Positions 1 to 64,000 of a stretch of 64,000 bases of DNA are shown one piece after another (within the stretch, counting starts at the first letter, position 1; each line of letters starts with the position of its first letter). Location: NCBI GenBank assembly GCA_038087875.1, contig CM075988.1, positions 19,842,001 through 19,906,000 of the forward strand, read 5' to 3'. The notes under the pieces are model-generated. The model saw only the letters and a list, made by a program, of their open reading frames with translations. It had not been told where the DNA came from and made no database searches. The translations under genes were made by a program, and so were the position numbers. The DNA is from Malacoraja senta (lineage: Eukaryota).

Positions 1-170
1 AATCGGACTTTATCCTGCACCAAATGTTGTACCCTTTATCCTGACATGTGCACGGTGGACGGCTCAATTGTAACCATGTGTAGTCTTTTCTTTGACTGGA
101 TAGCATGCAAACAAAAGATTTTCACTGCACCTTGGCACAGGTGACAATAATAAACTGAACTAAAATACAA
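1..170 (+). mobile_element. 3' tail of a Rex1/Babar-type LINE or partner SINE
   Basis: gcatgcaaacaaaagattttcactgcaccttggcacaggtgacaataataaactgaact resembles the tails following Rex1 coding remnants at 8570-8630, 43062-43250 and 57240-57330. Confidence 0.6.
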
Positions 171-329
171 AAAAAAGTTTGGAAGTTCAAGGTAATGTTT
201 TAAGTAAAAACAAAATGACATCTTTTTTTTTAAATGATGGACATCTAAAAATAAATGACAAAGAGGGAGAAGGTAGAATAAATGACCAAATTCACCAAAT
301 AATAGGAGCTGCCACTAAGATGAAGAATA

Positions 330-1630
330 CAGCTCAAGAAAATGTAGGTTAAGACAGACTGAGAAGTTAATAATGGAAAATGGAGAAAAAGTAGAGAATT
401 CAAAATAATTATTTAGAATTAGACTTCATGTAGGAGATACTAAAAACAATCCAATGCTAACAGATAATCGAGGGGTCATAGCGTGATACAGTGTGGAAAC
501 AGACCCTTCAGCCCAACCTGTCAGACATGTCTCAGCTACATTAGTCTCACCTGCCTGCCTTTGACCCATATCCCTCCAAACCTGTCCTATCCATGTAAGG
601 ATATCCATGTAAGGTTTAAGGAGAAAGAAACTCAAACAAATACAGCCAAAGCAAAAAAGAGGCTCAATTGGGCAATTATAAAGATAGGTTAGTAAGTTTG
701 ATGAAGACATTTGAAATGAAGATAGGTTGAAGTACACAAAAATTGATGGATTTGCAGACAGTGAAGAAGGCAGTCAAAGGATATACAGCAGGTCAATTAC
801 CATTACGGGCAGAGAAATGGCAGATGAAGTTTAATCTAGGCAAGTGTGAGGTGGAGCACTTTGCGTGGTCAAATGCAAATCAGTGGAATAACCCTTAGAT
901 GTATAGAGGGTCCAAGTCCATAACTCCCACAAGTAGCAATATGAGTGGATAGAGTGGGAAAAAAGATGCAGCATATGCTTGCCTTCATCTGGTGGGGAAA
1001 GAGTTTAAGAATCAGCAAGTCATTTTGAAACTTTATGGAACATTGGTTAGGCTGTATTTGGAGTGCAATTCTGTTTGCCCCATGATAGGAAGGATATGGA
1101 GGCTTTGGGGAAGGTGCAGAAGAGTTTTATCAGAATGCTGTCTGGATTAGATGGTAATAGCTATGAGAAGTTGGACAAACTTGTGTTATTTCCTCGTGGA
1201 GTGTCTCAGGCTGAGGGGAGAATGGGAAGTAGTTTATAAAATTGTGAGAGGAATAGAGGTATAGGGTAGACAGTCAGAACTTTTATCGCAGGATGGAAAT
1301 GTCAAATACTAGAAGGTTATAAGATTATGAGGTGTGAGGAATAAAGGAGATGTGCACGGGAATAGTGATGGGAATGTGCATCCAAGGGTGGCAGTGGAAA
1401 CAGATATGATAGTGGCGTTTAAGAATATTTAGATAAGCACACGGATATGCAAGAAATGGAGGGATATAGATTGCATACATGCCGAAGGGATTAGTTTAAT
1501 TTGACATTGTGTTTGGCATAGACACTGTGAGCCAAAAAGGATATGGTCCAAATGCAGACAAATGGGGCTAGCCCAATATGCCAACATGCTTCACATGAGC
1601 AAGGTGGGCCGAAGGGCCTGCTCTGTGCTG
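330..1630 (+). mobile_element. Degraded CR1 LINE (RT to 3' end) with nested CR1-type tails
   Basis: FAD/KCEV/gccttcat motifs colinear with the young CR1 at 44894-47981; tail gggccgaagggcctg at about 1606. Confidence 0.75.
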
Positions 1631-2659
1631 AACAGTTCTGGCTGCATTTGAACATGTTCATAATTGACTGGAAAGCAAGCCGATGCTATAAACAACGCAA
1701 GGGGAATGTAAATCGTTTTTTTCTTTCTTTCCATTGCATAAAAACCTCTCTCACTCTACACATACCCTTTCCATAAACATATAGGTCACACATTTAAAAA
1801 ATACAAGCACATATTACAGGAAAGCAAATCCAAACCTGTTGATTTCAGACAGCTAACGTTCAAATTCTGCCAATGTTTTAACTATCTGTGTAAATAAGAA
1901 TGTCACTGCCAGAATTCATAATTGACAATTTGGTAATAAACTGCCAACATCGAATGGACTGAATAAATTAATGATAAATGTATATTACAGGGAAATTATT
2001 ATTCCAGTGTTTGACTACAAATCTTCTTTACAGCTGTATAATTTTCCCGTTGATTACCATTTGCAGACATCACAGGTGGCAGGCTTCAGTAGACAAGGCG
2101 TTTTGTCTAACAGCCGGTATTTCTAATCAATGGTGATGTATGACCATGACATGATGTCACGGTATTTAGCCAACCATGAAATGATGGCAGACTTGGCCAT
2201 CAAAGCTGCCGGAAGCTGGAGTGAGCATCATTTTTTTAAATGACTGATTATTAAACATTTCTGCAATCAGCTTCAGGGAAGAGGAGAGACATGGGAACAG
2301 ATGAAGGGAGAGTGTGAAATATCCAAAGTACACAGAGCACAAAATTGGTGCGGAAAATCTGCTCAATGCTGGACCAGGAAGCAGAGGGACAATGCAAGAG
2401 TTGGCTCTGTTGGTGAGGTTCTCTTCGACAGGAAGAAGATACAAAAGCAGATTATTGACCAAATGGACATCACCTCCAGCAGTAGCTGTGCAGAGGGAAT
2501 TGAGCATCCTTAGATCAGAAACACCCGCAAATGGCAGCAGGGAATGAGGAAGAGGACCAAGGGAGAGAGCAGAAAACAGCAGGAAATCTGGCTAAGACTC
2601 CACTGGATGTTGGCAGGGCACACCAGGGGCACTCTTGCACGGAATTGATCTCGGAGACA

Positions 2660-3115
2660 AATGAGTTAATGTCTGAGGAGCGTTTGAATGCTCTGGGATT
2701 GTGAACACTGGTGCTGAGAAGAATTAGTGGAATCTCATTGAAACCTACCGGATAACGATAGGCTTAGATAGAGTGGATGCAGAAAGGACATATCCAGTAA
2801 TGGGAGAGTCTAGGACCAGAGGGCAGACCCTCAGAATAAAAGGATAAACTTTCAGAATGGACATGGGGAGGGATTTCTTTGGCCAGAGAGTGGTGAATCT
2901 GTGGAATTTATTGCCACAGGCAGTTATGCAGGCCAAAGCATTAGGTATTTTTAAAGCAGAGATTGATAGATTCTTGATTAGGAAGGGCATCAAAGGCTAA
3001 GGGGAGAAGGCGGGAGAGTAGAGTTGAGAGGGAGAAATAGATCAGTATTTTCGAATGGTGGAATTGACAATGGCTTGAATGACCTAATTCTGCTCCCATG
3101 TCTGATGGTCTTCAG
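2660..3115 (+). mobile_element. CR1 LINE 3' fragment
   Basis: gagagtggtgaatctgtggaatt...gcatcaaagg...aattctgctcc, homologous to the 3' end of the young CR1. Confidence 0.85.
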
Positions 3116-3191
3116 GTGTAGAGAGAGCTATCTTAGCATTCGAAACAGATTAATGCTGTGGGTGGATTCAGTGCTATTGTAGTGGATGAAA

Positions 3192-5100
3192 TAGCAATGT
3201 TACAAAATTTTGAGATTTAAAAAATCAAGTCTGCAATTTATCCCATCAGATACAGCATAAAAAGAAGTTTAATTTGATACCTAATTCACTTTCATATCTT
3301 CAGTATTAAAAAAGTTATGGCATTTTCATACTCGGAAACCAGCATCTTGTTCCCTATTGCTTTTCCATTGACTTAACACAAAAGCTGTGATCGAGGACAG
3401 TCAAAAGCCCATAACTTTCTTAAATATTAAGAGAACTGAATGACATTTTCAGTTATTATAGATTGAAGCATTCTGAAACAAATATGAAACATCTTACTTG
3501 GATGACCTGAAATTAAAGCATATAATTAGTTAGTTACCTAATTGTAGCTAATTACAAAATTGACCGTTGTGATGGAAATAGTAATAAACACCCAGACTGC
3601 CTTGAAAATTCAAAAATGTGATATTCTCAAGATCAGAACTTTAATATTATTGTATTATATGCTGTAAGTCCGTAACAGATAGGTAAATAAATTACAATTT
3701 CTAACAATAGACCTTTATGGAGAAGATCAGTTGCAACATTGGCATATCATTGGCTGGTACATTGGCATATCATAATCAGTAGCATCATCGTACTCCTCAG
3801 ATTGTAACCAATAAGCAACTCTGTACACCTTGTTTTTCCTCAAGTTTTCAATTTTGGCATTGTAAACTACAAGTTTTTGCTCTTCAAACCACACATGACA
3901 TGTCTTTCTGCCCACTCCTTTCCCATTAAGAATGTCCTGTAGATCATCACATTTGGAGTAGTCCAAATTCGGATAATCTCATGCGAATGCTGTCTAAATC
4001 CGTCTCTTTTGCTGGGCATTTGGATTGACAATTTTGCATTTCTTCTTCGGAGACATCTGTTTACAATGTAAAGGGGAAAAAAACACTGAACAGCTTTAAC
4101 AGAAACAAGTTATTATTTGCAGTTTTAGACAAAAGGTTGAAATGATAAAGTTAACGCTAAAACAAATAGTAAATACCCCACAGAAAAATCATATTCATCA
4201 GTTTCATCAAATCAATTAAATTCATCTAATCAATTAAATTCATCTAAATTCAATTACTAGATCTAAACATCTATCCATTTCTAAGAAAAGGCTAATTTTT
4301 TTAAATAGCCTAAGTATCCAAATAACAAACTAATCCCATTCACACAAGAATTCACAAATATAAAAAGATTTTTAAATCTCACTGTCATGAACTTACATGC
4401 CAAATGGAAGGAATTTAATGTTTAATTCCCATAAGTTAATCTAGAAACATCCACTCTCAATATAATCAAAATTATTATTTTTTGCACAATACATCTGACT
4501 AAAACTGTTGTGGATGTCTAGTATAAAAATATTGATTATGGATAGACAATAACACAAAATATAGATGATTTAGATGCTCTTATGACATGATTGTCCAAAA
4601 AAAAAGAGAATTTTAATCATCTTGCAAGTGGGTGTTTCTGGAATGCGATCGATTGGAACGTTGCCATTGCCGTGAATTTTAACCCCATATTGGCAGGTAA
4701 AGACATGGCCGAATCGTTTGGGGACTAAATAACATTTTCGCATCGTAAAAGTAAACTAAAGCCACCCCGCTGAAGCAAGATTATATGTGAAATACACGAC
4801 TTACCCTTTGTTTTGTCCTGATATTATGATCCGTGACGTTGAAGGCGTTGAGGGCGTTCAAAGTCGCCTTTTACTTTAATCCAACTATTAAATTGTCCAA
4901 AGATTTTTTTTTAAAATAAACGGGAACGGAAGTCCGATCGATTTTTTTTCATCGACTAGCAGCCCGAGGAAATCCCTCTCTGACAAGCAATACAAACATG
5001 CATTTTAATCCCGCCCCCCCCTCAAAAGCTCCGGAGTCGCGCACACAGACCGTGGCAGATCTGCAGTGCCGCTTAGTAGGTAGGTTTTGTAACATCGCTA
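3192..5100 (-). mobile_element. Non-autonomous TIR DNA transposon, 1.9 kb, superfamily unassigned
   Basis: 16-bp TIRs TAGCAATGTTACAAAA (3192) and TTTTGTAACATCGCTA (ends 5100), 15/16 match; flanks GATGAAA / GATGAAG (possible 7-bp TSD); CpG-rich right end. Confidence 0.85.
3690..4056 (-). pseudogene. Decayed small gene inside the TIR element: basic N-terminus plus Tudor/Spin-Ssty-like domain
   Basis: cag|ATG at 4056 gives MSPKKKCKIVNPNAQQKRRI*TAFA*DYPNL, in frame with ORF 3727-3966 (VGRKTCHVWFEEQKLVVYNAKIE...YRVAYW...DYDMPMYQ); stops TAG and TGA are single C>T changes from CAG and CGA; a duplication of ATGATATGCCAATG shifts the frame before ATDLLHKGLL. Confidence 0.65.
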
Positions 5101-5259
5101 GATGAAGGGGTTTTTTTTAGGAAGGGTTGACACAGTTAGCCCTTTACAAATTGGAATTTAGGAGAATGACAGTTGATTTTGTTATAACATTAGAATGGTG
5201 AAGCACTAAAATCTGCACTCTGGTTATATTTCTCTTTACATTAACTTGTGTATGGAGAT

Positions 5260-5465
5260 ATAAGAAACTGAAGAGGCTGGAACCTTGAGGCAAATATATA
5301 GTGCTGCAAGATCTCAGAGGTTCAGGCAGCATCTGTGGAGGCAACGGACAGATGTTGTTTTGGGTCAGGACCCTTCAGAAAAATGGGTCCCAACCCAAAC
5401 TATTGTCTTTCCATCCCCCCCCCCCCCCAGATGCTGCCTGACCCACTGAGTTCCTCCAGCTGTTT
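5260..5465. mobile_element. Penelope-like fold-back unit (two inverted terminal halves)
   Basis: caggcagcatctgtggagg...gggtcaggacccttcag mirrored by gggtcccaacccaaac...agatgctgcctgacccactgag. Confidence 0.7.
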
Positions 5466-6489
5466 GTACTTGTGTACGACTTGATTGTAATGTATAGCAT
5501 GATCTGACTGGATAACATTTAAAACAAGTTTTTTCATTGTATCTTCAGTGCACGAATAATAATAATCCAATATCAATACCAAAGATATGGTGGGTTAAGT
5601 ACTGAGAGGAGAATTCCACACCTGAAAGAATTCCGAATGAGCTGTTTGCTTTCCGAATCAGAAACTGCCTGTTTAAGATGGAGAAAGGTTTAGAGGTACA
5701 TGGGCTAAACACAGGAAAATGGGACTAGACGAGATGGGGCATTTTGGTCGGCATGGACTAGTTGGGCCGAATGACTCCATGCTGTATGACTCTAATTTCT
5801 ACTGTCTGTGGCAAAGAAATCTTTGAAATTCACTACCCAGCAAGCTGTGATGGCTGAATTATTAAATATAATCAAGTCCAAGATCAATGTTTGGACTGTA
5901 GAGGAATCAAGGGTTGTGGGGATCAGAGAGGAAAGGAGGTGAAGATTCGATCAGCCGTGATCTTATTGAACGAGGGAGAAAGTTCAAATAATCATACGTC
6001 CCACCCTTCCCCCTATGTTTTCCTGTTCAACACACCCTTTCCCCCAGTGCTATTCGAGTGGCACTTTTTACTCCTTCTCGTCATTTTCCATGGTTTTTAA
6101 GTCAATTTTGGCAGTTAAGTGGGTTAAACAAACCATTTCACACATCATTAATTTCACTCTTCAGTGGTGGGCCTGCTATTGATCAAACTAAATGAAGGAA
6201 AAAGCACCAACATTGATAATATTTTTTGTGCTATAAACCAAATACCATTCATCCCTGTATCTGATACTCAGGTCTAGTGTTGATCAATTTCAGAAAATGA
6301 TTATGTGCTAACATTCATGCTATTTAGTCACAGTAGAATACTCTCTGTAGCTTCAATTTACCATGCTATCAATCATCAAACTATTTCTGACCGCAGCTAA
6401 CTCCAAGTACATAGACCACAAATATAGTGTCCTATCAAAAATAGAATCTGTATGTGTTTCTTTAGTTATTATTTACCTGACAATTAAGA

Positions 6490-7150
6490 GTAGTATTGCA
6501 GCAACACAGGCAGACAGGGTGGTGAAGAAGGCATTTGACAAGCTTGCCTTCATTGGTCAGAACATTGAGTACAAGAGTCAGGACATCATTTTGCAATTGT
6601 ACAAGTCATTGGCGAGATCACACTTGGAAAACTGTGTGTAGTTCTAATCACCCATCTATATGAAGGATGCTATTAAGGTGGAAAGGGTGCAGAAAAGATT
6701 CACATGATGTGACCAGGACTGGTGGGCTTGAGTTACAAGGAGAGGCTGGATAAATTGGGCCCTTTTTCTCTGAGCATAGGAGGCAGAGAGGTGATCTGAT
6801 GGAGGTATCAAAATCAAGAGAGATATAGAAATGGTGGAAAGTCACAGTTTCTTTTTCCCAGGGTCGGGGTGTCTAAAACTAGAAGATATAGATTTAAAGT
6901 GAGTGGGGAAATAATTAATGGGACCAGAGGGACAAGTTTTTCCATGCAAAGGATGGTTGGTAAATGGAACAAGCTGCCAGAGGAAGCTGTAGCGGCTGCT
7001 ACAATTATAATGTTAATGAGCATTTGGACAGGTATACGGATACAAATGTTTAGAGGGATAAGGACAAATGGAACAAGCTTGAATAGACATTTTTGTTGGC
7101 AAGAACAAATTGGGCTGAAAAACCTGTTCCCCTGCTGTGCAACTATGACC
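6490..7150 (+). mobile_element. Degraded CR1 LINE 3' part
   Basis: ORFs 6363-6641 (VVKKAFDKLAFIGQNIEYKSQDIILQLYKSLARSHLENCV) and 6869-7177 (QRMVGKWNKLPEEAV). Confidence 0.85.
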
Positions 7151-7979
7151 CTATTGTGCAGCAAGAGAGTAAATTAAAACTAACAAAATCTAGCTGAAGA
7201 GTGGGCACACTATCAAAGCAATTCTGAAATTTGTACTTAAAAAAAAATTAAATCCTTCAAAACAAGGAACAATGCCAAAGTTAAATCAACAGAACCATTT
7301 CTGACCAACATTGGTATGATGGCATCTCGGATATAATTTTTTATTTTCCTATCTTTCTTCAGCCATTTCCTTTGAAGAGAGGACACAGTTTATCTAATGG
7401 AGACAAGTGACAGTGGATGCTGGAATCTACAGCAAAAAAAACCATGCTGGATGAACTCACCAGGTCGGGCAGCATCTGTGGCGGGGGAAACAGATAGTCC
7501 TTGTTTCTGGTCAAGCCTTTGACAGAAGCATTCTTTGCCTCCACATACTGTATGTTGCTTGATCTGCTGAGTAGAACGTTGTTTCTTGACCCAGTTTATT
7601 GAAGTTTTCTGGATAGGCTTCACTCTCTAGCACAATCTCTTTTACCTAACATGGATGCCAGAACAGAAGAAATATTATATAGTCTTATGTGAATTCCATA
7701 GATTTTTTCCAATATTAAATTGTCTGGATCATTGGTCTCCAGCTATATTCTATCTTTTGCTTAATTAAAAGGTTTCACATTACAATTTCAACGGCCCTCC
7801 AAAACTTTATTTTTCCCCTTCTTCATCACTTAATCCAGTGGCTATTCCTTCCTCTTCAGGCTTGTCACAAATTGGATTAGAAAGGTAATGTGGAAGAACT
7901 CCATTCCCTTCTTCCCTTTACTTGCCAGTTTAGTTCATCTGCAAATTGGGAACAAACTGACCAGGGCATTGGTGCTGAA

Positions 7980-8630
7980 GTAGAGAATGTTGAGGCTTCA
8001 AGTTCTTGGGTGTAGACATCAACAACAATTTGGTCCAATTACTGGCCAAGAAATCACGCCAATTACTCTACTTCATTTGATGGCAGAGCAATTTCAGCAT
8101 GTTTCCAATGACTCTTACCAATTTCCACAGATCCATCATAGAAAGCATCCTACCGGGATTCACCACAGCTTTGTACTGCAACAACTCTGTCCAAGGTCGC
8201 AAAAAATTGTGGACGCAGTCCAAACCATTACATAGACCAGTCTTCCATCCCACCCACTAATCAATCCATCTACACTTCACAGTGCCTTGGGAACGCTGCC
8301 AACATAGTCAAGGACAAGTCATACCAGAGTCATTCAATTTTCTCCCCTCTCCCATCGGGCAGATGGTACAAAAACTAGAAAGCACATACCGTTAAATTCA
8401 AGTATAGATTTTCCCCTGCTTTTATCAGATACTTGCTTGGGATGAATTATGCAATCTTCCAAACTACCTTGTTGCTACCCTCACACTTTTTCTGTAAATG
8501 AATCACCATATTCTGCTCGCTGTTTTCTCTTTTGCACTACCTGACATATAATCATACCATACACGAGTTGCCTGGCTCGCATACAAAAACAGTTTTTCAC
8601 TGTACCTTGACACACGTGACAATAATAAAC
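7980..8630 (+). mobile_element. Degraded Rex1/Babar LINE 3' part
   Basis: ttcaagttcttggg, catagaaagcatcct, ccctctcccatcgggcaga homologous to Rex1 at 43250-43800; same 3' tail. Confidence 0.75.
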
Positions 8631-8649
8631 TAGTCAACCAATAAAGGAA

Positions 8650-11600
8650 CGAACAATGAATGCATGGCTTAAAGATTGGCATACGAAGAATGAGTTTCAA
8701 TGCATGAATGCAAGTACTAGGGCCAGCTGTTCTGTTGGGATGGGGAGATATTCTGGTGAATCAGATAACTAGTATGTAAATAGGATTTTACAGAGTGTGA
8801 GAGAGAGATGGGAGGAGAGGGGTGATGGTGCCATTGTACAAACAAAAGCGTGTTCAAAACTCAGCAGGCTGCATATGCTGGAAACACAAAAATAAACACA
8901 GATAGTGCTGGAAACACTCAGAAGGTCAAGCAACATCTATAGAGAGAGATGAGGGTTTGTCAACATGAAATACTATGTATTTATTAAAGAGTACATCTGC
9001 TAATAAAGTCAGAGTGTATAAAAATGGTAAACAGGTAAAAATAAAGGTTCCTTATACAAATAAATGCAGCGTTTGTAACAAGATAGACAATTAGTGGCAC
9101 AACCAGAAATCACTAGAATTTAATTTACAAGGATGTTGTCAGTACTCAAGAGCCTGAGCTTTAGGAAGAGACTGGGCAGACTAGGACATTATTTCTTGGA
9201 GCAAAGGAGGCTGAGGGGTGATCTCATAGAGGTGTATATAATCATGGGAGCAATAGATAGATTGAGTGCACACAGTCTTTTCCCCCAGGCTAGGGGAATC
9301 AAGAACCAGAGGAAAATATTTAATGGAAGCTGAGGGGGAACCTTTTCACTTAGAGAATGATGGGTATATGGAGCAACCTGACCAGAGGAGGTAGTTGAGG
9401 CAGGTACTATAAATAATATTTTAAAAGACATTTGGATGGTACATGGGTAGGAAGAGGTTAAGCGCGATATGGGGCAAACGTGGGCAAATTGGACCACTTT
9501 AGATGGGGCATTTTGGTCGGTATGGATGACGGGATGAAGGGCCTATTTTTTTGCTGTATGACTATTATTTAAGAGCCATTACAGATAACTGATTTTCAAG
9601 GCTGGTATCTAAACAACGGGGTTCCCAGCATTTTAATCCTGGATCCACTCCTGATCAGCGAAATGGGAGCAGTTTGTATAATCTCTTCATGACTGCATAG
9701 ATTTCTCTGGGAGCTCTAGATTCTTTCCACATCCGACAGATAGGTTAATTATTTAGCCCCAGTATAGGTAAGTGGCAAAAGCACCCTTAGGGCAGTTGAT
9801 GGGCATACAAGGAGGAATACAATGCCAGGTTACAGAGATATAAGGGGGAAATAGGACTGAGTGGATTGCTCTGCTGTGAGCTGGCAAGGGCCTGATGGGT
9901 GGAATGGTCTCCAGAAGATATCCACAAAAGAAACACAAATGGGGCAGCTCTGCCAAGAAAGGATGAGATCAGTACAATGGTGATAAACGGTCTTGATTCA
10001 GTAGATCGAGACAGAAATAGTTTTGGTGGTGCTCAGAAACGGTGGGGAAAGACGTCATCGGAGATTGTGGGCCATGGTTGCATTTTGAACAGAACATAAA
10101 TCAAAAAATAATATACGCTTACTATTAAGTTCATTAACTGAGAGCAACTTTGACCTTTATATTGATTGGACAAATAAAACTGAAAAAGGTAACCTTGAGA
10201 ATGAGTGTATTTGGACCGGTTTGTCGAACAATAAAGTTTGCTGCCAACCAGGGAACCAGCCATTTCAAATCTGATCAAGTGCACAGACCCCATGTAAACT
10301 AATGATGGAAGAGGAAGAGATCCTCTGGGGGAAAGCATTTCATAATGATGGGAGGTTCCATTTAACTTGGAAGTGAGAAACTTGAATTGGAAACTCGTGT
10401 TTTGGACTTAAATGTAGGCAATTAAAAAAGTATGAAAGCAGAGTTGGTCGAAATGGACTGGGAAAATGGGCAAGGTGAGTAAACAATGAATGAGAGTTTT
10501 AAGGCAATATTTCCTCATTGTCAGCAAAGATAGATTCTGTTGATAAATAAAGACCATGAGAAGGATGATCTCTCTGTGGTTAGCCAGGGATGCAAGGATG
10601 ACAGGAAGATAGACACAAAAAGCTAAGGTAACTCAGCGGGTCAGGCAGCATCTCTGACGAAAAGGAATACGAAATGAAAGGGAAAAGAAATGTTTCGGGT
10701 CAAGACGCTTCTTCAGACTGAGAGTCAGGGGAAAGAGAAATGAGAGATATAGACTGTGATATAGAACAAATGAATGAAAGATATGCAAAAAGTAACAATG
10801 ATCAAGCAAAGGTGGAGCCCACAAGAAGATGCAAGGCATACAATAGAGCGAAAGTTCGCTGTTGGATGGAAGGCTGAGAATTTATTTTTAAACCAACAAA
10901 TTTCATAAGCAATTTTATAGCAGCAGAATTTGCCCATCGATTCTGCTCTGCCATTCGATCATTGCTGATTTATTTTTCCCTCTCAACCCCATTCCCCTGC
11001 CTTCTCCCCATAACCTTTGACCCCCTTACTAATCAGGAACCTATTAATCGTCGCTTTAATAATACCCAATAACATGGCATCCACCACCACCTGTGGCAAT
11101 GAATTCAACAGATTCGCCACACTCTGGCTAAATAAATCCCTCCTCGTTTCCATTCTAAAGGCATTTTATTCTGAGGCCATGCCCTCTGGTCTTAGACTTC
11201 CACTAGTGGAACCATCCCCTTTACCTGTTCTATGCTGATGAAAGAACGACAACAAGGCAGAGAGTTGACTGTGAGAGAAAACTTAGGAAACACAAGGACA
11301 TTCAGCAAGAGCTTCTGTAAGTCTATAAACAAAGTAAGGGAGCAGATGAAGTAAATCCTTAGAAGTGAGACTGGGGAATTAATACAATAAATGGCAGACA
11401 TATCAAGCAACTATTTTGTATCTATCTTCACAGTATAAATCATCAACTGAACTGCAATAAAAGGGGATCCAAGCACTTAAGGGAAAAGAAATGAAGCAAA
11501 CAAATGGCTGAGCAGTTCCCTGCTCCTGGCTCAGGGATACCACAGTCACCACCTTCCAATCTTCCGAGATTCTGTAAAGACTCCAGTGGATTGGAAAACA

Positions 11601-11985
11601 GCAATGCAGCACCAAGAAAGTTGGAAGACTGAACGCAGGAAATGATAGACCAGTTAGCCATGCATGGGTCCTTTTGAAAATGCTGGTATCTATTATTAAG
11701 GAAGTGGGAATAAGATATTTAGAGAATCTATAACTCGGTTTGACTGTACTATATTTTATTAAAGGGAAATTGTATTTGACAGATTTGATGCCATGGTGAC
11801 ACCTTAATGAGATGCTACCCTGCAGCTGGACTACATGCACATAAGTTGAGCTGGGAGGCAGCAGCAATAATTGATCTCAGACTAGAATTAAAATCAAGGA
11901 TGCAATGCTAGGCTTTATAAGGCGCTGGTGAGGCTACATTTGGAATATTTAGGCACCATATCCAAGGAAGGATGCGCTGGTTTTG
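8650..11985 (+). mobile_element. Long, heavily degraded CR1 (ORF1 end, endonuclease, RT) with several nested younger insertions
   Basis: Colinear remnants such as aatgcagcgtttgtaacaagatagac, gaaactggggaattaata, atagaccagttagcc, aaagggaaattgtatttgacagattt. Confidence 0.6.
10605..10830 (-). mobile_element. Penelope-like 3' terminal repeat with hammerhead motif
   Basis: Reverse complement of 15960-16222; tgtttcgggtcaagacgcttcttcagact. Confidence 0.75.
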
Positions 11986-12949
11986 ACCCCCAACTCTCTT
12001 CCAGCTTTCTTCTCCATAGTACAATCAGTTGGAAGAAACGTCCCAACACAAAGCATCACCTATCCATATCATCCAGTAATGCTGCCTAACCCACCATGTT
12101 ACTCCAGCACTTTGTCTTTTTTTGTAAACCAGCATCTGCAGTACCTTCTGTATGGATAGATATGGATAGGAAGTGTTCAGAAGGCGAGAGGCCAAATGCA
12201 GGAAATTGGAAAATAGCCCAAGATGCCAACTTGGTTCGGCTGTATATCGTGGGCCAAAAGGGCCATTTCATAAGTTATAAGAGTAGAATTAAGCCATTCA
12301 GCCCATCAAGTGTACTCCGCCAATTAATCCTGGCTGATCTATCATTACACTCTTAACCCCATTCTCCTGCCTTCTCCCCATAACTCCCACATTAATCAAG
12401 AATCTGTCAATGTCCGCCTTAAAAATATCCATTAACTTGGCTTCCACTGCCTTCTGTGCTAATGTTTTAATGTTTTATGTTTTATTCTTAATGGTTTACT
12501 GTGTGTCGTGTTGTTACTTACGAGCAGAGCACCAAGGCAAATTCCTTGTATGTGTACATACTTGGCCAATAAACTTATTCATTCATTTATTCATGAATTC
12601 CACAGATTTACCACCATCTGACTAAAGTAAGTCCTCCTGTGCAGTTTCTGTGCTGCACAGTTCCATTACTCTATTAAGAGTGTAGTCAGTAACAATAGAA
12701 GGGTTGCAATGGGTAAAAGATAACTGGGTGTGAAAAGCAGATGATGAGGTAGGAGACACATCGAGAGCCTGAAAGTGAAGGAAGCTTCGTGAGTTTGTGG
12801 CAGAGCAGAGGCACAAGGCAGGGAGCCTCATCTAGTGTCCTCCTGCCTTTCTCTGCCATCCTATGCATCTCATCTCTCTAGAAAGAAGGCATGTTGAGTG
12901 AAAGAGATAGTGAGAAGCAGAGAAAAACAAGCAGAAAAAACGTGGTTTA

Positions 12950-14155
12950 CAATATATCAACGATTGAATGAGAATGTAAGAGGCATGATTATTAAATTTG
13001 CAGATTACATGAAAGTGGGAGGTATCGTAGATAGGAAAGATGGTTATCAAAAATGACAGTAGGCTCCTGATCAGCTGGACAAGTGAGCTGAACAATGGTT
13101 AATGGAGTTTAATACAGATAAGTGCATGGTGTTACATTTTGGGAAGTCAAACCTGGGCAAGGACTTCACAGTGAAAGCAAGAGCCCTCGGAAGCGTACGT
13201 ACATGGTTCCTTGAAACTGATGAATGTGTAAATAGGGTAGTCAAGAAGTTTGCATTACATTGGCCTTCATCAGTTGGGTATTGAGCATAGGAGTTGGGAT
13301 GTTAAGTTACAGTTGTACAAGACATTGGTGAGGCCACATTTGGAGTATTCAGTTCAGTTCAGATCGGAGATAAGGTGTGGAAACAGGCCCTTCAGGCCAT
13401 TGAGTCCACACTGACCAGCGATCACCCATACAATAGTTCTATCCAACACACTAGGGAAAATTTGCAGACGCAAATTAACCTACATGTCTTTGGAATGTGG
13501 GAGGAAACCTGAGCACCTGCAGAAATCCCACGTGGTCACAGGGAGAATATACAAACTCCGTACAGACAGCACCCGTAGTCAGGATAGAACCCTAGTCTCA
13601 GGCACTGTAAGGCAGCAACTCTATCGCTGTGCCACTGTTTTGCTCCTGCATAATGGTCACCTTACAATAGGAAGGGTTAAGCTGGAAAGTGCAGGGAAGA
13701 TTTATGAGGAGGATGCCAGGTTTGTGGGGATGTGAGTTGTAGAGAGAGTTGGACAGGTTAGGACTTTATTCCTTGGAGTGCAAGAGGATGACGTGTGATC
13801 TTATATAGTGTATAAGATCAAGAGAGGAATAAATTGGGTAGATGCACAGAGTCTTTTACCCAAAATAGGGGAATCAAGAATCAGAGGCCTTGTTTAAGGT
13901 GAGAGAGGAAAGATTTAATAGGAACCCGAGGGACATTTTTTTCATACAGAGGGTGGTTGATGTATGAAATGAGCTGCCAGAGAAGGTAGTTGCGGCAGGT
14001 ACTATAGCAATATTTAAAAGGCAGTCGGACAAGTACATGGATAGAAAAGTTTAGTGATATGGGCCAAAAGCGAGCAGGTGGGGCTCGTGTGGATGGGGCA
14101 TCTTTGTCGGCATGGGCAAATTGAACCGAGGAGCCTGTTTATGTGCTGTATGACG
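12950..14155 (+). mobile_element. Degraded CR1 (RT to 3' end) interrupted by a V-SINE
   Basis: aaatttgcagattac (KFAD); ORF 13102 MEFNTDKCMVLHFGKSN; CR1 3' tail. Confidence 0.85.
13350..13640 (-). mobile_element. tRNA-derived V-SINE (HE1-like)
   Basis: Reverse complement of the 62693-63020 copy. Confidence 0.85.
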
Positions 14156-15959
14156 CCAAAAGAGGGACAGCCAGAGATGTCAAGGAGATGTGAGATTGTT
14201 TTCCTATCTTCCAGATTAACATGTTGAGTACCATGGTATGTCACTTCATCTTCAGTCTGACCAAGGGTGAAATCTTTTTTCTGCAGAATTCATTTTGACA
14301 ATGAATTATTCATTTTCATAATTAAATTTAGATATAATGCGAATGATTTATTGTACATTCAATTCAATTCTCTTTGGTAGTCTATTTATCCCAATGGTAG
14401 AGAGATATTGAAAACTGGTTAAAAATTGTTTCGAGGCTAATGTTCTAACTGCAAAACTAGAGACTGCTATCGTAGTATGGCCATTCTTTGTAATCAAGAT
14501 ACTATCATCTTTCCTATACACCATCTCTATACTCATCACGTTATACAAATTCAACTTTTCCTCGAGACACTTTAAATATAATCATGTCTCTAAAGGGAAC
14601 ACAGGAAAACATTATGCCATTAAACCCTTGAGCAGTCTTTCAATTAAAACTAATATGGACTTCTGATTTGAATCCTCATTGTTTATTATTTATTAACATA
14701 TTAATTTTACATCTATAGCCTTGGGACATATTTGTAAAAAGCCAATGCATAATAAGTCTGAATAGAATTGAAAATGATTTCAATTAAAATCAGTCTTTTC
14801 CTTTATTTATTAATGACACGGTGCAATACAAACAGCCACAATTTATCCAGCTCTGACACTCATTTATAAATACACTGATTGTTTTTTGAAATTAACCCTC
14901 CAGCTGAGCATTTAAACGTGTAAACAGTGCACTGTGCAAATACATTCAGTTCAGTGAGTGACTTTTACAATCACATCTGCTCCCACCTTTTCTTGGACCC
15001 GTTCATCTGCTGTACCAATGAGAGAGATTCTGAAACAACTGAGCTTGTATCAAGCAAACTGTTCTACCCATTTACACCATTCACTCCATGAGCCAGGTGC
15101 AATCTATCCCAATGTTGACCATGTAAAACTCCTAGGAGAGCCCACTATACACTGAGAAAGTTCCACTCAATAACCAATAATTATAAAAATTTCATAATAC
15201 AGTACAACTCCAATTTCATAATTGATGTTATTCAACCTAAGCATATTAATTGTGAAAGTGCAGTTAGAATTATAGATTTGTCTAATTGAATGTGAGGACG
15301 ACCAATTTATAGAGGTTAAGGAACAGCTACGATTCTACTGAATGATAGATCATGCATAAGGGGCTATGTGGCCTTATCTTGGAGAGACCCTATATTCTTC
15401 AATGATTGAGAATACCCTAATTGTTCTTGTATACCTCTGCCAAGCATGCACAGAAGGATATGTATAAATCTGTAGTTCAGCTATAGCTCTTGACATTCCT
15501 GGAGGAACTCAGCAGGTCAGGCAGCATCTGGGGAGGGAACGGACAGGCGATGTTTCGGGTTGGGCCCCTTCGTCAGACTCTTCAGCCAGAAGTAGGATCT
15601 CTGCAGTACTTTGTGTTCTGCTCAAGATTCCAGCATCTGCAGTTTATTGTGTCGACATGCCATCCCTGATGGTCCAATGCCCAGACTATTTAGAGAGTAC
15701 CACCTGATGTTATTTCAATTACCCAGTAATCTGATGATGAGTTTAATGAACAAAACATGGAAATTTATAAATACAAGGAGGTCATATTCACTAACGAACA
15801 GCAATTTCCAATCCGTTACACAACATATCAAAAGATGATGCGAAGAAAGTATAATCTAAAAACAACTTAATTGATGCAAACACTGGAAAACCTTTCCAGG
15901 GATGAATTAGTTTTGAGGAAATCCGAATCAGCTAAATATAAAAAAGATACATGTCTATA

Positions 15960-16222
15960 GTTATCGCCTAGCAAACAGCTAACAATGGTCTATTTCCTTT
16001 ATCATCATTACTTTTTTGCATATCTTTTATTCATTTGTTCTATATCTCTCTACATCACTGTCTATATCTCTAATTTCCCTTTCCCCTGACTAGTCTGACG
16101 AAAGGTTCTCGACCCGAAACATCACCCATTCCTTCTCTTCAGAGATGCTCTGTCCCACTGAGTTATTCCAGCATTTTGTATCTATCTTCAGTTTAAACCA
16201 GCATCTGCAGTTCCTTCCTACA
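15960..16222 (+). mobile_element. Penelope-like 3' terminal repeat with hammerhead motif
   Basis: CTGACGAAAGGTTCTCGACCCGAAACATC at 16095 followed by agagatgctctgtcccactgagttattccagc. Confidence 0.75.
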
Positions 16223-16684
16223 CATGCATGTCTATATTGCCTTTTATTGCCTCCAGACATCCTGAAGTGTTTTTCAGTCAATGAAGAACTCACTGAAGTG
16301 AAGTGATTGTTGTAATGTAGGTCACAGCCTAGGAACTGTTATAGCTGATGTACGCAAGGGTATCTGTGTCACTCATTGACTGATAGCAGATCCTGCACCA
16401 TTGTGCATTGACAGTGAATAACTGAAGGAAGGAGAAAAGGTGGGTATAACATTTATCCAACACATTAAGGTCATTGTCACAACAGAAAGATTAGGGCTAT
16501 ATTCAGAGGTATGAGTCTCAGTTGTGAACCTTAAATTGGGTGGAGCCTTCACATAACTCTTTGAGCCAACAGACTACTTTCCCTGAAAATAGTTTAGCTG
16601 TGATATGTTTTGCCTTTTCTTTAACCCATGCATTCCATAGTTGCACTGTTTATATTGCCAACTTCACTGCTTAGAGTCACCGTC

Positions 16685-17305
16685 ATAGAAACCTAGAGCT
16701 GTACAGCATGGAAATAGGCCCTTCGACCCAAGTTATCCATGCCGACCAAGTAGGCGTATTGGGCTAGTCACATTTGCCTGCATTTGGCCCATAGCCTTCT
16801 AAACCCTTCCTATCCATATATCTGTGTAAATGACTTTTCAAAGTCAAATTGTACCCACATCTGTAGTAGTTTCCTTTGGCAGCTCACTACAGATACAGAC
16901 GGCCCTCTGAGTAGTCCCTGAGGTCCTACTTAAGTCTCCCCTTCCTCACCTTAAGCCTAGACCCTCCAGTATTAGAATTGTCTACCCTGGGGAAAAAGGC
17001 TGAGTGTTCACTTTATCCATGTCCCTCAAAAACCTGTACACCTCAATAAGCTCCAATCTTTCCACCACCACGCACAAGAAGCACAAGAAGCGCAAGATGC
17101 CAAGAAGTGTGTTCAGCTCTGGCTGAACAATTTCTAATCTTGTGATGTGGACTCGATAAGAAGAAGAAGCTCATTGCTCAGCCTCCGACCCTGGTTGAAA
17201 AGGCCCAGCCTATCCAACCTCTCCCTATAACTCAAGCCCGCAAGCCCAGGTGACATCCTGGTGAATCTCTACTGCATCCTTCCCAACTTACTGACATCCT
17301 TGTTA
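16685..17305 (-). mobile_element. CR1 3' fragment
   Basis: catagaaac tail, gggctagtcacatttgcctgcatttggccc, ctggtgaatctctactgc. Confidence 0.75.
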
Positions 17306-18039
17306 CTTTAAGCATTTATAAACTCTTGTATATTCCACACTCTGCAAGACTTAGAACACCAGAAATTATTATGAACAACTTCTTCACAAAGCAATGAGGG
17401 TGGAGAGTGTAATGTCATCCTCCTGATATTTTCTACAGTGAAATCAATACACACACAGATTCAGAAAATTCCTTAAATCTTAGGCAGTCACCAAAATAAG
17501 TCTTTTCAAAAGAAACTGGATCAAAACACCCTACCCTGTCAGGTTTGAGCCTTTAAGTCTGTGTTCATATTAATTCAAGAGATGGTTCCAACTGGCAACT
17601 CTCATCCTCTGCCAAAGAGCTAGACCTCTCTGAGTGAGTAAAATAACAAACTTAAAAATTGCTCATCAGTTCACTCAGTAACTGTGGAGACATAAGCAAA
17701 GTTAGTCTAGGGCCAAAGACTTTTCATCTCAACTGGAAGAAAGGACGAGCAGAGTAAACAAAAGCAAATGGTTGTGATAGGGTGGAATATATTAAATGAC
17801 AAGTCACAGTGGTGGCAGCACAGAATAGTCATGAATAATAATGGTGCATCTGGGGAGGTGTACACAGAAATGAAAGCTGAACTCACAATTACAAAAACAA
17901 AATAAATTATTAACTGAAATAACCAATTATCACAAACTGAAGAACTCGGAGTTGAATCCATAAGACTGTAAAGTGCCAAGATGGAAGACTTGGTGCTGAT
18001 TCTCAAACTTCCACTGAACTTGGTTTGAACATCCCAACA

Positions 18040-18170
18040 TGTTTCAGCACCTCCCATACTGTTGCAATACAGCTGAATGCAAGATCAAGGAATAACACCT
18101 CATTTTCAAACAGGCATACTATGGCCTTCCAGATTTAACACAGAGATCAACGCTTTCAGACAATCAGCTA
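18040..18170 (+). mobile_element. Old Penelope GIY-YIG C-terminal remnant
   Basis: caaggaataacacctcattttc reads KE*HLIF, parallel to LEEQHLI at 37050. Confidence 0.45.
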
Positions 18171-19601
18171 CTCTAACCTTTATCTCACATTTCCAGCATT
18201 TTAGTATCCTCTCTTTGTCCCATTTAGTTATTTCATCCACCTCCTTCTATTTGTAGCTCCCAAACACACTGTTTGTTCTGCATGAGCCTTCAGCACTCTT
18301 TCAGTTAAACAACAATCAGGAAAGATTGAGCAAAACGCAATGTGCTGGAGTAACGCAACGGTCAGGCGGCATCTGCAGAGGGAACGGATAGGCGACGTCT
18401 CAGGTCATGACCTTTCAGACCCCACATGAATCTTTGTTTCTTCATTCCCTCCACAGACGAGGCCTGACCTGCTGAGTTACTCCAGCACTTTATAGTTTCC
18501 ATCATCTGTAGCATCTCATGTCTCCATCAAAAGAGGTGGCCTTTTTACCCTCCTTAATCATGATCTTAATCATGTTACAGGCATCTCCCACTGTTCCCTG
18601 CAACTTCCCTCCTTTCTCTATAACTTTAATTCCATTTGATTTTTAATATTTCCCAGTTACAGACAGAAGAACATCCAGCTGAATCATTAACTCGGTTTCT
18701 CTCTCCACAGACGCTGCCTGACGTATTTGAGCATTTTCTATTTTTATTTCAGATTTCTAGAATCCGCAGTATTCTGCTTTGGATTAAAAGAACAATCCTC
18801 TTTTCAATAACAGCCTCCCACACTTTGCTATAAACCAGTTAATGAGGTATGTTTGTCGACTGGTAATCCCTCCATCTTTCCCCTGTGCTTCTTATTTAAA
18901 TAAAAGACTTATCCTGAATTTTGTGCCACAATACATTTGTTAGGCTTTTAACTCAAATGATAGCAATTGGAACTTCTGAAATGGACATTTTATGACAATG
19001 AAAAGGGTTATAAAATGTTTCAAATTGTAAGCAGCATGATTAATTGCAGATAATGCTGCCAGATTGACTCTACACCCACACAAACTGTAAAAGTTGAATG
19101 AACCTTAAATGGATATGATTAACAATGAGGATAAGACTCCTGAAGTGTATGAGAGGCTCCTGTATAATATAATTTGATGGTTCATTAACAATATTGCCTT
19201 GTTCTGTTAATCATAGCAGATGAAAACTTTACAGAGCTGTGATTCCAAGTGTTTTGCTCCAATTATGGGTTGCCTAACTATATTGGGCACTGATGTATTG
19301 GTAGGATTTAATAATGCGGCACATTTACCGCCACACCATAGAGCCTCAGCACTTGACACTGAAGGTTGATTAGCATGAATATGACTCTAGCAGCTTGATT
19401 GTACTGGGCCTAATCTGATACATCAAATCCAGATCAACAGTTGAGGCGACAAAATAATTATTTCGGAGAAACAAGAGCATTCAGAGTCAAAAATGTGACA
19501 AAGAAAGAAATAAACAAGAGCGGAAACAAAATTAGTCGACCCCCCCCCCCCCCCCCCCCCCACCCACCACCCACCATCAATCTGAAGAAAGATCCTGACC
19601 C

Positions 19602-19718
19602 GAAACATAGAAAAATAGGTGCAGGAGTAGGCCATTCGGCCCTTCGAGCAAGCACCGCCATTCATTGTGATCATGGCTGATCATCTAAAATCAGTACCCC
19701 GTTCCTGCTTTTTCCATA
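19602..19718 (-). mobile_element. Young CR1 3' UTR inserted into a Penelope-like hammerhead
   Basis: aaacatagaaaaataggtgcaggagtaggccattcggccc nearly identical to 44910-45010. Confidence 0.85.
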
Positions 19719-20439
19719 TCCATTTTTTTCCAGAGATGCAACCTGACCCACTGAGTTATTTCAGCATTTTGTGTTTATCTTTGGTATAAACCAGCATCTG
19801 CAGTTCTTTTTTTTTTTAAAGAGTAGGATTTGTCCCCGACACCCATCCCTTCCTTCCATCTTCAAAACAATTCTGAAACATCAGCTATACAAGTCCTCCA
19901 TAAATGCTGCCTGCCCACTGAGTAGCTCCAGCATTTTGTGTCCTACGCAAGATTCCACCATCCACTGTTCCTCATATCTCCAAATCCCGTTTTAGTTTGA
20001 CATTTGTGTGCGTGTGTTCTGGTGTGTGATTACACTTTTATGGAGTCTCTTTAAACCAATGGACCATCTGATATATTTTGTTTTAAGCACTGGAGTTGCC
20101 ACAGCTTGTTTGGCTGAGGTTGAAAGCTCCCTCGCCCTGTGAGCCAGAAGGCTCCAGACACCACAATCAGATAACTCAGGCTCATATCCTGAAGGGGCCC
20201 TGCATTTTCGGAGACACTCGTTGAGACGGGGCCATGATATAACGAGGCAAGTGCACAAAAAAATACTATATATAAATTACTTTTTCTCAAATTCACCTCC
20301 ACTCATTTCAAAACAGCACTGAATGCCACATATTTAGCACTTAGTCGAAGACAAATTGCTACCCATTAAACCTAGACTCTATCATATTCTCCAAGGATTT
20401 AAGCCAACACAAAAATAACCCATAATTGTATAACCTAAG

Positions 20440-20650
20440 GCACTATTTCAAGAAATAGTCAATTCTCTCTCAACTAACATGACGGAATGATTTTCCAGTC
20501 AACTATTTCATTTGTTGTTTCTAGGTCCCTATTGTGTAGAAAGTGACTGTTGCCAATGCCTACCCATCAAGGACTGTCCTTCAGAAATAATCATTGGTAA
20601 ATAAAATGTTTCAGGATGTCCTGGGGATGGAAAAAAAGGGCAATACAGCT
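20440..20650 (+). mobile_element. Deu-domain SINE remnant (SacSINE1/AmnSINE-like); similar pieces near 16240-16360, 34490-34790, 36570-36780, 53220-53430, 63510-63630
   Basis: Shared ctggtcatt...gggatc...tgtgcacaaatt core and an L2-like tail (gatgtcctg...aaagg). Confidence 0.55.
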
Positions 20651-22439
20651 TGGTGTTTCCTTTCTATACTGTGGAGACAAGAGTTCAGACACAACGCCAA
20701 CTCGATTTTTCAATTATTGAGGTTCACTGCACCAATGTGACAAAAAAAAGTATTTCATTGAATGATGGATACAGTGCAGAGAGACCATTTGGTTCAAGGT
20801 ATCAATACCAACTCATTGGTGGAACTACTATATTACTCCCTCTCCACCAATCTTTCTCCACTGCCCTGTACATTTTTCTCCTTCAATTATTTATCTAATT
20901 CTCTTTTGAACATCATAGAACATAGAAAGTACAGCACAGGAACAGGCATTTCATTCCACAATGTCAGTGCTGAAGATTATGCCATATTAAACTAATCTCA
21001 CCTGCCTGTACATGATCCACATTCCATATCCATAAGCCTACTGAAAAGCTTCTTAAATACCCTCCATCCATCTTCAAAACAATCAAATCCAGTCTGACAT
21101 TTGTGTGCCAGGGTGTTGATATTTAATAGAATTTTCTCCCTATTCATCAAGGAACACAAATACTAATATATTCCAAAGACTGCATTGTGACTTTTAGCAA
21201 ATAACGAAGTTCTTTCTGGGCTTTCAGCATCTAATATTTTTGCTCCTGTTAGCTGATCAATATTCTATTCCTCATTAACTTTCAATCACCTCCTCAAAAC
21301 GTGACAAATGGAAAATGTCACTGAACAATGTCACTGGTGTTTTCAAGCAGCCTACCCACTGAAATTTGCCACGAGGTGAATGTGAAACACTATCCCCACA
21401 AGATGACAAATGAATCCAATAGCCACCTAAATGATAGAATAAACCACAGAAAGAGCCCATTTGGCCCTTCAAGATTAGCCTGGCTTTAGAAAGACTATCC
21501 CATGTCAAGCCCTGCAATACTCTTTCTCTACAATACCGCAAGCGTTTAACCTTTCGTTCTTATCTATTGCATTTTTTAATGATTAAAATTGCTTCCGCCA
21601 TCTTTTAAAGCAGTGACTTTTAGATCAAATCTACTCACAGTGAGCCTTATTTGGTTGCTTTCCACATCAACTTAAATCCACATCCTCTGGTTTAAGGTGT
21701 GTAAAATTGTGAGGGGCAGAGATTGTGTACATCCGCCCCATCTTTATTCCAGGTTTGGAATCAAGAATTAAGGGCAACCTTTTCCACACAGAGGACAAAG
21801 GTCGTCACTGGCTCTCTACCTCATTTTATTTTGTGTACTGCCCAAGCTGATCATACTCTACAAGAGTAAATCAGGTCATGCAAAAAAGAAAAGTGCAGAA
21901 TATTCTCCCAGAAAAAAAAATTTAAAAATGCGAAGGCCACAATGAGGTTGATTGGAAGATGAGGAATTCCCAATTCCCGATGGGAACATGGGTCTTGTCC
22001 AACTTTAATCTTGAAATGTAATGGAGCATTTAGAAAGCTTTTCCAACCAGTAGTCACTCATATCTTTGTGTTGATCCTCAAGGAAGTACTGATGTAGAGA
22101 GAGTGGTGCAGACTGAAATGTATCAGGACATCCCAGCAGAAGTAGACACAAAATGCGGGGTCAGGTAGCATCACAGGGGAACATGAATAGGTGATGTTAC
22201 AGGTCAGAACCCCTCTTTTCAGATTGATCCGTCTGCGGATGGAGTTCTGATTAAACCTAATGATCTGAACAAACTTGTTTCCAACATTTTATGTTAAAAT
22301 ATGCTTAAAAATGCAAGTTGTTGTTTTTATTTATCACAATGTACATAAAGGAGGGTGACTAACCTCCAGCCTTGATGTAGGTCCTCAAAAATGGTTCCAA
22401 AATCTAAAATGTATTCAGTAAAATGAATACATCTCAGAT

Positions 22440-22715
22440 GGTTGCACAGTGGCACAGCGGTAGTGTTGCTGCTTTACAGCGCCAGAGACCCGGATTCGAT
22501 CTTGACTATGGGTGCTGTCTGTACAGAGTTTCTCCCCGTGACCACGTGGGTTTCTCCGGGTGCTCCAGTTTCCTCCCACATTAGTAAGACATACAGGTTT
22601 GTAGGTTAATTGGCTTTGGTAAAATTGCAAATTGACCCCAGTGTATTGTATAGTATAGTGCGACTGTGGGCCAAAGGGCCTGTTTCCGCACTGTATCTCT
22701 AAACTAAACTAAACT
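22440..22715 (+). mobile_element. V-SINE
   Basis: A box gtggcacagcggtag, B-box-like gattcgatc, V domain, tail gggccaaagggcctgtttcc, (taaac)n end. Confidence 0.9.
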
Positions 22716-23619
22716 CAGTCTGAAGAAGGGTCACAACCCGAAACGTCTATTCGTCTATTCCTTGTCTCCATAGATGCTGCCTCACCCACTGAGTTTCTCC
22801 AGCATTTTTGTCTACCCTCGATTAACCTCCAGCATCTGCAGTTCTTTCTTAAACTAAACATAGTGCACTTGCCAAAAGCTGTTGTCTCTGAAAGATGCAT
22901 ACAAAGTGGCACAACACATACATCTCTTTGGATGATGTGCACACCCACACTCCCAAGGGAGTTTAAGGGAGCTTTCCCCACAGCCTGTGAATTTAAACAT
23001 GAGAATATCACTTGGGATGGCAACCAGCCAACTGCTACAGGCGAACAACACAATGGCATTTATTTGCACTGAAATGACAACTACATATCTGGCAATACTT
23101 CACACCACAGCAGTGTTATTTGGACCAGGGACTCTTAACACACGAGGATGTGTTCACAGGTTGTTAATTTTAAATCAAAGAAAGATGCGTATCAGTTATG
23201 TGGACTGTACGCTGCAGCAGTAAATTCCATTATGAGTACGTAAAGAGCATTGAAGTATCCGTTATAACCACTTTACCTTTTGTGAGACATAGTTCTTTAT
23301 GGTTTAATGATACAAGGGAGATAACAAGACTTGGGTTCAGTGGCGTCTCTGCACAATATAGGCTTTCATTCCGAGCACTTGCATCAATCATGCTCAGAGG
23401 CAGAAAGAGAAGCAGTGTATCCAATATGGGTTTCCTTTTTAAAGCCAAGTTCAGCTAACTATCAAAATAACAACTCTGACTGGATCTGAATAATTGCACA
23501 GACGTTTGATGCACCGGTCTAAAGGAGGGTCCCACCCGAAGCGTTGGCTGTCCATTCCCTCCACAGATGCTGCCTGGCCTGCTGAGTTTCTCCAGCACTG
23601 AGTTTTGCTCAAGATCCCA

Positions 23620-23973
23620 GGACAGGCTAGATGCAGGAAGATTGTTCCCGATGTTGGGGAAGTCCAGGACAAGGGGTCACAGCTTAAGGATAAGGGGGAA
23701 ATCCTTTAAGACCGAGATGAGGAAAAACTTTTTCACACAGAGAGTGGTGAATCTCTGGAACTCTCTGCCACAGAGGGTAGTTGAGGCCAGTTCATTGGCT
23801 ATATTTAAGAGGGAATTAGATGTGGCCCTTGTGGCTAAAGGGATCAGGGGGTATGGAGAGAAGGCAGGTACGGGATACTGAGTTGGATGATCAGCCATGA
23901 TCGTATTGAATGGCGGTGCAGGCTCGAAGGGCCGAATGGCCTACTCCTGCACCTATTTTCTATGTATCTATGT
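23620..23973 (+). mobile_element. Young CR1 3' fragment
   Basis: DRLDAGRLFPMLGKSRTRGHSL...GYGEKAGTGY* nearly identical to ORF 44996-45610; octamer tail. Confidence 0.95.
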
Positions 23974-25009
23974 ATCTGCAGTTTCTTGTCTCTCCTCCAA
24001 ACCAATCCTTGGAGACGACTTCAAAATGCTGGAGCCATGACAGTTTAAATTGTCACAATGAGGCCACAGGCTTCAAATGGGAAAAAAAAGATGCCAATGG
24101 GAAAACAAAACTCTGTGCCTGCCTTTCCAGGGAGTTGTTGTCTTTCTTTCTACAGCCTGTGGAATACCAAGTCAACAACACTTACTGTTATTGATAATAC
24201 ATAAACCAGTGGGTGAGACTCAGTGGAATTTGAATGAAGTAGTTAACGTATGTGCTCATTTTGAGGCGCTTGTCTAGTGCTACGTAACTCAAATGTACTG
24301 ACCATTAAGAAACTTTGGGCGAGGGACCATTTGCAGCTATAATCATGTTATTTGTAAAATTTCATACTTGAGAATCAAAAATTACAATGTCAGAGAGGAA
24401 GCAAATGGTTAATGGCAGCGGATATAAATCTCTGTTTCAGACCCCTTGTGCCTTGTACATTTACAGAACACTTGGATGCCTCGAACCATGCAGTAATAGA
24501 ACATTTTGGCCAATTTCTGGATTAAGATTTACCAGCAGTCTTTAGGGCAAGTGTCTGGCCCTGCAAAGACACATGCTGCTTGGAACGCTGCTTGCTCCAT
24601 TCCTACGTGAGAGTAGATGCCTGGATTAGAGGGTATTAGATACTAAGATGGCAGAATTGGATTGTTTTCTCTGGAACATTGGAACAAATCAAATATTAGG
24701 GGGCAGAGCTAAGTTGAAATGGGGCAAAGTTTAAAGGAGTTGTGTGGGGCAACGGATGGTGGCGAGTGCCTGGAACATGCTGTCGGGGATGGTGATTGAG
24801 GCAGATACAATTGTGGCATTAGAGATTTTTGGATAGGCAGATGGGTGTGCAGGTAGATAAGAGTTGGTCTGGCATTGCAGAAGACAACGGAATGAACAGC
24901 AAAGCTCTGCAATCAGAGTGAGTGGACAATGATCAGTTTAACTGGCCAGGTACTCTGCCAGTCTCCGCTCCCCTCTATTCCCACACAATTCAACACAGTT
25001 TGTAATCAT

Positions 25010-25915
25010 GTTCGCCGATGTCACAGAATTGTGTCCTGCGATTAGTGTGAAAAAGGCTCACAGTATTCAGAGAGATCTGGGAAAATTAAGCCAGAATGAC
25101 ATGAGCTTTTTTATAGCATATTGCACAGCATTGTAATGTGTAATATATTGTGCAGTGGAAAATAAATCACAAAAAGGATTGCAGTTAGTCATACTTTGAA
25201 ATCCTGCAGTACAAAGAAGTGGAAGATTAGGTGTAATTACTAGCCCTCCACACACCGCCAGTGTGAGGCTGTTATCAATGAGGTTAATTAAAATAAGCGG
25301 CTAATACGCATAAAAAATACTTGCGAAACAGAAATTACAGGAATGGCAGGTAACATGCTGTTCATTTATTCTTCCACATGTTGGTAAGTCCAGATTTGGA
25401 CCACTATACACAGTTTTTGTACCCCCACTACCGAAAGATGTCACTAAACTGGAAGGGTGCAAAAAAGATTTACGAGAACGTTACTGGGGCTGGAAGATTT
25501 GAGTTACAAGGTCCTTTTTTTCCCTGAAACATAGGAGGAAAAAGGATGACCTTATAGAAGTTTATAAAATAATGAGGGGTGGGCATAGATGAAGGTGAAC
25601 AGACATTGTTTTTTTCTCCATGGTAGGGGAATCAAGAACTAGTGGGCATAGGCTTAAGGTGAGAGTGGAAAGATTTAAAAGGGACCCAAGGGATAACCTT
25701 TTTTTCTACAGACTGCAGTGTGTAATGGAGCGAGATGCCAGAGGAAGCAGTAGAGGTGGATCCAATTAGAACATTAGAGGTCACATGTACAGGCGCATGG
25801 ATTGGAAAGGCTTGGAGATGTGGGCCAGGCACAGGCAAGTGGCATTGGCATGGTTAGATCGTTGGTCAGCATGGATGAGATGGGCTGAAGGGCAGTATCT
25901 GTTCTGTATAACTAT
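25010..25915 (+). mobile_element. Degraded CR1 RT and 3' part
   Basis: atgttcgccgatgtcacaga (MFAD..), aaggtgagagtggaaagatttaaaaggga. Confidence 0.7.
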
Positions 25916-28900
25916 CACTCTTGCTTGCATACCTCTTTAACAAAGAATTTGAAGCTGGCAAGGTTGCTGCTGCTCACAAATTCCCTGTGCAAAATAATTG
26001 TTCTCGTGTTGCCAACACAAGAGGTTCAATATCCACCATGTAAAACTGAATGAATGTTGAATGAAACAGAACTCTGAATGAAACAGAAATCCACTATTCA
26101 ACATTCATCAGTTCTACATGACAGATATTCATCCTCTTGTTTTGGCAATATGAGAACAAATAACTTGAACGTCACACCAGTAGGGATCAGTTTCAACTAC
26201 GTAAGAATTATCACGAATTATCACATCTGAACTGGAGAACACAAAAATCTTTATGGTAAACCAGCATCTGCAGTTCCTTGTGTCTTCAAAACTAAGTTTA
26301 AATGGACACAAAGTGCTGGAGTACCTCAGCAGGTCAGGCAACTAAGTTTAATTTGGTTTGATATTGGAAGAGAACAAATGTCTACAGCTTCAAGTCACGT
26401 ACTGTTCCTCATTATTTTCTTCCAGTGTTCATCAGAGGATGGGCAATATTTTTACAAATCCTTAGAAGCCAATTCTTGATGCATGAGTTACTGGCAATGT
26501 CCATTTTAATAAATTTTGACTTCACACCAAGTGTCATCGGACTCTTGGCACACTACTTGGCATACCTTGAGGAGATTTTGTGGTGGGGCAGTAAAATGAA
26601 GAAACAAGGAACTGCAGATGCTAGTTTACAAAAAGAAAAGACAAAGTACTGGTGTAACTCACAGGTCATGCAGCATCTCTGGAGAACATGGATGTTCCAA
26701 AGCAGTTTAATGCTGATGAAACACTTCTGGTGTGCTCACGACTGCAAGAAGCACAACCAATTTTCATATCACAAGCTGATAACGACCAAATGGTTGGTTT
26801 TAGGAATGCCTACCATAGTTTATATATTCACCAGGACACCAGGAAGACCTACAAAAGAGTGCCGTGGCATCTTTAACATCCACTGAGAGATCTTGGTTGA
26901 AGATCTCTTCTGAAAGACATCGAGGCATGCCTTCAGAACTGTACTGGAGAGTTCGAGCGAGTCTGAAGAAGGGTCCCAACCCAAATCGTGGCCCATCCAT
27001 TTCCTCCACAGATGCTGCCTGACCTGCGGAGTCACTCCAGCACTTTGTGTTTTACTCATGATTCCTTGTGTCTCCAGTTAGTGACAGTTTTTATGTTCAC
27101 TCATCTCTTTGGCTGGAGCAAAGTCATCAGAATGGAAACACAGAAGTGAAGTGCAGCAAGTGGCTGGTAGCAGAACAAGTTTAGCTCTAATAGCTCAGCA
27201 CAAATTTCTGCAAGAGATATATCTTCTTCACTGTTGATAGTCAGATCAAATGAATTCGGGAACTTGACCTGTTGAGATTCATTGGGAGACACTTGATTAC
27301 ATTCTCTGTGCTATATTTTGTACATAGTTACCAATTAATGTGTAAAATGGAACACTTCTGCCTCTGCCTGTAGCACAATTTCTCATTGGAAACAGATTAA
27401 TCCAAACGTAGGGATCACACAAAGGAAAATATCTTAATAGAACATTCACAATTACAACTGAAAGCTCTTTGAATACAAAATGTGTTGCTTTTTTTTTTAA
27501 AACAACTTAGTTTCAAGTGATTCACATTCTATTCATAATGATAGAATTGAAAAAAAAATGGTATTCAGTCATTGGTAAAAAGAGATCAGATCTTTAATAA
27601 TTATGCAAATTGAGTTCTATTAAGAACAATGGCAGCAGCAATTGAAAGCAGCATTCCTTCAAAAGGGAATAATCTTCAAAGTAATTTAATACTTTCACTT
27701 TCCACTGTCTTATCGTCGTGAACCACATCTCCAACAGTACCTAATGCAAACCATGCGATTAGGAAATTAAAGATTTGCAAGTATTTGAATATTTAAATTC
27801 TGGTTTGTGCTGGCAGTAGAGTACTTGGTTTGTTCTGTGCTAAGGGAAGCAGCACTTTACTAGTGGTCTCTCCAAAAGAAGCTTCGAGGCAACTTCTGGG
27901 CCCTCACGCTCAGTGGGCTGCTGGTTCCATAGTTCAGACTGAGAGCAGTGCAGGACACTGGAGGAAACAGCAATGCAACAAATGTGAGAGAAAGTTCCCT
28001 GTTGCTGGAGTTATTGCATGCCATACATGGCTCAACTCCTGCCAGAACCTAAGCCAGGAGTGTCAAAGGAAGCTGAACTAAACACCATTCCGCCGAATTT
28101 CTTCCAGTGACTAGTTGGTGTTGTAATTGATACATAGAATATCGAACAACACAGCACAGTACAAGGTTCTCTGTTCTCATCTGCCTGCACGTGATCCATA
28201 TCCCTCCATTCCCTGGATAGCCAAGTGCCCATGTAAAAGCCTCTTGAATGCCACTTTTGTATCTGCCTCCACCACCACCTCAGGTGGTGCATTTCAGGCA
28301 CTCACACCTTTTGTGTTAAAAAACGTACCCTGCATATCTCCTGCAAACTTTGCCCCTCTCACAATGGTAACATTTAAAGATATTTGGGCAGGTACATGGA
28401 TAGGAAAGGTTTGGAGGGATATGGGCCAAACACAGGGAAAATGGGACTGGCTCAGTTAAAAACCTGATTAGCATGGATGAATTGGACTGAGGGGCCTGTT
28501 TCTGTGTTGTATGTCTCTGTGACTGCAAATCCTCTTTAATAATTCATTAATCCTACACAGAAATGCTGCAAGACTTAATTTAAAACAAAAAGGTTTCGGC
28601 AAATAGCGACTGCCTGTCACTAACTGCATTGCCTCATGCTCTATGAATTGAAGATGGTCCCCTCCCAGTGACAATGTTGAATGATGATAATAGCGACACA
28701 GCTTCAATTGTGACCATTTTCAAAACAATGAATCTATTCATGCAGAAGCAAGAATTAAACTTTGGGAAAAAACAACTCAATGATATTCCAACACTCCATA
28801 ACTGCACTCCTGAGGTAAACAAAAATTACTGTGGAGATTGTTTTCCCCAAATAAGGACAATTAAACTAAGGGAGATATAGAACCCCTACCTCAGCAAAAC

Positions 28901-30339
28901 TCAGTTCTTAAAAAATAGGCATAGTGTTCTAATTGATAGATTAGGCGCAGCCCCGCACATCCTGACCATGACCCGGGGAACAAGACAATCCGTGTGTTGG
29001 CTGCTTCCAAGATGGCGCCCAATCCAAGCGACTATTTGTGTGCTAGCCACAGAAGTAGATCTACAATCAAATACTACAATCGCTCCACACTCTTAAATCT
29101 CTGCACAGTAAATGGCTCGATTGTAAACATGTATTGTCTTTCAGCTGGCCGGTTAGCACGCAACAAAAGCTTTTCAGTGTACCTCGGTACACGTGACAAT
29201 AGTCTAAACTGAACTGAGCAGACCTTCTATCACTGAACAACAATACTAGATCTGGATCTGTGAACAGAATACCACATCCAAATGGTGTGGGGATGCAGTC
29301 TCTTCCCGCGGCTTCACAACCCCAATGAAGATCAATCAGGGCCAGTCCGTGACACTCCACTAACTCAACACGTCACCAAACCAGCAGCCAGCTCTGATTT
29401 ATCTCAACCTCGCACATGTTAACTGCGTTCTCAGAGAATTATAGAAACATTCAGAACAGAAACAGGCCCTAGGTAAATAAGGGTTGGTCTTGGCATCATG
29501 TTCGGCACAGACATTGTGGGCCGAAGGGCCTGTTCATGTGCTGTACTGGTCTACCTTCTATGTTGAGAAGAGGAAAGAGTTGAAATGTGCCGAGTCCTGA
29601 GGGGGGAAATAGTGGGTGTCCATGGGTTATGAACGGGCTCAGTTTTTATAGATATCCACATGTCAGAAAACGCACACACAAACAAATCACTTGATATGGT
29701 AACCATACCTCCATAGTATTGTAGTGAATGGTGTTGATGAGCGACAATTAACATGAACATGTCTTCCTCTGCCCAGTTACAGTCAGATCCCCAGAATCAA
29801 TGGCTGGCTTTAATGGACCTGAGGTATCCGTGGATGTTACACTGTTCACCCTACGACTCGCCTCATCCGGACTCTTCATGGTGCCTACCTTCACCAAATT
29901 CGCAGATATTTTCCTTAGCTTGGATGCACACAACTTCAATACACTCATGAAGCCACTAAAAACTATTTGCAACTTCCCAAAAATAAATGTGTACATATGA
30001 ATATCCATTTACATGAGGGCGGACTGCCCAATGAAACTACATTGATAAATGTATGTCCGTAGCCCTCTTGCTGATCAAACTGTCTGTCGGTGTTACACAT
30101 CATTCACTTTATTCACTACAGATTCACGGGCAACTGAATGATCCCAATTGTCACCTGTCCATTTCCCTCCACAGATACTGCCTGACTCACAGAGTTCTTC
30201 CAGCAGGTATTTTTTTACCCAAGAAAGTAAATATACTGATGAGCATTTTTAAATAATGCATCATTGTGAAGGGATAGGATTAGGTTGCTGGTGATATGGA
30301 TGCCTAAGAACTTGAAGCTATTATCAGGTATCATGGATA

Positions 30340-30725
30340 AGACACAAAATGCTGGAGTAACTCAGCAGGTCAGGCAGCATCTCTGGAGAAAAGGAATAGG
30401 TGATGTTTCGGGTCAAGCCCCTTCTTCAGACTGAGAATCAGGGGAGAGGGAAACTAGAGGTATGAAAAGGTACAGAACAAATCAGAGCAGGCACTGATGA
30501 CTCAGGAAACATGTAGTCCACAATGGTCCATTGTTGGCTGGTGAATTGATAACAAAGAGATAAGTTTGTTCGTTTTCCTGACTCTCAGTCTGAAGAAGGG
30601 TCTCAACCCAAAATGTCACTGATTCCTTTTATCCAAAGATGCTGCCTGACCCGCTAAGTTACTCCAGCTTTTTGTGCCTATCTTCTATGTAAACCTGCAT
30701 CTGTGCCTGCACAATCCTTCCTGCA
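30340..30725. mobile_element. Penelope-like fold-back unit with two inverted hammerhead-bearing arms
   Basis: gacacaaaatgctggagtaactcagcaggtcaggcagcatc...cttcttcagactgag mirrored by ctcagtctgaagaaggg...gatgctgcctgacccgctaagttactccagctttttgtgcc. Confidence 0.85.
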
Positions 30726-31014
30726 CATCAGTTATCAATGCATATTTCAAATGCCTGCAAGTATATATTTGTCATTGAAGGATTGCTTGAGGCAGAAATA
30801 TATTATTAGCTCACAGAACATCCAAATGTAAATATCTAATTTATATCAATATCCATTTTATATGCAAGCGCAGTTACAGTGAAGTATTTAGAAAACTTGT
30901 CCATGACTAATGAGGTGCAATCTTGTTCTGCAAGCTAATAACATATTTCTGCCTCAAGTAATCTTTCAATGACAAATAAACACCTATAGGCATTTGAAAT
31001 GTGCATTGATAAGT

Positions 31015-31770
31015 AATAATAACAGCTTCAAGTTCTTTGGCATCCATATCACCAGCAACCTAACCCTATCCCTTCACAATGATGCAGTGTTCAAGAAAGT
31101 GAATCGGCGTAGTTAAAAAATAACCTGCTGGAGGAACTCAGTGAGCCAGGCAGTATCTGTGGAGGGAAAAGGACAGGTGACGTTTCAGATCGGGCCATTC
31201 TTCACGACTTTACCTTTCTTATGCATCTGAGAAGATTTGGTATGACCATGAGGATTCTTTCTTGCATCTACAGATATGAGATAAAGAGTATTCTATGCAT
31301 CTCAGCCTGGTATGACAACTCCTCTGCTCTTGACCACCTGAACCTGCAGAGTGGTGAACATAGCCCAGTCCATCATAGGCTCATCACTTCCTTTCATCCA
31401 GTCCATTTTCTTGGTGCATTGCATCAGGACGGCTGCAAGTATCATCAAGGATGCCTGCCACCCTGATCATTCCCTTTTCCCACTTCTACCTTCTGGGAGA
31501 GGATACAGGAGCTTGAAAGCCCAGACATCTAGACTTAGGAACAACTTCTTCCCAACCTATCACCTCTCTCTGAGATGCTGTCACATACTCTTACTATTAA
31601 CAGTACTGCAATCAGTTATTCTGTTATTGCATTTTTTTTACACAACCATGCACCATTAAACTGCTGCTTTTCAATCGTCATTATATTGTATCTATACCGT
31701 TTATTCTGTGAGCCTTGGGCGCTCGAGGAATATCATTGCCTCCTGGTGCATATGACAATAAACTAAAGCT
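31015..31770 (+). mobile_element. Degraded Rex1/Babar 3' part
   Basis: ORF 31351-31659 AASIIKDACHPDHSLFPLLPSGRGYRSLKAQTSRLRNNFFP. Confidence 0.85.
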
Positions 31771-33221
31771 GAATTACTAAGAAATACAAAAGGAGAGGGA
31801 ACCAATTGTGATGTGTATTTGGGGCAGAGTAGAGAACAGTGAGCGCAGATTATATAGTCCTTCAAACTTGCTGGGTAACTCAATAAGAAGATGGCTAATC
31901 GTCCCAGAGGGAACAGGAACTAGATTAGGTCACTCAGCGCAGGAGCGATGCGTGATTCCATAATGTACAGGATCCACCTTACCTTATAATGACATAGAAT
32001 AAGGCTGTTTGGCCCATCAGGTCCATGCTGGCTTCAAGGCGAGCAATTTTATTCATGCCAAGACCCTCATTGTAAATCTACACAAAGGGTTAATTTACAA
32101 TGGACAATTCACCACCAATACATTTTCAGTATGTGGATGGGAACCAGAGCACCCAAAGGAAACCCAAGCATCAAGAACAAAACTCGTAAAATTGCAGCAG
32201 AGAGCACTGAAGGCCCATAGACTCTTTTACGTGTCTATGATATAACGTAAAAGAGAAACAGCTGATGGATTTCTTGCAAAGGATAAGTTTCTCCTCCCTG
32301 GTTAAATCACAGATGAGATTTTTTTTTTGCTCCAATATAATACAAAATCAAAATACAACACATGATAACATCCAAGGTGGGCAAAATTGAAAGCGTTGTC
32401 TAGGACAGATTTTATGCACATACACTCACTTTAGCGAAGTATGCCTGGAACACAGTCATGGATGGTGGTGGCCGCAGATATGATAGCGGCATTTAGTAGG
32501 TGTTTGGATAGGCACATTGATATGCAGGCAATGGAAGGATATGGATCATGTGCAGTCAGAGGAGATTAAGTTAAATTTGGAATCATGTTCTGCACAGCAT
32601 TGTGGGCAGAAGGGCCTGTTCCTGTGCTGTACTGTTTTATTACTAAAGCAAAAAGCACTGGAGATGTACAACAGCCCAGTGTCGGAAGAGTGAGATTTAA
32701 CGTTCCAGGGACAAATGGATGAACTGTGCTCCTCTCTCCACAGCTGCTGCCTGACCCATTTTTATTTTCGTTCTCTGTTGCCGTATGGCGAGTCTCAGCA
32801 CAGCTCGTTAATCAGGTCTCCTAGATCCTACAGCAATTAACTACCTCAGCACTAACATCGTGACATTTATCTTCTCTGATATATAAAGATAAATCCAACC
32901 TACCTTTTTCAGGACAGTTAAGTGAAACAATTGGATTGCACGCCATGAACTTATCTTCAAACCAGAAGAATTGTTCAGGAACAACAGGGCATTTAACCCC
33001 AAATCCAAAAAGAAACAGCAGTCAGGATTTCCATCTGATTTTCCCATTTTCATGCTGATTCGATTCTGCAGGATATTAAGAGGGTGCAGTTGAAAATATC
33101 AGAACATCATCAGTCCCATTTTTATACACTTCATGTTTTTTTTTAAACGTGGCCCAAAATTCTGGGAGGAAACAAGATGCCTTGACTCTGATTCAGACTG
33201 CAGAAATTAAGCACAGCCTTA

Positions 33222-33447
33222 AGGGCCTGTCCCACTTTCACGATCTAATTCACGACCTTTTTTACTCGTGGACATTTTTCATCGTGTTGAAAAAACGCCC
33301 CGACCTACTTGATGTCACGAGTAGGTACGACTAGCATCACGACCTGCTACGACCTCCTACGACCTCGTGACGACTATGCTGCGAGTATGAGTCAAGGGCA
33401 AACTCGGCAGAGGTCGTGAATTAGGTTGTGAAAGTGGGACAGGCCCT
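33222..33447. mobile_element. PIF/Harbinger-type MITE
   Basis: ~36-bp TIRs AGGGCCTGTCCCACTTTCACGATCTAATTCACGACC / GGTCGTGAATTAGGTTGTGAAAGTGGGACAGGCCCT; TTA on both sides; internal ACGACC repeats. Confidence 0.9.
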
Positions 33448-33985
33448 TTACCTGTTACAACAACCAATCAATTAGTGGGAGTAAAATGTAGAAGCAAGGA
33501 ATTGTAGATGCTGGTTTACAAAAATAGACACTAAGTCAAACAGGGATTTCTTTAAGATAGTTAATCTTTCACTGATCACTGCCTTGGTAGCAGCAGAACC
33601 CATCAGGAGTGAGTTAATCCTCATTACAAACACTTTCACCTGCAGTATTGTGTGAATCGTTAAAAGTTAAGTGCTTCTGTTTCAAGCTCAGAATTTTGTT
33701 CAGAATCTAGAAAGTTGGGTTAAGAAGATTATTCACGTTTTGAACCTTTGAATTATGCTGCAAGTACCTCTCATAGATCTTTTACAACAAAGTTCTCCTT
33801 GGATTCCGATGTGTGACATTAAAGGAGCCTTAACTTCTACCTCTGTGTTAATATAAAGCTTCTCTTTTGCATTACAAAGTAAGAGTTGTATTTATAAATC
33901 CTCTATCGCAAGCTCAGTGCATGCCAAGGATTACCAGCCAAGTAATACATGAAATTACAGAGCTAATCAGCAGAGAAACAGAAGA

Positions 33986-34225
33986 TGGACACAAAATGCT
34001 GGAGTAACTCAGAAGGTCAGGCAGCATCTCTGGAGAAAAAGAATAGATGACATTTCAGGTCGAGACCCTTTTGCAGACTGCGAAACTCTCAATCTGAAGA
34101 ATGGGTCTTGACCCGAAACGTCACCTATTCCTTCTCTCCAGACATGCTGCCTGGTCCGCTGAGTTGCTCCAGCATTTTGTGTCGATTTTCGGTGTAAACC
34201 AGCATCTGCAGTTCATTTCAACACA
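33986..34225. mobile_element. Penelope-like fold-back unit
   Basis: Two ~95-bp inverted arms separated by about 12 bp. Confidence 0.85.
34094..34122 (+). ncRNA. Minimal type I hammerhead ribozyme motif (Penelope-associated)
   Basis: CTGAAGA-at-GGGTC-tt-GACCC-GAAACGTC: CUGANGA box, stem II, GAAA box, palindromic ACGU in place of stem III, GUC cleavage triplet. Confidence 0.55.
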
Positions 34226-36919
34226 GCAGAGAAACAGACCATTGCCAACAAAGTTGCTTAACTCAGCTAGTCCCACATGCTGGCACTTGATCCACATCCC
34301 TTCAAACATTTCCTATTTATGTTATCTTTTAAATGCCATAATTGTACCCGCCTCTCCCATTTCCAGTGACATCTCGTTCCACATACCCACCACCCTCAAT
34401 TTCTCGCCTGTGTGAAAGATTTGATCCTCGGCTTCCTTTTGAAACTTCCCCACTCACCGTAAACCTATGGCCTTTAAAGTCATAGTCATACTTTCAATGT
34501 GCAGCTATGGTTGTAATGTAGTAAATGCAGTAGCAGATTTGTGCACTGCAAGCTCCCATGAGCAGTGATGGTGATTCGGTACTTTTTGTAGTTAATTTGA
34601 TGATAAATATTGGCCAGGATACTGGAGATAAGTAAAATTAATATCCTTCAGGGGCACTAATAATGCCTCTTCAAATCATCATCCAAAATACATCACTTGT
34701 AGTACTCCTTTACATGAAGCTTTGATTTTTTTCCATTAAAGTTCCAGGAGCGGAATATGAATGTTACTTCTTCTGCCTTAGTAATGAAGATGCAACACAG
34801 TAATCAGCAGGTCTAATCAAGTTTGGGGCATGGATAAAGTGAACGCTCAGAGTCTTTTTCCCAGGGTAGAGGTTTCCAAAATTAGAAGCCATAGGTTTAA
34901 GGTGAGAGGGGGGATATTTAAGAGGGAGCTCAGGGCAGTTTTTTCATTCAGTGGGTAAATCCGAGTAGCTTTTAAATGTTGTTATCGTACCTTCCTCAAC
35001 TACTGCCTCTGGCATCCCATTCCATATACCCACTGCCCTCTGTGTGAAAAAGTTGCCTTTGAGCCCCCTCTTAAATATCTCCCCTCTCACCTCAATGCTC
35101 TGGCCTCTAGTTCTTAATTCCCCTACTTTAGGAAAAAGTCACCCGTTACGTGTCCCATTGGTTACTGTAAAATAAGAACATTTAATTTATTTATTCATTA
35201 AGCAATGTACCCTGTAATTTAACTTAGATTAACCTCATCTAATTTTCCAACTGATTGGACAAATCCCATGTAAATGGATTTGTATGTAAATGAATCATTG
35301 CTATTACTTTTACTCATGGGCCAGTTTTTGGCCACCAGGAAGTAATCCGATAATTGACAGGTTCACAGGTCTAGTTCAGAACATGAAGCTCAGGTTTCGC
35401 CTCACACTGAACAAACCTTAGGTTGCGAGCTACAGCAAACATTGCCTCTCCAAATGGAGTTTGGACTAAATCAAACAGTGGCACAGCGGTAGAGCTTTTG
35501 CCCTACAGCACCAGAGACCTGGGTTCGATCCTAACTACGGGTGCTGTCTGTATGCTCTCCCTGAGGTCACCAGTGTTTTCTCTGGGTGCTCCGGTATCCT
35601 CCCACATTCCAAAGACGTGCAGGTTTGCGGGTTAATTGCTGGTAGAGCTCACATCGCCAGAGACTCGCGATATCGGGTGTTCTCTGTGTGGAGTTAGCAG
35701 GTGCAAGGACCCACACCGCTCTGGCCACACTCTCATTTCACTCCTACCATCGGGAAAAAGTCTGAAAACTCTGACTTCCTGATTTAAGAATTACTTGAAA
35801 ACAATAGTCACCACAGTGTAATAACAGTGTTCCTTTCATATATAGTATCCATAATACTTAGTTGCTGTAAATAAAGCAAGAAAACATTTGATAAATGTGA
35901 ATTAAGCTATATTCTAGATGTCATCATTTGTAAATCCTTGTTCCCAACCCACACAATTAACAAGAAAAGGATGGGAATCAGTCTCAAGATTAATCACTAA
36001 TGGCTGCTTCTAATTGAAATTTCCTAAGCAGCCATTTAAAAGATTTGCATTTATAATTTAGTTCAATTCTTAATGCTTCAACTACCACTTGTGTTTCTGT
36101 TATTTCTTAACAGTTTATATCAGGAGCTTCCAAGGCCAGGATGAGAGGAGGAGCAGAGGTGGATATCAGTCCCTTTGTGCCACTTCCAAGCAACTTTTAT
36201 AATGGAGAATAAATAGGATCCCAGTATCCTGCTAATCTGAAAAGCAGAGACACAAGGAACTGCAGATGCTGGAATCTTGAGTAAAACACAAAGTGCTGGA
36301 GTGACTCAATAGGTCAGGTAGCATTGGTCGAGAGAACAGACATCGTCTGTCCATTCCCTCCACAGATGCTACCTGACCCGATGATTCCCCTTGCACTTTA
36401 TTTTTAGCAATCTGAAAAGCACCAATTTCATTCCTGATTCATTGGTTATCCCTGTATCAGTAATGTCAATTTTCCCGGTTAAAACGTGAACATTTAAACA
36501 ACAGATATCCTGAAAGAAAAACGTTGCACTTGTTGAGCACGTTCTCGCAGATATTAAAGGTAAAGACTTCTACAATGTCTTCCAAGATCTTAAGATGTCA
36601 CAAAATGCTGCGTGGCACAAGTCCTTCTGTGATGTGGCCACAGATGTAGCATTGGACATGCACCTACTCACTTGCACACAGCAAGATCCCACAACAGTAA
36701 TGGAGAGATAATAAAAGATTTTGGATACAATAGTCAAAGGATAAACATTGGTCACTTAAAAGTGGCACCATTGAGTCAAGCGTTGGACAGAACGAAAACA
36801 GGCCCTTCGGCCCACCTTGTCCACATCGAACAAGTTGGCACATTGGGCTAGTACATTTACCTGCATTTGGCCCATAGCCCTCTAAACGTTTCCTATCCAT
36901 ATATCTGTCTAAATTATAT

Positions 36920-37425
36920 CCGATTCTTACGCCTGACCCGCCAAGATCTGCTGGATCTCACGGTTGCTAATCATTTTAACTCCCCTTCCCATTCCCATAC
37001 TGACCTTTGTCTTACTAACATTTATTGTCAGAGCAAGGCCACACACTAACTGGAGGAACAGCACCTTATACTCCACATGGGATGCTTATAACCCAATGGA
37101 ATGAACATTGAATTCTACATTTTTTGGTAACTGACCTACAAACATCCCTCCCCCCTTTTCTCCCCCTCTCTTCCCTGTGCCATACCTCATTTATCTTCTT
37201 TCCCCTTCCCTCCATTCCTTCCACCATATCCATCCCCTGGTTGCACATTTCATGCCTCTTCTTCCCTTATCTTTTATCTCACATTTTTGTCTTTTCACGT
37301 CTAGCCCTTGTCCAACCATCAGCCAAACAAAAACCTCTCTCACACTGTATCCACCTATCACTTACCAGTCTTTGTCCCGCCTCCACCCATCTATCTCTCC
37401 CCTACGTCAATCAGTCTGAAGAACA
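36920..37425 (+). mobile_element. Penelope-like element: GIY-YIG endonuclease C-terminus and 3' UTR
   Basis: VANHFNSPSHSHTDL...CQSKATH*LEEQHLILHMGCL*PNGMNIEF, pyrimidine-rich UTR, ending in cagtctgaagaa (start of the hammerhead repeat). Confidence 0.85.
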
Positions 37426-38299
37426 GCTAGGCAGTGCTGCGGGTTAATCCACATCAGTCCAAACAATCCGTAAAAGCTACCAACATCTTGAAAATCTAAT
37501 GGCGTTCCCTCTTGCCAGGCTTCAGAAAATCCGCCAAAGGCACATACAATTCAAAGCGTGGAAGATGTCTCGCACGATACCAATGAGAAAATCAAACCAA
37601 AAGTGAAAGTCAAAGGAACCATCACCGACATGATTAACTGGCACAGCAATGAACATTGAAATTCTCTTTCAAACCCATCCCTCTATTGTTGACAGGGATG
37701 GTGAAGAGGTTGACAGCGGAAGTGGTTGCTGACATTGCCTGCTTGTCAGAACAAGAATTCAATCAAGATATTTCATTACATAGTGAGATATCTGATTAAT
37801 CCTCCTGTGCCAGTTTTATCAGACAAATGGGAAATATTAATCTCTGCCTTCATTCTTGGCTCTAGATATCCCAAACACCAAACTTCAACACATGTAACCA
37901 ATTGATACTGGGTAAATGGAAGTAGGACTGAGATATTCACTCTGATATGAAGAACAAAGTCTATGAAATTGCTTGACATGCACTGAATTGCTGTGAAACC
38001 TGCAGCCAATGAATATGAATGACGTTTGAAAAAACACATTTTCTCCTGACAATTGTCCACAGGTAAGAAAAAAAATCTTTTGTTTTCTGATCATAGGAAT
38101 ATTCTTTCCGCCCTCTTTTATTTTCTTTATTGACCTGATGGGCCAGATGCATGTAAATGGGACCATTCAGAATGCCAACTTGGTCAAAACAGGCAAGTTG
38201 GGCCCAAAAGGCCCATTTCCATGCTGTACAGATCTATGACCCTAATAGGAGCGAAAATGGATGACATAAACAAAAGTCAAGCAGCACAAAGGATTAAAG

Positions 38300-40050
38300 A
38301 TACAGAAACATGTTAAAAAGGGAAAATGAGGGTTACGGTGACTGGAATTGCATCATTTACAATATTGAAATGATTTAATGGCACAAATAGAAGTAGGCAG
38401 GTATGATCTACTTGCCATTATCCAACTGGACACCCAAAGCTCAGAACTAAATATTACAGGGTATGCAGCAGGGAAAAGGAGGGGAAAATAGAACAAATGT
38501 CTGTTAAGGGAGAAAATAAGTGCAGTGACAAAATATTGCTTAACAAGATTTGTTACATGCTGATACATCCCATTGTCTCAGGATGCATCACAACTTGGTT
38601 GGGCAACAGCTCCGCCCAAGACCACAAAGAATTGCAGAGAGTTGTGGATGTAGCCCTGCCCATCATAGAGGTGAGTTTCCTCCTCCCCTCCCCACATGCA
38701 GTGGGCAGGAAACATAGGTGGGAATTATTGATATCCATTCAAATAGAAGTTGTGATGTTGGTTATGACATAGGTCAGAAAATTATTGGTGTGTGAGACTG
38801 GAATATTATCGTAATCATGGGAAACTTTAGCCTCCATGCAGAGTGGGCAAAATCAAATTTGCTGTAATAAGATTGAAGATGAATCTGTAAAATGTATATA
38901 CAATACTTTTCATTAATATACTGAAGAATCAACTGGGAAAGGCTATTTTGGATCGAGTTTTGTGCAGTGAGAGAAAGTTAATTGATGATCTTGCTGTCAA
39001 GGCATCATTGGGGAAGAGTATATGATAGAACTTGACATTAAGTCTGTGAGTGATATGGTTCAATATGAAATTAGGTTCTTAAATCTACAGAAAGGGAGCT
39101 ACGAATACATGAAGGGAGAGCTGGCTGTGGTTGAATGAGAGAACATATTGACAAGTATAATAGTGGACAGGCAATGGTTAGCATGCAAAGAAATAATCCA
39201 TAAATCACAAAATAAATCCTTCAAGGCACAAAAACTCAACAGAAGTGATTCATCCGTGGCTGGTGAGTAATTAAATCAAAGGAAGAGCCCCACAAAGTAG
39301 CCGGAAATAGCAGTAACCTGAGGATTGGAAGCATTTTTGAACTCAGCAAAGGAGCATCAAGATGTTGATAATGAAAGGGAAGATTGAATATGAATGTAGA
39401 AAACAAACTGCTTGAGGATCGATTGACCAAAGGATGTTTCAAAGGTGGTGATGAATTTCATCATAAATGTCTGTCTTCAATGAGAGATGGCTCCTGATAT
39501 ATGGAAGCTGGTCTTCCAGCAGTTTGTTTATTGGCTCCAGTCTGCAATCTCTTGAATATGAAAGATTTGTAAAAAAAATAATGTTAAGAGCTTTTATAAG
39601 TCTGGGAAAAGTAAAAGACTTGCGAGGATATGTGTGGGCCCTCTCACACAGAGACGGTAGAATTTATAATGAGGAACAAGCAATGGTAGAGGAATTAAAC
39701 AATTACATTGCATCTGACTTCAGTATTTCGATGAATACTATATTGAACTTTAACAGGTGTATGGTAGAGAGCATACTGACTTGGTTCAGTAACTTGAACG
39801 CCCAGGAACAAATGAGACTACAGAGAAAGGTAATATTACCCTTTCCATCACAGAATCTGGTCTTCCCACCATCAAAGGGATCTGCAGAAAACCCTGGCCA
39901 TGCTCTCATTTCAGTTTTAGAGATAGCAGATGCGATGCTCTGGTTACCACTTTCTAAAGTGCCATAGATTCAGAAAATGTTCGCAAGGATTGGAGGGTAG
40001 CAAACGTGGCCCCACTATTTAGGAAAGGGGGGCAGAGAAAAGAGGGAATT
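38300..40050 (+). mobile_element. Degraded CR1 endonuclease/linker with nested Rex1 fragments
   Basis: MAQIEVGRYDLLAI-like start, aatcatgggaaacttta, gattggagggtagcaaacgtggccccactatttaggaaaggg (DWRVANVAPLFRKG). Confidence 0.75.
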
Positions 40051-40074
40051 GTTAATCTGTTTGCTGAATCACTT

Positions 40075-40250
40075 TACCAAGCATCCCCCACAGCACCACA
40101 CTGCCCTCCAACAATAAAGGTCCTGGAAAACATGGACAGCTTCCCATATCTCAGGAGCCACCACTCATTGAAGGACGTTCATGCTGAAACTCTTCTCCAG
40201 CTTCCAATTGAGCCTATGATCAATTGAGAAGGATCCATATCCCAGAACTA
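40075..40250 (+). mobile_element. RTE-clade LINE fragment
   Basis: PPTIKVLENMDSFPYLRS resembles the RTE LExVxxFxYLGS motif. Confidence 0.5.
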
Positions 40251-42279
40251 GTACAAAGCTCAGTCTACACATAGCGGCACAGTGGTAGCTACATATTTGA
40301 CATAGTCACTGTGGGCCGAGTGGCCTGCTCCTGTGCTGTACTGTTTGTTCTATGTTCTATGTTCACAGAGTATAGCCTGCATCTGAGCCACCGGCTCTCC
40401 AGCCTGGAGTCATCTTGCAGATGCCTTCAACATATTAGACCTTTGCACGTGGCTATGTATCCAGTATTCAGCATTGTCCATGATCTCCAGCCTTGTCGTG
40501 ATATTACTGAAATGCAGGGCAGTTTCTCACCAGTGCGTTACTCTGTCACATAAAACATCATAAAACATGGGAGACACAAGGAATTGCAGATGTTGGAAGC
40601 TTTGCAGCACAGAACGCCACAGGAGATCCTTTTTCCCTGTGGCTCTCAAACTGAACAACTCCTCCCCCTTCTGTCGTGAGGTAGACTGACTCCTCCACTC
40701 TTCCCCAATCTTTGCACATTCCCAACCCTAGACTTTCTACTCGTCCATTTAATTTCATGTTTCATGTATCTTGTTGTGTTTTATGACTGTTGGCAGACCA
40801 ATTTCCCTCCTGGGATAAATAAAGTTTTCATCATATCGAGCCGTATCGTTCAGCAAAACACAAAGTGTTGGAGGAACTCAGCGGGTCAGACAACATCTGT
40901 GGGGGAAATGGACAGATGATGTTTCAGGTCGGGACATTTCTGCACACTGTCAGATTCAGATTAGGCCATGTTTTTTTGCTGTGTTTCGCATCTGACAGCG
41001 TGGGGTGTCCTAAGTACTTCAAAAAGTGTGGTGTGCATCAGTGGCTGGCAGGGCTGCCCACAGATTAAAGCAAGAGGACATTCGCTGAAGACACAGGCAA
41101 CATCCAAAGAGCAAAAGGCTTTCTGTTGCCTCATGGGGATCATATTATCCACCCACATATCTGAATAAGCTGCCAGTAATTCATCACAACAGTTCACCTT
41201 GTTAAGTCGATGATCTTTTGACCTCAATAAATTTTGCACACTTTAAGAAGGACATATGACACTGGAGCTGATCAAATCGTGGGAATATAACAGCCAGAGG
41301 TGAGACGTTAAAGTAATTCTTATTCTGAAAGGTTTAAATTGGGAATGTGATTTCTTCTCTGTCTATATTTTAAGTGAATTTTATGATTATTTAATCAAGA
41401 TCCCAAAGGCTTGAAATGAAAAGAGAGTGCTCTTTTTATGTCTTGTGGGGGAAGAGTGTTGGACAGAGCAAGGAATAAATTACATTCCATGACTTTTAAG
41501 AATAAAGAGAAACAAGGAAGGTTGGAAATGTTGAGAGATGTTTCTCCTGACATGTAGACTGCTGTGCAAATATTTTCATTGCGAACTACAATATCCATGT
41601 GTCACCCATCCAAATACTGCAGGTAGCTTTGCAACGCTGGGCTTTGTTCCACTGATGAGCCGACATAAAAGAGAATGAGGACTGAGCATCTCTACTTTCC
41701 ACCCCTTGGCTGTCAATTAGGGCAAAATCAACATTGCTCACCTGCAATGCAACCCAACAGAGGCAAAAATATCAAATAGAAAAAGATGTCCTGTCTGATC
41801 TTACAAATATTTCCTTGAACAACAAATCAAAATAATGTTAAATGAAAATATTAGGCAATATAAACTTTTGTCTTTGTGCAACGCATAAACTACAATGAAT
41901 GATTACTTCTAAGCATAAATAATATAAAATATTCACTTGCAAGAAATGCATGTTGCACGGTGTGAAGGTTGCTATAGTTCTATTAGCTTTACTCCCTGGT
42001 ATGAACCAGCGAGATGTGAGCATAACTACACTCCCATAAATTTGACCATAAGCCTTAGGTTGGCACCAAGGAAGTGCTGTTGATGTGCGTTTGCAGATGA
42101 CTGTTAAATGTGGTCCAAGTCCAATATCAAAAGCATGGTAGACCGTCGCGTATTCATACAGCAGTAGCGGCAGAACATCACAATGTTTGGTCACTAAGGT
42201 GTTGCCGCTATGGGAGCTTGCTCTGCACAAACCATCAGCCACATTCCTAAATTCCAGGAACAGCTTCAGGAAGATTGTG

Positions 42280-42643
42280 TGGGTGGCACAGTGGTGTGGG
42301 GGCAGCCCAGTGGTGTGGGGGCAGCACAGTGGTGTGGGGGCAGCACAGTGGCACAGAGGTAGAGTTGCTGCCTTACAGCGCCAGAGGCCCGGGTCCAATC
42401 CTGACGAGGGGTGCTGTCTGGAAAGAGTTTGTACGTTCTCCCTGTGACCGTGTGTGTTTTCTCCGGGTGCTCCGATTTCTTCCCACACCCCAAAGATGTA
42501 CAGGTTTGTAGGCTAATTGGGTTCAGTAAAATTGTCCCCAGATGTGTTGGATAGTGTTCGTATACGGGTGATCACTGATCGGCGTGGACTCGGTAGGCTG
42601 AAAGGCATGTTTGGGCTCTATTTCTAAAGTCTAAAAGTCTAAA
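42280..42643 (+). mobile_element. V-SINE with its 5' end amplified as a 19-bp tandem repeat
   Basis: GGCAGCACAGTGGTGTGGG repeated about 4 times at 42282-42352, then normal SINE body and (tctaaa)n tail. Confidence 0.9.
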
Positions 42644-43061
42644 ACGTCTTCCCCTTTGTAATCCAGCTTCTGAACGGTCCTTCGATAAGTTAGGGCACTG
42701 TCCAATTCATCTCTACCCCATCACTCGCATTGGACTTCGTCTCTGGAACTGATGCACTTAAATGCTGAGAACTATATTCTGCATTCTGTACCTTCCCCTT
42801 TGCTCTATCTATTGTACTTAAGTTTGCCGATTATATTTATGCACAGTATTATCTGATCTGATTATATAGCATGCAAAATAAGGCATTTCGCTGTACCTTG
42901 GTACATGTAACAATAGTAATAAATTTAAACCTATCAAATTACAATGGGGACTATATCACAGAAATATTTCATTAGCATAAAGTGCTTTTGGATGTTCCAA
43001 AATGTCCTCTGCAATGCTTCCTTTGGAGAAAAAAAGCTGCCAGCACGCAAGATTAATAAGT

Positions 43062-43940
43062 CAGTTTAGCGTGTACCGAGGTACAGTGAAATGTTTTGTT
43101 GCGTGCTATCTAGTCAGCAGAAAGACAATACATGATTACAATCGAGTCATTTGCATGGTATAGATACATGATAAGGGAATAACGTTTAGTGCAAGGTAAA
43201 GCCAGTAAAGTCTGATCAAGGATAGTCCGAGGGTCGCCAAAGAGGTAGATAGTAGTTTACCACTGGTCTCTGGTTGTGGCAGGATGATTCAGTTGTCTGA
43301 TAAAAGCTGGGAAAAAACTGTCCCTGAATCTAGATGCGTGCGTTTTCACATTTCTGTACCTTTTGCCTGATGGGAGAGGGGAGAAGAGGGAGTGGCCAGG
43401 GTGCGACTCATCCTTGATTATGCTACTGGCTTTGCCGAGGCAGTGAGAGGTATAAATGGAGCCAATGGAAGGGATGTTGGTTTGTGTGATGGTCTGGGCT
43501 CCGTGTACAATTCGCTGCAATGTCTTGCGATCTTGGATGGAGCTGTCCCCAAACCAATCTGTTATGCATCCTGATGAAATGCTTTCTATGGTGCATCAGT
43601 AGAAGTTGGTGAGAGTTGTCGGGGACATGCCAAACTTCCTAAGGCATCTGAGGAAGTAGAGGCGTTGGTGTGCCTTCTTGGTCGTTGCCTCAATATGGGT
43701 GGTCCAGGAGTTATTGTTTGTGATATTGACTCTTAGGAATTTGAAGTTTTCAACCATCTCTACTTCGGCACCATCAATGCAAACTGGGGTATATGTACCG
43801 CTTTACTTCCTGAAGTCGTGGGTGTACAAGATCTAAAGAAGGGGGCTGAGAACTTAGCCTTGCGGAGCACCAGTGTTGAGGATTATCGTGGAGGATGATT
43901 TGTCCCCTATCCTCACTGATTGGGGTCTGTTGGTTAGAAA
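43062..43940 (-). mobile_element. Rex1/Babar LINE, 3' part (continues at 48035-48378)
   Basis: ORF 43257-43520 ASSIIKDESHPGHSLFSPLPSGKRYR...RFRDSFFP; TGAPQG motif near 43860-43875. Confidence 0.9.
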
Positions 43941-44305
43941 AAATGCTACCATATATCGCTATGATTTTTGGCCATCTTACTCACAGTCCTCCGCTGAGGC
44001 AGCCCCGAGGATTTTTCCGATCGATGAAAAATAAAATAGTTATGAGTGTTTTAAAAATCTTGAGATCTACTGATTGGTCCTCTCGCCTGTCAATCACCAC
44101 AATGAAGGTAACGCCCCTTCCGGGGGGGGGGGGGGGCAGGACTATAAAACCCCGGATGCCTGAACCTGAGTAAGTCACTCTGGACGATTGCGAGGGAGAG
44201 TCCACAACTGTGATACTAAGCTGTGAATCAACTGCTGTCAGTCTGCAATGTACTTGCAATAAATGATTTGTTAGCCCTTAATGACAATGCAATGCGTTGA
44301 TTGGC

Positions 44306-44582
44306 AATTTGGTAGCCTACACTCTGCTTGAAATGCTATGAAATTGAATTTGGTGGCCTGCAATCTGTTTGAAATGCTATGAAATTGAATTTGGTGGCCT
44401 GCACTCTGCTTGAAATGCTATGAAATTGAATTTGGTGGCCTGCACTCTGCTTGAAATGCTATGAAATTGAATTTGGTGGCCTGCACTCTGCTTGAAAATG
44501 CTATGAAATTGAAATTGGTGGCCTGCACTCAGCTTGAAATGCTATGAAATTGAATTTGGTGGCCTGTACTCTGCTTGAAATG
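44306..44582 (+). repeat. 41-bp minisatellite, about 6.5 copies
   Basis: Unit GAAATGCTATGAAATTGAATTTGGTGGCCTGCACTCTGCTT starting at 44330, 44371, 44412, 44453, 44494, 44536. Confidence 0.97.
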
Positions 44583-44610
44583 GAATTTCAAGGAATATCC
44601 ATGAGTGAAC

Positions 44611-44740
44611 TGCCAGCCCACCAGCCTTGAGTGACTGATCTGCCAGCCCTCCAGCCCTGAGTAACTGAGCTGCCAGCCCACCAGCCCTGAGTGACTGAGC
44701 TGCCAGCCCACCTGGCCTGAGTGACTGTGCTGCCATCCCA
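44611..44740 (+). repeat. 30-bp minisatellite, about 4.3 copies
   Basis: Unit TGCCAGCCCACCAGCCCTGAGTGACTGAGC. Confidence 0.97.
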
Positions 44741-44893
44741 AGAATCCATTTGGCTCACAATGTCCATACTAGCCCTCTGGAAACCAGCCCCTTCGGCCAA
44801 CAACACCCATACTAGCACTCTAGAAAGCCCCCCCCCCCCCCCACTGGCCACCAATATTGGAATTGGTGGAGAGGTGGAATATTGCGTTGGGGG

Positions 44894-47800
44894 AAACATA
44901 GAAATATAGAAACATAGAAAATAGGTGCAGGAGTAGGTCATTTGGCCCTTTGAGCCTGCACCGCCATTTGATATGATCATGGCTGATCATCCAACTCAGT
45001 ATCCTGTACCTGCATTCTCTCCATACCCCCTGATCCCTTTAGCCACAAGGGCCACATCTAACTCCCTCTTAAATATAGCCAATGAACTGGCCTCAACTAC
45101 CTTCTGTGGCAGAGAATTCCAGAGATTCACCACTCTCTGTGTAAAAAATGTTTTCCTCATCTCGGTCCTAAAAGATTTCCCCCTTCTCCTTAAACTGTGA
45201 CCCCTTGTTCTGGACTTCCCCAACATCGGGAACAATCTTCCTGCATCTAGCCTGTCCAACCCCTTAAGAATTTTGTACGTTTCTATAAGATCACCCCTCA
45301 ATCTTCTAAATTCTAGCGAGTACAAACCGAGTCTATCCAGTCTTTCTTCATATGAAAGTCCTGACATCCCAGGAATCAGCCTGGTGAACCTTCTCTGTAC
45401 TCCCTCTATGGCAAGAATGTCTTTCCTCAGTTTAGCAGACCAAAACTGTACGCAATACTCCAGGTGTGGTCTCACCAAGACCCTGTACAACTGCAGTAGA
45501 ACCTCCCTGCTCCTATACTCAAATCCTTTTGCTATGAATGCTAACATACCATTCGCCTTCTTCACTGCCTGCTGCACCTGCATGCCTACTTTTAATGACT
45601 GGTGTACCATGACACCCAGGTCTCATTGCATCTCCCCTTTTCCTAATCGGCCACCATTCAGATAATAGTCTACTTTCCTGTTTTTGCCACCAAAGTGGAT
45701 AACCTCACATTTATCGACATTATACTGCATCTGCCATGCATTTGCCCACACACCCAGCCTATCCAAGTCACCGTGCAGCCTCCGAGCATCCTCCTCACAG
45801 CTAACACTGCCCCCCAGCTGCGTGTCATCCGCAAACTTGGAGATGTTGCATTCAATTCCCTCGTCCAAATCATTAATATATATCGTAAATAGCTGGGGTC
45901 CCAGCACTGAGCCTTGCGGTGCCCCACTAGTCACTGCCTGCCATTGTGAAAGGACCCGTTTACTCCTACTCTTTGCTTCCTGTCTGCCAGCCAGTTCTCT
46001 ATCCACATCAATACTGAACCCCCAATACCGTGTGCTTTAAGTTTGTATACTAATCTCTTATGTGGGACCTTGTCGAAAGCCTTCTGAAAGTCCAGATATA
46101 ACACATCCACTGGTTCTCCCTTATCCACTCTACTAGTTACATCCTCGAAAAATTCTATAAGATTCGTCAGACATGATTTACCTTTCATAAATCCATGCTG
46201 ACTTTGTCCAATGATTTCACCACTTTCCAAATGTGCTGCTATCCCATCTTTAATAACTGATTCTAGCAGTTTCCCCACTACCGACGTTAGACTAACTGGT
46301 CTGTAATTCCCCATTTTCTCTCTCCCTCCCTTTTTAAAAAGTGGGGTTACATTAGCTACCCTCCAATCCTACTTCCTTAAGTACTCTGGGATGCAGCCTA
46401 TCTGGCCCTGGGGATTTATCGGCCTTTAATCCATTCAATTTACCTAACACCACTTCCCGGCTAACCTGGATTTCACTCAGTTCCTCCATCTCATTTGACC
46501 CCCGGTCCCCTGCTATTTCCGGCAGATTATTTATGTCTTCCTTAGTGAAGACAGAACCAAAGTAGTTATTCAATTGGTCTGCCATGTCCTTGTTCCCCAT
46601 GATCAATTCACCTGTTTCTGACTGCAAGGGACCTACATTTGTTTTAACTAATCTTTTTCTCTTCACATATCTATAAAAGCTTTTGCCGTCCGTTTTTATG
46701 TTCCCTGCCAGTTTTCTTTCATAATCCATTTTCCCTTTCCTGATTAAGCCCTTTGTCCTCCTCTGCTGGACTCTGAATTTCTCCCAGTCCTCTGGTAGGC
46801 TGCTTTTTCCGGCTAATTTATACGCTTCATCTTTTGTTTTGATACTATCCCTGATTTCCCTTGTTATCCCTGGATGCACTACCTTCCCTGATTTATTTTT
46901 TTGCCAAACTGGGATGAACAATTGTTGTAGTTCATCCATGCAGTCTTTAAATGCCTTCCATTGCATATCTACCGTCAACCCATTAAGAATCAATTGCCAG
47001 TCTATCTTGGCCAATTCACTTCTCATACCCTCAAAGTTACCTTTCTTTAAGTTCAGGACCCTTGTTTCTGAATTAACAATGTCACTCTCCATCCTAATGA
47101 AGAACTCAACCATATTATGGTCACTCTTGCCCAAGGGGCCATGCACAATAAGACTGCTAACTAACCCTGCCTCATTACTCAATACCCAGTCTAGAATAGC
47201 CTGCTCTCTCGTTGGTTCCTCTACATGTTGGTTTAGAAAACTATCCCGCATACATTCCAAGAAATCCTCTTCCTCAGCACCCTTGCCAATTTGATTCACC
47301 CAATCTATATGTAGATTGAAGTCACCCATTATAACTGTTTTACCTTTGTTGCACGCATTTCTAATTTCCTGTTTGATGCCATCCCCAACTCCACTACTAC
47401 TGTCAGGTGGCCTGTACACAACTCCCACTAGCGTTTTCTGCCCCTTAGTGTTTCGCAGCTCTACCCATATCGATTCCACATCCTCCAAGCTAATGTCCTT
47501 CCTTTCTATTGCGTTAATCTGCTCTCTAACCAGCAACGCTACCCCACCTCCTTTCCCTTTCTGTCTATCCTGAATATTGAATATCCCTGGATATTCAGCT
47601 CCCAGCCTTGGTTACCCTGGAGCCATGTCTCCGTGATCCCAACTATATCATAGTCATTAATAGCTATCTGCACATTCAACTCATCCACCTTATTACGAAT
47701 GCTCCTTGCATTGAGACACAAAGCCTTCAGGCTTGTTTTTACAACACTCCTACCCCTTATACAATTATGTTGAAACGTGGCCCTTTTTGATTTTTGCCCT

Positions 47801-47981
47801 GGATTTATCTGCCTGCCACTTTTACTTTTCACCTTGCTACCTATTGCTTCTACCCTAATTTTACACCCCTCTGTCTCTACGCTCACACATTTAAGAAACC
47901 CTTTCCCTTTAACTCCATCCTCAACTATCCCATTCGACACCCCACCCCCCTTATTCAGTTTAAAACCACCCGTGTAGCAGA
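44894..47981 (-). mobile_element. Young 5'-truncated CR1 LINE: last codons of ORF1, near-complete frameshifted ORF2 (APE endonuclease plus RT), 3' UTR, octamer tail
   Basis: [71 protein letters not shown] spread over five ORFs; (AAACATAG)n at 44894. Confidence 0.97.
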
Positions 47982-48034
47982 GGAACCAGCCCTCACGTGT
48001 GAACATGAGACCCAATGGGTCCTACTTAGTCTAG

Positions 48035-48378
48035 TAATGGTATTAAAGGCAGAGCTATAGTCTATGAATAGGAGACTGACGTAGGTGTCTCTCTTATCCA
48101 GGTTCGAGGGATGATTGTAGGGCTAGGGCAATGGCATCGTCCGTGAACCTGTTGTGGCAGTATACGAACTACAGTGGGTCAAGTCCGGTGAGTAGACTGG
48201 ATTTAATGCGTTCCATAACTAGCCTGTCAAAACATTTCATGATTGTGGATGTCAAGGCCACAGGACGGTAGTTGTTTAGGCATGAGGTCTTGCTTTTCTT
48301 CGGCACTGGGATGATGGTGGTCTTCTTGAAGCAGGTGGGTACCTCAGAATGGAGTAGGGAGAGATTAAAGATGATGCA
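48035..48378 (-). mobile_element. Rex1/Babar LINE, RT N-terminal part (same copy as 43062-43940)
   Basis: [51 protein letters not shown]. Confidence 0.92.
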
Positions 48379-49825
48379 GTAGGGTGAGATTAAAGATATA
48401 CGGAGAGAGATTAAAGATGTACGGAATAGGGAGAAATTAAAGAGATTAATCATACATGTTGCTTTGACAAGAAAACAAAATAATGACTTTTAACTTTTTT
48501 GGGGTGCCGGTACATTATACGATCTCCATCTCGTAACCCAGGTGCTGACAGGCTTGGACCAGGGTCATGCAAGATGGAAGTGAACCGGCATTCCGAGCGG
48601 AAACAGGCTGATGTTGTGAAAGCACATACCATCACAACAAAAACACTGGTGCTATATAAGTACGTCTTTTGTCCTGCGCTTCATTAGCCGGAGTGAATCA
48701 TATTTTGTACCTCCGCAGCCTCACCGTGAGCCTCGGTGTTCGCTTGTTGCTCAGTAAAATGATCAGCACTTCAGCTTCATTCCCCTCAAGAAAATATTTG
48801 ACTGATGACCTCCAGCTTTCATAAAGTCGTGAGATTTGTGCACTGAGGTGTATCATTATCCTCTTCTGTGGAGTAAGCGATTATTTATGGGCAATTATCT
48901 TGGCTGACTACACTGTCTTTCACATTAGAAAGTAATCTTGGAGTGTGGGAGCAGCAATAAACTCCTCGAGTGACAATGGAAATGCATTAATTCCTTAGTC
49001 TTGCAGTTATTATATCACACAAGTCAACCTTGGCACTGGCTCGATCATGCATATCTCCGATGCACTGCATATAAACAGTGTCAGATTTTCCTCTTCACAG
49101 GTTGAGAGTAGGAGCAAGCAGTACTGCAGCAGCTTCTGGTGAAGTTAAATAAAATCATGAATGGCCAGTTCTACCCTTCTTCTTGCATGTGGCAGGAGCA
49201 TAACATGTAAATTCTGTTGGAGCCAGACGTCGGGCACCCATTCATACTAATACAATGTTATTCTATTTTCTCATCCACTCCCTACATACTAGGGGTAATA
49301 TACACGCATGTCTTTGGGATGAAACCGACCCGGATTGAAACCCACACAGACAGCAACCAAGATCAAGAACGAAGCCGGGTCTCTGGCACTGTGAAGCAGC
49401 AGCTCTATCAGCATATCTGATTCAGCCCATATCTGATCCAGGGTAATGCATTCACAGGCAAATGACAATCTGATTTGTCACTTGTGCATTAAAAGTGGCC
49501 ACATACCCCGTTCAGAGGAGTGGCCAAACCAAGCTGTGATGTATCTCAATACGATGTTTTCAATGGTATACCTGTACAAATTGGTACAGTGAAGCATCAA
49601 CCATTCCTTTCCATCAACAGATGCTGCCTGACCTGCTGTTCCTCCAGCAGATTGTTTGTTGCTCCAGATTCCAGCACCTACAATCTTTGCATCTCCACAG
49701 ATGGTGTTCTAATGGATTGGTGCATCTTGCGGCACACACAGGATTTCTCCGTACCCTTCTACTTTCAGTTTTGGCATGTGGGGCAACAAGAAATTATTTG
49801 GAGGATGAGAAATGTAATTAACAAG

Positions 49826-50150
49826 GTCAGCACAGTGATGTAGCCAGTAGAGCCGCCATCTCACAGCTACAGCCACCCATATTAAATCTTGACTTCCAGT
49901 GCTGCCTGTGTGAAGTTTGCACGTTCTTTCCGTGACCACGAGGGTATCACCCAGTTCTTCCAGTTTCCTCCCACATCCGAAAGTTGGTAGGTTAATGCCC
50001 AATGTAAATTGCCCCTTGGGTGTAGCTGAGTGGTTTAATGGAGCTGGAGGGGCAAAGTGAGGCGAATGGGTTACAGGGAAAATTAGCGGGGATAGTATTG
50101 CTTAGAGAGCACGCATAGACTCCATGTCAAATGGCCTTTTTCTGTGCTGC
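49826..50150 (+). mobile_element. Diverged V-SINE; further copies near 35478-35640 (+), 49220-49410 (-), 50740-51025 (+), 56760-56990 (-), 61918-62230 (+)
   Basis: V-domain text gagtttgcacgttct...gtgacc...gtttcctcccacatcc. Confidence 0.8.
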
Positions 50151-51734
50151 AAGGAGATATGAGAAATCAATGAGAATTAAGGATTGAGAATCTGAAAGTA
50201 AAAACCATATTTGGAAACAGAAGCTGCCTGGCCCGTTGAGTATTACCTATTACCTCGCTGCTTTTATGGGATTTCTAGTTCTATGTGCATATTCAGACAT
50301 TTGAAGTGTATCATTAAAGAAGAATTTGGCCTGACCTCAACCTTTGAATGCAGAACGCAGCTATTCTGCGTTTGGGTCAATTATTATTTGCTCTGGGTGT
50401 CGAGATGAGATTTTGACTGACCTTTGGATTGACTCCATCATATTTCTCACAAAAGTCATAACGGATTTATAATACAAAAATAGTTTGATAGTTGATCAAA
50501 AGTCAACTTCATGTTTCTATAATGAGAAAGACAGATATTTGCAGGTGATTTACTTATTTAAATTAGATCTAATTACAATAGATATGATCATCTGGGTGTG
50601 AAAGTTGTCTTTTATTATACACAGGATTGCACAGGCAAAGTGAGGATGATATGGGCCTATAGTATTGAATCAGCCATCTAGCCCATTGAGCCCCGGCCGA
50701 CATTCATGCTCCACTGTTGCTTTTTCTCCATTATAATAGAGCTGCTGCCACACAGTGCCAGAAATCCTGACCTCAGCTACTATCTGTGTGGAGTTTGCAT
50801 GTTCACTCTGTGACCACATGGGTTTCCTCTGGGTGCTCCGGTTTCTTTCCACATCCTAAAGACGTGCAGGTTTGTAGGTTAATTGGCCTCTGTAAATCGT
50901 CCCTTATGTGGAGGGAGTGGATGAGAAAGCGGGATTACATGGAACTGGTGTGAACTGGTGATCGATGGTCGGCTTGGACTCGGTGGGCTGAAGGGCCGGT
51001 TTCCATGCTCTATCTTTCAATCAGTCAGTATCAGGGTAACCCTCTATTCCCTACTCCATCATCCGTTTATTCTGCCTTCCCTTAAGTACGTCTGTGCTCT
51101 TCCTACGACCACTCAGGTGAAACCTCACCAGGAAAATAACATTAAGTTATTCTGGACATGTGTGTGTCTGTTTAATCCTACAGATTTTGGCTTTCAAGTT
51201 CCTACACAAGAATGATTCCATCAACAAAAATGAATACTGCTTGGCTTGATGGGTACTACAGCTGTGTGTGCTTTACTTTCGAGGAGATTCACTGGTGTCT
51301 ACTGTGCAAGAAGGAGGCTGTTAATATTGCTGTAAGTTTTGAGTCCAGCTGCCCTGATTATTTTGCATATCTTCATGTGATGTGGGGGATTGTTGGCAAG
51401 GTCGGCCTGTAATAATTAACTCTAATTATCGTTGACGAGCTGGTGCTCATGACTGAGTGCTCTGGAGGCCATGTTAAAGGGCAGGTAAAAGCCTTAGCGA
51501 TTGTGGGTCAAATTTACGCCAGACCAGTGCAGCGAGTTCAAATGTCCTTCCCCAAAGGGCATTAATGTACCAGATGGACCTTTCACTATACCCCAGAAGT
51601 TTCATGAGCAGCATAAACTTAATTATTTTTTTTAATTCTAATTGAAATTAAATTTTCCAGATGTCGTGATAGGATTTGAACTTTTATTTTTACAGAACAT
51701 TACTCCAGGCTTCTAGAATACGAATCAAGCATCT

Positions 51735-52270
51735 TAATCAGCTCTGCATTCAACACTATAATTCCAACCAAACACTTCTCCAGATTTCTGGACCTAAGAC
51801 TCAGCAACCTCCTCTGCAGCTGGATCCTTGAATTCCTCACCCATGCACCACAATCTGTAAGGATAGGTAACAAAACATTCTCTGCGATAACTCTGAGCAC
51901 TTGTGCCCTGCAAGACTGGGTTCTCAGCTCCTGACTGTACTTGCTGTACACTCAGGACAGCTGGCCAAAATTCTGCGTTAACTCCATTCATAGGTTTATG
52001 GATGACACCATTATAGTAGGCTGGATCTCGAACATTTACTAGACAGAGTACAGGAAGGAGATAGAGAATATAGTAACATGGTGTCAAGACAATAACTACT
52101 CTCTCAACGTCTGCAAAAAAGCTGACCATCGACTTCAAAAAGCAATGTGGAGTACATGCTCCAGACTGTATCAACCATGCTGAAGTGGAGATGACTGAGA
52201 CTTCATTCCCGCTCCAGTCACTGCCACCCCGGCCAAGAAAGTACACCAATGGCTCTACTTGTCCAGAAGA
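51735..52270 (+). mobile_element. Degraded Rex1/Babar RT
   Basis: FNTIIP, LCSWILEFLT, tttatggatgacacc (FxDDT), gagtacaggaaggagatagag. Confidence 0.8.
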
Positions 52271-52414
52271 CTGTTTATTGCTCCATAGTAAAGCCCATGA
52301 TTTGCTATTTATCTGTTCCCTCAAGAAATTCCTATTGGTGCAATCACTTTACCAGGAACAAATGTATATTAGATAAATGGAAATAAAAGTAAATCTGCAG
52401 CTTCTGGAAATCTT

Positions 52415-53010
52415 ACCCATATCCCTCCAAACCTCTCCTGTCCATGTACCTGCCTAAGTGTCTTTTACATGTTGTCATTCTATCCGCCTCCACACTTCCT
52501 CTGGCAGCTCATTCTATACCCACCATCCTCTGAGTGAAGAAGTTGCCACTCAAATCCCTTTCATATCTTTCCCCTTATCACTTTAAACCTATGGCCTCTG
52601 GTATATGCCCCACAATGGGGGAAACCCTGATATTCACCTTCTTAATGCCCCTCATAATTTTATAAATATCAATAATGTCACCCCTCAGTTTCATAGTCTC
52701 CAGAGAAAAGAATTCCTAGTCTACCCAGCAACTTCCTACAACTGAAATCTTCCAGACCCAGTAACATCCTCATAAATCTCGTCTATACTATTTCCTGACA
52801 TCCCTTCCTATACCAGGGTGACCAGGAATGTTCACAGCTCTCCTTACCAACGTCTTGTACAGCTGTAACATGGCGTCCCAACTCCTGCACTCAATACACT
52901 AATGAAGGCAATCTTGCTGAATGCCTTCTTCACCACCTTACCAACTGTGTCTCTATTTTCATGGAACAATGTACCTGCGCGCCAAGGTTTCTCTGTTGTG
53001 CAGCACTCCC
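52415..53010 (-). mobile_element. Degraded CR1 3' part
   Basis: ORF 52844-53029 VVKKAFSKIAFI; CR1 3' end text. Confidence 0.8.
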
Positions 53011-56000
53011 CAGTGAGAAAGGGCTTCATAGCAATAGTATTAAAATGTTAGTATATCCACCAAACAAATTTAATTTATATGCCAATCTCTTAAATTCCTT
53101 TGAGACCATCCCAAAGCATTTTATAGCTTATAATCACTAAGTAAATGAAAATGAAAGTGTAATCACTGCTATAATGGAGTGAACACAGCAGCTAGCTTGT
53201 GCCACAGCTACTATTTAAAGAAAAGCATGGTAATTCCTCCCACTGTTCAGGGAAATGTTGGCCAACCAATAATATTGCTAAAAACAGACTATCTGGTCAT
53301 TACCCTGCTTTTGCTTGGAATGTAGTGCACATATTAGGTACTGTATTCTTCATACAAGTTAACAGCTGCAGTTCAATCGCACTGTATTGGGGTAAAACAA
53401 TTGAGACACGGGGGAATGTACAAATACAAGTTGCTATTAACTTCACATCTTTAATTATTCCAAGTCATTAAAAGTGGAAATAAACAAAACCTAGGATTAT
53501 GTTTCAAATAGCACTGAATGAAAACAAATTGCAAAGCGTTGGCACCATAATTATTTATGCACTTCACAATAATCTATTTTTACATTTAAAAGTACGATAA
53601 TAGATGGCTATTACACTGTATTATTAGGACTGCTGCATTTCATGTGGGAGTAGATTATATGAATGTATGGAGTTAAAATTGGTTCTAATGCAAATATATA
53701 ACATCCAACAGGATCAGTTATTGTGATTTGTTTAAACATTTATTACTTATATCTAATTTGGAAATGTTATTTACATAATGGAATGGAAGTAGTCCATTAA
53801 ATAGTGGAGACAAAATCTTGAAGAAGTACTATCTTTTAGATAGGTGCATGTATATGCTGGGAATGGAGGGATATAGATCACATGCAGGTACAGTAGATTA
53901 GTTTAACTTGGTTTCATGTCCAGTTTGTGGGCCATGGGGCCTTTTCCTGTACTGCACTGTTCCATGTTCTATGTTAACTACAAATGCACATGTTTTTTTT
54001 CATGAATTGGACAAATGCAACGATTTCCTCCTGTATCTTGTCAAATATTACATTTCATTTCCAATATACTTATTTTCTTTTTGCACTTTGTGGAGTTTTG
54101 ACTAATTGTTTAGACAGGGTTTTTTCCTTCCTCTGGCTACACACTCACAATGTGTAAAAATAATGCACCATTGTTGTTGATTATCCATTGCAAGCTGAAA
54201 CATGGCTCAAGGGATATTTCCATCAGTAGTTCCCCCACAATATCCTGGTTAACAGATACATGCATCTGCGTCTTGTACTATTCAATAATAAACTCTTCCC
54301 TTGTTAACCAGCCCAGAGTGCAACAATTCCTTCATAATTCAATTCAATTCAATTGCCCTTTATTGTCATTCAAACATGCAAGTTTTGAACGAAATTTCGT
54401 TCCTGCAGTCATAGCAGCAAAAAAAAAGACCAAAACACACAATTAACACAATTCCACATAAACATCCATTCATATTTCTTAACATCATTCTTTACAAGAA
54501 CAAACATTGGTAACCTGATCTTAAATATTTCACAGCTCTTTAAAGTACAATATCAGTTACAATTTCCACAGTTGATCTACACTTTTATCCAATACCTGAG
54601 ATTAACCGTCAATTAGGTAGTGAAAGCTAAGGGCATCAACTCAGTGTGCATTGCCATTTCCTCTGCAATAGGTCAGCATGGGCAAGTTGGGCTGAAGGGC
54701 CGGTTTCCATGCTGTATGATTCTATGACTATTAATTCTAATGACTGTTTGTTTATCCATACTGTATTTCAGTTTGTGGACGGTTGGCATTTATTGCCCAT
54801 CCTTAAGTGACTTTGATAAGGAGGCCTTCTTAAACCAATGCCGTCTTTCTTACCAGTGTCCTTATTCTTTTAATGCAATTCAGTTACAATACTACAATAC
54901 TACTGAATAGCTTTCAGAGCCATTTCTGGAGACTATCATAAAAGCGTCAAGAATCAAGGAAGTTTAATGTACTGGAAATGGGACAATATAATTCTTACTG
55001 GCTGCAGATTAATAGGCCCATTAACACAATAACACACAAATAAATATACAACCATAAAAAACACAATAAATTAAAAGGAGGAATACTCAGTAACCAGACC
55101 ATAATCGTGCAAAACCGAAATCTTCAGTGCAATCAAAACACAGTCCATATAAGATCATAATTGCTGAGATAGGGTTGAAGTTAGTGTTGTGCAGCCTGAT
55201 GGTTACCAGGTAGAAGATGGTTCTTGAACCAGGAGGCCACGTTTCTCAGGCTCCTGACAGCAATGCAAATAGACAACCAAGATGTTTCTATTTGCTAATG
55301 AATGCTCAGAATTTCATCTCATTCCTTTCATGTTTCCAATGCCCTGTCCTTTTAAAAAAAACATAAGATTGTTGAAATTCTGATCTCCTTTATCCTATGG
55401 AAGTCTAAATCAATGTAAGTCATCAATAAGTGACTGGGGGTTTGCGTGGGGGGGGGGGGGGTTCTGAGAATTTATTTCCCCTCATGGGAATATAATGACC
55501 TAGGTGAGGGGGGAGGGGCATTGATTCCAGGCAAGGAGTTGTCCTTTTAAAAAGGCAATGAAGAAATTTGAGATTTTTTCATTATTTTCTACCCTGGAGA
55601 CTGAATCATTGAAATAATGCAAGGCTGAGCTATTTGAGGGAGAAGGGATCAAAGGTTATGGGGAACAGGCGAACGGAGAACGGAATTGGTGACAACATCG
55701 GATCAGCCCTGATCTTATTGAATGATGGGGCAAGCTTCGACACCATGCGGTCTATCCTGGTCTTATTTCTTATGGTAATTCCTGAAGGGATTCCTCCTTG
55801 GTTTAGTTTGTAGATCCTTCAATGTAGGATTTGGTTCATGTGTCAGAATCCCACATGACCCCCAGGCAAAAGAAATGTAAAAAAAAAAAAAAAAAAGTGC
55901 TGGAGTAACTCAGCAGGGCAGGCGTTATTGCCTGGAGACGTTTCGGGTCGGGACATTTATTCTGAAGAAAGGACCCGACATGAAACTTCACCTAACTATG

Positions 56001-57684
56001 TTCTCCTGCCTAACATGCTCAGTTACTCCAGCACTGTCTTGTTTTTATGTAAACCAGCAACTGCAGTTCCTTGTTTTTACCAAAATAAATATATCAATTA
56101 TATATTTATAGATTAAAGCAAAAATCACTGGCTTTTGATCTGCGGATATTTAGGATGAATGTAAAGTAGCTGCCATCCATTTAGTTTATTGTAATTTAAT
56201 TATAAATCACACTCAGAGCGCAGTATTGAGATCCCAGTATAGGTTTAACACAGATGTTTGCGCTTTGTGAATTGCTGTGAAGTGTCTTCTGCTAAATAGG
56301 TTACTGACTTGCAGTAAATGAGTATATTTGATTCCACAGGCTCTCTGGGACTCTGAGAAAATGAATGACTTAGATAAGTAGGATTTCCTAATTGTAGTGA
56401 AATGGAAACCTTAGTTGTATAAACTCTCTAGTCCTAAAGGACCTCATTACTTTATATCTATAGGCCACATGCAGAAGTGGAAATACTGCTCCCTTGGGTT
56501 GAAAATCAGAAAACGGAGGAAGTTCAGCATGTCTCCAATGTCTCTTACCAATGTCTAACATGCACCATAGAAAGCATCCTGTTGGAATGCATCATAGCTT
56601 GGTTTGACAACTGCTCTGTCCAAAACCACACAGTAAATTGTGGACATAGCCCAGTCCATCACACAGTCCAGACTCCCACCTCCCCCCTGCCCCCACTGAC
56701 TCCTTCTACACTCTGCGCTGCCTCAGGAAAGCAGCCAACAAATTGATTGATTGAAAGATACATCATGGAAACAGGCCCGAGGCCCAACAAGTCCACGCCG
56801 AGCATCAACCACTCGTTCACACTAGTTCTATGTTAGACCACTTTCGCACCCAGTTCCTACACACTCTGAGCCATTTTACTCAAGTCCAATTAACCTATAA
56901 ACGAGGAAACTGGAGCACCCGGAGGAAACCCACGTGGTCACAGGGAGAACATGCAAACTCCACACAGACAGCACCTGAGGTCAGGATCCTCTACTGAAGG
57001 ACCCTTTTCACCCCAATCATTTGCTTTACTCCATTATCCCATCGGATAACATGTAACCACCAGATTACTGTACAGTCCTCTCATAAGCTAAAGCTAGTAT
57101 CATGATCTTCCGAACTACCTCACTGCAGCCCTTGCACTATTTTTTTTCATCTGCACTTTCTTTGTAACTGTAACATTATAATGTTGTAATTATATCCTAC
57201 AATCTGGTATTGTTCTCCTTGCACTACCTGTTTTACTTGTATATGGCTCGATTATACTCACGTATTGTATGATTTGACTGGATACAAAGGCTTTTCACTG
57301 TATTGTGGTACATGTGAAATAATAAAGCAATACCAATACAAATGCTACCTAAGCTGCCACGGTAACAGTGTCAGTGAGCTTCACTGTGGTACTGCAGCAG
57401 CTGACAGTACAATGAATGATCTCCCCATTCTGTGAGAAACCTTGTCGCGAGGCAGTCATGGACATGATCTCCAGCTTTGTTCACTGGTTTGCTGATTGCC
57501 TGCTCAGTGTACTCGACATTTCTGTGGACATAGCTGTGGACCCATAGGCTCTTCTGGGAGCTGACAACCATGGGCATCAGACCCCCTGTCCCACCACCTG
57601 GATGCAGGGAACTCACCAGCTGAGGACTCTTCCTCTCGGGGTCAGACCAAGTGACGTTACATTTCTCTGACTGGCAAAGAGTTC

Positions 57685-58766
57685 TTTACTGTCACTCAAG
57701 GCGTTCCCCAAGGCTCCGTTCTTGGTCCCCTCCTCTTCATCATCTACATCCTCCCCCTTGGTCATATACTCCGTCACTTCAACCTGGACTTCCACTGCTA
57801 TGCTGATGACACCCAGATCTATCTCAGCACCAAGTCCCCCCACCACCCCCCTCTCTCCCATATCAACTCCTGCCTATCAGCCATCAAATCTTGGATGCAA
57901 CTCAACTTCCTTAAATTAAACAGTAGCAAAACAGAATTTCTCCTCATTGGCTCCAAATCAACACTCACTAAAATTAACAACCCCACTCTCACTATCGACG
58001 GCACCACTGTCTCCCCATCTCCTCAGGCACGCAACCTTGGCGTGATCCTTGACTCAACCCTCTCCCTTGAGCCTCACATCCCCCATGTTGTCAAAACATC
58101 ATTTTTTCACCTCCGCAACATTGCAAAAATCAGATCGTATCTCACACCCCCCGCTGCTGAAAGACGCATCCATGCCTTCATCTCCTCCCGACTGGACTAC
58201 TGTAACTCTCTTCTTTTCGGAATCAATTCCAGCAGCATCAAACGACTCCAACTGGTCCAAAATGCAGCCGCTCGACTCATTACCCACACCAAATCCTGGC
58301 ACCACATCACCCCAGTTCTCAAAGAACTTCACTGGCTTCCCATTTCCCACCGGATCACCTACAAAATCCTGGTCCTCACCTACAAAGCCCTCAACAACCT
58401 GGCCCCCCCTTATCTCATTGACCTCCTCTCCCCCTACCAACCCTCACGGTCCCTCAGATCCACATCAGCTGGTCTCCTCTCCACTCCGAAATCCTCTGCA
58501 CTTTTGGAGGCAGAGCCTTCTCCAGGGCAGCTCCCAGGCTCTGGAATTCCCTCCCACAACCGGTCCGAAATTCTGAGACCCTCACCATCTTCCAGTCCTG
58601 CGTCAAGACCCATCTCTTCACCTCTGCATACCCTTAGTCCCATGTTCCCCTCCCCTCTGTCTTACTGCTCTATTTTGTTTTGTTTATTCCTGACTCTCAA
58701 TTGTAAAGCGACTTTGAGTCCTGAAAAGCGCTATGTAAATAAAATCTATTATTATTATTATTATTA
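57685..58766 (+). mobile_element. Young 5'-truncated L2 LINE
   Basis: [16 protein letters not shown]...[10 protein letters not shown]...[17 protein letters not shown]...[10 protein letters not shown]...LHWLPI; 3' end tgtaaagcgactttgagtcctgaaaagcgctatgtaaataaa plus (TAT)n. Confidence 0.95.
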
Positions 58767-60046
58767 CATGAAACAGAAAGAGATGAAGGTCTCATCTTTG
58801 GTGCTGAGGGAGAGCAGAAACAGAAGTGGGCGAGGCGTGCAACTGCAAATCCGCATGCAGAGTGTGTTGGTGAGAGAAATCAAAGAAAAGGAAGTGTGGG
58901 GACACATAGTAGAAAATCTCCTCTGGCAACACCAGTGTTCAATCTACAGTGCTCCTATCAGTAGATTGTCATCTGTGTGATGGAAGACATGTAAATAGGC
59001 ACAGTCTCCAATGCTGGAGCCCTGAGGTCTGGAGTTATAGGCAACATTCCTCTGTATATAATGTGTTCCGTCAGATGTTTGAAAAATTAGCTTATTCTAG
59101 TCAGTTAATTGATATGCAGTGAGTCAGTGTGCAGTGCAGGGATGTGATATCTGTATTAACATTAAGCCATAACAAAATATTTATTAATACAATGAAGGTA
59201 AGAGTCAAGAACATTTGCAGAACAGCACTGTACAGCACAGGAACTGGCCCTTTGGTCATAATGTCCTGGCTGAACAAGATGGCCAAGTTACAGCTATCTC
59301 CGCAGCCTGCACATGATCCACAGCCCTCCATTTCCTCTGTATCCATGTGCTATCTAAAAGCCTCTTAAATGCCACTATCGTATTGGCATCCACACCACCC
59401 CTGGCAGCACATTCCAGGCAACCAGAACTGCACATCAGTCGATGGGAAGAAGACCAATGTAAGGTGTGAGAGACACAGTATTAACCCATCCTGGTTGAAT
59501 TTATCTCCAATTGCAGCAAAGGTCAGTTCAGATAGCCTCTTGGCTTTGACCTTTCTCCACAATCTTTTTACATTATAATCTAAGAGGAAAAGTCTACAGA
59601 TACTGGAATTCTGAAGTATAAAGGAATAATGCTGCAATTGCCCAGATAAGATACAGAGGATAGGACTGGTGAAAGTATCTAATTCACTTAAGAGTCCTAG
59701 AGTCAAACAGCATGGAAATAGGTACTTTGGTCCAACTCGATCTTGCTGATCATTTGCGAGTCTCATTTGCCCATATCTTCCCTTATCCCTCCAAAACTCT
59801 CCTATCCTTGTTCCTGTCCGTGTCTTTTAAATGTTGTCATCGTACCTGCCTCAACTACTGAAAAAGTGGCCCCTCAGGTTCCTTTTAAATCTCAAAATTT
59901 CCCCCTCTCATGTTAAACCTATGCCCTCTAATTCTTGATTCCCCTACCCTGAGAAGACCACCTATTCATACAAATGTTTTACTGGATAGAGCACGTGCAT
60001 CTAAAACATCTGGATGAATAAATGGCAAAAAAACAAAATAACTCAC

Positions 60047-60080
60047 CTGGCTGTGAGGTGGGCAGAAGGGGAATCATTTC
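60047..60080 (-). other. Candidate 34-nt internal exon of an unidentified gene
   Basis: gatttgtag|GAAATGATTCCCCTTCTGCCCACCTCACAGCCAG|gtgagt in non-repeat sequence; strong donor, modest acceptor. Confidence 0.35.
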
Positions 60081-60914
60081 CTACAAATCCCACACAGTAA
60101 ATTATTCCCCAGTGAATGGCTTTGGACTAAACCAAGGCTTTGTTACAATCTACTGCTTGTCATGTCCTGAGTGAATTTCATTAAGTTAAGCAAGAGTGAG
60201 GCTCTGTGGTTATTCACTGCATTCTCATCCAATGACAATTTTTAACCCAGAGTCACACAGGATTGCAGCTTAATCCAGTTATTCAGACAGTCGAGACACA
60301 TAATTTAAATGGAATGGTGCACTCGCAGTCCTTTACAAATAATCTGCCGTCTTTTAAAGCGTCTCCAGAGTGCTACTGAAATCACTACTCTTTGAGATTG
60401 CATTTGTTATTTTTATATGGGAAGTGATGTGGGCCCAAGACAAAGAATATCTCTGTTCCTGGTGTAGAGGAGATATATTTGTTGTTTCAGTCCAGTGAAG
60501 CACATGAGTGCTTATGAAGGGAAAGGATTACCATGTCGAAGGACACTTTCTTTATTCATTTGCTACATCTGTGACAAACCTGGAAAACCTGCAAGTGAGC
60601 TGCAATATTCTTCATTCATTGGGAGGAGATAGGTGAAGAGGATGTCTGGACCTTCATCTCCACTAACTATGGGTTATTTATGATGTGGCGCTCCACCAGA
60701 CATTCTTTAGGCATTCTGCTCTCCTTCAAAGACAATGCATCAGTTTTCTACACAGCCTGGTTTAGAGAAACATTGCAGAACTCGAGTACAGATGGGACTG
60801 AAGATATATGCATTTGGTTCTCCCAAAGACGGCATGCTTCAGTTCTATGTGAGAGAATCACAAAATATTGGCAACACACTGCAATATGCACAGAGAAGCA
60901 GAGTTAACATTCCA

Positions 60915-61405
60915 AGTCATAGAGTCATATAGCACAGAAACAGGCTCTTCAGCCCAACTCATTCGTGCCGACCAAGATGCCCCATCTAAGATAGTCCCAT
61001 TTGACCGGATGTGGCCCATATCCCACTAAATCTTTCCTATCCACCTAATCAAATGTCTTTTAAATGTTAATGTTATTGTACCTGCCTCAACTTCTTCCAT
61101 TGGCAGCGCATTCCATATTCCCACCACCCTCTGGGTGAAAAACTTGCCCCTTGGGTTCCTATTAAAATGTTTCCCCCTTACCCATGTCCTCTGGTTCTTG
61201 ATTCCTTTACTCGGGGAAGAAAAACTGTGCATTCACCCCTCAAGAATGTAATACCTCTACAAGATCATCCCTCAGCCTCCTATGCTTCAAGGGACTAAGT
61301 CCTAGCCTGTCCAACCTGTCCCAATAACTCAGGCCCTCGAGTCCTGGGAACATCTTTGTAAATCTCCCTGCACTCTTTCCAGCTTAATGGCATCTTTCCT
61401 ATAGC
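60915..61405 (-). mobile_element. CR1 3' fragment
   Basis: ORF 61026-61232 FFTQRVVGIWNALPMEEVEAGTI. Confidence 0.85.
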
Positions 61406-61465
61406 AATGTCCATGAAAGTCAGTGAAACGTCTGATGAAAGATCAGCAACCAGAAATGTTAATTG

Positions 61466-61466
<1 letters not shown>

Positions 61467-61530
<64 letters not shown>
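61467..61530 (+). repeat. (CT)n microsatellite
   Basis: Uninterrupted CT run of about 64 bp. Confidence 0.98.
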
Positions 61531-61533
<3 letters not shown>

Positions 61534-62692
61534 TGCACTTGGTGTTGCAGCTGGCAGTTGGTAGCTGACACACATCTACAGGAGAACCATGGCGTGATTG
61601 CTCAGAGGCTATGCCGTCTACATCACAGAATTCCTACAGAAGATGAAGAATCGTCTTTTGGGATTGTAAAATATTTATTATGCTCTCTTTTGATCTTGCT
61701 AATTATTTCTTGTTGCTGTAGAATGCAGCATAAACAGCTATTTAGAGTGCCTGATGTTGTTTGAAAAGCAGAGTGTGGCAGAAATGAATCAATGAAATTG
61801 ATATTAACCATGTGGTAACAATGAAATTAATAGAGGATTAATAATTAATTCAGTTTCCACTTATAAAAAGGTGCTTGGGCAGTGAAAGCACCTTGGAAAA
61901 GGTGTGTTTTCAATTTAGGCACACAGGGGTGCAGCTGGTAGTGCTGCTGCCGCACAGCGCCAGAGAACTGGGTTCGATCCTGACATAGGGGGATGTCTAT
62001 GTGCAGTTTGCATGTTCTCCTTGTGACTGCTTTGGTTTCCTCCTGTATCCTCCCACTTCCCAAAGACATGCAGGTTTGTAGGATAATTGGCCTCTGTAAA
62101 CAAAATTGCCCCTAGTGTGTGTAAGAACATGGGATAGTATAGAATTAGTGTGAACTGGTAATCGATGGTCAGCATGGATGCGGTGGACAAGGTGTTATTT
62201 CCATGCTGGATCTCTAAAGTAAGCTAAACTATTTCAGGACCAATCTAATGGCAAAAAGTACCTCAGAAACTACACACATTTTTACCAAAAACATCACAAA
62301 ACATATATATGTACCACCAACAGCTTTCAATGCTTCTCCAGATCCCATAAAAGTAATCCAGGCTACTATTGCTCGAACACCCCAACTCTTTCCAGTTGCA
62401 ACACCCTCTCCACTGCCACAACCTTCTCTCAGGTCTTCCCTTGCTTTCAGCCAGCTTGTCTTCGGGATCCCCTTTATCAGTCAAATCTCAATCCAACAAG
62501 CTGCTCTGGTTCATCTAGGTAACTCCAGCTGGTTCCCTGTGGCTTTGGCCATTCCACATTCAATTGGTCACCCCCTCCCCTCCCCCCCCACATAACTTAA
62601 AATCAATAATGGAGTCTGAACATTGTTCTCCAAAGTATACAGAAAGACACAGCTCTGGACAGATGAGGTCCGCCTCGCTCAACGTACAACAA

Positions 62693-63020
62693 GGGCGGCA
62701 CAGTGGCACAGCGGTAGAGTTGCTGCCTTATAGCGCTTGCAGCACCAGAGACCCGGGTTCGATCCCGACTACGGGTGCTGTGTGTACGGAGTTTGTACGT
62801 TCTCCCCGTGACCTGCGTGGGTTTTCTCCAAGATCTTCGGTTTCCTCCCACACTCCAAAGACGTACAGGTTTGCAGGTTAATTGGTTTGGTATGTGTAAA
62901 AATCGTCCATAATGTGTGTGTAGGATAGTGTTAATGTGCGGGGATCGCTGGTCGGTGCAGACTCGGTGGGCCGAAGGGCCTGTTTCCACGCTGTATCTCT
63001 AAAAACTAAAAAAAGACTAA
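62693..63020 (+). mobile_element. Well-preserved V-SINE (HE1-like)
   Basis: gggcggcacagtggcacagcggtag (A box), GGTTCGATCCC (B box), V domain, CR1-type tail gggccgaagggcctgtttccacgctgtatctctaaa. Confidence 0.92.
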
Positions 63021-63330
63021 ACCAACAAAACCATGTGAACAAAGCCCTCACTGTAATAGAATAAAGGATGCATCACGCTCTTTTGAATGCAATATTAAAC
63101 TAAGCCCATCACAGAATGGAGACACGTGACTGCAGATGCTGGGATTTTGAGCAAAACCGTTTTGGAGGAACTCAGTATGTCAGACAGCATCTATTTTCCC
63201 CCCCTATTGCATCAGTCCTGTCCATTCCCTCACAGAACCTGCCTGACCAGCTGACTTCCTCCAGCACTTTGATTTTTTGCCTGCCACAGAATACAAGATT
63301 GAGAGACATTATATAAAGTATGAGCTAGGC

Positions 63331-63499
63331 CAAGGGTTCCCAACCAGGGGGTAAATTTGTTGAATCTGGATTTGTACATATTTTTTCTCATTGACTGACT
63401 GTGTTCATCATTCATCATTAGTTGTTCATAAATAAGTGAAATAATATTGTCATGCGCTATTAAAGTTGCCAGGGGATGGAAAAAGGTTGGGAACCCCTG
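63331..63499. mobile_element. hAT-type MITE
   Basis: TIRs CAAGGGTTCCCAACC / GGTTGGGAACCCCTG; 8-bp TSD AGCTAGGC / AGCTAGGG. Confidence 0.9.
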
Positions 63500-64000
63500 A
63501 GCTAGGGTGTTCGTGTTGTTCTCATGGAATTCCTGGCTAATATTTGAAAATAAATGACTAAACCATCTTATCTGGCCATTGTCACAATAGCGTTCATGGG
63601 ATCTATTTGTGTACAAATTGCATCCTATAGGGAGAAACATGCCTTGAAGGTTCATGAGTAAGTGAGGAGGCCAGAAAATTGGGAAACAAAATGGAGGGAA
63701 AACCCAAGCAATCAAAATGTCATGTGTGAGGCAATTAAAGTCAATAGGCCAAGACCTTGGCTCTTAAAAGGTTTGTCCGCTGATTAAAGAGATTTTAACT
63801 GCTCATGGTTTAGGAATGGTGCAAAGAATCCCAAAAGTGATTTTAATCCTTGCATACTCTAATCTCACAGAGGATGCTTTAAAATTGAGCATAGGGAGTG
63901 GCTTGAGATACAGAGAGGGAGGAGGCAGAGGAAGTAGAGAACAAGAACAAGGACATTGAGTAAAATACAAAATGTTGGAAAAAATCAGCAGGTCAGGCAG

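Follow-up and report, generated by a model that had tools for sequence, protein, structure and literature searches.

An internally deleted DNA transposon of Malacoraja senta, probably derived from a 4.27-kb element whose transposase ends in a predicted Spindlin-like Tudor domain

A multicopy 1.9-kb element with 7-bp target-site duplications

The minus strand of the window (the whole 64,000-nucleotide stretch of Malacoraja senta DNA that was analysed) carries a 1,909-bp copy of a DNA transposon bounded by terminal inverted repeats (TIRs). Its features are collected in Table 1. The outer architecture given in the original prediction, which had been made from this one sequence, holds up well. The 16-nt TIRs are 94% complementary, and the termini of the short element read TAG..CTA. 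The near-duplicated 7-bp flanks are a true target-site duplication (TSD), with one mismatch in the window copy, and the right end described as CpG-rich has a CpG observed/expected ratio of 1.23 at 4600-5100, against 0.33 for the window. The DNA transposon family that had been supposed is indeed multicopy, non-autonomous and flanked by 7-bp TSDs. By eye, the flanks at 2800-3115 and 5290-5475 look like what is left of old LINE 3′ ends and like a hairpin of SINE type with 51-nt inverted arms.

Table 1. Features of the short element and its flanks, in window coordinates.
Feature	Position	Strand	Basis
Non-autonomous DNA transposon, probably an internal-deletion derivative of a 4.27-kb autonomous element	3192..5100	-	genome copies and comparison with the autonomous element
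TSD, left copy, GATGAAA, 7 bp	3185..3191	+	flank comparison
TSD, right copy, GATGAAG, 7 bp, one mismatch	5101..5107	+	flank comparison
TIR at the 3′ end (in transposase sense), its start identical to the TIR of the autonomous element	3192..3207	+	
TIR at the 5′ end	5085..5100	-	
CpG-rich 5′ subterminal region, 67% identical to the young autonomous element	4600..5084	-	
Putative 5′-UTR intron (GTAAGT ... CAG) stemming from the transposase gene	4057..4804	-	donor/acceptor motifs
Transposase codons 1-15, MSPKKKCKIVNPNAQ (MSPKKKCKIVNPKAQ in the autonomous copy)	4012..4056	-	
Deletion junction: autonomous nt 871-3465 (codons 16-880) absent, 2 other bases between, frame shifted	4009..4012	-	
What remains of codons 881-978 and the stop of the transposase, disrupted in the window copy	3701..4009	-	
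Codons for transposase residues ~910-978, predicted to form a Spindlin-like Tudor barrel	3701..3921	-	
3′ UTR and subterminal region, within a stretch 92% identical to the young autonomous element	3208..3700	-	

A search of the species' own 1.94-Gb genome, in which the best 40 of 5,388 candidates were scored, returned at least 48 matches, 29 of which are copies of 1.8-1.9 kb, at 87-100% identity. Three genome searches were merged into 66 distinct places, 31 of them with both ends intact, over which TSD lengths were compiled as the original prediction had recommended: they are 7 bp family-wide. An exact 7-bp duplication is found in 24/31 places, a duplication with one mismatch in four and none in three; exact duplications of 3, 4, 6, 8 or 9 bp occur in 0/31 places and one of 5 bp in a single place. 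The duplicated sequence tends to have C at position 1 (17/28) and G at position 7 (18/28). In the window copy a 17-nt inverted pair lies at 4462-4478/4523-4539, where some copies carry an extra inverted stretch.

An autonomous relative encodes a 978-residue transposase

The original prediction proposed a search for longer elements with the same TIRs, and an element sharing the 3′ TIR does exist. With L019, a natural open short copy, as the query, we found two longer proteins, P0001 and P0002, that end in the tail sequence; P0001 reads like a transposase core. Against the own genome P0001 gave 94 matches, many within open frames of 978 aa, and 16 genomic regions around them were retrieved for comparison. 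The relative found in this way is a 4.27-kb autonomous element with a transposase ORF. Over 3.5-4.27 kb, nine full-length copies share 98.9-99.95% identity with L091; the 3′ TIR is that of the window element, and a 7-bp TSD is present in 6/6 copies checked, an exact 8-bp one in 0/6. The same acceptor-like site precedes the start of the 978-aa protein, MSPKKKCKIVNPKAQ, whose other end is the Tudor-like stretch; an outside homolog of 64% identity, P0268, has a similar start.

Positions 4440-4012 of the window match nt 491-870 of the autonomous element (77% identity) and positions 4009-3192 match nt 3466-4273 (92%), so that codons 16-880 have been deleted and the frame shifted. The Tudor-like tail corresponds to residues 881-978 of the single 978-aa ORF, which disposes of the earlier suggestion that it is the second gene of a two-gene element: what had been read as a separate ORF is in substance the C-terminal tail of a transposase, the family's own. 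Exact matches to the deletion junction number 260 genome-wide, and those to the matching stretch of the young autonomous form number 33.

Compared with six longer copies sampled, the short family is about 66-86% identical in its 5′ part and 87-95% in its 3′ part. For a direct parent, a pattern based on the short family's codon 13 had 0 genome matches. Given this divergent 5′ part and the lack of parent matches, the short family may be of mosaic origin or stem from a lost subfamily.

Copies L091-L100 (e.g. G000:C9:13701931-13706203 and L093:3932-8204) form a very young 4.27-kb family with perfect 7-bp TSDs, possibly still active. The older autonomous copies L104-L106 contain an internal inverted repeat of ~130-300 bp in the intron region (window about 4438-4523).

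The start and tail frames of the short element do not join

The peptide motifs singled out earlier, PKKKCK and VGRKTCHVW...YNAKI...YRVAYW, are present in the sequence. The reading frame in which they had been placed, some 115 aa long and supposedly interrupted by no more than two C>T stops and a short duplication, does not stand: the frames do not join and neither stop is a C>T change. The first stop, TAG at 3996-3994, is an off-frame reading of GAT TTA GAC and is family-wide. The second, TGA at 3981-3979, is created by a private 1-bp insertion near 3981, absent from 29/29 other aligned copies and missing from 31/41 RNA reads; it is this insertion alone that brings PKKKCK in frame with the Tudor-like part. 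The window copy has two further lesions: 16 bp are duplicated at ~3750-3735, and 5 bp are deleted at ~3712. As for KRR, which had been counted as part of an NLS-like start, it consists of the junction and off-frame sequence outside the transposase, and reads KRL in most copies.

We compared 41 copies picked by DNA similarity (44 distinct ones, minus 3 in which the tail was not covered). The frame of the first ATG (MSPKKKCK) ends at 20 aa in 35 of them and reaches the end of the Tudor-like domain in one. In many copies the frame that contains the Tudor-like part runs open for ~115 codons between stops. Another ATG, 17 nt downstream of the first and in frame with the tail, is kept in 38/41 copies and gives 108 aa; it is the off-frame sequence of transposase codons 6-7. 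From the exon-1 stretch no ATG leads into the tail frame in 38/40 copies, for which reason a start in exon 1 via a phase-1 splice was rejected. The stand-alone accessory gene originally predicted, with its NLS, was rejected likewise, since the start and Tudor frames do not join, the first ATG gives the 20 aa just described and the tail is the C-terminus of the transposase. In one short copy, L166, a secondary small deletion restores the first ATG to the tail frame (112 aa); this frame-restoring deletion is private to L166 in the sample, L157 being partly alike.

The original prediction also called for a check of purifying selection among copies, and none emerged. In the 41 short copies the tail frame has undergone 46 synonymous, 170 missense and 12 nonsense changes; computed against the 3′ non-coding mutation spectrum, omega is 1.26 (p 0.93 for a synonymous excess). 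Indels occur in the tail at 2.76/kb and in 3′ non-coding DNA at 2.43/kb, with 25 frameshifting indels in the 41 copies. The tail frame is open in 19-20/41 copies, compared with 33% expected (p 0.055), and its substitution rate, 0.0195, is below that of the 3′ non-coding DNA, 0.026; one off-frame control gave an omega of 0.69 (p 0.012). Post-insertion changes are neutral even in working transposon genes, which makes this selection test weak, so that the anatomy of the frames weighs more. Between autonomous subfamilies omega is 0.27 for the tail (5 synonymous, 6 missense changes), 0.25 for the core and 1.03 for the N-terminal third; against L102, another old copy, alone, it is 0.56 for the tail and 0.82 for its Tudor part, from few changes.

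A putative 5′-UTR intron and RNA from the family

The splice motifs pointed out in the original prediction recur across the family: GTAAGT at 4804 is found in 30/40 copies (the donor GT being retained in 37/40) and CAG before 4056 in 38/40. Because donor-like and acceptor-like sites stand in the autonomous copies too, the sequence between them is most simply read as a putative 5′-UTR intron of the transposase. Putative it stays, since the joint 4805^4056 is absent among 15 of the 30 joints listed (four RNA runs, with reads from many copies) and reads cover the supposed intron and the exon to equal depth (one polyA library). The family drew 2,108 reads from one polyA library, of which about 6% was sampled; they are biased to the sense strand and 51 of them are at least 99% identical. 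The CpG-rich region upstream likely comprises the promoter and non-coding first exon of the transposase.

Some reads and contigs skip positions 3556-4246, 3944-4282 and 4440-4610 of the window (gaps of 689, 337 and 169 bases, none bounded by GT-AG). Next to an autonomous copy there are, besides, other short relatives (L094:1561-3895 and 8261-8517). To judge from these joints and relatives, further deletion derivatives of the same lineage exist.

The transposase tail is predicted to fold as a Spindlin-like Tudor barrel

The Spin/Ssty repeat of spindlins follows roughly the pattern VG-x-R-I-x-H-x-W...W/Y-x-G-x-V...Y-x-I-x-Y...L-x-x-D and reads methylated histones. A fold of this Spindlin/Tudor kind had been proposed from the motifs, and structural modelling bears it out. 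The last 109 residues of the transposase, modelled with an 82-sequence alignment, reached a pLDDT of 96.8. The best matches of the model, of moderate strength, are the Tudor domain of RDM15 (VIA-align Z 7.2, rmsd 1.8, 57 residues aligned) and, tied with it, Spindlin-4 (Z 7.2, rmsd 2.5, 65 residues aligned); the TraI and BAHCC1 barrels come next at Z 6.3-6.7, and no row reaches Z 8. With Foldseek, Spindlin1 fills 7 of the first 10 rows, none at E < 0.001.

In sequence searches, the best PDB matches of the tail profile (hmmsearch) are spindlins, at E 0.018-0.7. The profile aligns over the whole second repeat of the own genome's spindlin, the Spindlin-type end YQL..D...DL included (pairwise E 0.0011, probability 20%). 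No match to PF02513 (Spin/Ssty) exceeds the Pfam cut-off; 2 of the 82 members match, with a best E of 0.041. The domain is present in a single copy and not as three tandem repeats. For the 115-aa frame itself, Pfam gave no family and the best Atlas score, 0.82, was uninformative. Altogether, the model predicts that the tail folds as a Spindlin-like Tudor barrel.

Four positions of the tail are aromatic in most rows of the alignment: W920 (93%), Y929 (99%), Y946 (96%) and F/Y959 (87%); at Y953, too, the aromatic character is conserved. These cage-like aromatics and nearby acidic residues are kept across about 80 sequences at about 40% identity. By sequence register they match F141, W151, Y170 and Y177, the fourth less surely, which form the aromatic cage of Spindlin1 according to the accessible text of PMC3967050. 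We rate the chance that the tail binds a methylated residue of any kind at somewhat over one half.

A likely hAT-like transposase with a wide distribution

Among homologs, D429, D506, C531xxH534 and E784 are at least 95% conserved and R608 is nearly invariant; D429, D506, C531, H534 and E784 are the presumed catalytic residues. The order D-D-CxxH-R-E we take to be the hAT signature, the CxxH type presumably occurring in MULE, P and Kolobok as well. Neither the 978-aa protein nor any of 51 homologs, searched at E up to 0.05, has a match to Pfam hAT, BED, DUF4371 or Dimer_Tnp_hAT. A PDB search with the whole protein and its alignment returned coiled-coil noise alone, hhalign against three hAT-type proteins of the own genome gave nothing significant, and a single-sequence model of the whole protein was unusable (pLDDT 38). 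In the Atlas, the 30 nearest clusters carry no Pfam family; the nearest named ones are of hAT/DUF659 types (0.77-0.78), and we treat them as leads.

Several superfamilies were considered. Canonical hAT (Ac/Buster/Tip) was set aside on account of an 8-bp TSD in 0/31 places and no Dimer_Tnp_hAT or BED match. Academ, IS3EU and 8-bp hAT elements were rejected given no 3-, 4-, 6- or 8-bp duplications among the 31 places. The P superfamily, whose termini are CA..TG, is disfavoured by the TAG..CTA ends and the lack of a THAP or Tnp_P match, although the 7-bp TSD fits the 7-8 bp of that superfamily. We take hATw to be an animal hAT group with a 7-bp TSD, which the element's 7 bp would fit; membership in hATw is a lead.

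In the accessible parts of the sources, the TSD of IS3EU is 6 bp (PMC12730594), that of 1360 and Galileo, both of the P superfamily, is 7 bp (PMC3698922), and hAT families with a 7-bp TSD exist in Repbase (PMC4455052, PMC12730594). A definition of hATw was not met in the literature covered: the accessible portions of PMC12905397, PMC13465017 and PMC8721813 use class names or treat hATx. Judged from its sequence, the 978-residue protein is likely a hAT-like DDE transposase, not a canonical hAT.

A library search gave 189 relatives at E up to 0.001. The tail was found in 41 of 45 new homologs of at least 850 aa and not in the other 4, a count that is biased because the search profile itself included the tail. 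Of 277 matches to the domain, 257 end no more than 15 aa from the C-terminus. Named homologs are known from Hydra, Patella, Littorina, Priapulus, Asterias, Capitella, Caligus, hagfish and bony fishes; with few exceptions their annotation is 'uncharacterized' or 'hypothetical', and those of Hydra are multicopy. In two gene models a homolog is joined to other domains, SAM/TIR in P0347 (Oryzias latipes 'SARM1' model) and BTB in P0295 (Nymphon 'bric-a-brac 2' model); most likely these models swallowed a neighbouring insertion. With an 826-aa Atlas cluster the transposase core scores 0.92; the few members known of that cluster belong mostly to the Basidiomycota, and the lineage may reach fungi.

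Interpretation and alternatives

We regard the 1.9-kb element, with a probability of about 0.9, as an internally deleted, non-autonomous copy of the 4.27-kb transposon whose single protein ends in a predicted Spindlin-type Tudor domain. A single deletion took out codons 16-880 and left the start fused, in the wrong frame, to the last 98 codons; the shortened element has spread to at least 260 places with 7-bp TSDs. The short copy presumably kept both ends, the promoter region and the 5′-UTR intron, and would be moved in trans by the transposase of its autonomous relatives. Its leftover tail would be a neutrally decaying passenger, normally untranslated because the first ATG ends after 20 codons.

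It is very improbable that the short family instead makes a free Tudor mini-protein of 108 aa, for which leaky scanning would give access to the second ATG and which would compete with or help the transposase, a weakened form of the accessory gene originally predicted. An omega of 1.26 and, across the 41 copies, 12 nonsense changes along with 25 frameshifting indels speak against such a product, as do the upstream ATG that ends at 20 aa, the missing splice joint among 15 of the 30 listed with intron depth equal to exon depth, and the origin of the second ATG as mere off-frame sequence of transposase codons 6-7; in its favour are the retention of that ATG in 38/41 copies with a frame open in 19-20/41, slightly above neutral (p 0.055), the sense-biased RNA in one polyA library, and L166, where ATG and tail are back in frame. 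Another proposal, that the parent is a CxxH-type DDE transposase outside hAT (from a MULE-, P- or Kolobok-like clade, or from a superfamily that has no name yet), we find unlikely. It would account for the want of Pfam hAT, BED and DUF4371 matches in the protein and its 51 homologs, for the non-significant hhalign comparison with three canonical hAT-type proteins, for a TSD of 7 bp and not 8, and for the 30 nearest Atlas clusters without a Pfam family. Yet the short TIRs, the TAG ends, the one ORF and what we take to be the hAT order D-D-CxxH-R-E all lean towards hAT, as do the nearest named Atlas clusters, of hAT/DUF659 types (0.77-0.78, leads). To these can be added the 7-bp-TSD hAT families in Repbase (accessible parts of PMC4455052 and PMC12730594) and a RepeatMasker class hAT-hATw, annotated in Hydra, where homologs are multicopy.

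The nature of the tail's ligand is less clear-cut. That the Tudor/SH3-like barrel has DNA or a protein partner as its ligand, and not a methyl mark, is a real possibility, against which we lean. The structural matches are moderate (Z 7.2), with barrels of TraI (SH3-like and not a reader), CarD, UvrD-type proteins and TnsB at Z 5-6.7; the spacing to the fourth aromatic is 13 residues compared with 7 in Spindlin1; and the loop between strands 2 and 3 (KLRKNK) is basic, whereas the accessible part of PMC3967050 describes an acidic surface for Spindlin. On the other hand, spindlins come first in the sequence-profile search and occupy the upper Foldseek rows, the alignment takes in the Spindlin-type end YQL..D...DL, and four cage-like aromatics with acidic neighbours persist in about 80 sequences at about 40% identity.

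On the preferred reading of the tail as a methyl-mark reader, in an intact transposase it would bind methylated lysine or arginine, most likely of a histone tail, via its aromatic cage. Such binding could tether the transpososome to a chromatin state, by analogy with the chromodomains of some Gypsy integrases. That a widespread animal cut-and-paste lineage uses a Spindlin-type methyl-mark reader to choose insertion sites by histone state, with the origin of the Spin/Ssty fold possibly tied to it, is a tentative idea that we hold to be rather doubtful.

The window element itself is an ordinary deletion derivative; the notable part is the parent's DDE core together with its Spindlin-like tail. 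Chromatin-reader domains that aim integration are already known for Gypsy integrases. If the tail reads a histone mark, target choice would be explained in a lineage found across cnidarians, molluscs, echinoderms, priapulids, arthropods and fishes, and a natural chromatin-guided transposase would be on offer. The near-identical young intact copies in this genome provide a ready test sequence for the reader role.

Comparison with known systems

Internal-deletion derivatives of cut-and-paste elements, of which Ds of Ac is the textbook case, likewise keep the ends and subterminal DNA and lose the transposase core, and here too the short form outnumbers the autonomous one (260 vs 33 exact matches). 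Nothing is different in principle; in the present family the 5′ half is more diverged than the 3′ half. With hATw as we take it to be, the element has in common TAG termini, short TIRs, a 7-bp TSD and a single ORF with D-D-CxxH-E, along with homologs of the 978-aa protein that are multicopy in Hydra and other aquatic animals. In contrast to canonical hAT, the element has no BED finger, Dimer_Tnp_hAT or 8-bp TSD, and adds a C-terminal Tudor-like domain. hAT7 of rust fungi shares its 7-bp TSD; according to the accessible text of PMC12730594 hAT7 clusters with Ac/Tam3, whereas the 978-aa protein has no detectable likeness to the canonical hAT proteins tested.

Like the Spin/Ssty repeat of Spindlin, as presented in the accessible part of PMC3967050, the predicted Tudor barrel of the tail has a VG-x-x-x-x-H-x-W start and a YQL..D...DL end. 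Unlike Spindlin, it occurs as one copy and not three, is fused to a transposase and falls below the Pfam cut-off; its reader role is predicted. In the literature searched, no DNA transposase with a Spindlin-like domain came to light; Repbase Reports and subscription journals, outside that search, may mention the domain. Gypsy-10_Ec32 was called the first reported transposable element with a Tudor domain in 2025, in the accessible portion of PMC12477816. In Gypsy-10_Ec32 and in the chromodomain Gypsy integrases treated in the same portion, a domain of the chromatin-reader type likewise stands at the C-terminus of the integrating protein; those elements are LTR retrotransposons, whereas the present one, with its Spindlin-like domain, is a DNA transposon with TIRs.
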